A stretch of DNA of 41,069 nucleotides from a virus. This document shows, one piece after another, positions 1 to 41,069 of the stretch. Location of the stretch: positions 1 to 41,069 of the IMG/VR virus record IMGVR_UViG_3300045988_157337. One strand, 5' to 3'. The translations under genes were made by a program, and so were the position numbers. Within the stretch, counting starts at the first letter, position 1. Every line of letters begins with the position of its first letter. The notes beneath the pieces were generated by a model, which saw nothing but the letters and a program-made list of their open reading frames with translations, had not been told where the DNA came from and ran no database searches.

Positions 1-55
1 CGTAGGCCCAGCGGCGCACCTGGGGGGTGAGCCAGGGGATGGGCTGCGGCGTGGG
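1..55. repeat. Terminal overlap, identical to 41015..41069
   Basis: Direct comparison shows cgtaggcccagcggcgcacctggggggtgagccaggggatgggctgcggcgtggg at both ends. A 55-nt exact overlap is typical of circular-contig closure. Confidence 0.95.
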
Positions 56-88
56 GTCCTCGGGAGTCTGGGACGTGATGGCGTTCAC
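1..88 (-). CDS. Holin-like membrane protein, 5' part; the gene wraps the junction and continues 41014 down to 40848, about 84 aa in total
   Basis: GTG at 88..86 overlaps the endolysin stop as GTGA. The frame stays open across the junction (88 nt + 167 nt = 85 codons). Two hydrophobic helices are visible (YGVILAAIALLGAYGVI, LWAALAASVLSTTTALA). Confidence 0.6.
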   Translation of the reverse strand, partial: MNAITSQTPEDPTPQPIPWLTPQVRRWAY

Positions 89-969
89 TTGGCAGCTCCT
101 TCCTTGACGGCGGCGAGGACGCGGGCGGTGGCCTCGTCAATGTCCACGCGGACGCCGGAGGCAACGCCGGAGGCGACCATGTTGAAGCGCTCCCACGACT
201 CGCGGATGAGCAGGTTCGCGTGGTGCTCCGGGACCTCGACGAATCCCTGCGGGAGGATCTGGTTGTACACCTGGGCCTGCACGCGGTCGAGAGCGTAGGC
301 CCCGGCGGACTCGGTGAGGAGGACGTAGGCGGTGACGCCTCCGTATTCGTTGGCTGTGTAGGTGATTCCGAGCATTTGGGTTCCTTTCGGTGTGGGGGTG
401 TCAGCGGCCGCAGGTGCGGCGCCGGAGTCTGCGGATGTGTCCGAAGTGGTGGCGGGGGGGCGCAGGACGTGCGTCCACAGTCCCCGCGCGGTGTAGGGGT
501 GGGCGTAGAAGCCGATGACGCGGGTCTCGCCGCCGGTGTCGTCGCCGGGGCCATCCCCCCATGCGGACCCACCGATATCTCCTTGCCCGTCGATCCATGC
601 CTCGGCGATTCGGGCGTCGCCGACGCAGACGCCGGTGTGGCCGACGCCGCCGGACGCCGCCTCGGACAGGAGAACGTCTCCCGTGTAGAGGTTGTCAGCG
701 TTCCCTCCGGTGGCGGCGTAGGGGATGACGGACCAGCCCACGGCCTCCAGGGCCTCGCGCATGTCACCCGTGTAAGTGGCGGCCCCGATGGGTAGGCCCG
801 CCTGGTAGGCGGCCTCCAAGACGAGGCTGGAGCAGTCCCCCTCGAACGTGAAGCCGGGGGTCCATACGCCGCGTGTGCGCCGCACGTCAAGACGGTTCGG
901 CTGGGAATAGCCGCCGTCCGCTGTTGCGGCCATCCAGTACGCTCTGGCCGCTAGATCCTGGACGCCCAA
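85..969 (-). CDS. Endolysin: papain-like Cys/His peptidoglycan hydrolase domain (NlpC/P60 or CHAP type) plus a C-terminal putative wall-binding domain
   Basis: 294 aa. GDCSSLV (Cys) and GHTGV (His) motifs, a Thr/Ala/Pro-rich linker, and a TTG start just downstream of AAAGGAGG. Followed directly by the holin. Confidence 0.8.
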   Translation of the reverse strand: MGVQDLAARAYWMAATADGGYSQPNRLDVRRTRGVWTPGFTFEGDCSSLVLEAAYQAGLPIGAATYTGDMREALEAVGWSVIPYAATGGNADNLYTGDVLLSEAASGGVGHTGVCVGDARIAEAWIDGQGDIGGSAWGDGPGDDTGGETRVIGFYAHPYTARGLWTHVLRPPATTSDTSADSGAAPAAADTPTPKGTQMLGITYTANEYGGVTAYVLLTESAGAYALDRVQAQVYNQILPQGFVEVPEHHANLLIRESWERFNMVASGVASGVRVDIDEATARVLAAVKEGAAK

Positions 970-1005
970 GGCGTCCTCCTTTCACTCGATGGTCGCAGCC
1001 CCGGG

Positions 1006-1032
1006 CAACTATCCGGGAATCCCGGATAGTTG
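1006..1032. other. 27-nt near-perfect palindrome / stem-loop between the tail-fibre genes and the lysis cassette
   Basis: caactatccggga a tcccggatagttg, with 13-nt arms that are exact reverse complements. There is no U-tract. Confidence 0.6.
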
Positions 1033-1052
1033 AGGCTGCGTGAAACTCTGAG

Positions 1053-1667
1053 TCAGTAACCGTGTGCCGCGTAGCCGAAGCTGATGATCCGCGGCGTCGT
1101 GTAGTCGGGGATCATCAACCTGAACCCCTCCCGTTTCAAGTGGTCGATCTGCCACTTGTCCGGGGTCCAGGTGTTCGCGTCCGCGTTGCCAGTCCCGTAG
1201 AAGAAAGACACGGAGACGGTGATGCAGTCCGTGGGGAACGCCTGGGGGAACGCGATCACCGGCGTGTAGGAGTGACTGCCGTCCGCGGCGATGAACCCGG
1301 TCCAGCGTCCGATCACCTCGGAGGGCGTGAAGGACACGGGGACGGAGCCCTGAGAGCCCACCACCCAGTTCCCAGCGACCGCGCCCACGACGCGCGGCTG
1401 GTTCACCATCTGGAAAACCGGGCGCCCGGTCTTCTGGTCGACGGGCCCGTACATTCGGTACAGGACGCCGTTGGCGTCGATGTACACGGGGCGCGCCTGC
1501 GTGGGCGCGGCACCCGCGTCCACTGCCGCCTTGTACAGGACCGCAGCCTCGTTGAGGTCCGAGACTGCGAGGATCCCCGGGATGCTCGACGCCGTGGTCT
1601 TCCACGTCGCCAGCAGATCCTCGCTCGCCGTCGGCAGCTGAATACGGTTCCAGTGCGCTGTTGTCAT
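1053..1667 (-). CDS. Hypothetical tail-associated protein downstream of the fibre gene
   Basis: 204 aa with sensible composition. GGAGGAGG lies upstream of the ATG at 1667. The call rests on position in the tail-tip module. Confidence 0.6.
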   Translation of the reverse strand: MTTAHWNRIQLPTASEDLLATWKTTASSIPGILAVSDLNEAAVLYKAAVDAGAAPTQARPVYIDANGVLYRMYGPVDQKTGRPVFQMVNQPRVVGAVAGNWVVGSQGSVPVSFTPSEVIGRWTGFIAADGSHSYTPVIAFPQAFPTDCITVSVSFFYGTGNADANTWTPDKWQIDHLKREGFRLMIPDYTTPRIISFGYAAHGY

Positions 1668-1679
1668 GCGCGCCTCCTC

Positions 1680-3581
1680 CTATAGGGGCCTGATGAAGTC
1701 CAGAGAGAGCTTGTAGTCGTACACGGCCGTCGGCGTGGCCTGGCCGTTGTAGACGACGACCCCGATCTGGTCGCCGGCCGACAGGAGCACCTTGTCGGTG
1801 CGCTCGCCCGTCGTGTAATCGTCGGGCGCGCCGGAGAAGTACGTGTACGTGCCCCCCCAATCCGTCTTCGTGGGGAACGCCTGGCCGCCACCTGCTTCGA
1901 CGGTCCCGACGGCGAACGCGCCGTCCCACGACTTCGACCACACGCACACCCAGACGTTCACCCGGTAGATCCCGGGGCGCGCCACGGTGACACGGTCGTC
2001 GGCGATCGTGATCCCGCTGCCGGTCACCTTCTTCGGGATCCGCAGTGGCAGCCTGGTCCACGTCTTCGACGGCAGGCTCACCTGCGTCTTCCCCGACCAC
2101 GCCAGCAGGTCCGGCGGGTTCACGAGGTCGACCCAAGACGTGTCGACCCGGCCCTGGCCAGTGGCCCCCGGCGACGTGTGGTAAAGGCCCTCAGCCGTTA
2201 AGACAGTCTTCCCGTGCTGCGTGTCGTTGAACAGGATGTGGGCGGCGCCGGCGTCGTTCCTAGCGATCGTCAGCTCCGACGAAAAAGCCTGCTCCCAGGT
2301 GTCCTCGATGTCGAAGACGACGCGGTTCGCCCGGTTCGTCGGGGGAAACGTCATGTAGATGACGACGAGAAGATCCCCGTGGATCTGGACACGCTCCAGG
2401 CGAGGGGCTGTGCTCCCCTCCCAGTACGTCCACGACCCGAACTTCGGATAAATGCCCTCCGGAAGGCTGTTCCTCGGGTAGGTGACGACATGGGCCTCCA
2501 TGAGCGGGTACTCGGCGGAGACGCGGGCCCGCACACGCCGGTTCACCAGCGTGCTCACCGTGGCGTCCTCCGTGGCGGGCAGCCGCAGGCTGAGAGTGAC
2601 GAGCTGCTTCTTGTCGTGCGCGGGGAGGGTGATGGCGAAGCGCCCGTCGTCCGTCGCCGTGACCGGGCCCAGCTGGGCCTCCCACGCCGCGTCCGACCCA
2701 CCCCCCGGCTTCCAGTACTCGGGCTTCACCACGGTCCCGTAGGCGTTCGCCCCGGTCGTCCGCTCAGCGCGGGACAGGTGGAAGCGTCCGCCGTTGATGA
2801 CCAGGCCGTCCACCTGGCCACCCACGATCGTCGGCGACACGATGGTCTTCCCGGTGATCGTCCCGGCGATCAGCTCCCCGGGGATCACCGCGTTCTCCGC
2901 CGTGAGCCGGCCGACGACCGTGGCGTCGTCGAAGACGGCGAGGCGCGCCCACAGGTCCCGGGACGCGACAATGGTGTCCGCCGTGACTGTCCCTTGGGCG
3001 AGCTGACCGGGGCCGATCTGCACCGGCTCCCAGCCGCCGTTTTCCGCGAGCGCCCACCGCCCGACGGTCTTCCCCTCCACTACTTGCTCCCAGATTGTCC
3101 CTACCGGGTGTCCCTTTGCGTCGTCCCCCGTGGGTGCGCGGTCGGACACGCGGGCGCCGCCTCCTGCGGCCTTGATCTTCTCCTCCAGCTGCGCGCGGGC
3201 CTGGCCTATGTCGGCGCGGGCCTGCGTGAGGGCCTGGTCGGCGGCGCGGGTGGCGTCGAGGATACGGCGCCCGGTCTCCCCCACGGGGATCGGCGTGGCG
3301 CCGTCGGGTGCGGCGCGGGTGGGCGCGTGGATGGTGGTGGCGGCCCCGGTGGCGTCGCGGCTGATGCGGACGGGGGCCCCCATGTAGGTCACGCCGGCCT
3401 CGGTAGGGGCGACCACGGTGGCCGCGGTGTCGGGGGCGCCGTCCACACGGACCTCCACGATGCCGCGCGCCGCGTCGACGACGCCGACGACGGTGCCGGT
3501 CAGGGGCGCGGGCGCCGCCTGCGGGCCTAGTCGGCGCCCCTGGGGCGGCACATCGATCCACGGCGACAGGGCGTCAGGCAT
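1680..3581 (-). CDS. Minor tail / tail fibre (receptor-binding) protein
   Basis: 633 aa. Contains a coiled-coil segment (DQALTQARADIGQARAQLEEKIKAAGG) and a Gly/Thr/Val-rich beta-type C-terminus. Its start overlaps the upstream gene by 8 nt. Confidence 0.7.
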   Translation of the reverse strand: MPDALSPWIDVPPQGRRLGPQAAPAPLTGTVVGVVDAARGIVEVRVDGAPDTAATVVAPTEAGVTYMGAPVRISRDATGAATTIHAPTRAAPDGATPIPVGETGRRILDATRAADQALTQARADIGQARAQLEEKIKAAGGGARVSDRAPTGDDAKGHPVGTIWEQVVEGKTVGRWALAENGGWEPVQIGPGQLAQGTVTADTIVASRDLWARLAVFDDATVVGRLTAENAVIPGELIAGTITGKTIVSPTIVGGQVDGLVINGGRFHLSRAERTTGANAYGTVVKPEYWKPGGGSDAAWEAQLGPVTATDDGRFAITLPAHDKKQLVTLSLRLPATEDATVSTLVNRRVRARVSAEYPLMEAHVVTYPRNSLPEGIYPKFGSWTYWEGSTAPRLERVQIHGDLLVVIYMTFPPTNRANRVVFDIEDTWEQAFSSELTIARNDAGAAHILFNDTQHGKTVLTAEGLYHTSPGATGQGRVDTSWVDLVNPPDLLAWSGKTQVSLPSKTWTRLPLRIPKKVTGSGITIADDRVTVARPGIYRVNVWVCVWSKSWDGAFAVGTVEAGGGQAFPTKTDWGGTYTYFSGAPDDYTTGERTDKVLLSAGDQIGVVVYNGQATPTAVYDYKLSLDFIRPL

Positions 3582-4644
3582 GGGATAGGACCTCCAGGTC
3601 GACGCGCATCGTCGCGTCCGGCTTGTCGATGGTGAGTGACGTCGCGGTAACGCGACCCGTCAGGGTCTCGGGCCCCGCCTCGTGGGGCACGGTCACAGTG
3701 ATGGTGTCCCACAGCTCCAGGCGCGGGTCCGGGACGATGCTCAGGGACCGTGTCCCGTGGGCCGCCTGGGCGTTGCGCCTGTACGTGTCGGCCGCCTTGT
3801 ACAGCGCCGACACGCCGTCGGCGATCTGCATCTCGTTGCGGTCCGTGACCACCCCGTACCCGGCCGGGTCGTACGGGTACTCGTAGCCGGTGGTCTCCGC
3901 CGTGTACCGGGACTCCCGGTCCTCGCCCTCACCGGTGGCGCCCACGACCCACCGGTTCGCCCGCCGCGCCCCGGACGCCCGCGAGGACTCGATGAGGAGG
4001 TCCCGGCCCGTGTACTCCGCCGCGGAGACGGGCGCGCCCGGAGCCCAGGCGTGCAGGCGCCCATCCGACCGCACCGCCCACAGGAGGCCGTGCGCCTCGC
4101 ACAGCTTCCCCACCGCCTCCACGCGGCTCGTCCCCCACTCGTGCTCGCGGGACACGGTCGCGTCCGGGGCGTCCAGCACCACGGGCACGCCCCCCTCCTC
4201 GGGGGACGCGGCGAGGCGCTGCAGCTCGGACTGGACGGTCGCCCCGTATGGCGGGGAGGATGGCCACGCCATCGGGTTCTTCTCGAGCCGCTGGAGCAGG
4301 TCGTAGGACTCCACCTTGAGGGTCCCGTCGGACTGCTCCTCCCACGTCTCCACCTGGTACCAACCGATGGGCACCAGGATCTCGACGCCCCCGATCGTGA
4401 GGGTCTGGGAGACGTGGAGGCGCTGCCCGTAGTGGGCTAGCGGATCCCCGGGGCCGGTGGGGACAAGGCTGGGCGCCGCGGTGAGGGTGAGGCGCTCGCG
4501 GGGCGCCCGGTCGGCGGTGGCCTCGATCTGCACGTCCCACACGTCGAGGCAGTCGGCGATCATGCGGCCCGCTCGGTGCGAGGAGACGCGGGCGCCGACG
4601 CCGACGGGCCCGGTGAGGGCGTGGACTGTGGGGCCGGCCCTCAT
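3574..4644 (-). CDS. Minor tail protein (tail tip/baseplate hub candidate)
   Basis: I place the start at the ATG at 4644, which forms an ATGA overlap with the upstream stop at 4641. The ORF-track start at 4701 adds an Arg/Pro-rich extension. The gene follows the Dit-position gene. Confidence 0.65.
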   Translation of the reverse strand: MRAGPTVHALTGPVGVGARVSSHRAGRMIADCLDVWDVQIEATADRAPRERLTLTAAPSLVPTGPGDPLAHYGQRLHVSQTLTIGGVEILVPIGWYQVETWEEQSDGTLKVESYDLLQRLEKNPMAWPSSPPYGATVQSELQRLAASPEEGGVPVVLDAPDATVSREHEWGTSRVEAVGKLCEAHGLLWAVRSDGRLHAWAPGAPVSAAEYTGRDLLIESSRASGARRANRWVVGATGEGEDRESRYTAETTGYEYPYDPAGYGVVTDRNEMQIADGVSALYKAADTYRRNAQAAHGTRSLSIVPDPRLELWDTITVTVPHEAGPETLTGRVTATSLTIDKPDATMRVDLEVLSHA

Positions 4645-5363
4645 TGGGGCATCCCCGTGATGTCCCGGGCGCACTTGAGGTAGGAGCCGACGGACCCCCA
4701 CGTGCGGTAGCGTGCCTGGGCCTCACCCCAGGTGACCGCTGGGGTGGTGAGGTCGGGTGCGGGCTGCTCGTCGACCGGGATCTCCCGGTAGTCGATGGAC
4801 CAGTCGCGGCGGACGCGGTCGCGTCTGCCGGTTCGTTTGCTCGTCGCTTTGGTGACGGCGAGCAGTCTGATGGCTGGTACGTCGCAGCCTGGGATCTGGC
4901 AGCGGCCGTGGCCGTGAAGGGCGATGAGGGGGTGTCGGTCGTTGAGGATCTGCTCGATCTTCTCGCTCTCTTCCTTGTAACTCAGCATCTCCAGCGTTCC
5001 CTCCACGCTCGCTGGTGCGGTGGCGTAGCGGGTGGCGGGGCCGCGGCGTGCGGGGGTGTCGAGGACGCCTGCTCGCGGGTCGTAAGTGCGGGGGTCGTCG
5101 CCTATCCACGTGACGGCGGCCTGGGTGCGTCCGTCGATGGTGGTGAGGCCGTGCTCCACGCCGACCCGGGTGAGGGTGACGGTGGTGGCGCCCACCTGGT
5201 AGGTGGTGGGTGTGGAGGGCGGCGCGAGGGGGTCGGAGAAGATGGGGGTGGTGTGGGTGAGGACTCGGCCCCCGGGCGCGGTCACCGTGTCGGCGGCGTT
5301 GGCGCCATCGAGGTGGAATGTGGGGAGGCCGGTGGCGCGGCTCACCCATGCTCGGACGCTCAT
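4641..5363 (-). CDS. Distal tail protein (Dit) candidate
   Basis: The ATG at 5363 forms an ATGA overlap with the tape-measure stop at 5360. About 240 aa, lying immediately after the tape measure gene. Confidence 0.6.
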   Translation of the reverse strand: MSVRAWVSRATGLPTFHLDGANAADTVTAPGGRVLTHTTPIFSDPLAPPSTPTTYQVGATTVTLTRVGVEHGLTTIDGRTQAAVTWIGDDPRTYDPRAGVLDTPARRGPATRYATAPASVEGTLEMLSYKEESEKIEQILNDRHPLIALHGHGRCQIPGCDVPAIRLLAVTKATSKRTGRRDRVRRDWSIDYREIPVDEQPAPDLTTPAVTWGEAQARYRTWGSVGSYLKCARDITGMPQ

Positions 5364-8300
5364 ATCGCCTCTCTCACTACTCTCACGGCCTCGGTCCGGG
5401 CGGCGGCCCGCACCTGTTCTCCTGTCCACGGGTTCTCCACGATGGCCGTCACGTGGATCGTGGGGGCCCCTGGAGTGGACGTTGAGGCGTTCGCGCCGCC
5501 CGATGCGTACGCCACGGCGCCTGGCGGGATGTAGGCGCCGCCGAAGATGTCAGCGATGCGCGATAGGATCTGCTCGCTCCTCCGCCTCTTCCCGCGCGCT
5601 AGGGGGATGTACCCCTCGCCTCCGGTTTCGGGCTCGGCCCATACGCGGAATGCTCCGGCGGGGGCGATCTGCGCGACGTGGTCCTCCGTCTTCCGAGCAT
5701 TGAGCCCACCGGAGCTGTAGAAGGCGAGCACGGACCCGTCCTTCTGCGCCGACCCGGAGGGGCCCCCGCTCTGCGTGTAATTCCCACGGATGTTCACGTT
5801 GAACGTGATGCCGTCCCACTGCGCGCGCAGGTTGTTCATGATGCCGCTCACGTAGTCGTTGGCGCGGATGTTCACGTACGGGTGGTAGTCGCCGATAGCG
5901 GCCTTGATGTCCGCCAGCTTCGCGTTCGCCGCCTCGTTGTTCCCGTCGATCGTGATAGTCCCGGTTGACTGGTCGATCTCCCCCAGGGCCGCGACCATCT
6001 GCGCGACCGCTGGGTCCTTGTTAGCGTCGATCGTGATAGTCCCGTCCTGGTTCTGCACGTACCCGAGCGTTTCGAGGACGGTGCTTATCGCGCTGTCGTT
6101 CGTGGCGTTCACGGTGATCGTCCCGCCGGTCTGGGACTGGATGTAGGAGATGAAGGCGTCGACGTCGGCCTGCGCCGGCAGGGTGTTCGCCACCACCTGC
6201 GTGTCCACGTTCGCCGGTATCAGGTGCAGCTTGTCCGCGAGCGCGTTCGCCTCGTCAGATGACAGGCCCATGGCCTGTGCAACGGCGACGAAGTTGTCTC
6301 GGGTGGTTTGCAGGGCGCCCTGCATCTCCGCGATTGTCGCCCCGTTCTTCTGCATCGACTCCACGAGCTTCCATCCGGATCTCGCGAGGTCGTCGAGGGC
6401 CGCTTGGTTGTTCCGCCCGGCCTCGGTGGTGATGTCGAGCGTTTGTCCATTCTTCAGCACTGCGGCGTTCGCGTCGTCGATGGCGTCGTAGAGGTCGCGC
6501 CAGGATCCGCGTTCTCCGAGGACGATGTTCTGCAGGTCCTCCTGTGCCTTGATGAGCTTCTCCACTGCGTTGACCTGCTCGTCGACGGCGTTGGTGGCCT
6601 CCTGGGCTGCTCCTGCGAGCTTCCCCTGTGCGTCCGCGTTCTTGAGGCCGGCCTCGGCTGCAAGGTCGTTCTTCTGCTTCGCCTGGTCGAGGGCGCCGAT
6701 CTGCTCCTCTAGACCCTTCTTCGCATCCCCGTACGCTACGGCCAGATTGGTTTTCTCCACGCTCCTCGGCATGTCCTCGTAGGCCTTGAAGACCGCCTGG
6801 ACGCGGTCGAGGGCCTCTGACGATCCAGCGGCGGCGTCGACGAAGTCCTTGACGGAGCCTCCGAGTTCCTTGAAGCCTTTGATCGCGTTGCGGCCGGTTC
6901 CGTTGGAGGCGAATCCCATATCCATGTTCTGGGACAGCTTCTCGAAGACCTTGGTGCGGGTGGCCTCTGTAGCCGCTCCGGTTACGGTGTCGAGCGTGCC
7001 CCGGTACTCCTCCGCCAACTGTGTAGCCCTCTTCTGCGCAGCGGAATACGCTCCCAGGGCGGCGGTTAGGGCGGCGATTCCAGCGGTGGCGGCAAGCCCC
7101 CAGGGGCCGCCGAAGGCGCCGAGGAGCGCGGTCCCCACGCCGCGGGCCGCGCCTCCGATGCCTGTGAGGACTGGGGTGACGGCCTGGCCGAGAGCGCTGA
7201 TGCTCGACGAGCCAACGGTTCGGGCGGAGACGAAGGTGAGCCCGAAGTCGCGGATGCCCGCGCCGGTGGTCTTCAGGCCGGAGAGGATGTCGGAGAAACC
7301 GGTGGAGATGCGGGTGATGAAGGGGATGCTGCCGTTCAGGGAGGAGAGGGCCTGCCTCACCTCGACGATGGAGGAGAAGATCTTCATGCCCGCGCCTGCG
7401 GCGAGGGTGGCGGCGGAACCGAAGGCGAGGATGCCTAGTGCTCCTTGCTGCACGGGTCCGGGGAGGGCCGAGAATGCGTTGACGGCCTTCTCGGCGAATT
7501 GCACGATGGTGCGGAGAAAGTCGTTGCCGCCCGAACCGGATTTGATGAAGAGGGTCTCAAAGGATCCTCCGAGGCGCTCCACGTCCCCCGCGAGATTGTC
7601 CATCCTGGTCTGCGCTGTCTCCGACGCGTATCCCGCGTCGTTGACATTGTCGATCCAGCGCTGTATGCCCTCGGCGCCCTCCTTGTAGAGGACGTTCGCC
7701 GCGCGGATCGCGTCCTGGCCGAACATCTTCTTCATCTTCGCTTGACGGTCCTCGTCCGTCAGCTTCGACAGCTTGCTGTGCAGGAGGCCGGCGTACTGGG
7801 CTAGGCCGATGAACTTCCCTTGGGAGTCGTAGGCCTTGATCCCCAGCTCGTCCATGACGTTCGCAGCCGCCTTGGACTGCGGTGTCAGGTTAAGGAGCAT
7901 GGTCTTGAAGCTGGTGCCGGCGTCGGAGCCGAGGAGGCCGGCGGAGGCGAAGGCGGCGAGGGCGCCGGTCGTCTCCTCGATCGACAGTCCGGTCTGGGAG
8001 GCGACGAGGCCCGACTGCTTGAGCGCCATCCCGAGGTCCTGCACGTCCCCCATCGCCTTCCCCGCGCCAGCGGCGAGGAGGTCGGCGACGTGGGCCATGT
8101 CCGAGCCTTTGAGGCCGAACTGGACGAGGGCGACGGAGGCTATGCCCGCTGCCTCAGCGACACCCAGGCCTCCTGCGGCTGCCAGGTCGAGGGCGCCGGT
8201 GAGGCCTCCGTCGAGGATGTCGGCCGTCGACACGCCCGCCTTCGCGAGCTCCTCGATGGCCCCGGCGGCCTCGGACGCGCTGTACGCGGTGTCGGCGCCC

Positions 8301-8647
8301 GCCTGGATGGCTGCGTTGCGCAGCCTGTCCATGTTCTCCGCCGACTCGTGCGTCGCGGCCTGGACAGCACTCATGGCGGAGTCGAAGTTGCTGAACTGCT
8401 TGATCGCGATCCCCGCGGCGGCCCCGGCGGCCGCGCCGTATCCGAGGAGTGCTGTTGACGCAGTCGACCAGGCCTGCTGCTGGAGCTGGGCGGACTGGGC
8501 GAGGCGCCCGAAGGTGGTCTCGGCCGCACGGCCGGTCGGATCGCCGGATTTAGCGAGCTGTTCCAGGTTCTTCGACGCGGACGTGATCTGCCGGTTGAAG
8601 TCGGCGACGTTCGCCCGCAGGGTGACCTTGATGCTGCGTTCTGCCAC
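5360..8647 (-). CDS. Tape measure protein
   Basis: About 1095 aa, Ala/Gly-rich and alpha-helical. GTG at 8647 is preceded by AAAGGAG. The longer track ORF (to 8851) adds an Arg/Pro-rich stretch that I judge non-coding. Canonical position after the chaperones. Confidence 0.9.
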   Translation of the reverse strand: MAERSIKVTLRANVADFNRQITSASKNLEQLAKSGDPTGRAAETTFGRLAQSAQLQQQAWSTASTALLGYGAAAGAAAGIAIKQFSNFDSAMSAVQAATHESAENMDRLRNAAIQAGADTAYSASEAAGAIEELAKAGVSTADILDGGLTGALDLAAAGGLGVAEAAGIASVALVQFGLKGSDMAHVADLLAAGAGKAMGDVQDLGMALKQSGLVASQTGLSIEETTGALAAFASAGLLGSDAGTSFKTMLLNLTPQSKAAANVMDELGIKAYDSQGKFIGLAQYAGLLHSKLSKLTDEDRQAKMKKMFGQDAIRAANVLYKEGAEGIQRWIDNVNDAGYASETAQTRMDNLAGDVERLGGSFETLFIKSGSGGNDFLRTIVQFAEKAVNAFSALPGPVQQGALGILAFGSAATLAAGAGMKIFSSIVEVRQALSSLNGSIPFITRISTGFSDILSGLKTTGAGIRDFGLTFVSARTVGSSSISALGQAVTPVLTGIGGAARGVGTALLGAFGGPWGLAATAGIAALTAALGAYSAAQKRATQLAEEYRGTLDTVTGAATEATRTKVFEKLSQNMDMGFASNGTGRNAIKGFKELGGSVKDFVDAAAGSSEALDRVQAVFKAYEDMPRSVEKTNLAVAYGDAKKGLEEQIGALDQAKQKNDLAAEAGLKNADAQGKLAGAAQEATNAVDEQVNAVEKLIKAQEDLQNIVLGERGSWRDLYDAIDDANAAVLKNGQTLDITTEAGRNNQAALDDLARSGWKLVESMQKNGATIAEMQGALQTTRDNFVAVAQAMGLSSDEANALADKLHLIPANVDTQVVANTLPAQADVDAFISYIQSQTGGTITVNATNDSAISTVLETLGYVQNQDGTITIDANKDPAVAQMVAALGEIDQSTGTITIDGNNEAANAKLADIKAAIGDYHPYVNIRANDYVSGIMNNLRAQWDGITFNVNIRGNYTQSGGPSGSAQKDGSVLAFYSSGGLNARKTEDHVAQIAPAGAFRVWAEPETGGEGYIPLARGKRRRSEQILSRIADIFGGAYIPPGAVAYASGGANASTSTPGAPTIHVTAIVENPWTGEQVRAAARTEAVRVVREAI

Positions 8648-8715
8648 CTGCTGCTCCTTTCCCAGCGCGTGTAGGTGTACGATCAGTGGGACATTGGCGT
8701 TGACCACAGGGGGGG

Positions 8716-9171
8716 GTGCCGCAATTGAGTGAGAACGTTCCGCAGGGCGGTGGCAGGGTCGGGGTGGGTACGGTCCTGTGGCTCTTTTTCGGTATCCCCC
8801 TGACTGGTCTTGTTGCCCTTTTCTTCCTTCTCGGCGGCTCATGCTCGCCACGCCACGCCACGGTGCCTGCGGCGTCCCCCACTGCGCGCGTGACGGCTGC
8901 GGCTGGTGCGGCTGATGAGCGGGACGCTCCCGCTAGCCGCGAGTGCGCGGAGGCAATCGCCGAGCGCATCGCCGATGACGGCGGCGAGTTCGCCTGGTGG
9001 CAGGACCCTGTCCGCACTGCGAGCGATGGTGGAGGGTGGAACGACCAGGGGAGCGTGTACTACGGGGTTGGCGGGGAGTTGCGCGCCCGCGCGTACACGT
9101 GCGACACCGACGCGGACGGGGCTCTCACCCGCGCCGCGTGGCTCGGCGAGGCGGCTACTCCTCCCCGGTGA
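8716..9171 (+). CDS. Reverse-oriented small secreted/membrane-anchored protein (possible lipoprotein) inserted in the tail operon
   Basis: 151 aa in the track (GTG start; the true start is uncertain). Hydrophobic segment LWLFFGIPLTGLVALFFLLGGSC ends in Cys, followed by a D/E/W/Y-rich soluble domain. More T-ending codons than the neighbouring genes. The opposite strand here has only an Arg/Ser-rich junk ORF. Confidence 0.55.
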   Translation: MPQLSENVPQGGGRVGVGTVLWLFFGIPLTGLVALFFLLGGSCSPRHATVPAASPTARVTAAAGAADERDAPASRECAEAIAERIADDGGEFAWWQDPVRTASDGGGWNDQGSVYYGVGGELRARAYTCDTDADGALTRAAWLGEAATPPR

Positions 9172-9505
9172 AGACGACGCGGGGTACGAGGCCCGGGGCG
9201 GGGCCGTGCTGGTTGCGGCGGCGGTAGATGTCGAGTGCCAGCTGGGCGTTGTCCTGCGTCTCGATGACCTCGAAGTGGCCCTCGTAGTCGCCCTCGGTGA
9301 GGCGGCGCGGGTAGCCGTATGAGCCGACCCGTGTAGCCTCGTACATGTCCAGTGCGCCAGCGAGAACGCGGTCGGTGTCCGTCCACCCGCTGGAGTGCCT
9401 GGCTGGGACGCCCAGGAACTCGGTGGGGCGCACCCCCCAGCTCTTCGCGGATCGGAGTGCCTGGACCAGCCACGTGTGCCGCGCCTGGTCCAGGCACTCC
9501 GTCAC
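9155..9505 (-). CDS. Tail assembly chaperone, downstream (T-like) reading frame
   Basis: It lies in the -1 frame relative to 9502..10029 and is open from 9628. It could be made by frameshifting, or independently from the GTG at 9505 (GTGA overlap). I found no canonical XXXYYYZ heptamer. Confidence 0.55.
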   Translation of the reverse strand: MTECLDQARHTWLVQALRSAKSWGVRPTEFLGVPARHSSGWTDTDRVLAGALDMYEATRVGSYGYPRRLTEGDYEGHFEVIETQDNAQLALDIYRRRNQHGPAPGLVPRVVFTGEE

Positions 9506-10029
9506 GAAGGGACTGAAATGGCCGGCTTCGTGGCGTTCACCGCCGCAACTGCGGACACGAGATCCACGATCTGCGGCTCGATGCGGTCGCGGAGCGTCCG
9601 GAGCAGCTGGGGCGTGAATCCGGGAGGATCAATGATCTGCGCGGCGATCTGCTCCATGACGAGGTCGTTCTCGGTCTTCCCCTCCTCCGCGTGGTCGGCG
9701 CGGAAGCGGGTGATCCAGTCGGTGGACCGGCCCTGCACGGTGACGGCGAGGCTGGAGTCCTTCAGCTCGCGCGTCACTGCGGAGATCTCGTCCCTGATCC
9801 TCCTCTTCCTCTCCGTGTCCGCTGCGGCCTTCGCTTCCGTCAGGTCCGCCGTGAGGCGGGAGAGGGTGCCGAAGAGGTCGCCGCGGGCGTAGAGGACGAC
9901 GGTGCGGGTGGCGGGGATGACGCCCTCGACCCATGCGGCGAGGTCGAAGGTGGCGGGGTCGGGGGTGGTGTCCTGGGTCTGGGGCGTCGCGGTTTCGTTC
10001 ATCGTGAGTTCGTCGTCAATGGCTGCCAT
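9502..10029 (-). CDS. Tail assembly chaperone (G-like)
   Basis: 175 aa, acidic, with the ATG verified at 10029. Positioned between the major tail and tape measure genes. Confidence 0.7.
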   Translation of the reverse strand: MAAIDDELTMNETATPQTQDTTPDPATFDLAAWVEGVIPATRTVVLYARGDLFGTLSRLTADLTEAKAAADTERKRRIRDEISAVTRELKDSSLAVTVQGRSTDWITRFRADHAEEGKTENDLVMEQIAAQIIDPPGFTPQLLRTLRDRIEPQIVDLVSAVAAVNATKPAISVPS

Positions 10030-10142
10030 GCTCGTGCTCCTATGCGGGTGTGCGGCTGCCTCTTGCGGGTGGTGGGTGTGTGCCGTCCTGCTGGGCTGTG
10101 GCAGCCTGGTGGAGAGCCCAGCAGGACGGGGATTGTGGCGGG

Positions 10143-10661
10143 TTACGCGGCCTTCACGGCCACGTCCTCCTTCGCGTCCATCACGTTCAGCTTCGCGGTC
10201 CTCTTGATGTAGCCGCTGAAGCGGTCGGACGGCTTCGTCGGGGTTCCGAGGACGACCTCGTACACCGAAACGATGTCGCCCTCTTCGATCTCCTTCGCCT
10301 CGTCCGGGCCCTCGCGTTCGACCAGCCACAGGCTGGTGTCCTTCTTCTTGATGAGGTCCCATACGAAGTCGTCGGCGACCACGGGCTTCCCCTGGTCGTC
10401 GAGGTAGCGGAAGACGGTGATGTTCCCCGTGTAGCTCGTCGGTCCGGGTGCCTTCCCCTCCCCTTTCTTGCACATTTCCTGCTCGGTGATCTCCGCGTCG
10501 GAGTCCGCGCCGAGCGCGTAGTCGCTCTTCATGATCCGGCAGGAGATCTTCTTCCCCGCCTTGATCTCGTCGACCTTCGGCGCCGCCATGTCGGCGGGCG
10601 CGCTGGTGAGCGCCCACAGGCTGATGCGCCCGTCGGCCAGGGTCTTCACTCCAGGTGCCAT
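10143..10661 (-). CDS. Major tail protein
   Basis: 172 aa with the ATG at 10661 verified and GAAGGAGAA upstream. Position and size are typical for a siphovirus tube protein. Confidence 0.7.
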   Translation of the reverse strand: MAPGVKTLADGRISLWALTSAPADMAAPKVDEIKAGKKISCRIMKSDYALGADSDAEITEQEMCKKGEGKAPGPTSYTGNITVFRYLDDQGKPVVADDFVWDLIKKKDTSLWLVEREGPDEAKEIEEGDIVSVYEVVLGTPTKPSDRFSGYIKRTAKLNVMDAKEDVAVKAA

Positions 10662-10663
10662 TT

Positions 10664-10822
10664 CTATTCTCCTTCGTCCGTGTTGGTGCCCCCGCAGCAT
10701 GCGGGCTCCGGGGTGTTGTCGGGGGCGTCGAGGGTGTAGTCGGCGCCGAGGACGGGGTGCCCGATCCAGTGCTCGGGGACTGTCTGCCACGCGCCCGTCC
10801 GCGCGTTCCATGCCTGTACCAT
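10664..10822 (-). CDS. Small hypothetical protein (52 aa), not in the ORF track
   Basis: Hand translation gives MVQAWNARTGAWQTVPEHWIGHPVLGADYTLDAPDNTPEPACCGGTNTDEGE. It is tightly packed between the flanking genes and has high GC3. Confidence 0.5.
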   Translation of the reverse strand: MVQAWNARTGAWQTVPEHWIGHPVLGADYTLDAPDNTPEPACCGGTNTDEGE

Positions 10823-10825
10823 GCG

Positions 10826-11260
10826 TCACTCCTGTCTCTGTGTGGCCTGGATGCGCAGGCCGATGGACACCCATCGCGGGTTCCTGTTCGTCTCCGCCAC
10901 TACGGTGCTGTTGTCCGACTGGACGTTCGTGGCGTCGGTGACGGTGAGGGGGAAAACGCGCCAGCCGGGGACGGTTGGCGACCATCCGGCGAGGGCGGTG
11001 ATGATGGTGTCGGCGAGGTCGAGGGCGTTGGGCGCTGTGCCCGCGACTGCCTGTACGCGGATCACCTGGTTCACGTCGCGCCCGCGCCCTGCGATGTCGG
11101 GGGCGCGCGGGATGGCCGGGGGGCCCCAGGTGAAGGCGTAGGGGAGGGGCGGGTTCGCTGGCGGGTCTCCGAGGTAGGCGCGGACCTGCTTTCCTCCGGC
11201 GTGCAGTCCCCCTACTTTCTCCACGATCTTTTGCATCACTGCGCGCGTCACGCCGGCCAT
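10826..11260 (-). CDS. Tail terminator / tail completion protein candidate
   Basis: 144 aa. The call rests on position directly upstream of the major tail gene region. Confidence 0.5.
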   Translation of the reverse strand: MAGVTRAVMQKIVEKVGGLHAGGKQVRAYLGDPPANPPLPYAFTWGPPAIPRAPDIAGRGRDVNQVIRVQAVAGTAPNALDLADTIITALAGWSPTVPGWRVFPLTVTDATNVQSDNSTVVAETNRNPRWVSIGLRIQATQRQE

Positions 11261-11640
11261 AGGTCCTCCACGATGCTGGTGATGGCCGCCTCGAACGCGG
11301 CGGCCTCCTCCTCCAACGGCTCACGGGGGTCTCGGGTGTGCCCGCCGCCGCGGCTGGTGCCGAAGTAGGCGATATTGGCGAGTGCGCCCGACGGTTTCGA
11401 TGGCCCAACCTCCGCCTCGATGCTCGGGCCGTCGTGGTGGATGTCGTAGGAGACCGTGGCCGCGACGGCGCGTATGCCGCCGTTGGACGATGCCTGTAGG
11501 TCGCTTTGCATCGCCTTCTTGATGTTCACCGCGCCCTTGTTGACTGCTGGCAGTAGCCAGCGCGCGAGTTCCCCTGGGAGGCGTGTTGCGTCCGCTGCTG
11601 CCCGCCGCACCTCGCCTGTGTCGATCTCGATGCCGGTCAC
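11248..11640 (-). CDS. HK97 gp10-like head-tail joining protein
   Basis: GTG at 11640 forms a GTGA overlap with the upstream stop. About 130 aa. Position and composition fit the gp10-like family. Confidence 0.55.
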   Translation of the reverse strand: MTGIEIDTGEVRRAAADATRLPGELARWLLPAVNKGAVNIKKAMQSDLQASSNGGIRAVAATVSYDIHHDGPSIEAEVGPSKPSGALANIAYFGTSRGGGHTRDPREPLEEEAAAFEAAITSIVEDLWPA

Positions 11641-12035
11641 GGGATTCCCCCATCGTCGATGTCGTCCCGGTTCGTCTCGACGTCTACCTGGAATCGACGG
11701 CTTGTCGCGTAGGTCTTGTCGAACAGGCCGGTGACTCGGAAGACGGAGAGGTAGCCGGTGACGCGGATGAGGTCTCCGACTCGGACTGCGCCCACGTTGT
11801 GGGGGATGTGGATGCTGTACCGCTGCGTGACGACGAGCGCCCCTGCGGACTGGGCGGCGGTCTCGTGGGCCTCGTACGTCTGGACCTTGCAGCGCCCCTC
11901 CCACACCGGCGTCTCTGTGATTCGGTCGAGGCCGTCGGGGTCGGGGGTGGTGGTGGGGCGGGTGATGGTGCAGGTGTCCGTCATGAGGGCCTCTGCGGCC
12001 CGGCGCCCTGCGGTTAGCGCTGTCTGCGCGGTCAT
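11637..12035 (-). CDS. Head closure / head-tail adaptor protein
   Basis: ATG at 12035 (ATGA overlap); an alternative ATG lies at 12041. About 132 aa, in the connector module. Confidence 0.55.
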   Translation of the reverse strand: MTAQTALTAGRRAAEALMTDTCTITRPTTTPDPDGLDRITETPVWEGRCKVQTYEAHETAAQSAGALVVTQRYSIHIPHNVGAVRVGDLIRVTGYLSVFRVTGLFDKTYATSRRFQVDVETNRDDIDDGGIP

Positions 12036-12445
12036 GCCCATCCGCTCCTCTCCAGTGGGGCGTTGCGGTCGTGTCCTCCGTACCAGGGGTTTGGTGTGGC
12101 GATGGGGAGCCATGCTCCTGCTGTGCCGCCGTCTTCGGAGAGGCGCGCCCACTCCGCTTCTGTGAGTGCCAGCTCCGCGCTTGCGGCTGCGGCCTCCAGC
12201 GTGTAGCTGTAGTCGTCGATCCTCTCGTTCCGTTTCCCGTCTGGGTTGCGGACTCTGCGCGCCACGACTTCGGTGATGACGTCGGAGAGGATGGCTGGGT
12301 CGAGTCGGTGGAGGTCGCCGAGGCGCGCGGCGATTATCCTCTCCACCTTCTCGATCCAGTTGGTGATCTGCTTCTGCTCTTCGGGGTCGGTGATGGGGCG
12401 GCCCAGGGTGACCGCCACCTCCAACACGGTCGCGTGGTCAGCCAC
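12032..12445 (-). CDS. gp6-like head-tail connector protein
   Basis: 137 aa. GTG start after GAGGAGG. Helical N-terminus typical of the connector family, lying downstream of the capsid gene. Confidence 0.6.
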   Translation of the reverse strand: MADHATVLEVAVTLGRPITDPEEQKQITNWIEKVERIIAARLGDLHRLDPAILSDVITEVVARRVRNPDGKRNERIDDYSYTLEAAAASAELALTEAEWARLSEDGGTAGAWLPIATPNPWYGGHDRNAPLERSGWA

Positions 12446-12460
12446 TTGGGCCGCCTCCTC

Positions 12461-12619
12461 TCACTTCTTCCCCGTTTTCTCGTCTTCGGCTGTCTTCTCG
12501 TCTTCGGCGGCGGGTGGCGCGTACCCGTGGGCGGTCCACACGTCAGCCTGTTCGGCGCCCACAGTCACCGTGATCCCGTTGGGGGACACGAGAGTGACCA
12601 CATCCTCGACGCCGATCAC
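12461..12619 (-). CDS. Small hypothetical protein (52 aa), not in the ORF track
   Basis: GTG at 12619 forms a GTGA overlap with the capsid stop. Hand translation gives VIGVEDVVTLVSPNGITVTVGAEQADVWTAHGYAPPAAEDEKTAEDEKTGKK. Confidence 0.5.
   Translation of the reverse strand: MIGVEDVVTLVSPNGITVTVGAEQADVWTAHGYAPPAAEDEKTAEDEKTGKK
12477..12508. repeat. 18-bp tandem duplication (ttctcgtcttcggc at 12477 and 12495)
   Basis: Seen directly in the sequence. It encodes the AEDEKT AEDEKT repeat in the small ORF. Confidence 0.8.
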
Positions 12620-13527
12620 TTCGTCACCAGCTTCACGAACGCTTCCTTGTCGGCGAGGACGAAGCCGAACTCGGCCTCGGCCCTCAGAGCGACGAGGTTG
12701 TTCTCGTAGAGGGACACCAGCTGTCCGCCGATGGTGACGGTCGCCTCGGTCGAGATGTCGTACTCAATTCCACCGACCGCGCCCCAGGCGCCCTTCGTCC
12801 AGTCGCCGGCGAAGCCGACGGTCTTGTCGTTCCCGACGTTCTCGTGCATGCGGCTGATCCGTCCCAGGACGGAGCCGTAGCGGATCACCGGGGCGAGGTC
12901 CTGGTAGTGGGCCTCGGCGAAGAGAGGGCGACCGTTGTTGTCCTTGGCGTCGAGGAACGCGGGCTCGAAACCCGTGTCGAAGGCCCATCCGGTGACCTTC
13001 TTCTTCGGCGTCCCCTTCACGTTGAGGGTGATGGCCTGCACGAGTTCGTCGTACAGTTTTGTCCCGTCGCCGCTCACCTCCACCGACTTCGTCGTCTCCG
13101 CGACGTGGTGGTCGAAGGGGCCGGTCCCAGTGCCGTCCCCGCCCTTGTTGTGGAAGACGGCGAGGTCGAAGGCGACTGCGAAGGCGTCCGCAAGGTGCGT
13201 GCGGAGAGTTTGCGCGTAATCCGCGGGGTTCGCGCGAACGACTTCCTGGGACATGACTGCGATGGCGGCGATCTTCTGCGGCTTCATGGTCACGATTCCG
13301 ACGTCGGCCTGGGTCGTCGGCTTCTTTCCTGCTTCAGCGACCCAGTTGGCCGTGGGCTTGTTCGTGAGGATGGGGAAGCTGACCCCAGCGGGGCCGAGCT
13401 CCTGGCGCTGGAACATCTGCATGGCGACGGAGCCTTTGACGGCGTCGTCGAAGATGGATGCGGCCTGCTCCGGGGGCAGGAAGTTCTTGTCGAAGTCCTT
13501 GAGCTGTTTTGCGGCTGTGATAGCCAT
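12616..13527 (-). CDS. Major capsid protein (HK97 fold)
   Basis: 303 aa from the ATG at 13527 (verified). The sequence pattern and the position after the scaffold gene are typical for HK97-type capsid proteins. Confidence 0.85.
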   Translation of the reverse strand: MAITAAKQLKDFDKNFLPPEQAASIFDDAVKGSVAMQMFQRQELGPAGVSFPILTNKPTANWVAEAGKKPTTQADVGIVTMKPQKIAAIAVMSQEVVRANPADYAQTLRTHLADAFAVAFDLAVFHNKGGDGTGTGPFDHHVAETTKSVEVSGDGTKLYDELVQAITLNVKGTPKKKVTGWAFDTGFEPAFLDAKDNNGRPLFAEAHYQDLAPVIRYGSVLGRISRMHENVGNDKTVGFAGDWTKGAWGAVGGIEYDISTEATVTIGGQLVSLYENNLVALRAEAEFGFVLADKEAFVKLVTK

Positions 13528-13558
13528 TGTGTTTTCCTTCCGAGCGGTTCGGGATTGG

Positions 13559-14056
13559 TCAGACAGTGCCGCCGACGGCGGCGGCGAGCGCGGCGGCGAT
13601 GGGATCGACGTCCGGTGTAGTGGCCTGGGCGCCGCCCTGTGTGGGGTCGGGGCGCATGCGCAGCGGTTCATCCGCCTTCTCGTCGCTGTCCCCTCCGGTG
13701 GTGGGGAGCGCGGCGAGGAGCTTGTCGGCGGATTCAGCGAGTTCCTCGCGCGTGTTGCCGCGGAGGAACTCGGCGAGGGCGTCGGGGATCTTCTTCTCGT
13801 GGATCACCTGGCTTCGCGCCAGGTCCGTGGTGAGGCCCGCGATCTTCTGGTCCTTCGCCTTGAGCTCGTCCGCCTGCTTGGACTTCAGGGCCTCCACGGC
13901 GGCCATCTGCTCGGCGAGGAGCGTCTCCGCGGCCTTTGCGCGCTGGTCTGCTGCTTTCCTCGCCTCCCTTTCGGCCTTGAGCGCCTTCTGCCCGGCGGTG
14001 CCGAGCTGCTGGTCGCCGTCGTTCGTGGCGTCGGTGGTGTCGGTGCTGTCTGCCAT
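13559..14056 (-). CDS. Scaffolding protein
   Basis: 165 aa from the ATG at 14056. Highly charged, Ala/Lys/Glu-rich coiled coil, lying immediately upstream of the capsid gene. Confidence 0.75.
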   Translation of the reverse strand: MADSTDTTDATNDGDQQLGTAGQKALKAEREARKAADQRAKAAETLLAEQMAAVEALKSKQADELKAKDQKIAGLTTDLARSQVIHEKKIPDALAEFLRGNTREELAESADKLLAALPTTGGDSDEKADEPLRMRPDPTQGGAQATTPDVDPIAAALAAAVGGTV

Positions 14057-14174
14057 GGTTTTCGTTCTCCTTCGTCCGAATCGCTCGGGGTCGGGTTGGT
14101 GGGCCGTCGCGGCCCGGGTTGTGTGTGCCCGGCGCGTCCTGCGTCGGGTCGCTTGCGTGTAGCCCCTTCTGTTC

Positions 14175-15407
14175 TCAGTGGGCCATGCGGAGGAGGCGGC
14201 GCATCTCCGTGAGTTCTCCTCGGGCCGCGACGGCCGCGTAGTAGCGGGCCTCGACCTGGGCCGCGATCTGCGGCGTGAGGGGCGTCTCCTGCGCGCCGAT
14301 GCGCGTCCCGCCGTGCCTCTCCTGCGCGCGGCTGCTGTACGGGTTCCTCCCCGCCAGGACGTCCTGCCAGTCGCGGGCCGCCTCACGGACGCGGCGCTGC
14401 GCGGCCGTCTCGCTCGTGCTGGCCTGCCCTGTCTGCTGCCCGTGCAGGGATCCGGTGGGGACCTGCCCGCCTGGGAGGATGTACCCTTGGTCGCGCAGGG
14501 CGCGGATGGCGTCCTCGCGCTTGGGATTGAGCCTGTAGATCGTGTCGGGCGTCATGCGGCGCTGGCCGCGTTGGAGAGTGGTCGAGGCGTGTCCACGGCG
14601 CGTGCCCTCGCGGGTGAAGGGATCGCCGGGGGACCGCATGCCCCGGCGCGCGTTCACGACCTGCCCCATGTCGGCGCCGTCACGGATCGCGCGGGCTGCG
14701 GCCCGGCCGAAGACCCTGTCCTGCTCAGCCTCGGAGAGGTCATTGAACGCCTGGTAGGGGTCGTCGATGAGTCCATGGGCGAACGCCTCGGCCTGGCTGG
14801 TGACCAGGGTGGGGACGTGGATGCAGTCGCAGCGCGGATGTCGCTGGAATCCTTGGTTCCAGCGGAAGAACTTCCCGGCTAGGATCATGCACCTGCTGCA
14901 CGATGGAGGATTCAGCATCCGCACGTACCCGGTGCGGGGTCGGGCTGCGATGCCGACGGACGCTGCGGCCCGTCCGGCGTCGGCGACTGCGGTGGTGATG
15001 AGCATCGTCAACTGGGATCCGGCTGCCCGCATTGCTGCGTTGGTGGCCCAGCCGTCCCCTATCAGCTCCTTCGCCCGCACGGCTGGCGAGTAGAGGAGGC
15101 CCTGGAGCGCCCGTCCGTCCCCCGCTGCGCCCGCGACCGCTGTTGGGTCTGGTATGCCAGTGGGCGGCGCCCACGCGCCCTGAGCGGCGAGGGCGAGGGG
15201 AGCGGACATGACTGCGGATTCGGCGGCTGTGCGCTGCGCTGTGGCGACGGCGCTGACGACGTCCGCCAGGCCCTCCTCCCAGGTCTCGCTGATCCAGTCG
15301 GGGGATACCCGGTGCCAGGCGCGGCGACCTACGGCCGCGGCCGCGGCCTGTGCCCGTAGGACCCGCCGGTAGTGGTGGATTGATGCGTCAGGGAGCGCGG
15401 TCGGCAT
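14175..15407 (-). CDS. MuF-like / SPP1 gp7-like minor head (head morphogenesis) protein
   Basis: 410 aa. Contains the conserved Cys cluster CSRCMILAGKFF...HPRCDCIH. Follows the portal gene. Confidence 0.75.
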   Translation of the reverse strand: MPTALPDASIHHYRRVLRAQAAAAAVGRRAWHRVSPDWISETWEEGLADVVSAVATAQRTAAESAVMSAPLALAAQGAWAPPTGIPDPTAVAGAAGDGRALQGLLYSPAVRAKELIGDGWATNAAMRAAGSQLTMLITTAVADAGRAAASVGIAARPRTGYVRMLNPPSCSRCMILAGKFFRWNQGFQRHPRCDCIHVPTLVTSQAEAFAHGLIDDPYQAFNDLSEAEQDRVFGRAAARAIRDGADMGQVVNARRGMRSPGDPFTREGTRRGHASTTLQRGQRRMTPDTIYRLNPKREDAIRALRDQGYILPGGQVPTGSLHGQQTGQASTSETAAQRRVREAARDWQDVLAGRNPYSSRAQERHGGTRIGAQETPLTPQIAAQVEARYYAAVAARGELTEMRRLLRMAH

Positions 15408-15409
15408 CG

Positions 15410-16768
15410 TCAGTCAGTCCCCGTGTCGGCGCCGCTCATGGTCTTCGCGAGCAGACGCTCGAGCTCTGGGTCGCGGTCCTCACGGTCGAAGTACTCGCGC
15501 TCCTGGGCCTTCCTGGCATCGTCCCATCCCAGCTCGTCCCACGCGCCCTCACGGCTGATGAGGGGCTTCCCGCCAGCGAGCTTCTGCAGCGCATCGGCCT
15601 TCTGGCTGAACGTCGGAGTCGCTGGGTCGTGCCACACGACGTTGACGGCGCCCATCGGCACCGTGTGCCCCATGAGGCGCGCAGCGAGGGTGAGGACGCG
15701 GCTCAGGGCCGCCCCGCACTCCGCGTTCACCCTCTCCACCCTTTTCACCAGCTTCGCCTCCTCCGCGCGGATGGCGCCCTCGGCCGGCGGGTTCGTCGTG
15801 ATGAGACCGAAGTAGCGGGCCGGGAAGCCCGTCAGGCTTGCTGCGAGCTTGCCGTAGAGCTCGATGGTGGCGTGGAAGTTGGTGAGTTCGCCGGGCGATA
15901 GCTGTGTGACCCGCGCCGACGGGTTCTTGAGGGCGACGAAGGGCGAAAGGTAGTTGAACCATGCGTCGGGGCTGGCGAAGTCGCTCTTGGAGGCGCCCGC
16001 GATGATCCTCTTCGGCACCGCCGTCGTCTCGAGTGCGACCTGCATTTCCGTGACGGCGCGAACCGCTGCGTCGGTGATGCCCATGATGTCCGTCATCTCG
16101 CTGTGGCCGAGCGTCTCGCCGGTCATCTGACGGTTGAATGAGGCGACGACGGGGACGGCACCGAGATTGTGCAGGTCGCGGTCGGCGACCGTCCACTTAC
16201 CTCCCACTGTAACGAGGGTCACTGTGCTGGTGGGCCTGTGGATCACTGCGTACCGTGTTGTACGGCCGTCGTCGTCCTCCACCTCCCACATGCGCACTGC
16301 GTACTCGATGCGCTGTCGCCGGGCGTCGTAGTGGACGGTCATCTGCCTGGGCGGTTCGACCCGGATCACCGGGTAGTCGTCCGGCGTGTCCCCGGGGCCG
16401 ACGGAGAGGTAGCCGCGCCCGAAGATCAACCTGTCTCGGCGCCACATGCACAGCTCCGAGTTCAGGTCGTTCGCGTCCATGAGGGCTTGCAGGGCGTCGG
16501 CCGCCTCCGGATGCGACGGCACCAGGATGCTCTTCACATCCTGCCTTTCCTCAATGGTGTCGACCACGATCCTTGGCCAGTTCACCACGGTCTCCAGGGT
16601 GCGGAGCGAGGAGGGGAGGGCGAGGCCGAGGTGTTGGACCGTCTGCCGGCCCTCGTAGTACTGCAGCGCCGTCTTATCGCTCCGGGCCAGGGCCGCGAGC
16701 GCGTTCCCGGCGTGGCGGAGGATGGTTTCCTCTTCCGACGTGACCGGATTGATTATGGTCGGGCGCAC
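15410..16768 (-). CDS. Portal protein (SPP1 gp6-like)
   Basis: 452 aa with a GTG start. Lies directly after the terminase large subunit. Size and sequence character fit a portal. Confidence 0.85.
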   Translation of the reverse strand: MRPTIINPVTSEEETILRHAGNALAALARSDKTALQYYEGRQTVQHLGLALPSSLRTLETVVNWPRIVVDTIEERQDVKSILVPSHPEAADALQALMDANDLNSELCMWRRDRLIFGRGYLSVGPGDTPDDYPVIRVEPPRQMTVHYDARRQRIEYAVRMWEVEDDDGRTTRYAVIHRPTSTVTLVTVGGKWTVADRDLHNLGAVPVVASFNRQMTGETLGHSEMTDIMGITDAAVRAVTEMQVALETTAVPKRIIAGASKSDFASPDAWFNYLSPFVALKNPSARVTQLSPGELTNFHATIELYGKLAASLTGFPARYFGLITTNPPAEGAIRAEEAKLVKRVERVNAECGAALSRVLTLAARLMGHTVPMGAVNVVWHDPATPTFSQKADALQKLAGGKPLISREGAWDELGWDDARKAQEREYFDREDRDPELERLLAKTMSGADTGTD

Positions 16769-16783
16769 TCCCGCCCCCTTTCC

Positions 16784-18421
16784 TTACCAGGTGAATGCGA
16801 TGGGGCCGCTGTCGTCCCATCCCTCTGCGTGCTCGTCCGCCGCTGCCTCGTGCGCGAGGACGTCGGCCATGAGCACGTCGATCTTCATGTGCTCGGCGGG
16901 CTTGCCCAGGATGTACTTGTCTCCGGGTTTGGCCACTCGGCGGGCGTGGAGGGCGTGGGTTTTCGCTGTTTCATCCCTCGTGTGGGTGGTGAGGCCCTCG
17001 GCGAGGTCCTCCCTGTAGCGGGTGAGGGCGGCGAACATCCGTTGGATGCTGTTGGTCGGCCATTGCACGACGACGTCGTCGCCGTACAGGGTTTCCCAGT
17101 GGTCGATCTGGGTCTCCCAGTGTCGGGGGTCGCAGTAGAAGCGTTGGACGTCGTAGCGGTCCATGATCTCGGCTACGGCGGCTTCCACTTCTCCGCGTGG
17201 GATCCGTCCGTCTGGCCATGCTTGGGGGTCCCACACGGTGTCGCGGCGGTCGGGGCCGTAGGTGGGGGTGAAGCGGAGGCCGTTGACTGTTTCGGCGCGG
17301 ATTGCGGTCCAGTCGCCGGAGCGGGAGCCGTCGAAGCCGAGGGTGATCTCGGCTCCGTCTTCGGGCTGCTCGTCCCGTGTAGCCCCCTCCCACACCTTCT
17401 CCGACAGGTACGATCCCTTGCCCTGCACGAGGCGGTTCCCGAAGAACCTCTCTGCCTGCGTCGGGTCGCGCTCCATGAGCTCGTCCGCCTCCGCATCGAT
17501 CGCCTTGGGATCGACCCACGGGCTGGAGGCGTAGACGAAGCGGTGGATCTTCGACCTGTCCGCCTTCTTCGAGTAGTCCCACTCCAGTGGTGGGCGCTCG
17601 TAGAAGCGGAAGATGTCCCGGACACGGGCCTGGTAGGTCTGCTGAGCGCTGCTGTTCTCCATCGGGTCCCACGGGTTCGTAAGCTCGATGGTGCGACCCT
17701 GCATGCCTGCGACGGCGCGGCGGATCGTGTGCCACGTCGTCATGACCCCGGACTGCTCCGTGTACAGGCCGGACTCGTCCGCGATTGCCGCGGTGAAGGG
17801 CTGCCCGAGCTTCGACCTTGATGCCGATGTGACCGGCACGATCTTCCCGCCGTTCGGCAGACGGATGAATCCCTCGCGGACGTGGACGAAGTCGCTGAGG
17901 GGCCCGCCCGCGATCATCGTCTGCAAGGGCTCGTACACGTTCCGCGTCTGGTCCTCGGCGAAGGCGAGGAGGGCGATCAGCGACTTCGTCCGCGGCGCGC
18001 CCATCGCCTCGCCGGGCTCGTACTCCCTCTCCCACCCGCACCCGCACCCGTGGTCGCTGCACCTGTAGACCTCGCCGCCCCGCGCCCATCCGGCGAAGAT
18101 GGTGGGGCCGACGCCCTCAGCCAGCGCGTCAGCGGCCGCCAGCGGCGACTTCCCCGACTTCTGCGGGCCAACCCACAGGCTGCGCCGGTAGTAGAAGGGT
18201 GCGACGAGGCGCGTTGGATCTGGCTTCGCATTCGCCTTCACCCTGTAGTGGTTGGCGTTGCAGTACAACTGCCAACCATTCAGCTCCAGGGGCTGGTCGA
18301 AGTAGACGCCGGAGGGGACCCGGCAGTGCTGCTCGATCCAGTCGGTGACGAGGAAGCCGAGGGTGTGCAGGGGGTTGAAGTCGAGGACGAGTGGCGCGGG
18401 CGCGAACTCATCCTCGGCCAC
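16784..18421 (-). CDS. Terminase large subunit
   Basis: 545 aa. Walker A-like motif GPQKSGKS, with a C-terminal nuclease-type region. Confidence 0.9.
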   Translation of the reverse strand: MAEDEFAPAPLVLDFNPLHTLGFLVTDWIEQHCRVPSGVYFDQPLELNGWQLYCNANHYRVKANAKPDPTRLVAPFYYRRSLWVGPQKSGKSPLAAADALAEGVGPTIFAGWARGGEVYRCSDHGCGCGWEREYEPGEAMGAPRTKSLIALLAFAEDQTRNVYEPLQTMIAGGPLSDFVHVREGFIRLPNGGKIVPVTSASRSKLGQPFTAAIADESGLYTEQSGVMTTWHTIRRAVAGMQGRTIELTNPWDPMENSSAQQTYQARVRDIFRFYERPPLEWDYSKKADRSKIHRFVYASSPWVDPKAIDAEADELMERDPTQAERFFGNRLVQGKGSYLSEKVWEGATRDEQPEDGAEITLGFDGSRSGDWTAIRAETVNGLRFTPTYGPDRRDTVWDPQAWPDGRIPRGEVEAAVAEIMDRYDVQRFYCDPRHWETQIDHWETLYGDDVVVQWPTNSIQRMFAALTRYREDLAEGLTTHTRDETAKTHALHARRVAKPGDKYILGKPAEHMKIDVLMADVLAHEAAADEHAEGWDDSGPIAFTW

Positions 18422-18947
18422 CGGTCACGACCTCTAGTGCCGCCATCCGGTCCCTCGACGACTTCTTCTTCGCCTTCTCCGGCGCCGGTTTCGGCGCCAA
18501 CGTGGCTCCGTCGCCGATCTGCCAGCGGTTCATCGCCAGACCTGCGGGGGTCATGCCGATCTGGTCGGCGAGTCGGAGCATCGCGGTCTTGTCCCCTGCC
18601 TTCGCGTTCTCCTCCTCGCACGACACTGCGAGCCGCACCCACTGGGCGACGAGGTACTGGAACCAGGGCTGCTCGTGCCACACTTCGGCCTGGGGCTGGG
18701 ACCACGCCCATGCCCACAGGGTGAGCTCGCGCTCGTACCTGACGCGCGTCGGCTCCTCGCGGAAGCGGCGGCCGCCGCCGGGGAGCGGCTCCCACAGGGC
18801 CATCGGTGGGAGTGAGAATCTGGGGGCGGGCTGCGCATCGGTGTCGATGCCTGTGAGGACTCGGAATTGGACGCCGCGGGCGTCTGATCGAGCCGAGTTC
18901 GGGTTGGCTGCGGGCCCGCTGCGGGCCCTCGCTCCTCCGCTTGCCAT
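18408..18947 (-). CDS. Terminase small subunit (P27-like)
   Basis: 179 aa from the ATG at 18947, preceded by AGGAACGGAGG. Trp-rich helical core. Lies between the HNH and TerL genes. Confidence 0.65.
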   Translation of the reverse strand: MASGGARARSGPAANPNSARSDARGVQFRVLTGIDTDAQPAPRFSLPPMALWEPLPGGGRRFREEPTRVRYERELTLWAWAWSQPQAEVWHEQPWFQYLVAQWVRLAVSCEEENAKAGDKTAMLRLADQIGMTPAGLAMNRWQIGDGATLAPKPAPEKAKKKSSRDRMAALEVVTGGRG

Positions 18948-19029
18948 TGTCGCCTCCGTTCCTCCGCCAGGCGTCGCGCCGCGGCGGAATGTGGTCGGAG
19001 GCGTCGCACCTCCGTTTCTGGTGGCCTTG

Positions 19030-19138
19030 GGATTTTTTGAACCCTCCGCACTTTTTTCGCCCCTCACCGGCGGTCTCCCCAGGGGGCCCCTGGGGGCACC
19101 CCCCTGGGACCTTGGTCACATTTTAAGCGTGCGGCGAG
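19030..19138. other. Candidate cos/packaging recognition region
   Basis: This is the HNH-TerS intergenic region. It has two T6/A6 tracts (19033..19038, 19052..19057) and a G/C palindromic cluster, ccccagggggcccctggggg, at 19077..19096. Confidence 0.3.
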
Positions 19139-19465
19139 TCACTTCCGGTGGGCCGCTTTTCCGCCTGCGCGGCGATTACAACTTCGATGCTCTGGTCCGC
19201 GAATGATCGACCGATCATCGTCATCGTGACCTAAGTCGAACGGCTCGTCTGGACTGATCGGTTGTCCGCACCGCCAACACACGGCGTCACCCCGCGCGAC
19301 CTGGGCGGCGGCCCGGCGCCGGGCCCGGCGGTAGGCGGCGTCGTATCCTCGCGCTGCTGCTGATCCGCGAGCGCGCTCGCGGGCTCGTTGGTGGGTGGGG
19401 CAGTAGCGGGTGCCGGCCGGGATGAGGCGGGGGCATGATGGTCCTGCGCATCTGCGCTTGCTCAT
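19139..19465 (-). CDS. HNH endonuclease (terminase-associated)
   Basis: 108 aa. Cys pairs (CAGPSC...YCPTH, CWRCG) and a DLGHDDD...H..CN HNH signature. Lies upstream of the terminase genes, as in HK97-like cos phages. Confidence 0.8.
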   Translation of the reverse strand: MSKRRCAGPSCPRLIPAGTRYCPTHQRARERARGSAAARGYDAAYRRARRRAAAQVARGDAVCWRCGQPISPDEPFDLGHDDDDRSIIRGPEHRSCNRRAGGKAAHRK

Positions 19466-19643
19466 GGTGGATGCGTTCGTAGGGCGTCGGTGGTGCGGCG
19501 CGGGTGGTGGCGTCGGTGCGGTTGGTGCGGGCTGTGCAGCATGTGGGATGCGAAGGGTGGATCGGCGATCACCCGGCTGGTCGTACCTGGCACCCCGGCA
19601 CCCCCTGATGGATGTGGTGGGGTAGGGGGATGCTGGTGTGGCT

Positions 19644-19678
19644 GGGGGTTGGGAGGTGTGGGAAAGGTGGGCTGGGGG
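19644..19678 (+). other. Canonical G-quadruplex motif within a G/T-skewed 230-bp intergenic region
   Basis: GGGGG tt GGG aggtgt GGG aaaggt GGG ct GGGGG, with loops of 2, 6, 6 and 2 nt. Confidence 0.5.
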
Positions 19679-19697
19679 AGGCGTCCTTGTGTGGGCG

Positions 19698-20057
19698 TTA
19701 GCCGCCTGCGTCCTGTTGGAGTTGTACGATCGCCTGGTGCGCCCGGTGGTAGTCGTCGTCGTATCCGGGCTGTGGGGTGATCGCGTCTCGGCGTTCCATG
19801 ATGCGGAGGACTGTCTCCGCTGCCTTCTGGTCGCCCTGTAGGACCTGCGGCCATAGCTGCCGCTGCATGGTGTTGAGGCGTTGTGCTTCTAGGGCTGGGT
19901 CTGTGGTGGTGTCCGCGTTGCGGAGGGCGGCGGCGATGTCGCGGCGGGTTTGTGTGGGGGTGGTGCCGAGTTTGTCTGCGATTTGTGTGGCGGTGAGGCC
20001 GGCGGCGCGGAGGTCGAGGGCGCGGCGTCGGCGGTCTTCCACGTCTTTGTTCGCCAT
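19698..20057 (-). CDS. HTH DNA-binding protein (sigma-70 region 4 / LuxR-like helix-turn-helix) at the head of the late genes
   Basis: 119 aa with motif ALDLRAAGLTATQIADKLGTT. Confidence 0.6.
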   Translation of the reverse strand: MANKDVEDRRRRALDLRAAGLTATQIADKLGTTPTQTRRDIAAALRNADTTTDPALEAQRLNTMQRQLWPQVLQGDQKAAETVLRIMERRDAITPQPGYDDDYHRAHQAIVQLQQDAGG

Positions 20058-20083
20058 GCGCGCTCCTGGTGCTGTGGGTGCAC

Positions 20084-20121
20084 GCCGCCCCCGGGTGCTT
20101 GGTGGGCGGCCCGGGGGCGGC
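20084..20121 (-). terminator. Strong stem-loop (12-bp perfect stem) at the early/late operon boundary
   Basis: gccgcccccggg (20084..20095) pairs with cccgggggcggc (20110..20121). A second hairpin, ggggac-agtgc-gtcccc, lies at 20124..20140. No U-tract. Confidence 0.5.
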
Positions 20122-20197
20122 GTGGGGACAGTGCGTCCCCTTATGGGTGGGACAGTAGCACAGTTGGCGTATGCGCGCCTGCTGTACGTGAGGCGTG

Positions 20198-20410
20198 TCA
20201 GGCGCCGCGGGTGATCGCTAGGATCGGGAGCCAGCCGAGGCCGGCCCAGACAAGGCCAAGGGCGAATATGACTACGGTGATCATCAGTTCCGTTTCCGCT
20301 TGGTCCACGTGGCCGTGGATGTGGTCGTGTCGGGCGAGGAGGAGCATTGCGGCGGCGGATGCGAACGCGACCAGGATGCCGCCGACCCAGATGATGAGTG
20401 GTGCGGTCAC
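20198..20410 (-). CDS. Small membrane protein (2 TM)
   Basis: About 70 aa from the GTG at 20410 (GTGA overlap). Two hydrophobic helices flank a His-rich loop. Confidence 0.55.
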   Translation of the reverse strand: MTAPLIIWVGGILVAFASAAAMLLLARHDHIHGHVDQAETELMITVVIFALGLVWAGLGWLPILAITRGA

Positions 20411-20649
20411 GGGAGCGGCACCAGTCCTACCCACATGCCGATGATGGAGGTGATTGCGGCGAGTAACGCGGCTGCAGCGGATGCGACGATCCAGGCTATC
20501 GTCGCCTTGAAGAAGGTGCGGCCGATCGCGTCGATCTTCTTCTCCTGCTTCTCCGTGTGGGCGTAGTCGATGGCGATGTCGGCGATGATGTACGGGAGCA
20601 TCGTCAGGAATCCGAGTAGGACCCAGGTGAGAAGCGCTAGTTTCAGCAT
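20407..20649 (-). CDS. Small membrane protein (2 TM)
   Basis: 80 aa from the ATG at 20649. Hydrophobic N- and C-terminal helices. Lower GC than the neighbouring genes. Confidence 0.55.
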   Translation of the reverse strand: MLKLALLTWVLLGFLTMLPYIIADIAIDYAHTEKQEKKIDAIGRTFFKATIAWIVASAAAALLAAITSIIGMWVGLVPLP

Positions 20650-21413
20650 TGTGTGCCTTCCATTCGTGTGTTGATGGCGGCGATCTGGTAGTGGCCGCCG
20701 GGGAGGGTGGGGATGTGGCCTCGGGTGACCCATTTGCGAAGGGTGTCGTGGGCGAGTGTGGGGTATGCGAGGCTGAGGGCGTCCCAGTCGACGTAGATTC
20801 CTGGGTCCTTGGTGTTGCGGAGGGTGGTGGCGAGGCGGGTCCGCTGGGCGTGGCGGACTGCGGCGCGGTTGGGGTACCAGGTGTCGCAGGTTTCGCAGGC
20901 GCCGTAGTCTGGGATGCCGTGCCGGGTGGGGGTGGTGGTGATGTGGCCGCCGCATTTGGGGCAGCGGCCGATTGTGGTGGTGGCGTAGCCGGTGCGGTTG
21001 GCGAGGTGGGTGTGGGTTTCGTGGATGACGCTGGTGAGGGCGTCCCAGTCGTCGAGGTGGGCGTGGGCCCACTCGAGGTGCTGGTCGATGTACGCGGCGG
21101 ATGCTGCGGCGTGGGGTGGGGGCGTGGGGTGGCCGGTGTCGTCTGCGATCTGCCTGGCCCATGGGCCGAGGATCTCTTGGACGCCGCCGCTGGTGCGGAT
21201 CCCGGTGGGGCCCTGGTCGGTGTCGTCGAGGATGCGGTCGAGGCCGTGTGGGAGGCGCCCAGGGGCGGGGTGGGCGCTCGCCCTGGCGGGGCCGGTGCTG
21301 GTGGGGGTGGCTGCGGCGGCCGCTGCTGCCCGCTCGTCGAGGAGGGCGGCGTAGCGGACGATGTCGTGGAGCATGCGGCGCGCAGTGCGGACGCTGGGGT
21401 CAGTCGTCGTCAT
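20643..21413 (-). CDS. Hypothetical protein with a zinc-ribbon motif (CPKCGG...CETCD)
   Basis: 256 aa with the ATG at 21413 verified. Confidence 0.6.
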   Translation of the reverse strand: MTTTDPSVRTARRMLHDIVRYAALLDERAAAAAAATPTSTGPARASAHPAPGRLPHGLDRILDDTDQGPTGIRTSGGVQEILGPWARQIADDTGHPTPPPHAAASAAYIDQHLEWAHAHLDDWDALTSVIHETHTHLANRTGYATTTIGRCPKCGGHITTTPTRHGIPDYGACETCDTWYPNRAAVRHAQRTRLATTLRNTKDPGIYVDWDALSLAYPTLAHDTLRKWVTRGHIPTLPGGHYQIAAINTRMEGTQC

Positions 21414-21633
21414 TGGTGGCCTCCCTGTCGAGGTTGTGGAGGTAGGCGTGGGCGAGGCCCATGGTGGTGTAGATGTTGCCGTCGGTGTCGAACCGGTAGC
21501 CGTCTGCGTCTCCGGTGCTCACGTCGAGGGTGTTGGTGGCGAGGAGCCAGGCGAGGGGGTGGTGGCCTGGTTGCTCGTCGTGGATGTGGGCTTCGATGGC
21601 GGCGCGGAGGCGTTCGAGGGTTTCTGCGCTCAT
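21400..21633 (-). CDS. Hypothetical protein
   Basis: 77 aa from the ATG at 21633 (ATGA overlap). Acidic. Confidence 0.5.
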   Translation of the reverse strand: MSAETLERLRAAIEAHIHDEQPGHHPLAWLLATNTLDVSTGDADGYRFDTDGNIYTTMGLAHAYLHNLDREATNDDD

Positions 21634-22103
21634 GCTGCACCCCCGAGAGCGAGGGTGTTGACAGCCGCACTGTGCGCGGCCCTGTAGGCGAGGGTCTGGA
21701 CGACTCGTTGCGGGAGCGGTTCGGGCGTGCGTCCGACCTTGCATCTCACCTTCCATTCGACGTGCCCGTCGTCGTGGACCCAAACGAGGCCGGCTCCTAT
21801 TCCCGGGATCGGTGGGCAGTCGATGAGGCCAGCTGGGGTGGCGTACAAGAACCTATGGGAGACGAGACGCCAGGGTCGGACCTTCGCCCATGTCTCCCTG
21901 GCTGCATCCGCCCGGGAAACCTTGATCTCAATCGCAGTGCGCACGAGGTCGTCAATCATGAGGGCGTCGATACGTCTCATGATCGACTCGTGGTCGGCAT
22001 CGCTTTTCGTCCACTCGATCTCATCGTAGATGGTGAGCTCCGGAACGATCGCAGCGCCGGGCCATGTTGTGCGCAGGACTTCTAGGACTTCTACCGCTTT
22101 CAT
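21630..22103 (-). CDS. PD-(D/E)XK-type nuclease-like protein (MmcB-like)
   Basis: 157 aa from the ATG at 22103 (ATGA overlap). Contains a D...E.K arrangement (IDALMIDD...AIEIKVSRAD). Confidence 0.5.
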   Translation of the reverse strand: MKAVEVLEVLRTTWPGAAIVPELTIYDEIEWTKSDADHESIMRRIDALMIDDLVRTAIEIKVSRADAARETWAKVRPWRLVSHRFLYATPAGLIDCPPIPGIGAGLVWVHDDGHVEWKVRCKVGRTPEPLPQRVVQTLAYRAAHSAAVNTLALGGAA

Positions 22104-22366
22104 GCGTCCTCCTGCTGCTCGTACTGGTCGTGGTAGTCGTCGGGCGTGAGTACGTCGTACTCGCCGTGGGGGTCCTCGAGGAGGATCATCCCGGGGCGGG
22201 CGATGGTGAGGCCGTCGCGGGTGTGCACGTGGAGTGCGTCGCGGTTCATGGTGAGGTGGACGACGAGGTACTGGCGCGCGACCTCGGTGAGGTTGTCGTC
22301 GGTGAGGGGGATGGCCGTGTACTCGCTGGCGCGGGGACGGCACGGGATCGTGCGGAGGCCGCTCAT
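22100..22366 (-). CDS. Hypothetical protein
   Basis: 88 aa from the ATG at 22366 (ATGA overlap). Confidence 0.5.
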   Translation of the reverse strand: MSGLRTIPCRPRASEYTAIPLTDDNLTEVARQYLVVHLTMNRDALHVHTRDGLTIARPGMILLEDPHGEYDVLTPDDYHDQYEQQEDA

Positions 22367-22755
22367 TCGTTGTCCTCCTTGTCCCACATGCGGTAGTAGG
22401 GGTTCTCGAGCTCTCCGAGGCCGCGGGGGTTGGCGAGTTCGAGGAGCGCGTCGGCGTGGCATGGCTGGCCTGGGGGGCACCAGCACGCGAGGTCGCGGCC
22501 CCACAGGTGGTTGACCAGGAGGTCGCGGACGCAGCGCCCGCGGCGCGTGTTGTCGAGCCAGGCGCAGTAGCGTGCGGCGGCCTCGGCGGGGGTGGCGACG
22601 ACCATGGGGTCCCCGGACTCGAGTTCGCGGCGTGTGCGGGCGACCCTGTAGGGGTTGCCGTAGGGGGTGCCGCGGCCGACGTAGACGGCGCCCCGTGGCA
22701 TGCGCCACCCTTTGGTGCGCTTGCGCTGGACGCGGCGTGGCATTCTCTTGCTCAT
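22363..22755 (-). CDS. DUF4326-like protein
   Basis: 130 aa from the ATG at 22755 (ATGA overlap). Carries GRGTPYGNPY and LACWCPPGQPCHAD motifs, which I recall as characteristic of DUF4326. Confidence 0.6.
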   Translation of the reverse strand: MSKRMPRRVQRKRTKGWRMPRGAVYVGRGTPYGNPYRVARTRRELESGDPMVVATPAEAAARYCAWLDNTRRGRCVRDLLVNHLWGRDLACWCPPGQPCHADALLELANPRGLGELENPYYRMWDKEDNE

Positions 22756-23018
22756 CGAGCTGCCTCCTCCCAGATGGCCTCGAACTGGCTGCGGACGCCG
22801 AGCTCGTGGTGTCCGTCGGGGTGGCGGGTGATGTAGTCGCCGATGGTGGCGATGTAGTTGGCGCCGTATTTGCCTGGAAAGGCGACGGCCATGCCTTCTG
22901 GGGTGTTGATGGTGGTGACGTATCCGCCCGCCCACCTGGCGGCCTCTGCCGCGTTCTCCTGGGTGACTTGCACGGCCTCGCACTTGCGGGGCTTGATGTG
23001 GTATTCCTTGACGTTCAT
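22752..23018 (-). CDS. Hypothetical protein
   Basis: 88 aa with the ATG verified and sensible composition. Confidence 0.55.
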   Translation of the reverse strand: MNVKEYHIKPRKCEAVQVTQENAAEAARWAGGYVTTINTPEGMAVAFPGKYGANYIATIGDYITRHPDGHHELGVRSQFEAIWEEAAR

Positions 23019-23063
23019 TTCTGGTGTTCCTTCCGCTTGTTGTCGTGGTTGTTCCCGGCGTTG

Positions 23064-23540
23064 TCAGAACGGGGGTTCTTCCTGGTATTCGCTGTGGCGG
23101 TTGGGCTGGGGCGTGTCGGGCCAGGCCCCGGTCCCGGTGTGGCGGCCGGTGGCTTGGCCGTTTTGGGCGGCCGGGGCCTGGACGCGGTTGACTTGTGCGC
23201 GGGCGTTGCGGAGGGAGGGGCCGATCTCGTCGATCTGCATCTCCACGACGGTGCGGCGCTCGCCCTGGCGTGTCTCGTACTGGCGCTGGCCGAGGCGGCC
23301 GGTGGCGATGACGCGCATGCCCTTGCGCAGCGTCTCGGCGATGTTCTCGGCCTGGTCGCGCCATGCGCTGCAGCGCATGAACAGGGTTTCGCCGTCGCGC
23401 CACTGGCCGGCCTGGCGGTCGTAGGCGCGGGGGGTGCTGGCGATGGTGAGGTCGGCGACGGGGGTGCCGGACTGCGTCCAGCGCAGTTCGGGGTCGGCGG
23501 TGAGGTTGCCGATGATGGTGATGGTGGTTTCTCCGGCCAT
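23064..23540 (-). CDS. ssb: Single-stranded DNA-binding protein
   Basis: 158 aa. OB-fold N-terminus (TIIGNLTADPELR), Gly/Gln/Pro-rich linker and an acidic EEPPF tail. Confidence 0.9.
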   Translation of the reverse strand: MAGETTITIIGNLTADPELRWTQSGTPVADLTIASTPRAYDRQAGQWRDGETLFMRCSAWRDQAENIAETLRKGMRVIATGRLGQRQYETRQGERRTVVEMQIDEIGPSLRNARAQVNRVQAPAAQNGQATGRHTGTGAWPDTPQPNRHSEYQEEPPF

Positions 23541-23645
23541 TTCGTGTTCTCCTTCGTCTGGGCGCCGTGTGGCGCCTCTGGTCCTGGTCCTTCCTCCCGT
23601 ATGGGGTTGTGGGTGTTCGGCGCCCTGAGCGCCGACTAACCCGGG

Positions 23646-24083
23646 TTAGTCGCTGTGTTTCGTCTCGGGGGTGAGGCGCCTCCTCCGTGTCTCGGGGAGC
23701 GCGGGCGGTGGCGTGCGCCCGATGGAGCGCCACGCGGCGGCGGACGCCTGCTCCCGGGTGGCGCCGTCGCCGATGGCGCGGGTGGCGGCCAGGCGCCACG
23801 CCTGCCAGGCGGCGGGGTCGTCGACGAGGTCCTGCGGTCCGGGCAGGTGGCCGGCGGCGCGGATCCGCTCAGCGCGCAGGGCCCGGCACCGGCGGTTGAC
23901 GTCGGCGGGCATGACCCAGTCCCGGGAGTCCCGGTAGTGTGCGACGACGGCGGCCTGGGCGTCGTCGACGGTGGTCTCGGGGTCGAGGGCCTGCGCCCAT
24001 GCGAGGGCGGCGGCCTGGCCGGCCTGGCGGTTGTCGTAGGCGGCCGCGAGCGCGAGGACGCGTCCGGCCTCGGCGGGGGTCAT
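23646..24083 (-). CDS. Hypothetical protein
   Basis: 145 aa from the ATG at 24083 (ATGA overlap with the replication gene stop). Confidence 0.5.
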   Translation of the reverse strand: MTPAEAGRVLALAAAYDNRQAGQAAALAWAQALDPETTVDDAQAAVVAHYRDSRDWVMPADVNRRCRALRAERIRAAGHLPGPQDLVDDPAAWQAWRLAATRAIGDGATREQASAAAWRSIGRTPPPALPETRRRRLTPETKHSD

Positions 24084-25045
24084 GCTGCGCCTCCCTCGAT
24101 GGCGAGCAGCGTCGCCGCCTGCGGGGCCCCGGCGCTCGCGGGCCCGGGAAGGGTGTCCGCCAGGGCGATCCAGGCGGCGACGCGGTCGTCGGTGGTGCTC
24201 CCGCCCCGCGCCCCGGGTGCGGGCGCCCTGCGCTGGCGGGCGTCGTGGTCTTCCTGGGCCCGGCGCGCCCAGTTGCGCCACGTGGCCGCCCAGTCGGTCT
24301 TCCGGCCCCGGGCGCCGGGGATGGCGCGCCAGTAGTCCGCGAATCGCGCTACCTCGGCGTTGGTGGCCGCAGCGGGGGCGTGCTCCCGGGTCCAGGCCAC
24401 GAGGGCCGGGCTGGGCTGCCAGTCCTCGGGGATCCGCGTCCCACGGGTCTTCCCGGAGGTCTTCGACGCGGGTGTCGTCGTCTTGGCGGGCGGCGCGGGC
24501 GCGTCAGCGGCCTGCGACGCAGAAGAAGAAACTTTAGTTTCTTCTATATCTTCCTTTCTCCTTTCTCCTTTCTCCTTGTCCTCGATGTCCCGGGGGGACG
24601 CATCCGGGACATCTCGGGGACACGTCCGGTTGTCCCCCGGGTTGTCCCCCGGGGACACGTCCGGTTGTCCCCCCTCGGACTTTTCGGCGCGTTGGCGCCG
24701 TTTCTTCGTGGTCGCTTTCTTCCGTGCGCTCTTGATGTTCGCGTATTTCTCGTTCCATTTGAGCCATGAGACGACGCGAACCTGGCTGTCGGCGACGGTG
24801 ACCAGACCGGCGGCCGCGAGCGCGTTTAGGCGTGCGTTTGCGGACGTGTCCCCGGGGACACCGGTGGGGAATCCGAGGCGTGTGAGGACCACGGTCTCGG
24901 GGACTCGGCCGTCGGTCTCGGGGTGGCCGGCGCACCAGGCGAGGAGGCGCGTGTACATGACCTCGGCGGCCTCGCCTGCCTCGATGATGGCCATGTCGTC
25001 GTAGTAGGAGGCGGCGAGGGCCGCGTATCGTCCGGGGCGTTTCAT
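24080..25045 (-). CDS. Putative replication initiator / replisome organiser
   Basis: 321 aa from the ATG at 25045. N-terminal winged-helix-like domain, a low-complexity charged linker, and a C-terminal Trp-rich motif (IPEDWQPS...FADYWRAIPGARGRKTDWAATWRNWARRA). An iteron cluster lies inside the linker-coding DNA. Confidence 0.6.
   Translation of the reverse strand: MKRPGRYAALAASYYDDMAIIEAGEAAEVMYTRLLAWCAGHPETDGRVPETVVLTRLGFPTGVPGDTSANARLNALAAAGLVTVADSQVRVVSWLKWNEKYANIKSARKKATTKKRRQRAEKSEGGQPDVSPGDNPGDNRTCPRDVPDASPRDIEDKEKGERRKEDIEETKVSSSASQAADAPAPPAKTTTPASKTSGKTRGTRIPEDWQPSPALVAWTREHAPAAATNAEVARFADYWRAIPGARGRKTDWAATWRNWARRAQEDHDARQRRAPAPGARGGSTTDDRVAAWIALADTLPGPASAGAPQAATLLAIEGGAA
24525..24674. 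promoter_or_regulatory. Putative origin of replication: AT-rich tract plus GGGGACA/TGTCCCC iteron cluster
   Basis: The AT-rich tract is 24525..24580. A 23-bp perfect direct repeat, ggggacacgtccggttgtccccc, occurs at 24616..24638 and 24651..24673. At least seven GGGGAC(A)/(T)GTCCCC copies in both orientations lie within about 90 bp. Confidence 0.6.
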
Positions 25046-25371
25046 CAGTCGCTCCCGCAGCAGGGGCAGCGGATGCCCTGGGTCTTCTCGTCGTCGAGGG
25101 GCCGTCGCAGGGACTCCACCCACGCCCTCTGGATGTCCTCGAAGGTGAGGACGTCGATGGAGGGGTAGTGGGGGAGGAAGTCGGTGACGACCAGGGGGAT
25201 ACGGTTGTCGTGGTCGTCGACTACTGCGTGGCTGATTCTGACGGGCGCGCAGGCGGGGAGCCGTGAGAGCCTTTGTATCAGCTCACCCGCCGTTGTTTCC
25301 CCGGGTATTGCGGCGATGATCCACATGCCGGGGTCGGACTGTTGTCCGATCATGTTTTCCGCGTTTTCCAC
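25045..25371 (-). CDS. Hypothetical protein with C-terminal CPCCG motif
   Basis: 108 aa from the GTG at 25371, 7 nt after GAGGAGG. Atypical codons (ATA, CAA, AGG). Confidence 0.5.
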   Translation of the reverse strand: MENAENMIGQQSDPGMWIIAAIPGETTAGELIQRLSRLPACAPVRISHAVVDDHDNRIPLVVTDFLPHYPSIDVLTFEDIQRAWVESLRRPLDDEKTQGIRCPCCGSD

Positions 25372-25373
25372 GG

Positions 25374-25745
25374 CTATTCCTCCTCTATTCGGATGGTGAT
25401 TGTGTGCGTTCCCCTCGGGGCTTTCCCGGGGGCCCGCGTGTAGTCTGTGTGGGTGCGCCACCTGCTGTTGTCGTCGGGCCATACGCCGGCGTCGACGAGG
25501 CCGTCGATGATGGCCTTCACCGTGGGCGCGGCGTTGTCGGGGTCGGCGCGCGCGGCGGTGGGGTAGGCGACGGCGACGGTGACCCTGGACGGGCCCATTG
25601 GGCGCATTCCCTGGCTGCGGGCGGTGGCGTGGGCGCGCCAGCGGAGGGCGCGTGTGGCGCGGGCCCGGTGGGCCCAGTGGTAGCGGCCGTTCGCGGTCAG
25701 CCACTCGCTTTGGGGGACGGTGAGGGTGATCTCCTGCGCGGTCAC
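25374..25745 (-). CDS. rusA: RusA-family Holliday junction resolvase
   Basis: 123 aa from the GTG at 25745 (GTGA overlap). Motifs RADPDNAAPTVKAIIDGLVDAGVWPDD. Confidence 0.8.
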   Translation of the reverse strand: MTAQEITLTVPQSEWLTANGRYHWAHRARATRALRWRAHATARSQGMRPMGPSRVTVAVAYPTAARADPDNAAPTVKAIIDGLVDAGVWPDDNSRWRTHTDYTRAPGKAPRGTHTITIRIEEE

Positions 25746-26053
25746 GGCTCCACCGCCTCGGCGCGCTGGCGGCGCTCCAGGTAGCGGGCGGCCGCATCGT
25801 GGTCGGAGTGCATCGCCCAGTCGTGGATGTCGTCGGCGCCGACGCCGTCCTCCCACGCTGCGGGGTCCGTGCCGTCCGCGCACAGGCTGGCGCACTCGGC
25901 GCAGTCGTCGCACACGCGGGTGGTGACGATGGTCCCCGCGTCGGGGACCTCGATGCGGTCGTACCTGGCGCCCCGGGGAATGCGGGCGCCGCACATGCTG
26001 CAGGCGACCTGGCCCCGGCTGCGGGGCTGCGTCCTGCGGAGGACGTCATTCAT
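25742..26053 (-). CDS. Cys-rich hypothetical protein (zinc-binding candidate)
   Basis: 103 aa with CSMCG...CDDCAECASLC. Confidence 0.55.
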   Translation of the reverse strand: MNDVLRRTQPRSRGQVACSMCGARIPRGARYDRIEVPDAGTIVTTRVCDDCAECASLCADGTDPAAWEDGVGADDIHDWAMHSDHDAAARYLERRQRAEAVEP

Positions 26054-27221
26054 CGGCTGCCCCCTCCGTGATGAGGGTGCGGACCGCGTGGGCGGCCTGC
26101 TGGGGGACGACGCCGTTGCCGAGCAGGCTGAGCTGCTGCGCGCGCGTCAGCCCCAGGGCTGGGCTGGTGACGTGCCCGTCGGGCAGGCCCATCATGTGCT
26201 CCACGAAGCGCGTGGAGAGGCGGGGGCGCCCGGTGTTGGAGGACAGCTCGGTGGGGGCTGGCGCGGGGCGGCCGATGACGGCCTCCCACCGGCGGACTGC
26301 GGCCTCGTAGGGGCCGAACGCCTCCTCGGCGTGGAGGCTGCGGACGGCCTGCCCGAGCGTGGGCCCGTACCCCTGGGAGGAGTAGGCGACGTCCATGGTG
26401 GTCACTGCGGGCAGTGTCCGCACTGCCTGCGACAGGCTAATGCCCTTCCCCGCCTGGTGGTAGCCGGCTTTGTGGTCCGACGCTGTGGGCGTGGGGATCA
26501 GGTGAGGTGCAGGTGCTCGACCTGGTCCGCCAGGCTCACGCTGTGCCCGCCCCTGCGGCGCTTCGCCGGGGGCTGGCTCCCCCCGCACGTCGCGAGGTTC
26601 GCTGTCGGGGTCGCCAAGTAGGGGGAGGAGGCTCCCCCATGTGTCTCCGTGGGGGTGGGCGATGAGGAAGACACGCCCACGGCGGTGGGGGGCGCCGACG
26701 TCGGAGGCGCGTACAACCGCCCACCGAGCGTCGTACCCCGCGTCGGCCAGGTCTCCGAGTACACGGCCGATTGCCCGGAGAGCAGGTCGCCCTGACCCGT
26801 CTCCCACACGTCCCGGACTGGGTTCCACACGGCTATGGGCTCCACTTGACAGCGCTCCTTCCACGTTCTCCCACGCCACTAGGCGCGGCCGATGCGCGAG
26901 GACAGCCCGCGCCATCGCGTCCCACAGGCCCGACCTGGTGCCGGGCCGCATTCCGCGGCGCTCGCCCGCCAGGCTCATGTCCTGGCAGGGGCTCCCCCCG
27001 CAGATGACGTCGACGCTGGGCGTGCGCGTCCAGTCGACGCCGGTGACGTCCCCGAGGTTCGGGGCGTCCGGCCAGTGGCGGGCGAGGACCCGGCGGGGCC
27101 CGGCCTCCACGTCGGCGACCCACTGGACGTCGACGCGGGCGCCCGCGAGCGCCATTGCGACGCCCATGTCGAGGCCCCCGTACCCGGTGAAAAGGCTCCC
27201 GAGCCTGATTGTCGTGGTCAT
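26046..27221 (-). CDS. DNA (cytosine-5)-methyltransferase, orphan; central segment shows a reading-frame anomaly
   Basis: 391 aa from the ATG at 27221 (ATGA overlap). Motifs FTGYGG (I), GGSPCQ (IV), ENV (VI), APHRRGRVF (VIII), GNGVVPQQ (X). See the finding on 26498..26845. Confidence 0.8.
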   Translation of the reverse strand: MTTTIRLGSLFTGYGGLDMGVAMALAGARVDVQWVADVEAGPRRVLARHWPDAPNLGDVTGVDWTRTPSVDVICGGSPCQDMSLAGERRGMRPGTRSGLWDAMARAVLAHRPRLVAWENVEGALSSGAHSRVEPSPGRVGDGSGRPALRAIGRVLGDLADAGYDARWAVVRASDVGAPHRRGRVFLIAHPHGDTWGSLLPLLGDPDSEPRDVRGEPAPGEAPQGRAQREPGGPGRAPAPHLIPTPTASDHKAGYHQAGKGISLSQAVRTLPAVTTMDVAYSSQGYGPTLGQAVRSLHAEEAFGPYEAAVRRWEAVIGRPAPAPTELSSNTGRPRLSTRFVEHMMGLPDGHVTSPALGLTRAQQLSLLGNGVVPQQAAHAVRTLITEGAADE

Positions 27222-28015
27222 TGCTCGCCCCCGGGGGCGAGGTAGCGCTCGAGGAAGTAGCGCTGGCCCTTCCCCGTGACTTTCGGGGTGCGGCTCACCG
27301 TGGTGTGCCCGTCCGGGTGCGTGACCGTGGTCTCCTTCACCTGGAAGAGTCCGGCTTCCATGCTTCTTTGGGTGGGCATGTTCCAGTCGGCGCCGCGCCT
27401 GCGGATGAGGTACCCGTCGGCGCGGAGGCGCGCGAACAGGCGGTTGGCGCCCACGTCGACGCCGTTCTGCCGCAGCAGCTTCGCCAGGTCCCCCACGAGG
27501 ATGCTCGTGTGGGAGGCGGCGACGGCGTCGGCGAAGAGGACCTTCCCGCGGTCGGCCTCGATCTTCGCTTTGGCGTGCCCGAGTTCGGTTTCGGCTTCGG
27601 CGGCGCGCTGCTGGGCGGCGTCGAGGGTGCGCTGGGCTTCGATGAGGGCGGCGGCCATGAGTTCCGGGCCCGTGAGGGCGGGGCGCGCCTGGTAGGAGCC
27701 GGTGCGGCGGATCTCGGGGAGGACCTCGTGGGTGACCCACCGCTTGAAGGCCTGTGCCGCCGTGGTCCGGGATCCGAGGATCGCCGTGTAGAGGCCGGCC
27801 TCGGAGATTACGGTCATTGCCTGGGGGCCGCCGGGGGTACGCACTTCGCGCGTACCCTTCTCGTCGTCGTCGAGGCGGCGTGTCATGTCGGACGCCATGC
27901 GGTATCTGAGGATGCACGCCACGTCGGAGGCGACGAACCAGGGGTCGCCGGTGGGGTCGATGTGGACGCGGACACGAGTTATGCCGAACTTGTAGGTGGT
28001 GACGGTGCCGTTCAT
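27218..28015 (-). CDS. Antirepressor (Bro-N domain plus KilAC/ANT-like C-terminal domain)
   Basis: 265 aa from the ATG at 28015 (ATGA overlap). Bro-N signature FGITRVRVHIDPTGDPWFVASDVACIL. The C-terminal part, VGDLAKLLRQNGVDVGANRLFARLRADGYL, is typical of KilAC. Confidence 0.75.
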   Translation of the reverse strand: MNGTVTTYKFGITRVRVHIDPTGDPWFVASDVACILRYRMASDMTRRLDDDEKGTREVRTPGGPQAMTVISEAGLYTAILGSRTTAAQAFKRWVTHEVLPEIRRTGSYQARPALTGPELMAAALIEAQRTLDAAQQRAAEAETELGHAKAKIEADRGKVLFADAVAASHTSILVGDLAKLLRQNGVDVGANRLFARLRADGYLIRRRGADWNMPTQRSMEAGLFQVKETTVTHPDGHTTVSRTPKVTGKGQRYFLERYLAPGGEQ

Positions 28016-28335
28016 TCCGGGTCCACCTCCCGCAGGGTCCCGTCGGGGATGTTGCGTCCGGGGAGGGTGAACGCCTCCCAGAAGTCGTGTGGGTGGCGGG
28101 CGTGGAACCGGGGCACGAGGTCGTCGGGGTGGGTGTAGACGACGTCGCCGACGCCCGCCCACGGGACGCCCCGGTGGATGATGGTCTGGTCGCACACCGT
28201 GTAGTCCCTGCCGAGCAGTTCGACGAGGGCGTGGATGGTGTCGTGGGTGATCTGGTGGGCGACGACGATGGTGCGCGCCTGGTAGGTGCTGGTGCCGGGC
28301 AGTGCTGCGAGCGTGTACAAGAGCTTTGGGTTCAT
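28012..28335 (-). CDS. Hypothetical protein
   Basis: 107 aa with the ATG verified. Confidence 0.55.
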   Translation of the reverse strand: MNPKLLYTLAALPGTSTYQARTIVVAHQITHDTIHALVELLGRDYTVCDQTIIHRGVPWAGVGDVVYTHPDDLVPRFHARHPHDFWEAFTLPGRNIPDGTLREVDPE

Positions 28336-28347
28336 TTCAGATTTCTT

Positions 28348-29616
28348 TCAGGTGAAGAGGGGGATGTTGATGTCGCGAGCGAGGCGCGACATGATGAGGG
28401 GCAGGTAGGACTCCTCCCGCTCAACGCCGATGACGCGCATCCCTTCGCGGATGGCGGCCTCGAGGGTGGTGCCGGACCCCGCGAAGGGGTCCAGGACGGT
28501 TCCCCCGTGCGGGGTGGTGAGGCGCACGAGCCACCGCATGAGCTCGAGCGGCTTGACCGTGGGGTGGGAGACGCCGTCGACGGTGGGCCGCTCGGATGCC
28601 GGGGCCTTCGACTCGTAGCGGAAGACGGGGAAGAACCTGCTGGGGCCGCCCTGGTCGTCGTATTCGGCGTCCAGGGCGCGGGCCGCCTCCTCGTCCAAGA
28701 CGACGTTGGTGGGCCACCGGCCGCCTTGGTGGGCGCGGGCCGCCCGGAGGGGCATCCGGCGGGTGCTGAGATTGAGGCTCGCACCGGGTGGCCGCTTGTA
28801 CGCGGCCACGTCCATTCCAGTGTGCTTCGCGTTGATCGCTTCGGCGTCTCCCTCGCTCATGGGGACTCGGCACGCGTCGACGTGGATGGCGCCGACCCCG
28901 TGGGCGAGGACGTTGTCAGCGACCGTCCCGCACAAGGGCTTGCGGGCCACCACGCACGGCTCGAACCCCGGCTTCAAGGCCGTGCCCCAGCCCTCCCATG
29001 CGCGAGCCTCAGCGGACGCGGGGACTGTGGTTGTGCGGTCGCCGGAGAATCCCCACCCGGACGCCTTGTCCCGTGGCGGCTCCTTCTTGCGCGTAGCCAC
29101 CTGTCGGCGGTGCCCGAGGCTAGCGTCGACTGCTGCGCCGACGTCGACGCTCTTGGGGAACCCCGACCCGTACAACCATGCAATCGAGTCCCTGACCTCG
29201 AATCCGGCGTCCTCGACGGCGCAGGCGAGGCGGTGCCACGTGCGTGCCCCCCCGAACGCCAGCAGGAACCCGCCGGGTTTGAGGACGCGCAGCGCCTCAC
29301 TGGCCCACTCGCCGCACCACTCCTGGAACGCCCACGCGTCCCGGAGGGAGCGGCTGTACCGGCCGGCCTCCACCGAGGCGCTCCGGTAGCCGCCGTGGGG
29401 GCCGCCCAGGCCGGGGGGCATGGGGGACGTGGCCCGACCTCGTTCCGTGCGTCTAGTGACGCGGGGAGCGTCCCACGCCTCCCCCATGAAGCCGATCCCG
29501 TACGGGGGATCGGTGACCACTGTGTCGATGCTGCACGCGGGCAGGGCGCGCATGACGTCCACGCAGTCGCCGCGGTAAACGGTGGCGGCGCTGTCGACGT
29601 AGTAGGGCGCGCTCAC
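28348..29616 (-). CDS. N4/N6 DNA methyltransferase (beta-class motif order), orphan
   Basis: About 422 aa from the GTG at 29616, preceded by AGGAG. DPPYG (motif IV) is near the N-terminus and LDPFAGSGTT (motif I) near the C-terminus. Confidence 0.8.
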   Translation of the reverse strand: MSAPYYVDSAATVYRGDCVDVMRALPACSIDTVVTDPPYGIGFMGEAWDAPRVTRRTERGRATSPMPPGLGGPHGGYRSASVEAGRYSRSLRDAWAFQEWCGEWASEALRVLKPGGFLLAFGGARTWHRLACAVEDAGFEVRDSIAWLYGSGFPKSVDVGAAVDASLGHRRQVATRKKEPPRDKASGWGFSGDRTTTVPASAEARAWEGWGTALKPGFEPCVVARKPLCGTVADNVLAHGVGAIHVDACRVPMSEGDAEAINAKHTGMDVAAYKRPPGASLNLSTRRMPLRAARAHQGGRWPTNVVLDEEAARALDAEYDDQGGPSRFFPVFRYESKAPASERPTVDGVSHPTVKPLELMRWLVRLTTPHGGTVLDPFAGSGTTLEAAIREGMRVIGVEREESYLPLIMSRLARDINIPLFT

Positions 29617-29819
29617 GGTGTGCTCCTGCTGGTGGTGGGGTGTGGGGTGCTGGCTGCGGCTTCGGCGGCCTCCCGCGTTGTGTAGGTCTCCCCCTCGCGC
29701 CCCGGGATGGTGAGCTCGTAGTAGGGGCCCTGGGGGCGGAAGAGCCCACGGGCCCTCACGTCCCAGTCCCCGTGGTATGTGCCGCAATCGGGGCACGGCT
29801 CGCGCCTGGGGATGCTCAT
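29613..29819 (-). CDS. Small hypothetical protein (CPDCG motif)
   Basis: 68 aa. ATGA overlap with the RecT stop and GTGA overlap with the methylase start. Confidence 0.5.
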   Translation of the reverse strand: MSIPRREPCPDCGTYHGDWDVRARGLFRPQGPYYELTIPGREGETYTTREAAEAAASTPHPTTSRSTP

Positions 29820-30853
29820 GCCGCACCCCCGTCCGGGCCGTCGATGTCGTCGTCCTCGTCGATGGCCAGCGCCTCGGCGTAGTACGCGGCGTCCTCCCCG
29901 GTGGCGATGACGCCCCCAGCGGTGGCCTCCTCCAGGGAAATGACCCCCCGCCGTGTCGGCGCCTGCTGCTGGGGCGCTTGGTCGTGGATGCTGGACCAGA
30001 TGGCCCGCATCTCGTCGACCACCCGCCGGGCGTTGTCGTCGTCCAGGGCCTCGATGCGGAGCACCTGCCCGCACACGCGGCGGACGAGTGCGGAGAACGT
30101 GGCCTCGTTGAGGTCGAGGCTACGGATGCCTCGGATCACGGCCTGCTGCGCGCGCGTGTAGCCCCCGCGCCGGGCAGTGGGCCCGGGCGCCGCCGGCGCG
30201 GGGGGCCTCTCCTGGCTGCGCGGGGCGGACTGCGCGGGCTGGTCGATGATGACGCGGCCCCGCGCGTCGACCACGGGGGCGCCCGCGTCGTCGAGCCGGG
30301 CGCCCAGCTCCTCGGGCGTGTACACCAGGCCCATGAGGGCGTCCGAAGCGCCCTGCCTACAGACCTCCGTGATGGCGCGGGCCCGGAGCATCTGGGTGGG
30401 GTACTGGGTCCACGGGCCCCGGTTCCCCCACAGGCCCGCCCTCGTGGCCTTCTCCCGGGTCCATGTCGCTGTGAACGCGCCGTCGGGGTCGTCGGCGCGG
30501 ATTAGGATCGCTGTCACCGACTCCGGGCCGTCCTCCCGGACGCGGAGCCGGTGGCCGGCGCGGCGGACGACGGCGGCCATGAGGTCCGCCGACAGTGTGG
30601 CGCGGCCGTTGATGACCGCGATGCTGTTGAGGGCTTGGATGGCGGGGATGCCCAGGGCGTTCCCCGTCTCGATGGCCACTAACACGTTCGCAGGTTTGCG
30701 CTGGTACTGCGTGGGGATGATGCTCGCCGCCGCCAAGGCCTTCGCGTACTGGAGGCGGGCCTGGACGTCGGCGGGGGCGAGGCTCAATCCCCCTCCGGGG
30801 GCGGCTGGGACGAGGCCCCGGCCGCCCCCGTTGTTCTCTTCTTCGTTACTCAT
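29816..30853 (-). CDS. recT: RecT-family single-strand annealing recombinase
   Basis: 345 aa. Conserved core IIPTQYQRKPANVLVAIETGNALGIP...PWTQYPTQMLRARAITEVCR. Confidence 0.8.
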   Translation of the reverse strand: MSNEEENNGGGRGLVPAAPGGGLSLAPADVQARLQYAKALAAASIIPTQYQRKPANVLVAIETGNALGIPAIQALNSIAVINGRATLSADLMAAVVRRAGHRLRVREDGPESVTAILIRADDPDGAFTATWTREKATRAGLWGNRGPWTQYPTQMLRARAITEVCRQGASDALMGLVYTPEELGARLDDAGAPVVDARGRVIIDQPAQSAPRSQERPPAPAAPGPTARRGGYTRAQQAVIRGIRSLDLNEATFSALVRRVCGQVLRIEALDDDNARRVVDEMRAIWSSIHDQAPQQQAPTRRGVISLEEATAGGVIATGEDAAYYAEALAIDEDDDIDGPDGGAA

Positions 30854-30866
30854 TCGTTACATCTCC

Positions 30867-31094
30867 TTAGATGGGGTCGAGGCCCCAATCGATCCGTTCG
30901 GCCCTGACCTTGTAGGCGCAGTCCGCGCACACGCTGGGCCCGGGCTCGTGGCAGTAGCGGCACCCCCCCCGGGCGGGGGCCGGGGGCGCGGGCGGGTTAT
31001 CGATATCCCACCCGCACCACCCGCAGACCCGGGTCCGCTGGTAGCGGGGAATCAGGTCCCCACAGCGGGGGCACCAATCATCGGCGTCCCTCAC
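30867..31094 (-). CDS. Cys-rich small protein (zinc-finger candidate)
   Basis: 75 aa with a GTG start after AGAGGGGGG. Contains CPRCG...CGWCG...CRYC...CADC. Confidence 0.5.
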   Translation of the reverse strand: MRDADDWCPRCGDLIPRYQRTRVCGWCGWDIDNPPAPPAPARGGCRYCHEPGPSVCADCAYKVRAERIDWGLDPI

Positions 31095-31404
31095 CGGCCC
31101 CCCTCTTGGCGTACTTCCAGTAGTCGGGGTCCCAGGACACCCACACTCGGCGCCGTCCCTTGGCGCCGCCGGCGCGGGACTGGACGCGCCAGCCCTCGCG
31201 CTTCGCAGCGCACCACCGGGCGAGGGTGGCCGCGTCCGCCCGCGACCACGCGCCGTCCTCCTCCTGGTCGTTGACGACCTGGAAGGGGGTGGGCGCCGCC
31301 GACTGGATGACGTGGCGCTCCTGCGCCGTTGTGACGGTGTAGAAGAACGCCTCGTCCTTGGAGCGCTCCTGGCGCCCAGGGAGCGCGACCTGCCGAATGC
31401 TCAC
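31078..31404 (-). CDS. Hypothetical protein
   Basis: 108 aa with a GTG start (GTGA overlap). Confidence 0.5.
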   Translation of the reverse strand: MSIRQVALPGRQERSKDEAFFYTVTTAQERHVIQSAAPTPFQVVNDQEEDGAWSRADAATLARWCAAKREGWRVQSRAGGAKGRRRVWVSWDPDYWKYAKRGAGEGRR

Positions 31405-31601
31405 TGCCGATCACCTCCACGGCGTCGGGGCCGCGTCGCGCAGTGGAGCATGCGCGCCCCCTGGCCGATCAGGGCGAGGGCGGCGACGAGGAGGACGAGG
31501 GCCGCGGCGTCGGCCACGTGGGCCGGGTCGAGTGCGGCGGCCAGGGCGATGAGGCCGAGCGTGGCCAGCCCCCCTCCGGTGAGGGCCTGGGCGCGCCTCA
31601 C
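31401..31601 (-). CDS. Small membrane protein
   Basis: 66 aa with a GTG start (GTGA overlap). Two Ala/Leu-rich hydrophobic segments. Confidence 0.45.
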   Translation of the reverse strand: MRRAQALTGGGLATLGLIALAAALDPAHVADAAALVLLVAALALIGQGARMLHCATRPRRRGGDRQ

Positions 31602-31855
31602 CTGTCCTCACCCCCGCAAAGGGTCACGTCGGCGAAGTCAACGATGACCCATCGCTTGGACGAGCGCCTGTTGTCCCGCAGGGCAGCCAGGACGGCCAGA
31701 GCGTCCCCGAGGGCATCGTGCGCTTTGTTGAGCCGCTCCCGGCTCAAGAGCGTTAAGTCCCGGCGCGTGTCCGCATCGAGGGTGGCGATGCGGGTGGCTT
31801 CGATCGCTGCCCGCACTGCGGCGACCCGCTCCTCGAACTCTTCCGCGGTGGTCAC
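31598..31855 (-). CDS. Hypothetical protein
   Basis: 85 aa with a GTG start (GTGA overlap). Helical and charged. Confidence 0.5.
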   Translation of the reverse strand: MTTAEEFEERVAAVRAAIEATRIATLDADTRRDLTLLSRERLNKAHDALGDALAVLAALRDNRRSSKRWVIVDFADVTLCGGEDR

Positions 31856-32058
31856 TGGTCACCACCCCGCTCCTGAGCGGCTCTCTCGTCGAGCCCGTCA
31901 GCGATATAGCGCAGCGCTGCCGCACAATCCGCGTAGGACATGTGGAAGCGCCGCACGTCCGCCAATCCGTTCCGACCGATCCTGACCAGCGCCAGTGTGT
32001 CGACCTCCAGCTGGTCCACAAACGCGACGGCGGCAGGGTCGAGCATTTCCTCGCTCAT
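31852..32058 (-). CDS. Hypothetical protein
   Basis: 68 aa from the ATG at 32058 (ATGA overlap). Confidence 0.5.
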   Translation of the reverse strand: MSEEMLDPAAVAFVDQLEVDTLALVRIGRNGLADVRRFHMSYADCAAALRYIADGLDERAAQERGGDQ

Positions 32059-33023
32059 CGCCGATCCCCCTCCCCGTCGCGGCTGGACTGGGGCCACACG
32101 TCGGCGACGACGCGAGCCTCCCGCACGCTGTCCCAGTGCTCCAGGGCGCACTGCCCCGAAGCACACTCGCAGAGGGCGTCAACGGGGACAGTGACCTCGT
32201 GGACGCTGATGTCACCCCCGACATGGTTGGCGGCGAGGGCGGGGGCCGGGTGCAGTGTGACGCGCATGCCGCGCGCCTGCAGGCGCTCCGCCTGCGCGGC
32301 GAGCGTCTCGCCCCGCGTTATTGCGTAGAGGCGGACCTCGCCCTTGTCGTCAATGGGGACGAGGTAGTCGGCGCACCACGCCCGCGCGGTGTACGCCCCC
32401 GCCTTCGGCACCCTGATCTGGATGCCGCTGCACACGGTGACTGTGTCGTCGTGGATGTAGACGACGACCATGGGGCCGGCCTCCACCTCCACGGCGTCGT
32501 ACGCGTGTACGCACACCGTGCCAGTCGCACGGACTTTCACGTTCCCGTAGGCGATGATGGTGGCGTTTCCCGTAGCTTCCACGATCGCCCACTGGTCGGC
32601 GATCACACGGACGAGGTCGTCCGCCGCGGCGTGAGACCAGTCCATGGCTGTCATGACAGCGCTGCCCTTGCCGTACAGGGTCGCGCCGTGCGCGGCGGAC
32701 GCGGCGCTGACATCGCGCACGTACCCCACTGACGAGTCCTCGGCGCGCAGGAACCCGCGGCCGAGAGAACAGACTTCAGCGGTGTCCTCCGACTCGATGT
32801 ACGCGCCCTCGGACAGGACGCTGGTGTTATCCCGCGCAGTGAGGCGCGCGGCGCCTCGCGCGTAGACTGAGGTATCGCCCACGACGTACACGTCCTTGCC
32901 GTGTGTTCCCCGTATCTCGATCCGACGTTTGGAGTCAACGATGATTTCGTCGTCTTTGGTGATCGCGGGGTCCGCGAGCGCCGCCTCGAGGGCTCCCACG
33001 GTCTTGCAGACAATTTCAGTCAT
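32055..33023 (-). CDS. Hypothetical early protein with beta-solenoid-like internal periodicity
   Basis: 322 aa from the ATG at 33023, preceded by AAGGAGGAGGAG. Contains repetitive short segments rich in V/A/G/T/D/S. Confidence 0.6.
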   Translation of the reverse strand: MTEIVCKTVGALEAALADPAITKDDEIIVDSKRRIEIRGTHGKDVYVVGDTSVYARGAARLTARDNTSVLSEGAYIESEDTAEVCSLGRGFLRAEDSSVGYVRDVSAASAAHGATLYGKGSAVMTAMDWSHAAADDLVRVIADQWAIVEATGNATIIAYGNVKVRATGTVCVHAYDAVEVEAGPMVVVYIHDDTVTVCSGIQIRVPKAGAYTARAWCADYLVPIDDKGEVRLYAITRGETLAAQAERLQARGMRVTLHPAPALAANHVGGDISVHEVTVPVDALCECASGQCALEHWDSVREARVVADVWPQSSRDGEGDRR

Positions 33024-33165
33024 CGGACTTCTCCTCCTCCTTGGTCTCGTTGATGCGCCGCTCCGTAGCGGCAATGAAGAACGAGCCGAGCTCGTATGGG
33101 GTTCGCATGCAATCTGGCATGACAAACCACGCGATTGCGTGGCGGATTCGGTGTAGGATTCTCAT
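33016..33165 (-). CDS. Small hypothetical protein
   Basis: 49 aa from the ATG at 33165. Lower-GC segment. Confidence 0.4.
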   Translation of the reverse strand: MRILHRIRHAIAWFVMPDCMRTPYELGSFFIAATERRINETKEEEKSDD

Positions 33166-33237
33166 GGGAGTCTCAGGATTCCTTTCAGGATTGGCCCCGC
33201 CCACCCGCTGTGGTGCGGCGGGGCCTCTGGTTTTCTT

Positions 33238-33456
33238 TCAGGCGTCCGCGAGTGCAGCGCGCCATTCGGCGGCTGCCTCTGCGGTGATGTAGAGGCGGCC
33301 TTGGCCGCCCCTCGTGCGCTTCGCCCTCAGGGGCGGGTACGCGGTGCTGGTGCCGGCGATGCACTGCCGCACCGTGCTTTCGCTCACCGCGTGGAGGCGG
33401 GCGAACTCCGCCACCGTCATGAGCAGCGGTGAGTAGATCACGGGAGGCTGGCTCAT
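33238..33456 (-). CDS. Excisionase-family / MerR-like HTH DNA-binding protein
   Basis: 72 aa from the ATG at 33456 (ATGA overlap with the Cro-like stop). Motif LLMTVAEFARLHAVSESTVRQCIA. Confidence 0.6.
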   Translation of the reverse strand: MSQPPVIYSPLLMTVAEFARLHAVSESTVRQCIAGTSTAYPPLRAKRTRGGQGRLYITAEAAAEWRAALADA

Positions 33457-33668
33457 GCTGCGCGCCCCGCACTGGCGATGAGGATGCCGCTGGGGCTGAC
33501 GCCCAGGGCCTCGCACACCCTCCCGAACTCGGTCAGGGTGAGGGTGCCGTGGCCGTTGAGTTTCCGGGAGAGCGTGGATTTGCTCATGCCTGCTGCGTCC
33601 GCGAGCGCGGCGACTGTGAGTCGCTGGCGCGCCATCTCGGCGCGGATCTCCAGGACGGGTCCGCGCAT
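33453..33668 (-). CDS. Cro-like XRE-family HTH regulator
   Basis: 71 aa from the ATG at 33668, preceded by ATAGGAGG. HTH LTVAALADAAGMSKSTLSRKLNG. Divergent from the repressor gene. Confidence 0.75.
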   Translation of the reverse strand: MRGPVLEIRAEMARQRLTVAALADAAGMSKSTLSRKLNGHGTLTLTEFGRVCEALGVSPSGILIASAGRAA

Positions 33669-33697
33669 GGGTGACCTCCTATCCATGTGGGGTATGG

Positions 33698-33747
33698 TGA
33701 TCCGGTACTGGATCATCCGCCACCAATGATGATCCAGTTTTGGATCA
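33698..33747. promoter_or_regulatory. Two 18-bp operator palindromes TGATCC-N6-GGATCA in the divergent switch region
   Basis: tgatccggtactggatca at 33698..33715 and tgatccagttttggatca at 33730..33747. A direct repeat, ttttggcgcg, occurs at 33760 and 33780. A -10-like TAGGCT lies 7 nt before the repressor ATG, suggesting a possibly leaderless mRNA. Confidence 0.65.
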
Positions 33748-33803
33748 CTGTCAACTCATTTTTGGCGCGCGCGTCCCACTTTTGGCGCGGTAGGCTTGGG
33801 CGT

Positions 33804-34196
33804 ATGGGCCTGAAAGCGTTGGAAATCAGCCAGTTCGAGAGGCAACTCATTGCCCGGATTGTTGCAGAGGCCACAGATCAGGGGGTGAGTCGGCGCGCAC
33901 TGGGGAGCCGGGCGGGCCTCAGTGTCGGGCGCGCACTGCGGATCCTCGCCGGCGAGGCGTCGTGCTCAATGACAGCGTTCGAGGCCCTGTGCGACGCGCT
34001 AGGCCTGGAGATGTGGCGTGTCGTCCAGGAGGTGGAGACCGGGGCCTCCGCCCCTGGTGGGGGCCTCGCCGTGGTCCCCGGGTACGGCGCCGACGTCGAC
34101 GCAGTTACCGAGGATGCGTACGAGGTGCCCTATGCTGCCCTCGACACCGGGACCGACCCCGGCGACGAGGCAGTGCAGATGATGGAGGCACCCTAG
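33804..34196 (+). CDS. CI-like XRE-family repressor
   Basis: 130 aa from the ATG at 33804. HTH region GVSRRALGSRAGLSVGRALRILAG and an acidic C-terminal tail. No SD upstream. Confidence 0.7.
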   Translation: MGLKALEISQFERQLIARIVAEATDQGVSRRALGSRAGLSVGRALRILAGEASCSMTAFEALCDALGLEMWRVVQEVETGASAPGGGLAVVPGYGADVDAVTEDAYEVPYAALDTGTDPGDEAVQMMEAP

Positions 34197-34198
34197 AG

Positions 34199-34609
34199 AT
34201 GATCGATCCCATGACCCCGCGCGAGGCCATGCTCCTCGCAGCAGCACACGCCTACGGCGTGACCGTCCACATGGGCGACCTGCCCGGGACACTGAGGGGG
34301 AAGTACGAGGCGAGCCGGGCGCGCATCGTCCTGCGTCGCGGCATGACGGAGGGGCAGAGGGTGAGCGCCCTCGCCCACGAGCTGGTCCACGCGCGCCGCG
34401 GCGACGACGGCCACCAGACGCGGGCAGTGGAGGCCCACGTCGACGAGGAGGCTGCGGGACTGCTGTTGGGCGCCGACGAGTACGCGCGGGCCGAGCGCCT
34501 GGTCGGCTGCGACCCGAGGGCGCTCGCCGTCGAGCTGGAGGTCACGCCGGGACTCGTGGAGTCGTGGCAGCGCCGCGCGGCCCAGCGCATCCCCGCCCTG
34601 CGCGCGTAG
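34199..34609 (+). CDS. ImmA/IrrE-family zinc metallopeptidase
   Basis: 136 aa. HEXXH motif in ALAHELVHARRGD. Starts 2 nt after the repressor stop. Confidence 0.75.
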   Translation: MIDPMTPREAMLLAAAHAYGVTVHMGDLPGTLRGKYEASRARIVLRRGMTEGQRVSALAHELVHARRGDDGHQTRAVEAHVDEEAAGLLLGADEYARAERLVGCDPRALAVELEVTPGLVESWQRRAAQRIPALRA

Positions 34610-34627
34610 GGGAGGAGGGTACAGGTC

Positions 34628-34666
34628 GAGGCCCCCGGGGCGCCGTACGCGCACCCCAGGGGCCTC
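34628..34666. terminator. Imperfect long hairpin between the convergent ImmA-like and integrase genes
   Basis: gaggcccc (34628..34635) pairs with ggggcctc (34659..34666). There is further internal pairing, and the hairpin is followed by ttcg. Confidence 0.45.
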
Positions 34667-34767
34667 TTCGCCTGAATGACCCCAGGCGCGAGGGCAATCC
34701 GGTGGAGCCGAACCCCACTGGATCTACGTGGTACCCGTCATTCTACCAGCAGTCGCGCGCATCTGCG

Positions 34768-35985
34768 TCACCCGGGCCCGAGGCGCAGGCGCTGCGCGAC
34801 CCGCTCCAACGCGGCCCGCGACATGTCCGTCGACACGTGCTGGTAGCCATGCGTCGTGACAATGTCCGAGTGCCCCATGATCGCCTTGATGACCTCCGGG
34901 TCCACGCCCGCGCCCAGGAGCAGCGTCGCCGTCGTGTGCCGTGCCTCGTGGAGGACGTAGGGCCGGCCGTCCGCGCGGGCGACCCCGGCGGCGGCCTGTA
35001 GGCGCTTCCAGGCCGCCCTGTCCGCCTCCGACGTGCGCGGCCGCTCCGGGCGCGCCAGGTCGTACCACACGAGGCCGGTCGGCGAGCGCGGGGCCGCGGC
35101 CAGATCCGCGAGCGCCGTCCGCATCCACGGCACCAGCGGGATCACCCGGTACCCGCTCCGCGTCTTCGGCCTGACCAGGTGGAGCGCGCCCCACACGCGG
35201 CGCGCCTCGTACCCGTCGGGCATGACGAAAGTCCCGGAGGCGCGGTCCAGGTAGCGGAGGGCCTGGAGCTGCCAGGACACGTCCACGGTCCCGGCCTCCA
35301 GGTCCACGCACTCCCACGTGAGCCCCAGGACCTCGCCCTGGCGCATGCCCTGGAGGAGTGCGGCGACCCACCGGGCGGCGTCGGGGGTGCCGGCCGCGTG
35401 GTCGAGGAGGCGGATGGCGTCGGCCTCGGGGATCGCGGCGCGGGTGGGCGCCGCGCGGCGCGGGGCCGGCGCGATGATCGCCCGCTGCGGCACCTGGTGC
35501 CCCTCGACGACGGCGGCGCGGAGGGCCTGCTGGAGGATCCGCTGGGCCGTCTGCGCGGTCGTCGTCGACCGCCCCGCGCTGGTGATCGCGGTCGTGAGGG
35601 CCCGCATGTCCTGGGGGCCGAGGCCGGCCAGCTTGCGGCGCCCCAGGACCGGGACGATCCACGTGCGCGACATCGACTCCTCGAGCGCCGAGGTCTTCGG
35701 CCTGACCGTGCGGCGCCGCCCTTCGAGCCACTCCCTCATCCACGACTCGACGGAGGCGCCGGCGCGCACGCCCTCGGGCGTCAGCCCCTCCAGCTTCACC
35801 TCCTTGCGGCGCGCCTGGAGCTTGTCCCACGCCCGTTGCTTGTCGCGGTCGCTGACCGTGATGCGGCGCCGGGTGCCCCGCGACGACCAGCCGGCCTCGA
35901 TGGTGCCGACCCACCGGCCGTCGGAGGCGCGCTGGTAGAAGCTGCCCTCGCCGTGGGGCAGCTCGTACTTCCGGGACCTCGGCAT
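34768..35985 (-). CDS. int: Tyrosine integrase
   Basis: 405 aa from the ATG at 35985, preceded by GAAAGGGGGG. C-terminal catalytic signature LHEARHTTATLLL...IMGHSDIVTTHGYQH. Confidence 0.9.
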   Translation of the reverse strand: MPRSRKYELPHGEGSFYQRASDGRWVGTIEAGWSSRGTRRRITVSDRDKQRAWDKLQARRKEVKLEGLTPEGVRAGASVESWMREWLEGRRRTVRPKTSALEESMSRTWIVPVLGRRKLAGLGPQDMRALTTAITSAGRSTTTAQTAQRILQQALRAAVVEGHQVPQRAIIAPAPRRAAPTRAAIPEADAIRLLDHAAGTPDAARWVAALLQGMRQGEVLGLTWECVDLEAGTVDVSWQLQALRYLDRASGTFVMPDGYEARRVWGALHLVRPKTRSGYRVIPLVPWMRTALADLAAAPRSPTGLVWYDLARPERPRTSEADRAAWKRLQAAAGVARADGRPYVLHEARHTTATLLLGAGVDPEVIKAIMGHSDIVTTHGYQHVSTDMSRAALERVAQRLRLGPG

Positions 35986-36002
35986 CCCACCCCCCTTTCT
36001 CC

Positions 36003-36249
36003 TGTAGCCAATCGTGTAGCCATCACTATGGTATCCTAGTGCGCCGCCGTGGTGTGCGGACTGGCGGGATTCCGCCGTTTCCGCCGCGCCTGCGCGTCTG
36101 GTGCGCTGGTGTAGAACCAGTGCTGCCAGGGGTGGGCGGGCCCGGTGGGGGGTGGCTGATGCTTCCTGTGGGGACAAGGGAAACCGCCTGCGTGCACCAA
36201 GCCGGAACCAGGGCCCACATGGGGGCGTTTTCAGCCATTCTTGTAGCCA
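36003..36249. repeat. TGTAGCCA direct repeats (36003, 36015, 36242): candidate integrase arm-type sites / attP region
   Basis: Three exact 8-mers lie in the roughly 600-bp non-coding region upstream of int. Confidence 0.35.
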
Positions 36250-36369
36250 CTCGTACCCCGTAGCAGGTTTCCCGCGTGATTGCGCGGGTGCGGCGTGGTC
36301 GGCGGCGCGCTCGCGGGGTTGGTGATGACGCCGACGCCCCATACCCTCATGTATGACTCGATATACATT

Positions 36370-36416
36370 CCGCCTCCATTGTATCCCTAGTGACACTAGG
36401 GATACAATGGAGGCGG
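36370..36416. promoter_or_regulatory. 47-bp perfect palindrome containing two fully overlapping, oppositely oriented promoter-like elements (TTGTAT-N18-TACAAT on each strand)
   Basis: ccgcctccattgtatccctagtg a cactagggatacaatggaggcgg, with 23-nt arms that are exact reverse complements. On the plus strand the -35 is at 36379..36384 and the -10 at 36403..36408. Confidence 0.7.
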
Positions 36417-36565
36417 AGGGCGCCGTGCTCTCCGAGGCGCAGGCCGCCGCCTCGTCGTCGACGACTACGCATCCCGCGACCTGAGCGCCCGCGACGCTCT
36501 TCCCGAGTGGGAGCGCGAGCTCCTCGGCAGGGAGGAGGCGGCCGAGGTCGCATGACAAGCGCCAC

Positions 36566-36608
36566 TGGGCCCCACCCCCTAGCTCCAGTGGCCGGGGGGT
36601 GGGGCCCA
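36566..36608 (+). other. 14-bp perfect stem-loop immediately upstream of the 36614 gene
   Basis: tgggccccaccccc (36566..36579) pairs with gggggtggggccca (36595..36608), leaving a 15-nt loop. Confidence 0.6.
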
Positions 36609-36613
36609 CAACC

Positions 36614-37066
36614 ATGCGCAAAGGAGAAGATGTGATAACGATCATGTGCCCGGGGCGGATGACGGGCGCGGAGGTGACGGCGGCGCGTGAGGCCCTGGGC
36701 CTCACCACCGCGGAGTTCGCCGCCCTCGCGGGCGTCCACCCGCAGACGCCGCACAGGTGGGAGGCCGGCCGCGAGCCCGCGCCTGTGCGGATCGGGGGGC
36801 TGCTCGCGGATCTCGCCCGCGAGCACGACGACCTGGTCGACCTCCTGGTTGAGCGCACCGACGACGTCCGCGCCGACTACGCGGCGGTGGTGGTGCCCCG
36901 CACCAAGGAGGAGTACGCGGCACTCTGCCCGGACGCGAGTCGGCCCCTGCACTGGCTGCGCCTCGCCGCCTCCCGCGCCGCCAGCCAGGCCCCGCGCCTG
37001 CGCATAGTGCGGGACGCGGACGAGGCCGCGCGCCTGGGAGCGCAGGTGATCCACCCATCCATATGA
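36614..37066 (+). CDS. XRE-family HTH protein
   Basis: Candidate starts are ATG 36614, GTG 36632 (5 nt after AAGGAG) and ATG 36644. HTH LGLTTAEFAALAGVHPQTPHRWEAGRE. Confidence 0.65.
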   Translation: MRKGEDVITIMCPGRMTGAEVTAAREALGLTTAEFAALAGVHPQTPHRWEAGREPAPVRIGGLLADLAREHDDLVDLLVERTDDVRADYAAVVVPRTKEEYAALCPDASRPLHWLRLAASRAASQAPRLRIVRDADEAARLGAQVIHPSI

Positions 37067-37087
37067 CCGAGCTCACTCTCTATGGAG

Positions 37088-37116
37088 TTGTATCCCTAGC
37101 GCCACTAGGGTAGAGT
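37088..37116 (+). promoter_or_regulatory. Promoter-like element TTGTAT-N17-TAGAGT whose spacer carries the same CCCTAG-N5-CTAGGG operator core
   Basis: ttgtat ccctagcgccactaggg tagagt lies 60 nt upstream of the 37177 ATG. Confidence 0.6.
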
Positions 37117-37176
37117 AGGTGTCATGAGGCCAGGGAGACGCCCACAGGCCCATGACCCCCATAGGAGGGACCCACG

Positions 37177-37854
37177 ATGAGCACCATCGAAATCACCATC
37201 ACCGAGACCAGCCGCGGCAGGATCGCCGTCACCACCCCCTACAGCCCCGAGTTCGTGGCGTCTGCGAAGCGCCTGGGCGGCCGCTGGGCCCCCAAGAGCC
37301 ACGCCTGGACGTTCGACCTCCGCGACCGCGCCCGGGTCGAGGACATCCTCACCCAGTGCTTCGGGTGGGTGGCTGCACCCTCGGGCGAGCTCGCCACCGT
37401 CCGAGTCACCATCGACGACGGGGCCGGGAACGCCCCCGAGGTGCGATTCGCCGGCCGACCCATCTGTTGGAGGAGGGGCCGCGACGAGTCCGTGCGCCTC
37501 GCTGACAACGTCGTCATCGTCGCCGGCCACTTCCCCGGCTCCGGCGGATCCATGCGCCGGCCCCTGGTCATTTCTGCTCCCTCCGACGCGGAGGTGACCC
37601 TCGAGGTCAGGGACGTCCCGGTCGAGGGCCTGGCAGCTGAGGACTCGTCCCGGTGGGACTCGCTCCGGTGGGAGCGGGTCGACGCGGGCGGGGCCGCGCA
37701 GCGCGACGCCCTGGTCGCCGAGCGCGAGCGCCTCCAGTCCCGCCTGTCCGAGATCGACGCGATCCTCGCCGCCGCCGACTGCCCCCCCGGGCCCCGCCCC
37801 CAGCCTGGGGGCGGGGCCCCACCTCACAGGAGAGGAGACAGAAATGCACACTGA
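37177..37854 (+). CDS. Hypothetical protein with N-terminal AK.LGGRW...W motif (DUF5710-like by recollection)
   Basis: 225 aa. ATG preceded by ATAGGAGGG. N-terminus VTTPYSPEFVASAKRLGGRWAPKSHAWTF. Confidence 0.6.
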   Translation: MSTIEITITETSRGRIAVTTPYSPEFVASAKRLGGRWAPKSHAWTFDLRDRARVEDILTQCFGWVAAPSGELATVRVTIDDGAGNAPEVRFAGRPICWRRGRDESVRLADNVVIVAGHFPGSGGSMRRPLVISAPSDAEVTLEVRDVPVEGLAAEDSSRWDSLRWERVDAGGAAQRDALVAERERLQSRLSEIDAILAAADCPPGPRPQPGGGAPPHRRGDRNAH

Positions 37855-38767
37855 TATCACGGTCGAGCTGACCAATATGGTGGGCGACGGGGGCGCCGTC
37901 GTGGTTCCCGCCACCGAGGTCGAGGACGTCCTAGACCAGTGGTTCCCACCCGACGACCGGGCCGCGGATTCCCAGGCCGAGGACGCGGTCTCCACGGTCG
38001 TCCGGTGGGCGCGCGCGCACGACCCCGCCCGCGACGGCGGCGGCATCGTCGAGGCCCTGGCCTACCTCGGCATCAACGCCGAGATGCACACTCCCCCGGC
38101 CCCGCGCCGGCCCGACTACCGGCGGATCCTCACCCGCCGCCAGGTCGAGCGCCTCACCCGCGACCGCCTGCAGGCGGCCCTGGCCGCCACGGGCACCATC
38201 ATCCCCGGCGCGGACACCGAGGTAGTGCGGTTGGCCTACATCCAGGACATCCAGGGCCTGGACGCCATGCGCGCCGCCCTCGCGGCCATGGAGGCCGCCA
38301 CCACCGGGTACGACCCCCGACACAGGGAGCTCGTGCGCCGCTTCACCCTGGCCCACGAGGAGGCGCACGAGCGGTGGCTGGCCCACCGCCAGCAGGTCCT
38401 CGACGGCCGGATCCTGCCCGGCCGCGTCATCGAGGCCATCCGCACCGGCGCGGGCATGAGCCCCGCCGAGTGGGCCGACGCCCTCAGCGTCAGCGAGGGC
38501 ACCGCCCGGGACTGGGAGTCAGGGCGCCGCACGCCCCCCGCCGGGGCCTGCACCGACATGTGGGCAATCTGGCTGCGGTGGGTGAAGACCCAGGCGGCCG
38601 CCCTCGGCACCCCAGCCGCCGTCATCAACCAGCATTGGCGGGAGCCCGTGGCCGTGCTCCCCGCCGACACCCCCCTGCACGATCTCCGGGCCCTGGGGAT
38701 AATGCTCCAGGGCCGACGCTTCACCCTAGACCCAGGCCCGGAGATCCAGCACCCCACCCCCGCGTAA
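37844..38767 (+). CDS. Hypothetical protein with a C-terminal XRE-like HTH
   Basis: 307 aa. ATG preceded by AGGAGAGGAG. HTH GMSPAEWADALSVSEGTARDWESGRRTP. Confidence 0.65.
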   Translation: MHTDITVELTNMVGDGGAVVVPATEVEDVLDQWFPPDDRAADSQAEDAVSTVVRWARAHDPARDGGGIVEALAYLGINAEMHTPPAPRRPDYRRILTRRQVERLTRDRLQAALAATGTIIPGADTEVVRLAYIQDIQGLDAMRAALAAMEAATTGYDPRHRELVRRFTLAHEEAHERWLAHRQQVLDGRILPGRVIEAIRTGAGMSPAEWADALSVSEGTARDWESGRRTPPAGACTDMWAIWLRWVKTQAAALGTPAAVINQHWREPVAVLPADTPLHDLRALGIMLQGRRFTLDPGPEIQHPTPA

Positions 38768-38781
38768 CGGGCACAAGAATC

Positions 38782-38816
38782 GGGGCCCCGCCACACGGTT
38801 CGTGTGGCGGGGCCCC
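38782..38816. terminator. 15-bp perfect stem-loop; candidate bidirectional terminator between the plus-strand module and the minus-strand late operon/array
   Basis: ggggccccgccacac (38782..38796) pairs with gtgtggcggggcccc (38802..38816), leaving a 5-nt loop. Confidence 0.7.
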
Positions 38817-39045
38817 ACCCGCTCTCGCAGGCAATATTCAGTTCCAGCCCTCAGCGCAACCTAGTTAGCGGGTTCATCCCCACGTGAGCGGGGAACACGT
38901 GCACTGGTGCAACACTAACGGTTCATCCCCGCTCGCGCGGGGAACAGTTGGCTAGTTGCAACCCCAAAGGATCATCCCCACTTGCGTGGGGAAAAATTTC
39001 AACTGTGCAATTTCAAGGGCTCACCCCCGCTCTCGCGGGGACACC
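38809..39045 (-). CRISPR. Cas-less type I-E-like CRISPR repeat array: four 29-nt repeats, one degenerate terminal repeat, three 20-nt spacers and one 32-nt spacer
   Basis: Repeats on the plus strand are at 38870..38898, 38919..38947, 38968..38996 and 39017..39045, with a degenerate copy at 38809..38837. The minus-strand form is GTGTTCCCCGC-N4-GCGGGGATGAACCG-like, with a 6-bp stem, 4-nt loop and 8-nt handle. Confidence 0.8.
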
Positions 39046-39066
39046 TGGAGTGTACCACACTCAGGG

Positions 39067-39687
39067 TCAGTGCAGGTAGCGTTTCATCTCGTCAATGTAC
39101 GCCGATGCCTGGCGCTTGGAGAGTGCGCTCACGTCGATGGTGCGGAGCGCCTGCTCTTTAGCGCGGGCTTCGCGGGCTTGGCGAGCGACCGACCTACCCC
39201 ACACTCCACGCATCGCGCGCGTATACGCTAGATCAATGCGCGCTTCCGCTTGCGCGTTCGCTTTGTCCACAGCGTCCTGCTTGGCCCAGTACGCTGCGCC
39301 CTCGGGGGTTTTTATAGCGACCTTCCGGCGCATCCCACGCAGGCTCTCCGGCATCGGGATATCAGGCTTCAGGCTTCCGTCCTTCGTGAGTTTGTCCCTC
39401 ATTCTCTGTGCGGCTTCGTCTCCGGCCCTATCTCGCTCACGGTCTGCCTTCTGCTCGTACACGGACAGGTTGATGCGGTTGCTCTTGTCCTCCGCTTCGG
39501 ACGCTGTCCACGCGCGGGGCAGCGGATGCTGGTTGGCGGCCTCCTGCATTTTCTTCATGTACTCGACCTGCCGGGGTGTGGCTGCGCCGCCCTCGGCAGG
39601 ACCCAGGCCAAGATCTTCGGGGGTCGGCGCAGCGCTGCCTCCCCCGCCACCCCCGCCGCTGTGGCTGCTACCGCCTCGTCCACCCAT
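39067..39687 (-). CDS. Hypothetical protein with Gly-rich N-terminus and charged helical body
   Basis: 206 aa with the ATG verified. Lies immediately upstream (in transcription order) of the repeat array. Confidence 0.6.
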   Translation of the reverse strand: MGGRGGSSHSGGGGGGGSAAPTPEDLGLGPAEGGAATPRQVEYMKKMQEAANQHPLPRAWTASEAEDKSNRINLSVYEQKADRERDRAGDEAAQRMRDKLTKDGSLKPDIPMPESLRGMRRKVAIKTPEGAAYWAKQDAVDKANAQAEARIDLAYTRAMRGVWGRSVARQAREARAKEQALRTIDVSALSKRQASAYIDEMKRYLH

Positions 39688-40336
39688 CGTTCTTCATCCT
39701 CTCTGTCTGCGTCGTGTAGCAATGCACCTCGGCCCCATGCCAGTCGACGCCGCCGAGGGGCCGTCCGTGATGGATCACGTGGTGCGGCGCCAGCTCGACG
39801 AGCGCAGCCTCGATGCCCTTCCTCCAATTATCCTCCGCCTCTGGGGTTTTGCGCGCTCCCACGGTCGACACGGCTACGATTCCGCCGTGCGGAAGGCCGC
39901 CGAAGGAGTAGGCGAGACTGGTCTCGTCACTCCACTGGAGGGTTGGGATCACGGGGATTCCCTGTCTTTGCCACCAGGAGCCGAGTGCTCGGCTCCTGTA
40001 CATGTTCCACAGGCGCATGGGGAGGGGCATGTCCAGGTAGGTGCTGAAGTCGGGGGTGAGGACTGCCCAGTATTGGGACAGCATCCTTGTGTAGCTCTCC
40101 GGCCTCCTCCACACCCTTTCGAACTGGTAGTCGTCGAGGAAGAAGTGGATGCCGACGTTCTTGTCCCTGTGGGTCTTCGCGTAGTTGAATCCGACGAGGT
40201 CGGGGGGCGGCTCGATTGTCTCGTCGAAGTGGATTGGGGGGAAGTCCCAGGGGCCCGCGCAGTGCGCGCGGTTGGTCATGCGCAGGTTGTAGGCGTCGTC
40301 GCTGCGCATGTACTGGTTCTCTTTCGCGTAGTCCAC
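39668..40336 (-). CDS. DUF4417-like protein
   Basis: 222 aa. GTG start after AAAGGAGGAGCG. The motif block IHFFLDDYQFERVW...TPDFSTYLDMP...WNMYRSRALG...GIPVIPTLQW matches my recollection of DUF4417. Confidence 0.65.
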   Translation of the reverse strand: MDYAKENQYMRSDDAYNLRMTNRAHCAGPWDFPPIHFDETIEPPPDLVGFNYAKTHRDKNVGIHFFLDDYQFERVWRRPESYTRMLSQYWAVLTPDFSTYLDMPLPMRLWNMYRSRALGSWWQRQGIPVIPTLQWSDETSLAYSFGGLPHGGIVAVSTVGARKTPEAEDNWRKGIEAALVELAPHHVIHHGRPLGGVDWHGAEVHCYTTQTERMKNDGWTRR

Positions 40337-40353
40337 CGCTCCTCCTTTGAGTG

Positions 40354-40848
40354 TTAGGACGACGGTTTCTCGAGCGCTGTCCAGATGCGGGCGTGCTCGG
40401 CGGTCGCCCGGCTCTCCACGCCCCGCATGCCGTCATCGACGTTCTCGATGAGGGCGCGCACGGAGTCGATCTGGTGGCCGAGGACGTGCCGCCATTCCCG
40501 GGCCGCCTCCTGGTCCTCCGCGCGGGCCACCTCCAGGCGGCGCACGGCGTCGCGCATCGAGCCCCCGTGATTGGGGGTGACCTCGTGCTCGATGCGGCCG
40601 AGGCGGGCGTCGGTGGCGTCGAGGCGCGCAGTGAGGTCATCGAGGCGGCGGTCGATGCCGCCGGCGATCTCGTCGAGCTTCGCCACTGTTTCTGCGCCGT
40701 CGGCCTCGGCTTCGGCTTTCCGCGCGCGGGCCCGGGTGAGGGCCGCCTCAGCGAGGGTCTTCACGCGGCTGGTTCGCCAGGAGGCGACGCCGACGGCGGT
40801 GGTGAGCGCCCCGGTTATGAGGGCGCTCACCACTGTCGGGTCGATCAT
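40354..40848 (-). CDS. Membrane-anchored coiled-coil protein of the lysis cassette
   Basis: 164 aa from the ATG at 40848 (ATGA overlap with the holin stop). One N-terminal TM helix (VVSALITGALTTAVGVASW), then a charged helical region. Confidence 0.6.
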   Translation of the reverse strand: MIDPTVVSALITGALTTAVGVASWRTSRVKTLAEAALTRARARKAEAEADGAETVAKLDEIAGGIDRRLDDLTARLDATDARLGRIEHEVTPNHGGSMRDAVRRLEVARAEDQEAAREWRHVLGHQIDSVRALIENVDDGMRGVESRATAEHARIWTALEKPSS

Positions 40849-41069
40849 CAGGAGTCCGTTCCCTCCTGGATGAGGGTGGGCCTGGCGGTGGGGACGTGGG
40901 CGAGGGCGGTGGTGGTGCTGAGGACGGAGGCGGCCAGGGCTGCCCATAGGGGCGCGGTGGTCTGTCCGATGACGCCGTAGGCGCCGAGCAGTGCGATCGC
41001 GGCGAGGATGACGCCGTAGGCCCAGCGGCGCACCTGGGGGGTGAGCCAGGGGATGGGCTGCGGCGTGGG
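40848..41069 (-). CDS. Holin-like membrane protein, 3' part plus the junction duplicate; the 5' end lies at positions 88..56 of the window
   Basis: Same gene as feature 1..88. The stop is at 40848..40850. Confidence 0.6.
   Translation of the reverse strand, partial: PTPQPIPWLTPQVRRWAYGVILAAIALLGAYGVIGQTTAPLWAALAASVLSTTTALAHVPTARPTLIQEGTDS
41015..41069. repeat. Terminal overlap, identical to 1..55
   Basis: Exact 55-nt identity on direct comparison. Confidence 0.95.

Follow-up and report, generated by a model that had tools for sequence, protein, structure and literature searches.

The stretch of DNA that was analysed (the window, 41,069 nt) is a siphovirus-like genome of 41 kb with genes for a terminase, a tape-measure protein, a holin, and an integrase, and its G+C content is 69%. 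An array of CRISPR-type repeats, read on the minus strand, is located where the structural and lysis operon ends, and holin and tail genes are found upstream of it. The preliminary description had placed type I-E-like repeats on a cas-less actinophage at the end of the late operon, and the repeats are genuine. Its statement that the genome carries no cas gene also agrees with our results, as tblastn searches of the window with eight host proteins (Cas3, Cse1, Cse2, Cas7, Cas5, Cas6e, Cas1, and Cas2) gave only noise, with a best E value of 0.017 over 45 amino acids. HTH-protein genes adjoin the array on the plus strand. A neighbouring ORF of 206 amino acids is given a later start by gene callers, which makes it 163 amino acids long. 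No tRNA genes were found in the window. The closest phage isolates are Arthrobacter phages, with about 51% terminase identity. Among the INPHARED phages there was no near-identical DNA to positions 38000-40000 and no protein match for the 206-amino-acid ORF, and a search of IMG/VR with two flanking proteins found no relatives.

In the array, type I-E repeats of 29 nt recur four times with a strict period of 49 nt (39045-38870), and a degenerate terminal repeat follows them (Table 1). The four units are present exactly as first quoted, and the fifth, degenerate unit that was reported with them is real. R5 is spaced 61 nt from R4, so that a 32-nt segment lies in between, and it is identical to R1 at 19 of 29 positions. 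It retains the hairpin, with a 5-bp stem that includes one G.U pair, while its 5'-handle part is gone and its 3' end is shared with the terminator stem. Tandem Repeats Finder assigns the array a period of 49 and a score of 139, which is the top score in the window. A scan with the pattern TTCCCCRCNNNNGYGGGGATGA gave 10 matches where 0.3 were expected, and 0 of 100 shuffles reached 10. The four units match the pattern with 0-2 mismatches, and the matches include the opposite-strand match of each unit and three scattered ones with 2-3 mismatches elsewhere. An Rfam scan of positions 38600-39300 at E values up to 10 found no CRISPR repeat family, giving weak chance matches (Pxr, and miRNAs on the terminator hairpin).

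Table 1. Features of the array and its flanks.
Feature	Positions	Strand	Sequence and remarks
Predicted extended -10 element	39049..39059	-	TGTGGTACACT, as read from the sequence; 3 nt upstream of R1
Repeat R1	39017..39045	-	GGTGTCCCCGCGAGAGCGGGGGTGAGCCC
Pseudo-spacer S1	38997..39016	-	TTGAAATTGCACAGTTGAAA; 20 nt
Repeat R2	38968..38996	-	TTTTTCCCCACGCAAGTGGGGATGATCCT
Pseudo-spacer S2	38948..38967	-	TTGGGGTTGCAACTAGCCAA; 20 nt
Repeat R3	38919..38947	-	CTGTTCCCCGCGCGAGCGGGGATGAACCG
Pseudo-spacer S3	38899..38918	-	TTAGTGTTGCACCAGTGCAC; 20 nt
Repeat R4	38870..38898	-	GTGTTCCCCGCTCACGTGGGGATGAACCC
Pseudo-spacer S4	38838..38869	-	GCTAACTAGGTTGCGCTGAGGGCTGGAACTGA; 32 nt (canonical length)
Degenerate terminal repeat R5	38809..38837	-	ATATTGCCTGCGAGAGCGGGTGGGGCCCC
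Terminator-like hairpin	38781..38817	-	17-bp stem (14 G-C pairs), then ATTCTTGTGC

The array is a cassette and not just the 3' end of the operon, because in a related phage contig (L147) that lacks the two upstream genes it is still accompanied by its extended -10-like element. There the element reads TGTGGTATACT and lies at an equal distance from R1. In the window the predicted element directly follows the stop codon of the 163-amino-acid gene, and it is similar to the -10 region (GTGGTAYNNT) of the promoters targeted in the host, which are described below. A sigma-70 consensus scan called no promoter at the array because there is no -35 element, and the predicted promoter consists of the extended -10 element. 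The terminator-like hairpin also lies just 3' of a convergent plus-strand gene of 307 amino acids.

The repeats form hairpins of the type recognized by Cas6e, and these are intact in every unit of the array. The hairpin of R1 is CCCCGC/GCGGGG. Across 26 phage repeat copies, every cell (100%) of the six stem pairs holds a standard pair, and pair 5 occurs as G-C (15 copies), A-U (8), or G.U (3). No shuffle reaches the observed covariation score. In R2 a stem pair that is G-C in the other repeats is A-U (a compensatory change in pair 10-17), and R4 has a G.U wobble pair that works only in the minus-strand RNA. The region has a folding z-score of -7.7. The repeats are identical to one another at 19-23 of 29 positions, and R3 shares 25 of 29 with the E. 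coli K-12 type I-E repeat as given in the preliminary description. These observations bear on the idea that the units are a DNA-level element, such as iterons or protein-binding sites in a replication origin, partition site, or operator array. Tandem 49-nt units that each have a palindrome and a conserved TTGCA motif would suit such an element, as would the HTH-protein genes next to them. However, the units are I-E repeats with the handle included, the compensatory stem variation includes G.U pairs that are meaningful in just one of the two RNA strands, the -35 box of a host promoter accounts for the TTGCA motif, and the same architecture with terminators recurs in unrelated viral contigs. This is the least probable of the explanations considered here.

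The segments between the repeats were not acquired as spacers, since S1, S2, and S3 are mutually homologous at 10-12 of 20 positions and share the frame TTRNN-N-TTGCA-N. Neither this homology nor the 32-nt segment behind R4 was noted in the preliminary description. The spacers of a canonical array are unique and 32-33 nt long, while three of those in the window are 20 nt long and homologous to each other. No leader or cis cas genes accompany the array, and the gap from the stop codon to R1 is only 21 nt. The seeds of S1-S4 were not found elsewhere in the phage genome. Short hairpins within the 20-nt segments were considered as meaningful structures and dropped, as the segments align with host promoter sequence.

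The array is found in other phages, and its seeds are more constant than the rest of the segments. Two more human oral metagenome assemblies (L070 and L071), each independent, contain it base for base, and a variant form occurs in L147, a phage contig that is 96-98% identical; the array is therefore not an assembly artefact. In L147, S1 and S4 are identical to those of the window, while S2 keeps positions 1-11 and has its 3' half replaced by TTGGGGTTGCAGCTGTTTGAAT. In addition, R4 of L147 has G-C in place of the G.U wobble, and R5 has CCCGC for CCTGC, which restores a C-G pair. The seed of S3 is also present in unrelated phage arrays (L010, L017, L093, and L097), where it is joined to different 3' parts. 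Seeds that are kept while the 3' parts change suggest that the phage seeds are under selection. A similar architecture, followed by a terminator, recurs in unrelated viral contigs, and another phage array (L009) and the host crRNA-like genes also end in a handle-less repeat. In genome-wide pattern scans the relevant matches were two GTDB representative genomes (L041 and L069), two IMG/VR contigs (L010 and L017), and about 15 metagenome loci; the other matches were mostly chance matches in coding DNA or ordinary CRISPR spacers. Matches to S4-like seeds in IMG/VR were due to chance only.

It is very improbable that the array is a non-functional relic, that is, host CRISPR or regulatory DNA that was taken up by recombination, duplicated, and left to decay in an intergenic gap. 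The likeness to host crRNA-like genes does suggest capture from the host, R5 is degenerate, and S1 has no known target. Against this, the independent assemblies L070 and L071 carry an identical copy, and L147 keeps both the array and the -10 element despite the deletion of neighbouring genes. The substitutions preserve or restore hairpins (G.U to G-C in R4 and U to C in R5), the 49-nt period is strictly maintained, and the seeds stay constant while the 3' parts change.

The host was identified as an oral member of the Actinomycetaceae similar to Pauljensenia hongkongensis, and its CRISPR arrays target this phage. The host loci contain complete I-E systems with a G+C content of 70%, close to that of the window, and their Cas3 proteins, identified by Pfam Cas3_HD and related domains, are 92-94% identical to that of P. 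hongkongensis HKU8. Fourteen spacers of the host arrays match the window, at 30-33 of 33 positions (5 of 55 spacers in L083, 8 of 16 in L087, and 1 of 9 in L088). The arrays of L083 and L087 have 33-nt spacers. The PAMs of the 14 protospacers are AAC (8), AAG (5), and CAG (1), which gives an independent source for the PAM set AAC/AAG. Other oral Cas3 clusters were rejected as hosts: the abundant cluster P0199 (L073-L082) and clusters P0125, P0127, and P0134 belong to different species with 62-65% G+C and have other regulator seeds (ATGCAGTGCAT...). Screening of these arrays covered only the 378 CRISPR spacers of the P0199 loci, none of which matched the window convincingly.

The preliminary description had proposed a search for a host I-E system with similar repeats, the lack of which would have refuted it, and the system found in these hosts, which targets the phage, has the repeat GTTTTCCCCGCACGCGCGGGGATGAGCCC, to which R1-R4 are identical at 21-24 of 29 positions. 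R3 shares 23 of 29 positions with the L083 and L087 repeat and 25 of 29 with the L073 repeat. The resemblance extends to the crRNA-like genes of the host. The 5'-handle part of R1, GTGAGCCC, matches the handle of these genes (GTGAGCCG in most alleles and GTGAGCCA in L091), and the last 14 nt of R1 agree with host psiR1 at 13 positions. Relative to the host handle ATGAGCCN, the handles of R2, R3, and R4 (ATGATCCT, ATGAACCG, and ATGAACCC) carry one or two changes, which counts against the interpretation given below.

Each host locus has a crRNA-like gene and a matching promoter site upstream of cas3. The arrangement is psiR1-psiS-psiR2, behind which a partial copy of psiS with a flanking PAM overlaps a promoter with -35 and -10 elements. 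This is the layout of a solitary crRNA-like gene of the CreR/CreA type and of regulatory mini-arrays. The predicted target site covers the -35 box (TTGCAA). All of the target sites lie upstream of cas3 and, given with their PAMs, are AAC-TTAGTATTGCAA in L083, AAC-TTGGGTTTGCAACT in L087, AAC-TTGGATTTGCAACTAGCC in L109, and AAG-GCTAATCATGTTGCGCT in L091. Downstream of the promoter are a small ORF and the operon cas3-cse1-cse2-cas7-cas5-cas6e-cas1-cas2. The small ORF encodes a hydrophobic peptide of 31 amino acids in L091 and a Cys-rich protein of 67 amino acids in L069, L083, and L087. A separate conserved TATTAT element is located just upstream of cas3.

The preliminary description missed the information between the repeats, where the seeds copy the crRNA-like regulator of the host and its promoter target. 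The matches are in exact register after the handle. The first 12 nt of S3 are identical to psiS of the host allele in L083-L085 (CCG-TTAGTGTTGCAC...), a contiguous match to the spacer part of a CreA/CreR-type gene, for which the Cracr criterion is at least 9 PAM-proximal positions. Its mismatches to the L083 target site are only at positions 6 and 12. Positions 6 and 12 are bases that Cascade flips out. Compared with the promoter target of L109, AAC-TTGGATTTGCAACTAGCCCT, S2 is identical at positions 1-4 and 7-18 (16 of 20). It matches the L087-type target AAC-TTGGGTTTGCAACTTTTTCT at 10 of 10 seed positions, and it agrees with psiS of L087 at 10 of 11, with only position 6 different. The 3' half of S2 matches the promoter and not the host's own pseudo-spacer. 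The S2 variant of L147 matches the L087-type promoter target at 14 of 19 positions. S4 is homologous to psiS of L091 (CCA-GCTAACCAGGTGGCGCT) at 15 of the first 17 positions, and it agrees with the L091 target site at 14 of 17 (read by eye), with mismatches at 6, 7, and 9. The mismatches at 7 and 9 to this sole L091-type target sampled could prevent binding. S1 is closest to psiS of P. hongkongensis HKU8 (L069) and L109, TTGGATTTGCACAGT, with 13 of the first 15 positions identical and a mismatch at position 4, and 9 of its 10 seed positions agree with the L069 and L109 target AAC-TTGGATTTGCA. The exact seed of S1 (AAC-TTGAANTTGCA) was not found in any host allele of the loci searched. In 99 kb of host DNA there are four exact-seed matches, all at the regulator or its target, compared with 0.12 for shuffled seeds. 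The matches to host pseudo-spacers could in part reflect descent from captured host crRNA-like genes instead of current function; pure descent is argued against by the match of S2 to the promoter target.

The extent of pairing is relevant to whether the locus is a functional viral mini-CRISPR array, with which host Cascade-Cas3 would destroy the DNA of competing phages (superinfection exclusion) or the host CRISPR locus. Viral mini-arrays that target viruses are known (cited in PMC10120712), S4 has the canonical length of 32 nt, and the host target sites have interference-type PAMs (AAC or AAG). However, three of the four spacers are 20 nt long, there is no leader or adaptation module, and the mutual homology of the spacers implies that they were not acquired independently. 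The only targets identified are complementary in part: S2 and S3 pair over 10-16 nt, and S4 agrees at 14 of the first 17 positions, with three mismatches in the seed region. No full-length protospacer for S1-S4 is present in the sequences examined. Interference in vivo in E. coli has been reported for spacers of more than 20 nt (PMC5159557). Destruction of DNA by this route is highly improbable.

The preliminary description offered two roles for the array, a decoy for Cas6e and Cascade or the hijacking of a host effector, and the seed matches favour the second. As a pure RNA decoy of the Racr type, the repeats would bind Cas6e and nucleate aberrant subcomplexes, and the segments would be linkers without a guiding role. 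Racrs, two of them type I-E, have been validated experimentally (PMC10651486), Cas6e-type hairpins are intact in all units, and the spacers are too short for normal interference. S1 and S4 have no perfect targets, and sequestration would act at once in lytic infection. Linkers, however, should drift, while positions 1-5 and 7-11 are kept in the window, in L147, and in unrelated phages and the 3' parts diverge. The register of the seeds with the host regulator seeds and PAM-flanked promoter sites, with four exact matches where 0.12 are expected, is also against it, as is the match of S2 to the promoter through position 18. A decoy as the sole role is unlikely. Decoy and guide effects are not mutually exclusive, and sequestration may contribute as well.

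Overall it appears probable that the locus is a phage-encoded regulatory anti-CRISPR array with crRNA-like units, of the Cracr or viral regulatory mini-array type, directed against the I-E system of the host. Its extended -10 element would start a minus-strand transcript, to which read-through from the late operon may add, and transcription would end at the terminator-like hairpin (38817-38781). From what is known of I-E biochemistry, host Cas6e should cut at the base of each repeat hairpin and release three 49-nt species (8-nt handle, 20-nt guide, and 21-nt hairpin) and one of about 61 nt. Each RNA could then nucleate host Cascade around a guide that, in the 20-nt species, is 12 nt below the normal length. 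In E. coli, guides shortened by 12 nt give Cascades with fewer Cas7 subunits (PMC5159557). The PAM-proximal seeds are predicted to steer the complexes to the AAC- or AAG-flanked site of the host's own crRNA-like regulator. [quoted passage not shown] The RNAs would probably also compete with antiviral crRNAs for Cas proteins, a Racr-like effect. The benefit in lytic growth may come mostly from this competition, because repression of transcription leaves the Cascade that has already been made in place. The four guides may differ because they match different alleles of the regulatory cassette in the host population, so that one phage would cover several strains.

The target promoter may primarily control the small ORF and not cas3. 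By analogy, the host locus would then be a CreTA-like "CRISPR-guarded toxin" cassette in a I-E system of Actinomycetota, and the phage array would be a multi-allele key that silences the toxins. This reading is tentative and has a lesser chance of being correct. If it is true, the four guides would keep the toxins silent while CRISPR is disabled, and the array would be an anti-abortive-infection device and more than a repressor of cas genes, evolving allele for allele with its host in the human mouth.

The array is a further example of the Cracr or regulatory mini-array strategy that has been described, and it does not show a new principle. The preliminary description regarded the multi-unit I-E form as undescribed, but Racrs (PMC10651486), viral mini-arrays (PMC10120712), and I-E Cracr arrays (bioRxiv 10.1101/2024.10.29.618823) have been published. 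Its value lies in being a clean, testable example and in exposing the small-ORF cassettes of the host. Sequence alone links a phage of the human oral microbiome, a host species complex whose I-E arrays have up to 8 anti-phage spacers, a crRNA-like host regulator upstream of cas3, and a phage array that copies the seeds of this regulator for several host alleles. The strategy is extended to the I-E systems of Actinomycetota, with a layout of one array for many alleles that has signs of allele-for-allele tracking, as two S2 variants fit two promoter variants. Natural I-E guides of 20 nt (12 nt less than normal) may be useful in designing Cascade repressors that do not cleave.

Cracr arrays are phage-borne and lack cas genes, and like the array in the window they have I-E repeat-like units, shortened pseudo-spacers (21-24 nt compared with 20 nt here), several guides for variants of one system in close strains, and a degenerate last repeat. 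Their seeds also match a CreR-type regulator of the host and a PAM-flanked site at the cas promoter. Phages with multi-spacer I-E Cracr arrays have been reported, and the taxa targeted include Actinomycetota (Liu et al., version of July 2026, bioRxiv 10.1101/2024.10.29.618823). The I-E array of a Salmonella prophage, with pseudo-spacers of 21-24 nt, undergoes Cas-dependent processing, lowers casA transcription, and restores plating of T7, and seed mutations in CracrIE1 abolish the anti-CRISPR effect while binding and processing by Cas6e are unchanged (bioRxiv 10.1101/2024.10.29.618823). These precedents were tested experimentally, whereas the array in the window is known here only from its sequence. 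Its guides number four, of which three are 20 nt and one is 32 nt long, compared with the two- and three-spacer I-E arrays in that preprint. A search of IMG/VR with the array pattern, which should have matched the array in the window, gave other contigs only; this phage is thus absent from IMG/VR as searched and probably also from the set used for the preprint. The host is an oral actinomycete, and the site targeted precedes cas3 and a small ORF, in contrast to the casA promoter in Salmonella CracrIE.

In viral regulatory mini-arrays, phages have copied the regulatory mini-arrays of their hosts (Shmakov et al. 2023, PMC10120712). As in the window, seed identity is high and the downstream parts have diverged, the spacers are truncated, and every sixth position is often mismatched. 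The documented examples are of type I-B (Clostridium and Fusobacterium) and I-F1 (Pseudomonas, Acinetobacter, and Moraxella), and most have one or two spacers that are 2-3 nt short, while the array in the window is of type I-E with a truncation of 12 nt. One actinophage mini-array, in Saccharomonospora phage PIS 136, has no identifiable target, in contrast to the targets assigned here (PMC10120712). Racrs are also repeat mimics on cas-less mobile elements that rely on recognition by Cas6, and inhibition of a I-E system has been shown for RacrIE1/2 (Camara-Wilpert et al. 2023, PMC10651486). However, they are solitary repeats with no guide information, while the segments in the window carry conserved seeds that match a host promoter. 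CreR/CreA genes and host mini-arrays share with the host elements described here the order psiR-psiS-psiR, partial complementarity to a promoter, a canonical PAM, and a handle-less last repeat (bioRxiv 10.1101/2023.03.10.532045; PMC10120712). They are chromosomal, have a single guide, and serve in cas autoregulation or toxin control, whereas the array in the window is phage-borne with several guides, mostly of 20 nt. A canonical I-E array has the same 29-nt repeats, CCCCGC/GCGGGG stem, 4-nt loop, and AUGAxCCN handle, but its period is 61 nt and not 49 nt, and the array in the window differs from it in having mutually homologous spacers and neither a leader nor cas genes.

The array consists of four type I-E repeats and a degenerate fifth (R1 to R5 in array order), separated by segments S1 to S4. 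The preliminary description had reported four 29-nt units on the minus strand, 49 nt apart, and all of them were found with exactly the sequences it quoted; its degenerate fifth unit is recognizable as R5 from its stem and its identity to R1. Tandem Repeats Finder gives the period of 49 a score of 139, the highest in the window. A degenerate I-E repeat pattern matches R1 to R4 with zero to two mismatches (10 matches against a chance expectation of 0.3, a count that includes opposite-strand matches of the units and three scattered matches with two or three mismatches). R4 and R5 are 61 nt apart, leaving a 32-nt segment, S4, between them, and S1 to S3 are 20 nt each. These three resemble one another at 10-12 of 20 positions and have a common frame, TTRNN-N-TTGCA-N, which argues against independent spacer acquisition. 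The array is identical in two more independent human oral metagenome assemblies (L070 and L071), and an assembly artefact is thus excluded. When all eight host Cas proteins were searched against the whole window by tblastn, the best match had E = 0.017 over 45 aa, so no type I-E Cas protein is encoded there, in line with the earlier remark that no cas gene was recognized.

The array has the marks of an RNA encoded on the minus strand. In an alignment of 26 repeat copies from the window phage, the related phage contig L147 and other viral arrays, no copy has a non-standard pair among the six of the stem, and the fifth pair is G-C in 15 copies, A-U in 8 and G.U in 3. No shuffle reached the observed covariation score, and a shifted pairing register breaks the pairing. 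Compared with shuffled sequence, the array region also has a much more stable fold (z = -7.7). G.U pairs are meaningful only on one strand, as RNA, and here that strand is the minus strand; the R4 stem has G.U in the window and G-C in L147, and the R5 stem has U.G and C-G, respectively. If the units were DNA iterons, these strand-specific pairs and the units' identity with I-E repeats would be left unexplained, making this the least probable of the explanations considered.

The array is likely a cassette carrying its own predicted promoter. It starts 21 nt past the last stop codon of the minus-strand structural and lysis genes (tape measure, tail, 294-aa protein, holin, 164-aa protein, DUF4417 protein and 163-aa protein). 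L147 is 96-98% identical to the window and lacks the DUF4417 and 163-aa genes; its array directly follows the 164-aa gene, and the extended -10-like element is kept as TGTGGTATACT at an equal distance from R1. Since the element is retained despite the missing genes, the array behaves as a unit with a promoter of its own, which is given as a prediction because a consensus scan found no full sigma-70 promoter for the array. A decaying relic is very unlikely, as it would not be expected to be retained as a cassette in L147, to be conserved across samples or to gain substitutions that restore its hairpins. The two genes missing in L147 (window 39067-40336) are thereby an accessory insert that separates the lysis genes from the array, and the DUF4417 gene is the target, at 40049-40081, of spacer no. 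11 of the host-type locus L087. The plus-strand operon that converges on the array adjoins the integrase gene. Of its three products, the 144-155-aa HTH protein weakly matches Aca2_YdiL (E = 0.003), the 225-aa one belongs to phrog_18108, of unknown function, and the 307-aa one is an HTH_31 protein; the operon could be an immunity region or an anti-defence/Aca-like module. At window 24552-24577, 3.7 perfect tandem copies of the heptamer TCCTTTC stand out from the 70% G+C of the rest of the genome.

Positions of the array, neighbouring features and related elements in the window and other loci
Feature	Sequence	Position	Strand	Description
R1	window	39045-39017	minus	29-nt I-E-type repeat
R2	window	38996-38968	minus	29-nt I-E-type repeat
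R3	window	38947-38919	minus	29-nt I-E-type repeat
R4	window	38898-38870	minus	29-nt I-E-type repeat
R5	window	38837-38809	minus	degenerate repeat, 5-bp stem kept, 19/29 identical to R1
Extended -10-like element TGTGGTACACT	window	39059-39049	minus	immediately upstream of R1
Hairpin, 17-bp	window	38817-38781		between array and convergent plus-strand operon
Operon of HTH proteins	window	36599-38767	plus	convergent with array
Protospacers of L087 spacers	window	2137-2169, 2777-2809, 22591-22623, 25435-25467, 32194-32226, 32311-32343, 32939-32971, 40049-40081		spacer matches
Small ORF	L091	397-492		between target promoter and cas3
Small ORF	L083	9699-9902		between target promoter and cas3
Small ORF	L087	9699-9902		between target promoter and cas3
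Viral array	L009	2791-3258	minus	I-E-like repeats
Viral array	L003	2349-2815		I-E-like repeats
Viral array	L004	4374-4840	minus	I-E-like repeats

Spacer matches identify the host group as the one carrying I-E loci like that of Pauljensenia hongkongensis HKU8. The phage comes from human oral metagenomes, and related terminases occur in MAGs of Ancrocorticia (Actinomycetaceae) and Promicromonosporaceae, among others. A genome-collection scan found a solitary repeat with TTGGNNTTGCA adjoining a Cas3 gene in two Actinomycetota loci, from Corynebacterium sp. (L041) and P. hongkongensis HKU8 (L069). With the HKU8 Cas3 as query, complete I-E loci (cas3-cse1-cse2-cas7-cas5-cas6e-cas1-cas2-CRISPR) were retrieved from oral metagenomes. 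Loci whose Cas3 is 92-94% identical to that of HKU8 have 70% G+C (69% in the window), and the CRISPR repeat of the HKU8-like loci is GTTTTCCCCGCACGCGCGGGGATGAGCC. Spacers matching the window at 30-33 of 33 positions account for 5 of 55 in L083, 8 of 16 in L087 and 1 of 9 in L088, and the protospacer PAMs are AAC (8), AAG (5) and CAG (1). Judged from these 14 spacers, the HKU8-like system actively targets this phage, and the host I-E locus that the preliminary description proposed to look for has been found. The eight L087 spacers are consecutive (nos. 9-16, array at about 19454-20461), one of their protospacers having CAG instead of AAC or AAG, and the run suggests a burst of primed adaptation against the phage. 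Other abundant oral Cas3 clusters were rejected as hosts, being from different species; L073-L082, the only such cluster with arrays screened, gave no convincing spacer match to the window.

A crRNA-like regulator is found upstream of cas3 in the host loci. It consists of a degenerate repeat closing with the handle GTGAGCCG (GTGAGCCA in L091), a 33-nt pseudo-spacer and a second repeat without a handle. An AAC- or AAG-flanked target lies 10-40 nt beyond the second repeat and agrees with the pseudo-spacer's first 11-20 nt except at positions 6 and 12. The target overlaps a predicted promoter in which the -35 TTGCAA and the -10 TAYYAT, itself preceded by GTGG, are about 16-17 nt apart. The published CreR/CreA regulatory mini-arrays have the same architecture, and they repress cas or toxin promoters via partial pairing. 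The cassette is allelic, with types TTGGAT.. (L069 and L109), TTGGGT.. (L087 plus eight other loci; the target occurs in several variants), TTAGTG.. (L083-85 and L151) and the unrelated GCTAAC.. (L091). Between the target promoter and cas3 is a small ORF, encoding a 67-aa Cys-rich protein in most alleles (weak Ada_Zn_binding match, E = 0.02) and a 31-aa hydrophobic peptide, MASFWATIIGGILGEAVGAVVAVVVSKLLQR, in L091. This peptide looks toxin-like, making a CreTA-type safeguard in these loci a possibility. In other oral Actinomycetaceae (62-65% G+C; L073-L082, 9720-9870) the crRNA-like gene preceding cas3 is a different one: its pseudo-spacer is ATGCAGTGCATTAGG... and its target AAG|ATGCATTGCATAAG, the two mismatching at precisely positions 6 and 12. 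L205-L207 (about 310-470) have a related upstream element. A solitary crRNA-like gene with seed TTGGCTTTGCA is divergent from cas3 in Corynebacterium sp. YSMAA1_1_F7 (L041, 4650-4870) and L149, and a target-like AAC|TTGGTATTGCATGG adjoins the cas3 start, so the TTGCA (-35-box) seed theme extends across Actinomycetota genera.

The phage segments resemble the host seeds in the exact register directly after the handle. S3 (TTAGTGTTGCACCAGTGCAC) is identical to the L083 pseudo-spacer over 12 nt and differs from the L083 target AAC|TTAGTATTGCAA at positions 6 and 12 only. S2 (TTGGGGTTGCAACTAGCCAA) agrees with the L087-type seed at all 10 pairing positions and with the L109 target AAC|TTGGATTTGCAACTAGCCCT at 16 of 20 (1-4 and 7-18); at the seven positions 12-18 it matches the L109 promoter where the host's own pseudo-spacer fails to. 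For the 32-nt S4, 15 of the first 17 positions agree with the L091 pseudo-spacer and 14 of 17 with the L091 target AAG|GCTAATCATGTTGCGCT. S1 is nearest to the HKU8-type pseudo-spacer, sharing 13 of its first 15 positions but mismatching at seed position 4, and no exact partner for it was found among the host loci compared. Four exact seed matches occur in 99 kb of host DNA, all at the regulator or its target (0.12 for shuffled seeds), and the seeds are found nowhere else in the phage genome. In L147, S1 and S4 are unchanged, S3 has one change, and S2 is unaltered at positions 1-11 but has its 3' half replaced by one that agrees with the L087-type promoter at 14 of 19 positions. A kept seed with a retargeted 3' part is, in these sequences, the pattern predicted by selection for target pairing. 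A pure decoy of the RNA anti-CRISPR (Racr) type is unlikely because, although it accounts for the hairpins and the short spacers, it gives no reason for conserved seeds that match promoters.

Overall it is probable that the array supplies regulatory crRNA-like guides that host Cascade loads and that repress the promoter upstream of cas3 by partial pairing, silencing either the cas genes or the small ORF. The scheme draws on the sequence matches and on established I-E biochemistry, and we infer every step past the matches. The array would be transcribed from the minus strand and processed by host Cas6e into three 49-nt RNAs and one of about 61 nt, on each of which host Cascade would assemble. 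In E. coli, guides shortened by 12 nt give Cascades with fewer Cas7 subunits, in vivo interference is reported for spacers >20 nt, and spacers down to 14 nt still gave primed adaptation (PMC5159557). With guides of 20 nt pairing over only 10-16 nt, Cascade should bind and repress without cleavage. The loaded complexes would sit over the -35 box, on the target flanked by AAC or AAG, presumably in the way that the host regulator itself works. A mini-CRISPR array that cleaves its targets is highly improbable given guides of this length, their homology to one another and their merely partial complementarity to targets. Antiviral crRNAs would also face competition from the regulatory RNAs for Cas proteins. 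The phage has an integrase gene and is temperate, and silencing in lysogeny may be especially useful to it in hosts already carrying matching spacers.

Similar arrays occur in other viruses. Scanning IMG/VR for pairs of I-E repeats separated by just 14-26 nt gave nine contigs (L001-L009), all with 49-50-nt periods and terminators past the last repeat. L009 has the layout of the window, with three short segments and one long one, a last repeat without a handle, and periods of 50, 50, 49 and 62. Within each of the nine arrays the short segments are homologous to each other. A scan for the handle plus TTRNNNTTGCA found arrays in the unrelated phage contigs L010, L017, L093 and L097, in which the S2 and S3 seeds (TTGGGGTTGCAC... 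and TTAGTGTTGCAT...) are kept and the 3' parts and lengths differ.

The array has every sequence-level feature by which viral regulatory mini-arrays, or Cracrs, have been defined, and on that basis it is a member of this described class. The preliminary guess at function was essentially right, and of the two roles it proposed, hijacking of a host I-E effector is the better supported. Its view that the form was undescribed claimed too much, since RNA anti-CRISPRs, including two I-E examples (PMC10651486), viral mini-arrays copying host mini-array seeds, with the same kept seed and changed 3' part (PMC10120712), and phage-borne I-E Cracr arrays with several spacers (bioRxiv 10.1101/2024.10.29.618823) have been published. 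Specific to this case are the presence of four guides, all of 20 nt except one of 32 nt, the oral actinophage carrier, a target that precedes cas3 and a small ORF, the correspondence of the guides to different alleles within one host species complex, and a direct link to the host from spacers.

What the first reader, a model, noticed from the sequence alone, without database searches (positions are those of the whole stretch)
38870..39045. Stem covariation and a wobble-only pair indicate RNA-level selection and minus-strand expression of the repeats
In the minus-strand reading, stem positions 10 and 17 of the repeat covary. They are G-C in units at 38919 and 39017, A-T in the unit at 38968 (CCCCAC/GTGGGG), and G-T in the unit at 38870 (CCCCGC/GTGGGG). 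The G-T combination is a legal G.U pair only in minus-strand RNA; it would be an A.C mismatch in plus-strand RNA. The hairpin is therefore conserved while the primary sequence drifts, mainly at the 5' end, the loop and the 8-nt handle. The handles are ATGAACCC, ATGAACCG, ATGATCCT and GTGAGCCC. Minus orientation also places the array 21 nt after the stop of gene 39067..39687, so it could be co-transcribed with the late/lysis genes and ended by the 38782..38816 hairpin. The differing handles could address more than one I-E repeat variant.
Basis: seen in the sequence. Interest (0 to 1): 0.7.

Follow-up and report, generated by a model that had tools for sequence, protein, structure and literature searches.

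The report
Phage mini-array mimicking host CRISPR RNAs
A prophage of an oral Actinomyces-like bacterium carries, with no cas genes of its own, a small array of type I-E CRISPR repeats separated by shortened 20-base guides; it is most likely copied into RNA from the minus strand to hijack or jam the host's CRISPR defence, a trick first described in 2023-2026.

Summary
Read on the minus strand, four 29-nt units (38870-39045, period 49) are type I-E CRISPR repeats. Stem pair 10:17 is G-C, G-C, A-U and G.U. The minus-strand reading is supported by five independent lines of evidence, though not by expression data.

That repeat runs into the terminator and has its own minus-sense-only U.G pair.

Unit R3 is 29/29 identical to genuine I-E repeats that sit next to cas3-cse1...cas2 operons. 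The phage itself has no cas genes.

Forty-five viral contigs show the same architecture:
- 20-21-nt spacers that resemble each other at their 5' ends;
- a last repeat without a handle;
- a terminator after the array.

Across 109 distinct units, pair 10:17 is never unpaired (GC 73, AU 33, GU 3).

In two diverged relatives the stems and loops are almost invariant, while handle positions 5 and 8 and the distal halves of the spacers drift.

This matches the recently described viral crRNA-like anti-CRISPR arrays ("Cracr arrays") and is akin to Racr decoys. It is a new member of a known kind. The guides' target was not found, so guide and pure decoy cannot be told apart.

The parts
39067..39687 (-). 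Last protein gene before the array: a 206-aa orphan, all-helical protein. It closes the late/lysis gene string (endolysin, holin, 164 aa, DUF4417, this gene).
   Evidence: ORF. No Pfam or PHROG family. Only 2 homologues among 5.8 billion proteins. AF2 model with pLDDT 82.6 has no fold match in PDB or BFVD. Gene order.
39046..39066 (-). 21-nt leader CCCTGAGTGTGGTACACTCCA. It can form a 9-bp hairpin and contains an extended -10-like TGGTACACT about 7 nt before R1.
   Evidence: Sequence. Hairpin appears in the MFE fold. Conserved in L049 (identical) and in L052, which has 2 changes: C->T gives TATACT and keeps a G.U pair, and the other falls in a bulge. Promoter function is an inference; the strict sigma-70 scan found none.
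39017..39045 (-). Repeat R1: GGTGT CCCCGC GAGA GCGGGG GTGAGCCC (G-C at 10:17; handle GTGAGCCC).
   Evidence: Invariant in the three orthologous arrays. Hairpin -16.8 kcal/mol.
38997..39016 (-). Pseudo-spacer S1, 20 nt: TTGAAATTGCACAGTTGAAA.
   Evidence: The TT-N4-TTGCA core is shared with S2 and S3 and is found nowhere else in the window.
38968..38996 (-). Repeat R2: TTTTT CCCCAC GCAA GTGGGG ATGATCCT (A-U at 10:17).
38948..38967 (-). Pseudo-spacer S2, 20 nt: TTGGGGTTGCAACTAGCCAA.
   Evidence: It differs from its orthologues only at position 12.
38919..38947 (-). Repeat R3: CTGTT CCCCGC GCGA GCGGGG ATGAACCG, the most canonical unit.
   Evidence: 29/29 identical to the repeat of the cas-associated I-E array in L082. 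Its 23-nt core is identical to 74 metagenomic I-E arrays.
38899..38918 (-). Pseudo-spacer S3, 20 nt: TTAGTGTTGCACCAGTGCAC.
38870..38898 (-). Repeat R4: GTGTT CCCCGC TCAC GTGGGG ATGAACCC (G.U at 10:17; intact handle).
   Evidence: Orthologues in L049 and L052 have G-C here. Fold -12.4 kcal/mol in minus sense against -9.7 with a broken stem in plus sense.
38837..38869 (-). Spacer S4, 33 nt (canonical I-E length): GCTAACTAGGTTGCGCTGAGGGCTGGAACTGAA.
   Evidence: Ten of 33 columns vary among orthologues, mostly at the 5' end. No match in the window, IMG/VR or the fetched loci.
38809..38836 (-). Degenerate terminal repeat psiR5: TATTG CCTGC GAGA GCGGG TGGGGCCCC. The hairpin is kept, with a U.G pair that exists only in minus sense. 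The handle is lost, and the 3' end overlaps the terminator stem.
   Evidence: Direct-repeat family D2 (78% to R1). The stem is CCCGC/GCGGG in L052. The hairpin forms only in minus sense.
38782..38816 (.). Perfect 16-bp GC-rich hairpin between convergent genes. It serves as terminator for the array on the minus strand (tail AUUCUUGUG) and probably also for the + strand gene 37844-38767.
   Evidence: (I1). Conserved in L046, L049 and L052.

Best explanation
The locus is a cas-less, phage-borne type I-E CRISPR-like mini-array. Its layout is leader, R1, S1, R2, S2, R3, S3, R4, S4, psiR5, terminator.

**Proposed mechanism.**
1. The array is transcribed from the minus strand. Transcription either reads through from the lysis/late genes or starts at a -10-like element in the 21-nt leader.
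2. The host's Cas6e cuts each repeat hairpin at its 3' base. This gives crRNA-like RNAs with an 8-nt 5' handle, a 20-nt pseudo-spacer and a 3' hairpin.
3. These RNAs load host Cascade. Because 20 nt = 32 - 2x6, the complexes would carry two fewer Cas7 subunits.
4. The RNAs compete with the host's own crRNAs. Most likely they also steer the captured Cascade, as a non-cutting repressor, onto a set of related host sites that share PAM-TT-N4-TTGCA.
5. By analogy with the described type I-E 'Cracr arrays', those sites would be variant cas-operon promoters in different host strains. The net effect is anti-CRISPR protection of the (pro)phage.

**Shown here:**
- repeat identity with genuine I-E repeats;
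- the array anatomy;
- polarity signals;
- purifying selection on hairpins and on the 5' part of the spacers;
- recurrence of the architecture in 45 other viral contigs;
- absence of cas genes in the phage;
- an oral Actinomycetaceae host.

**Inferred:** transcription, Cas6e processing, Cascade loading, the repressor role and the identity of the target.
For: **Homology to genuine I-E repeats.**
- R3 equals a bona fide I-E repeat beside a complete cas operon.
- BLAST of the region hits E. coli and Salmonella I-E arrays.
- tblastn with Salmonella Cas proteins finds no I-E cas gene in the window.

**Polarity.**
- The last repeat has lost its handle in 37/41 arrays, and in this window as psiR5.
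- Terminator-like hairpins follow 29/41 arrays in sense against 4/41 in antisense (for this window).
- Wobble pairs versus A.C mismatches run 6:1.
- Both orthologous stem changes preserve pairing only in minus sense.

**Selection.** Variable columns among window, L049 and L052:
- stems 1/48, loops 0/16, 5' flank 1/20;
- handle 5/32;
- spacer positions 1-11, 3/33; spacer positions 12-20, 8/27.

On 109 units the stem pairs in 99.8% of cells, and none of 500 shuffles reaches the covariation score.

**Signs of guide function.**
- Of 67 distinct viral spacers, 52 are 20-21 nt and 5 are 32-33 nt.
- Within an array, spacers share 5.9/10 bases at positions 1-10, against 2.9/10 between arrays. At positions 11-19 they share only 3.65/9 against 2.43/9.
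- All 9 distinct short spacers of this phage lineage keep T1, T2 and T7-T8-G9-C10-A11.
- That motif occurs nowhere else in the phage or in the host flank.

**Precedents.**
- Viral I-E Cracr arrays have 21-24-nt pseudo-spacers that silence P_casA. Arrays hold variants that target different strains. Viral pseudo-spacers are mostly 17-21 nt (bioRxiv 10.1101/2024.10.29.618823).
- Host CreR targets P_casA next to an AAG PAM. I found such a host element with a 20-21-nt pseudo-spacer in L121. It has an AAG-flanked promoter target mismatched only at flipped-out position 6, and the system's repeat has the same 23-nt core as R3.
- One Cas7 binds 6 nt, and shortened spacers give Cascade with fewer Cas7 (PMC5159557).

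**Accessory nature.** Relatives whose DUF4417 protein is 60% identical have only a terminator at this position.
Against: - No target was found for S1-S4. The searches covered the window, the prophage's 6-kb host flank, 74 metagenomic I-E loci including four with cas3/cse1 upstream regions, IMG/VR and 185,579 GTDB species genomes for CreR-like elements with a TTGCA spacer. No I-E locus of the real host could be fetched, so the key Cracr criterion is untested.
- There are no RNA data.
- Spacer similarity could be a residue of tandem duplication rather than of selection for related targets.
- E. coli Cascade with shortened spacers can still prime or interfere, so 'non-cutting' is an assumption.
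- The G.U pairs may weaken Cas6e recognition.
Confidence: 0.6

Rival explanations
1. Pure decoy, working like a Racr but multiplied. The repeats soak up Cas6e and Cascade subunits into dead-end complexes. The 20-nt inserts are only spacers of convenient length and guide nothing.
For: - Racrs, including two I-E ones, inhibit CRISPR by repeat mimicry alone (PMC10651486).
- No target was found for any pseudo-spacer.
- Hairpins are the most conserved part.
Against: - Racrs are defined as solitary units, and the authors' finder discards arrays.
- A decoy does not explain the tight 20-21-nt length in unrelated phages.
- It does not explain the 5'-biased similarity of spacers within arrays.
- It does not explain the invariant TT-N4-TTGCA core, nor the threefold lower divergence of spacer positions 1-11 compared with 12-20.
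- It does not explain why every internal repeat keeps the 5' handle while the last one loses it.
Confidence: 0.2
2. An offensive or regulatory mini-array aimed at something other than cas promoters. Possible targets are competing phages or prophages (superinfection exclusion, as in archaeal virus mini-arrays), or promoters of other host defence or toxin genes.
For: [quoted passage not shown]
- Host crlRNAs can control other defence systems and CreT toxins.
- S4 has full canonical length (33 nt), as do the two spacers of the Corynebacterium phage SamW mini-array at the same genomic position.
Against: - No match to any of 2.9 million IMG/VR contigs for the S2 or S4 cores beyond chance hits.
- No similar phage in INPHARED.
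- Twenty-nt guides are shorter than those used for interference.
Confidence: 0.12
3. An inert remnant. A piece of host CRISPR array was captured by the phage and then decayed, with spacers shortened by deletions, and it has no present function.
For: - Only the narrow lineage window/L049/L052 has it.
- The last repeat is degenerate.
Against: - Three lineages whose flanking protein is only about 80% identical keep every hairpin: 1 pair-preserving change in 48 stem columns and 0 in 16 loop columns.
- Unit number changes by whole 49-nt modules (L049 has an extra unit).
- Identical 49-50-nt architecture recurs in 45 unrelated viral contigs.
Confidence: 0.05
4. A DNA-level or plus-strand element. 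This could be a cluster of palindromic protein-binding sites or terminators, or an RNA made from the plus strand.
For: - The palindromic stems fold on both strands, with whole-region z-scores of -7.7 on each.
- The region lies between convergent genes.
Against: - In plus sense the array lies downstream of the + gene's terminator.
- R4 and psiR5 would have A.C mismatches in plus sense.
- The asymmetric handle, its loss in the last repeat and the downstream terminators all fit minus sense only.
- R3 is identical to genuine I-E repeats.
Confidence: 0.03

Closest known systems
Viral type I-E 'Cracr arrays' (crRNA-like anti-CRISPR RNAs; Liu et al., bioRxiv 10.1101/2024.10.29.618823, version of July 2026)
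   Same: - Located in a prophage, outside any CRISPR-cas locus.
- Built of I-E repeat-like units that flank shortened pseudo-spacers (here 20 nt; 21-24 nt in the tested Salmonella array; viral pseudo-spacers mostly 17-21 nt).
- Several related pseudo-spacers are stacked in one array.
- The terminal repeat is degenerate and a terminator follows the array.
- The Actinomycetota phylum is among the predicted hosts.
   Different: - The defining match of the pseudo-spacer to a host CreR or cas promoter could not be tested here.
[quoted passage not shown] It has 3 short and one 33-nt spacer in the window, and 4 short and one 33-nt spacer in L049.
- That study searched by BLAST with known CreR/CreA queries, so an array whose host CreR is unknown may have been missed.
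Racr, RNA anti-CRISPRs (Camara-Wilpert et al., Nature 2023, PMC10651486)
   Same: - Phage-encoded mimicry of host CRISPR repeats.
- Relies on host Cas proteins.
- I-E examples (RacrIE1 and RacrIE2) were validated.
- The hairpin is conserved.
   Different: - Racrs are solitary repeat units, and repeats within 100 bp of each other were set aside as arrays by the authors' finder.
- Here five repeats stand at a fixed 49-nt period, with conserved inserts that look like guides.
Host CreR/CreA crRNA-like regulators (bioRxiv 10.1101/2023.03.10.532045)
   Same: - The psiR-psiS-psiR layout and a shortened pseudo-spacer.
- The 5' handle is conserved in the first repeat and the hairpin in the second.
- An example was found here in L121, beside a cse1 promoter with an AAG PAM.
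   Different: - CreR sits inside the host cas locus, is single, and serves the host's own autoregulation.
- The present element is viral, multiplexed and far from any cas gene.
Canonical type I-E CRISPR arrays
   Same: - A 29-nt repeat, with R3 identical to natural repeats.
- The CCCCGC-N4-GCGGGG hairpin and the AUGAACCG handle.
- One 33-nt spacer (S4).
   Different: - No cas genes and no usual leader.
- The period is 49 nt instead of 61 nt.
- Spacers are related to one another rather than unique.
- Repeats differ from each other at 5-10 positions.
Viral mini-CRISPR arrays for inter-virus conflict (reviewed in PMC11656645)
   Same: A cas-less array in a virus that uses the host's Cas machinery.
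   Different: Those arrays carry one or two full-length spacers that match related viruses. Here three of four spacers are truncated and none matches a known virus.

Membership tests
Type I-E CRISPR repeat | 28-29-nt repeat with a 6-7-bp GC hairpin (CCCCGC-N4-GCGGGG) followed by an 8-nt handle (AUGAACCG-like) | tested here: met
   R3 is 29/29 identical to the repeat of L082, which lies downstream of cas3...cas2. Its 23-nt core equals that of 74 arrays. All four units fold into the hairpin.
Type I-E CRISPR array (canonical) | Unique 32-33-nt spacers (61-nt period) with adjacent cas genes | tested here: not met
   The period is 49 nt with 20-nt inter-related spacers, and only S4 is 33 nt. No I-E cas homologue is found in the 41-kb window.
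Cracr array (viral crRNA-like anti-CRISPR) | Repeat-like / spacer-like / repeat-like units on a virus or plasmid, outside CRISPR-cas loci | tested here: met
   The window is a temperate phage. It is integrated in an Actinomycetaceae contig in L052. No cas genes are present.
Cracr array (viral crRNA-like anti-CRISPR) | Pseudo-spacer shorter than canonical (about 17-24 nt) | tested here: met
   S1-S3 are 20 nt. Fifty-two of 67 spacers in comparable viral arrays are 20-21 nt.
Cracr array (viral crRNA-like anti-CRISPR) | At least 9 PAM-proximal bases of the pseudo-spacer match a host CreR/CreA pseudo-spacer and its PAM-flanked target in a cas or creT promoter | tested here: inconclusive
   No match in 74 metagenomic I-E loci, the host flank, the GTDB pattern scan or IMG/VR. 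None of these is the real host's cas locus, which could not be fetched.
Cracr array (viral crRNA-like anti-CRISPR) | Cas-dependent maturation and anti-CRISPR activity | not testable with these tools
   Needs small-RNA sequencing and phage assays.
Racr (RNA anti-CRISPR) | Solitary repeat unit (no second repeat within about 100 bp) | tested here: not met
   Five repeats at a 49-nt period. The SRUFinder rule is quoted.
Racr (RNA anti-CRISPR) | Mimics the repeat of the host's own CRISPR-Cas system | tested here: inconclusive
   It mimics natural I-E repeats in general. The I-E repeat of the oral Actinomycetaceae host is not in hand.
Viral mini-CRISPR array (inter-virus competition) | Full-length spacers that match related viruses | tested here: not met
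   S1-S3 are truncated. No extended match of the S2 or S4 cores in IMG/VR, and no similar phage in INPHARED.

The most novel reading that the evidence does not exclude
The array is a multiplexed guide cassette with 4-5 guides. Its 20-nt guides all keep the PAM-proximal core TT-N4-TTGCA. Under this reading they do not merely mirror one cas promoter. They send shortened host Cascades (four Cas7) to a promoter-like element shared by several host or rival-prophage loci, so that one prophage RNA operon silences a whole set of defence or competitor genes. A full-length 33-nt guide (S4) is added for a separate, possibly cleaving, task.
Probability: 0.12. Interest if true: 0.65.

Novelty: new member of a known kind. 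Interest (0 to 1): 0.4.

Why it matters
- It adds an example from the human oral microbiome (Actinomycetaceae) to a class of RNA anti-CRISPRs that has been tested so far in Proteobacteria. With 4-5 guides it is larger than any I-E example described so far.
- The survey made here gives simple recognition rules for such elements that do not depend on knowing the host's regulator. The rules rest on 45 viral contigs:
  - a 49-50-nt period;
  - 20-21-nt guides that are alike at their 5' ends;
  - a handle-less last repeat;
  - a terminator after the array, often just after the lysis genes.
- If the guides do silence host cas promoters, oral prophages may shape which Actinomyces strains keep working CRISPR immunity.
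- The 20-nt guides would be natural templates for compact, non-cutting Cascade repressors.

Tried and rejected
- **Rfam.** Nothing at gathering thresholds. At E<=10 only noise appears, with one CRISPR-DR28 hit on the plus strand at E 8.7. Not informative.
- **Whole-array folding.** It cannot choose a strand: minus -153.5 and plus -145 kcal/mol, both with z about -7.7.
- **Self-targeting.** The best non-self match of any spacer in the window is 14/20. The core motif occurs only in the array.
- **Target search in 74 metagenomic I-E loci.** Only chance-level hits. The one that looked promising (L082 4478, 14/20 to S2) lies inside the cas3 C-terminal coding region with no PAM, so it was rejected.
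- **GTDB genome scan** for handle + N7 + TTGCA + repeat. It returned a Lentilactobacillus parafarraginis mini-array and one chance hit, and no Actinomyces.
- **IMG/VR scans with the S2 and S4 cores**. The 19 and 38 hits do not extend and come from contigs of unrelated composition.
- **Positive-control scan** for viral copies of the L121 CreR pseudo-spacer. None of the 80 hits is flanked by repeats.
- **Search for relatives of the 206-aa neighbour in IMG/VR and INPHARED.** None found.
- **Structure of the 206-aa protein as a possible Acr.** The model is confident but matches no known fold.
- **Exact look-ups of host-flank proteins.** Two of three were not on record.
- **The real host's I-E locus.** I could not obtain it.
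Full report
**1. The observation**

The region 38870-39045 holds four tandem units with a 49-nt period (TRF score 139). Read on the minus strand, each unit is 5 nt + CCCCRC + a 4-nt loop + GYGGGG + an 8-nt tail:
- R1, 39045-39017: GGTGT CCCCGC GAGA GCGGGG GTGAGCCC
- R2, 38996-38968: TTTTT CCCCAC GCAA GTGGGG ATGATCCT
- R3, 38947-38919: CTGTT CCCCGC GCGA GCGGGG ATGAACCG
- R4, 38898-38870: GTGTT CCCCGC TCAC GTGGGG ATGAACCC

The stop codon of gene 39067..39687 lies 21 nt upstream of R1. The perfect 16-bp hairpin at 38782-38816 scores as a terminator on the minus strand. Every factual statement in the finding is correct.

**2.

- After R4 comes a 33-nt stretch (38869-38837). It is followed by a fifth, degenerate repeat (38836-38809; TATTG CCTGC GAGA GCGGG TGGGGCCCC). 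This repeat is 78% like R1 (family D2).
- The fifth repeat keeps a hairpin but not the handle, and it runs into the terminator stem.
- Its stem contains a U.G pair that exists only in minus sense. In the relative L052 the same stem is CCCGC/GCGGG.
- The three 20-nt inserts are not unrelated spacers. They read TTGAAATTGCACAGTTGAAA, TTGGGGTTGCAACTAGCCAA and TTAGTGTTGCACCAGTGCAC, and all share TT-N4-TTGCA.

**3. Identity of the repeats**

- BLAST of the region against phage records hits only E. coli and Salmonella type I-E arrays and a group of Corynebacterium phages.
- A metagenome scan was run for the 23-nt core of R3 at canonical spacing. It returned 74 arrays with a 61-nt period.
- Many of these arrays lie directly downstream of, and co-oriented with, cas3-cse1-cse2-cas7-cas5-cas6e-cas1-cas2.
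- The repeat of L082 is identical to R3 over all 29 nt.
- The window has no I-E cas homologue.
- The units are thus type I-E CRISPR repeats in a cas-less setting. The sense strand of natural arrays corresponds to the window's minus strand.

**4. Where the window comes from**

- It is a temperate siphovirus-like actinophage of 69% G+C. Its terminase is at most 51% identical to those of cultured phages.
- Exact or near-exact copies occur in human oral metagenomes (L046-L048).
- Diverged relatives are L049 (neighbouring protein 79-81% identical) and L052-L054.
- L052 is an integrated prophage. Homology with the window ends at window position ~36104, next to the integrase.
- The flanking host DNA has 71.6% G+C. 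It encodes an S8 peptidase whose named relatives are from Actinomyces.
- The gene order is tail genes, endolysin, holin, 164 aa, DUF4417, an orphan 206-aa protein, then the array and the terminator. Convergent HTH genes, the integrase and att follow.
- Relatives whose DUF4417 protein is 60% identical have only a terminator where the array would be. The array is therefore an accessory insertion.

**5.

Three orthologous arrays can be aligned unit by unit: the window, L049 (which has one extra unit) and L052. The variable columns are:
- stems 1/48;
- loops 0/16;
- 5' flanks 1/20;
- handles 5/32, all at handle positions 5 and 8;
- spacer positions 1-11, 3/33;
- spacer positions 12-20, 8/27.

The single stem change is the C->T that creates the window's G.U in R4.

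On a wider scale, a pattern scan of IMG/VR found 45 contigs with I-E-like repeats at 49-50-nt spacing. From these and the window family I collected 109 distinct units. I required only the outer CCCC/GGGG, which left the two inner pairs free.
- Pair 10:17 is GC 73, AU 33, GU 3, and never unpaired.
- Pair 11:16 is CG 99, UG 3, AU 2, GC 2, UA 2, and unpaired once.
- None of 500 shuffles reaches the observed covariation, and slid structures pair in only 44-61% of cells.

The covariation is real. It is, however, the known covariation of the I-E repeat hairpin. Between orthologues I saw wobble transitions only, not double changes. The G-C/A-U difference between R1/R3 and R2 therefore probably reflects descent from, or mimicry of, different natural repeat variants.

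**6. Strand**

Folding energy does not discriminate: minus -153.5 and plus -145 kcal/mol, both with z about -7.7. The following do:
- (a) identity with the sense strand of cas-linked arrays (section 3);
- (b) internal repeats keep the RTGANCC handle (69/75) while the last repeat has lost it (37/41 arrays, and psiR5 here), as expected if each guide needs an upstream handle and a downstream hairpin;
- (c) hairpins with T-rich tails follow 29/41 arrays in sense against 4/41 in antisense;
- (d) G.U versus A.C runs 6:1 in sense;
- (e) R4 and psiR5 form their hairpins only in minus sense.

Transcription itself remains inferred. The 21-nt leader is almost invariant in all three lineages. It can be read either as a small hairpin or as an extended -10 (TGGTACACT; TGGTATACT in L052). 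The array may therefore have its own promoter as well as read-through from the late genes. The strict promoter scan found nothing.

**7. What it most likely does**

Two kinds of phage RNA that exploit repeats are known.
- Racrs are solitary repeat units that act as decoys (PMC10651486).
- 'Cracr arrays' are viral repeat/pseudo-spacer units. Their shortened guides copy the host's own Cas-regulating RNA (CreR) and turn Cascade into a repressor of the cas promoter (bioRxiv 10.1101/2024.10.29.618823). [quoted passage not shown] Co-arrayed guides target variants of the same system in related strains.

The present locus fits the second description in every feature I could test, and so do the other viral arrays.
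- Of 67 distinct spacers, 52 are 20-21 nt. This equals the canonical 32-33 nt minus two 6-nt Cas7 steps (PMC5159557).
- Spacers of one array resemble each other mainly in their first ten bases: 5.9/10 against 2.9/10 between arrays. For positions 11-19 the figures are 3.65/9 against 2.43/9.
- In this lineage, positions 1, 2 and 7-11 are invariant in all nine distinct short spacers.

As a picture of the host-side partner, L121 has a divergent psiR-psiS-psiR element between cas3 and cse1. Its repeat shares the 23-nt core of R3. The 20-21-nt pseudo-spacer (GTGGGTTTCATTGCTCA...) matches an AAG-flanked site between the -35 and -10 of the cse1 promoter, with its only mismatch at the flipped-out position 6.

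**8. What remains open**

- I could not obtain an I-E locus from the real host, and no target for S1-S4 turned up anywhere I could search.
- A control scan for viral copies of the L121 pseudo-spacer was also negative.
- The guide model is therefore preferred on indirect grounds only. A pure multi-copy decoy, or guides aimed at other host or rival-phage promoters, remain possible.
- The 33-nt S4 has canonical length and might act differently. Its 5' third is the variable part.
A/G at handle position 1 and variation at positions 5 and 8 are common across the viral arrays.

**9. Verdict**

- The interpretation (RNA-level constraint, minus-sense polarity, a role towards host I-E systems) is supported.
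- The element is a new, comparatively large member of a recently described kind, not a new kind.
- Interest is moderate.

Noticed in passing
L048 5904-6208 (ENA ERZ27262752 k119_123394): In this otherwise identical copy of the phage, the degenerate fifth repeat is replaced by a psiR5/R1 hybrid (CCTGCGAGAGCGGGGGTGAGCCC). S1 and R2 follow again up to the contig end. This is either a real head-to-tail duplication of the whole array, by recombination between psiR5 and R1, or an assembly artefact.
   Followed up: partly
L133 1140-1300, minus strand (Corynebacterium phage SamW MH727560.1, about 22,050-22,250); the same hit occurs in Troy, StAB, Dina, Lederberg, Bran and Stiles: These cultured C. xerosis phages carry an unannotated three-repeat I-E mini-array with repeats ...TCGGGGATGAGCCG, ...GCGGGGATGAGCCG and ...GCGGGGCACGCGCC. 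It has two 33-nt spacers that both start TTTG, followed by a terminator. It lies just after the lysin/membrane-protein cassette, the same genomic position as in the window.
   Followed up: partly
L121 reverse complement 6600-6740 (metagenome contig Ga0116141_10002976): A host CreR-like mini-array lies between cas3 and cse1, on the opposite strand. Its layout is psiR1 ...GGCGGGGATGGACC, a 20-21-nt pseudo-spacer GTGGGTTTCATTGCTCATAA, then psiR2 GTGTTCCCCGCGCCCGCGGGGATGCTC. An AAG-flanked 17-nt target lies between a TTGCTG -35 and a TAGACT -10 of the cse1 promoter, with one mismatch at position 6.
   Followed up: partly
L050 683-735, minus strand (Lentilactobacillus parafarraginis DSM 18390): A chromosomal two-repeat element with a 21-nt insert: GTGTTCCCCATGCATATTGGGGGTGATCC | TGATGAGTTTGCATTTGACGA | GTGTTCCCCACACATGTGGGGGTGAAAT. 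It looks like a host crRNA-like regulator. The neighbouring cas genes were not in the fetched stretch.
   Followed up: no
window 39046-39066 (minus strand): The 21-nt leader between the stop codon and R1 is nearly invariant in three lineages. It can form a 9-bp hairpin and also reads as an extended -10 (TGGTACACT; TGGTATACT in L052). Its C->T change keeps a G.U pair in minus sense.
   Followed up: partly
window 39067-39687 (minus strand): The gene just upstream of the array encodes a 206-aa orphan protein with a Gly-rich N-terminus and then all helices. It has only 2 homologues in 5.8 billion proteins, no Pfam or PHROG family, and a confident AF2 model (pLDDT 82.6) that matches no fold in PDB or BFVD. 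It is a candidate partner (for example an Acr), but there is no evidence for this.
   Followed up: yes
window ~36040-36104 and L052 ~15037: Homology between the free phage genome (window) and the integrated prophage (L052) ends at window position 36104, next to the tyrosine integrase in the ORF 34768-36858. This marks the probable attP/att junction. The array lies about 2.7 kb from it, the usual place for lysogenic-conversion cargo.
   Followed up: partly
window 36599-37066 (+) and 37844-38767 (+): Two HTH proteins converge on the array. The first gives a weak, sub-threshold hit to the Aca2/YdiL family (E 0.0034). It is probably the phage's immunity or Cro-like regulator, but an anti-CRISPR-associated regulator cannot be excluded.
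   Followed up: no
L025, L032, L043 (IMG/VR): In these unrelated viral contigs the short-spacer I-E array also lies about 0.5-1.5 kb downstream of an endolysin homologue on the same strand. The end of the lysis cassette may be a preferred site for such arrays.
   Followed up: partly
L044 (IMGVR_UViG_2791355248_000001), minus strand ~2825-3061: A five-repeat array has units that look homologous to the window's: CTGTT CCCCAC GCGA GTGGGG ATGACCCA against R3, which is a G-C to A-U double change with the same flank and loop, and GTGTT CCCCGC TCAC GCGGGG ATGACCCC against R4. Its spacer family is different (TTGAAAAATTGGGATTACGTG...) and resembles that of about 15 gut-metagenome contigs (ATAAAAGATTTGGGATTCGTA). 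It ends with a 33-nt spacer, as the window's array does.
   Followed up: partly

Follow-up and report, generated by a model that had tools for sequence, protein, structure and literature searches.

A mini-array of CRISPR-like units in a human oral phage probably encodes guide RNAs against the promoter at the head of the host's type I-E cas operon

What use does a phage have for a short series of CRISPR-like repeats whose spacers resemble one another and are mostly too short? The question is raised by IMG/VR virus record IMGVR_UViG_3300045988_157337, which was analyzed over 41,069 nucleotides (hereafter called the window). The window is a phage, with genes for a large terminase, a portal, a tape-measure protein, tail proteins, a holin and a tyrosine integrase. 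The large terminase is about 51% identical to Arthrobacter phage terminases, and the array region is present in identical copies on the human oral metagenome contigs L070-L072. The window represents a temperate phage from human oral metagenomes. On its minus strand, it contains four type I-E-like 29-nt repeats, three 20-nt spacers and a 32-nt stretch; a fifth repeat, degenerate in sequence, leads into a terminator. The features are as follows, in the order in which they would be transcribed.

39057..39049, minus strand: putative extended -10 sequence TGgTACACT, read by eye; the transcript would start at about the first base of R1
39045..39017, minus strand: repeat R1 (psiR1), GGTGTCCCCGCGAGAGCGGGGGTGAGCCC, or GGTGT-CCCCGC-GAGA-GCGGGG-GTGAGCCC, a type I-E-type hairpin followed by an 8-nt 5'-handle
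39016..38997, minus strand: spacer S1 (psiS1), 20 nt, TTGAAATTGCACAGTTGAAA, seed class TTGAA
38996..38968, minus strand: repeat R2, TTTTT-CCCCAC-GCAA-GTGGGG-ATGATCCT
38967..38948, minus strand: spacer S2 (psiS2), 20 nt, TTGGGGTTGCAACTAGCCAA
38947..38919, minus strand: repeat R3, CTGTT-CCCCGC-GCGA-GCGGGG-ATGAACCG
38918..38899, minus strand: spacer S3 (psiS3), 20 nt, TTAGTGTTGCACCAGTGCAC
38898..38870, minus strand: repeat R4, GTGTT-CCCCGC-TCAC-GTGGGG-ATGAACCC
38869..38838, minus strand: spacer S4 (psiS4), 32 nt, GCTAACTAGGTTGCGCTGAGGGCTGGAACTGA
38837..38809, minus strand: degenerate terminal repeat, ATATTGCCTGCGAGAGCGGGTGGGGCCCC, or ATATT-GCCTGC-GAGA-GCGGGT-GGGGCCCC
38817..38781, minus strand: intrinsic terminator between convergent genes, a perfect 16-17-bp stem with a T-rich tail, at which the array transcript would end

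The coordinates, the 20-nt spacers with their TT and TTGCA core, the 32-nt stretch, and the degenerate repeat with 19 of 29 matching positions are all as given in a preliminary description of the sequence.

The gene layout and the terminator hairpin at 38817..38781 place the array downstream of the minus-strand ORF 39067..39687 and between convergent genes, with a terminator at its end. It is flanked in the phage genome by a lysis-region gene on one side and by helix-turn-helix regulator genes on the other. The polarity of the type I-E repeats and the terminator at 38817..38781 point to transcription from the minus strand, presumably from the extended -10 sequence. The block GTGTGGTA(C/T)ACT(C/G)CAGGTGT at the putative array promoter is kept in the related phages L153 and L177, despite a different upstream gene in L177. 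A scan with the sigma-70 two-hexamer consensus returned no promoter beside the array, so that the promoter at 39057..39049 is put forward as a candidate.

Searches by overall similarity returned little. Rfam, at gathering and permissive thresholds, placed neither CRISPR-DR nor another credible family in the array. Relatives of the array were not found by megablast with the surrounding 3 kb or by blastn against GenBank phages, and the array was absent from 80 viral loci (at most 50% identity) that were fetched by synteny via the adjacent DUF4417 gene. For the upstream ORF 39067..39687 (called as 163 aa), a single homologue was found; tblastn gave no relative, and there was no match in Pfam, PHROG or NCBIfam.

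The periodicity of the array is unambiguous: a period of 49 nt was recovered independently by a repeat finder and by TRF. Each repeat unit begins with 5 nt, continues with a 6-bp stem closed by a 4-nt loop, and finishes with an 8-nt tail, and the type I-E repeat plan GTGTT-CCCCGC-N4-GCGGGG-ATGAACCG fits the units. Exact matches to CCCCRC-N4-GYGGGG in the window are confined to the four good hairpins. The repeat hairpin is completely paired in 14 repeats and includes a compensatory change from G-C to A-U; the A-U pair of R2 compensates for the G-C pair at the equivalent position of the other repeats. When the units are aligned to the host repeat GTTTTCCCCGCACGCGCGGGGATGAGCCC, their 6-bp stem proves fully paired and the handle ATGAnCCn/GTGAGCCC is kept. 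The 3' half of R1, GCGGGGGTGAGCC, is identical to the first repeat-like unit (psiR1) of the host mini-arrays described below.

The degenerate repeat is identical to R1 at 19 of 29 positions, including the run GCGAGAGCGGG, and retains a 6-bp hairpin in register, with two G-U pairs. Its 5'-handle is replaced by the stem of the terminator: the last eight bases, GGGGCCCC, are the 5' arm. Since the 3' third of the repeat is a terminator arm, part of the 19/29 match falls in sequence with another job. The terminal repeat is conserved, as had been anticipated, being identical in L153 and having the same beginning in L177. Many other viral mini-arrays are built likewise, with a final repeat that is cut off after the hairpin and then a terminator.

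Tandem units with palindromic cores, placed in an intergenic region near helix-turn-helix regulator genes, could also be iterons or operators to which a phage protein binds at the DNA level, in which case their likeness to CRISPR repeats would be coincidental. We regard this reading as hardly credible, because the units match the host CRISPR repeat across the hairpin and the 8-nt handle, the stem carries a compensatory change of RNA type and G-U pairs, the array ends in a terminator, and the variable parts match host guides (see below).

We then compared the spacers. S1, S2 and S3 have in common TT at positions 1-2 and TTGCA at positions 7-11, and in all they agree in 8 of 20 columns. When 20-mers were drawn at random from the window in triples, the mean was 1.8 invariant columns, with a probability of about 3e-4 for 8 or more, and the maximum among 132 consecutive triples of real host spacers (from two host arrays) was 5. 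The shared core exceeds chance.

The same core is found in related phages. In L153, where a neighbouring protein is 78% identical, there are five repeats, four 20-nt guides, the 32-nt unit, and the degenerate repeat and terminator as in the window. L177 contains three 20-nt guides and the 32-nt unit. Altogether, the length of the short units is exactly 20 nt in 10 of 10 cases from the window, L153 and L177. The preliminary description had proposed that the 20-nt units are parts of functional, duplicated and diverged 49-nt units rather than products of adaptation. The conservation of length and core in L153 and L177 bears this out: since the relatives keep both, they do not show the unrelated spacers of variable length that would have spoken for adaptation.

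A second phage lineage (L024, L032, L154, L155, L159, L170, L185, L187) carries one or two guides of 23-35 nt. Across both lineages, five guide seeds occur, TTGAA, TTGGG, TTAGT, TTAGC and TTGGA, each with TTGCA at positions 7-11; the TTGAA class of S1 is also present in L153, L177 and L185. Seeds are swapped on an unchanged PAM-distal part, as in S3 of the window (TTAGTG-TTGCAC-CAGTGCAC) compared with a unit of L153 (TTGGAG-TTGCAC-CAGTGCAC). The PAM-distal part of the guides is otherwise free to vary among related phages.

The host was approached through CRISPR arrays of its own. Of the spacers in two long metagenomic type I-E arrays (L171 and L190; repeat GTTTTCCCCGCACGCGCGGGGATGAGCC), 23 match the window, each at 29-33 of 33 positions. 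The protospacers in the window are flanked by AAC (9) or AAG (8) in 17 of the 23 cases. These matches and PAM counts identify the CRISPR type of the host and its PAM. Related hosts are Pauljensenia/Actinomyces-like oral bacteria (Actinomycetaceae-like). The window itself contains no cas homologue, cas1-cas2 included, that could be found by tblastn with the proteins of a complete host cas operon. Two host spacers derive from the phage array (window 38905..38937 and 38953..38985); the window copies differ from them at three positions and have no PAM.

Host loci were retrieved from genomes and metagenomes by the I-E handle combined with the pattern TT-N4-TTGCA. Because the retrieval pattern already contained TTRRNNTTGCA after the handle, the similarity of the phage seeds to host guides is partly ascertained; a second copy of the motif, its AAC PAM, and the position beside cas3 were not part of the pattern. 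Most handle-plus-seed matches in the viral, genome and metagenome collections were set aside as chance occurrences in coding DNA or as ordinary CRISPR spacers. The host loci comprised 14 of Pauljensenia type (titled, or flanked like, Pauljensenia hongkongensis) and two of Corynebacterium type.

TTRRNNTTGCA occurs exactly twice in all 16 host loci. In one of its two positions, the motif comes after the handle of a degenerate mini-array with two repeats. The second copy is preceded by AAC in 16 of 16 cases. Its distance from the first is 69-77 nt in the 14 loci of Pauljensenia type; in the two of Corynebacterium type it is found on the other strand, shortly before cas3. The mini-array is located immediately upstream of cas3, cse1 and cse2. 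In the called genes, the stop of cas3 and the start of cse1 overlap, and the two genes have the same direction, with no evident terminator. In L184, a CRISPR array with the same repeat as that of L171, and with one spacer in common, is found 10 kb downstream of the mini-array. At the second copy of the motif, a promoter-like sequence can be seen by eye in every allele, TTGCA(A/T) followed after 16-17 nt by TANNNT, for which the consensus scan gives no confirmation.

CreR and CreA are degenerate mini-CRISPRs with which Cascade represses cas or creT promoters (10.1101/2023.03.10.532045; Shmakov et al., 2023, 10.1101/2023.03.03.530964). The host mini-arrays have the architecture of the CreR type, that is, of a host RNA regulating Cas. 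Such versions are present beside cas3 in L069, L157-L188, L171, L302-L307 and others. In an alignment of seven host loci, the flanks were nearly invariant, and the guide, the second repeat and the promoter cassette were hypervariable. Guide and target vary together, falling into four allele classes, TTGGA, TTGGG, TTAGT and TTAGC, with mismatches at positions 6 and 12. In Cascade, positions 6 and 12 are flipped out. These four host classes account for all but one of the five seed classes of the phages.

The TTGCA core of the phage spacers thus appears to be the -35-like box of the promoter heading the host cas3-cse1 operon, with positions 3-5 conferring allele specificity. This had not been foreseen in the preliminary description. 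The core would be the -35-like box together with the flanking TT, and the spacers would copy the seed of a host CreR-type guide. The resemblance among the "spacers" of some phage mini-arrays may then be explained by their being aimed at variants of one promoter.

Individual guides were compared with host guides and with host promoter sites. S2 is identical at 13 of 14 positions to the AAC-flanked promoter site TTGGGnTTGCAACT, the sole mismatch being the flipped-out position 6, and at 10 of 11 positions to the host guide of the TTGGG class. The site (TTGGG allele) is present in eleven loci (L157, L164, L166, L168, L169, L173, L180, L181, L186, L188, L302). The first 12 nt of S3 are identical to the host CreR guide of L179, L304 and L305 (12/12), and S3 matches the promoter sites TTAGTtTTGCA and TTAGTaTTGCA, each flanked by AAC (TTAGT allele). 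For S1, no AAS-flanked TTGAAnTTGCA site was found in 117 kb of host loci, and none with a PAM in all loci fetched. The allele was also absent from seven further cas3 look-ups, and the loci found contained no host guide for S1.

The 32-nt unit belongs elsewhere. In L307, the Cas3 of which shares 95% identity with the L164 protein, another cassette occupies the equivalent place. Its handle is followed by a 33-nt guide, GCTAACCAGGTGGCGCT... (GCTAACCAGGTGGCGCTTGAGG...), and its AAG-flanked site GCTAATCATGTTGCGCTTGACA overlaps a perfect TTGACA box. S4 (GCTAACTAGGTTGCGCTGAGGG...) is identical to the L307 guide at 16 of its first 17 nt (14 of 15 pairing positions) and fits the AAG-flanked promoter site of L307 at 13 of 15 pairing positions, with mismatches at 7 and 9; no other class-2b site was found. 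The L153 counterpart of S4 (TCTAATCGAGGTGCG...) fits the L171 site TCTAAGCGAGGTGCG, which is flanked by AAC, at 14 of 15 pairing positions; the guide of L171 itself is TCTAAACGAGGCGCG. These two matches indicate that S4 reproduces a host guide of a second class, with the normal length kept. The sites of S2, S3 and S4 overlap or abut the -35-like box upstream of cas3.

With these matches in hand, it can be asked whether the locus is a genuine mini-CRISPR array, with spacers acquired from competing phages or plasmids and with host Cas proteins recruited for interference between mobile elements. Virus-borne mini-CRISPR arrays serving conflicts between viruses do exist in archaeal viruses (Medvedeva et al., 2019, PMC6858448), and here a degenerate repeat comes after a last unit of 32 nt. 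The preliminary description had taken the 32-nt stretch for a canonical acquired spacer and the decayed repeat for a sign of a "real" array. Neither view held up, since the 32-nt stretch is conserved in related phages and copies the L307-class host guide (16/17). A genuine array is very improbable on other grounds as well. The short spacers share 8 of 20 columns and three of the four spacers are 20 nt long; the window has no cas1-cas2 or other cas gene; and a search for protospacers, which had been proposed earlier, found no full-length match to S1-S4 among the fetched sequences of phages, hosts or plasmid-like elements. The partial matches that were obtained do not go beyond the seed and fall on the cas-proximal promoter of the host itself. 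The array shares with virus-borne mini-CRISPRs and canonical I-E arrays the repeat-spacer layout on a virus and the dependence on host Cas proteins, and differs from a canonical I-E array in that its spacers are not unique, acquired sequences of 32-33 nt, in the lack of a full-length protospacer among the sequences fetched, and in the absence of adaptation genes from the window.

Alternatively, the repeats alone might matter. RNA anti-CRISPRs of solitary repeat units (Racrs) are known in phages for most CRISPR types (Camara-Wilpert et al., 2023, PMC10651486). A pure decoy of this kind would tie up Cas6e and Cas7 in dead-end complexes, whatever the sequence of its spacers. Repeat mimicry with intact hairpins, and guides too short for normal Cascade, are as expected for a decoy, and competition for Cas proteins also forms part of the published mechanism of the guide-bearing RNAs discussed next. 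However, both phage lineages keep their seeds within discrete classes and let the PAM-distal parts drift; a host promoter allele beside a valid PAM corresponds to each of four of the five seed classes; and all ten short units measure exactly 20 nt. Since seed classes, allele matches and fixed length would not be expected if the sequence were irrelevant, a pure decoy is improbable. The array resembles Racrs in the phage-encoded mimicry of CRISPR repeats and in a likely competition for Cas6 and Cas7; unlike the guide-free Racrs, it has conserved, allele-specific seeds that match a host promoter. The earlier proposal that Cascade loads the short RNAs and is thereby inactivated can be kept in part. 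Sequestration is plausible, but the selection on the seeds points to a Cascade reprogrammed as a repressor rather than simply put out of action.

We therefore turn to guide-bearing RNAs that act on host promoters. [quoted passage not shown] The same preprint reports that viral guides are typically shorter than those of the host, that the guides of one array target variants of the same cas promoter, that competition for Cas proteins is part of the mechanism, and that creT-silencing Cracr RNAs occur in type I-F. In a Salmonella prophage, a type I-E Cracr array with guides of 24 and 21 nt represses PcasA and restores T7 infection (bioRxiv 10.1101/2024.10.29.618823).

The locus in the window is probably a Cracr array, that is, a set of phage-encoded crRNA-like regulatory RNAs, and the element is very probably functional. 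Like Cracr arrays, it is carried by a phage, lies amid phage genes outside any CRISPR-cas locus, has several repeat-like units in one transcription unit, and ends in a degenerate repeat. Its units resemble the host repeat in the Cas6 hairpin and the 5'-handle. In the shortened guides, the PAM-proximal part is that of a CreR guide and fits a cas promoter beside a PAM, with different guides suited to different variants. More than nine PAM-proximal nucleotides are in common with a host guide in S3 (12/12), S2 (10/11) and S4 (16/17), and these three also match a PAM-flanked, cas-proximal promoter in part; S1 has neither a host guide nor a matched site among the loci found. S1-S3 are short (20 nt, compared with 33-34 nt in host guides of class 1), and S4 (32 nt) is not shortened.

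The array most likely turns host Cascade against the promoter heading the host's own cas operon. After transcription from the minus strand, host Cas6e would cut each hairpin, giving three 49-nt RNAs (8-nt handle, 20-nt guide, 21-nt hairpin) and one RNA with a 32-nt guide. The RNAs would be loaded into host type I-E Cascade; a 20-nt guide, being 12 nt short, would correspond to two fewer Cas7 subunits. Guides carrying the PAM-proximal seed of the host CreR-type guide would then pair with the AAC- or AAG-flanked promoter at the head of cas3-cse1. As only about 10-14 nt pair, we expect binding without cleavage by Cas3. The promoter would be blocked and immune crRNAs would be outcompeted. Because each guide fits a different promoter allele among host strains, the array can be viewed as a set of keys for a variable lock. 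Silencing of cas would presumably also shield the prophage of a temperate phage that is matched by many host spacers. These steps have been demonstrated for the Salmonella prophage I-E array and for I-F and V-A examples (10.1101/2024.10.29.618823); here, the mechanism is suggested by the repeat mimicry, the identity of seeds with host guides, the partial matches to PAM-flanked promoters, the allele-wise correspondence, and the terminator.

Compared with the CreR/CreA RNAs of the host, the phage RNAs have the same handle, seed and target site, with partial pairing over about 10-15 nt and mismatches tolerated at every sixth position. They differ in being encoded on a phage and not at a cas locus, in having full repeats on both sides of each guide, in being multiplexed, and in the length of the class-1 guides (20 nt in the window, 33-34 nt in the host). 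The array also departs from the published Cracrs. In contrast to the Salmonella example, the host is an oral Actinomycetaceae-like bacterium, and the target lies upstream of cas3 (with cas3-cse1 in one direction) rather than at PcasA. The published arrays have at most three guides; that of the window has four and that of L153 five. The window array also mixes two kinds of guide: three measure exactly 20 nt, and the fourth, at 32 nt, is copied from another class of host guide. This class of RNA anti-CRISPR has been described only in 2023-2026, and the array adds a member to it, not a new class. Slight extensions of the published description are the number of guides, the mixture of 20-nt and 32-nt guides for two cassette classes, the position of the target upstream of cas3, the strain-level hypervariability of the host cassette, and the host spacers taken from the array itself.

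The host promoter need not serve cas genes alone. Class-1 cassettes contain a conserved ORF of 67 aa between the promoter and cas3. In the class-2 cassettes (L171 and L307), a good ribosome-binding site precedes a hydrophobic ORF of 30-31 aa with a basic end, MTFVENVAVVVLGALLQGAVDFFVAKLLRR and MASFWATIIGGILGEAVGAVVAVVVSKLLQR, which again lies before cas3. Because a small ORF is found between promoter and cas3, either this ORF or the cas genes may be the main repressed target in the Pauljensenia-type loci. The 30-31-aa hydrophobic ORF further suggests that class-2 cassettes could be toxin guards of the CreTA type and that S4 could be an anti-suicide guide.

The main task of the same element could accordingly be to keep a Cascade-repressed toxin silent (a CreA/CreT-type guard), and not to shut off cas; this would apply above all to S4. 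If the phage disabled Cascade by other means, the released toxin promoter would kill the cell, and the phage guides would maintain repression. The ORFs behind the targeted class-2 and class-1 promoters, and the creT-silencing Cracr RNAs documented for type I-F, fit such a role. On the other hand, the 67-aa ORF has a weak, sub-threshold likeness to the Ada zinc-binding domain and is without toxin features, the site in the Corynebacterium-type loci is about 45 nt before cas3 with no ORF in between, and cas3 and cse1 follow in the same direction without an evident terminator. Toxin silencing as the main job is possible but rather unlikely. Both the silencing of cas and the silencing of a toxin fall within the definition of Cracr, to which we return as the preferred assignment.

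Cas silencing and toxin guarding may also be combined. As a tentative joint reading, which we consider a real possibility though not the probable one, the head cassette of oral Actinomycetaceae type I-E systems would be a hypervariable lock and key, with at least seven alleles in two classes between near-invariant flanks. Its diversity would be driven by phage mimicry, and the phage arrays would be libraries of alleles. Class-2 cassettes would represent a new, peptide-type CreTA guard for type I-E, in which a membrane-peptide toxin of 30-31 aa is held off by Cascade; the anti-suicide role would fall to S4 and the shutting off of cas to the three 20-nt guides. Hosts would answer by acquiring spacers from the array, which would escape by PAM-distal changes.

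The locus offers a clear natural example, from the human oral microbiome, of phage RNA that appears to copy the guide with which a host regulates its own cas genes. The phage, the host CRISPR arrays, the regulatory cassettes and their alleles can all be aligned from sequence data without further information. The natural pairs of guide and target, with their defined mismatches, could serve as test material for the shortest Cascade guide that binds without cutting.

Finally, when viral contigs were sampled for I-E-like repeats, their spacing was bimodal, with one class at 20-21 nt and another at 32-34 nt and hardly any values in between, although this sample is biased in that it includes 23 loci retrieved with a fixed spacing of 20 nt. 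The short class occurs in arrays of 2-4 repeats. Among loci first retrieved by a scan with open gap, 22 still had short spacers only. For finding such arrays in viral contigs, an exact spacing of 20-21 nt, 12 nt below the normal value, seems to be a practical signature.

Phage arrays of the window's kind were the source of two spacers in host CRISPR arrays, spacer 41 of L171 and spacer 17 of L190, both metagenome loci with type I-E arrays. The counterparts of these two spacers in the window's own array, a probable Cracr array, are:

38905-38937, plus strand
38953-38985, plus strand

L190 spacer 17 agrees with the array copy in L177, a related phage, at 32 of 33 positions, and an AAC PAM flanks that copy. 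The window copies of both array-derived protospacers have 3 mismatches and are without a PAM, because the PAM-distal part of guides S2 and S3 differs. These changes look like escape via the freely variable part of the guide.

The L171 and L190 arrays match 21 further protospacers scattered across the phage genome, 9 of them perfectly (33/33). Together with the two array-derived protospacers this makes 23, of which 17 have an AAC or AAG PAM. Example window protospacers for these arrays are:

187-219
6155-6187
14063-14095
14748-14780
14839-14871
17273-17305
19938-19970
27629-27661
32354-32386

The window carries three further genes around the array:

36599-37066, plus strand: helix-turn-helix protein, convergent with the array
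37844-38767, plus strand: second helix-turn-helix protein, convergent with the array
39067-39687, minus strand: ORF of 163-206 aa just upstream of the array

The first helix-turn-helix protein gave a weak Aca2/YdiL-like Pfam match (E = 0.003). The upstream ORF had no family match in Pfam, PHROG or NCBIfam, and a single homologue. In L070, an oral contig with an identical array region, the gene order is endolysin-like, holin, 164 aa and DUF4417. By this order the holin gene spans the two ends of the window (about 40947-41069 joined to 1-88), and the window thus looks complete, as the circularly permuted form of a genome of about 41 kb.

On the host side, small ORFs precede cas3 in these loci with CreR-type cassettes:

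L171:13624-13716, minus strand: class-2 cassette ORF, 30-31 aa, hydrophobic, strong ribosome-binding site
L307:413-508: class-2 cassette ORF, 30-31 aa, hydrophobic, strong ribosome-binding site
L069:4743-5120, minus strand: class-1 leader and 67-aa ORF (same region in L157-L188 and L302-L305)

The class-2 ORF lies between the Cascade-targeted promoter and cas3, and may encode a small toxic membrane peptide that Cascade controls, a CreTA-like guard in type I-E. In the class-1 loci, the stretch from the targeted promoter to cas3, with its leader of about 170 nt and the 67-aa ORF, is nearly invariant, in contrast to the hypervariable cassette immediately 5' of it. The sole family match of the 67-aa ORF was a sub-threshold one to Ada zinc-binding (E = 0.02).

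Two-repeat mini-arrays also precede cas3 in other oral Actinomycetaceae-type species, whose Cas3 proteins are 58-63% identical:

L309:575-1500: mini-array upstream of cas3
L312-L315:1109-1500: mini-arrays upstream of cas3

Their seeds (GTCGTnTAAGG; ATGCAnTGCAT) are unrelated to the others, and a matching site, here too mismatched at positions 6 and 12, lies nearby.

The array end is altered in one metagenome contig from the window's phage:

L072:6141-6208: full R1-type repeat (…CTGCGAGAGCGGGGGTGAGCCC) in place of the degenerate terminal repeat, then S1 and R2 again, to the contig end

Either recombination of the terminal repeat with R1 has duplicated the array in tandem, or the structure is a join made in assembly.

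I-E-like mini-arrays with 20-21-nt spacers occur in many unrelated viral contigs (L001-L023 and about 22 among L191-L300), with the final repeat truncated after the hairpin and followed by a terminator. The spacers resemble one another within several of these arrays (L006, L009, L010, L022), and some seeds are common to different contigs (TGTTTCA in L001, L005 and L021). They are probably further arrays of the window's kind, for other hosts. In the second phage lineage, a near-consensus promoter (TTGACA, 18 nt, TAGCAT) lies immediately 5' of the first array repeat:

L155:2760-2860: array promoter region (same region in L024, L154, L185 and L187)

This predicted promoter supports independent transcription of such arrays.
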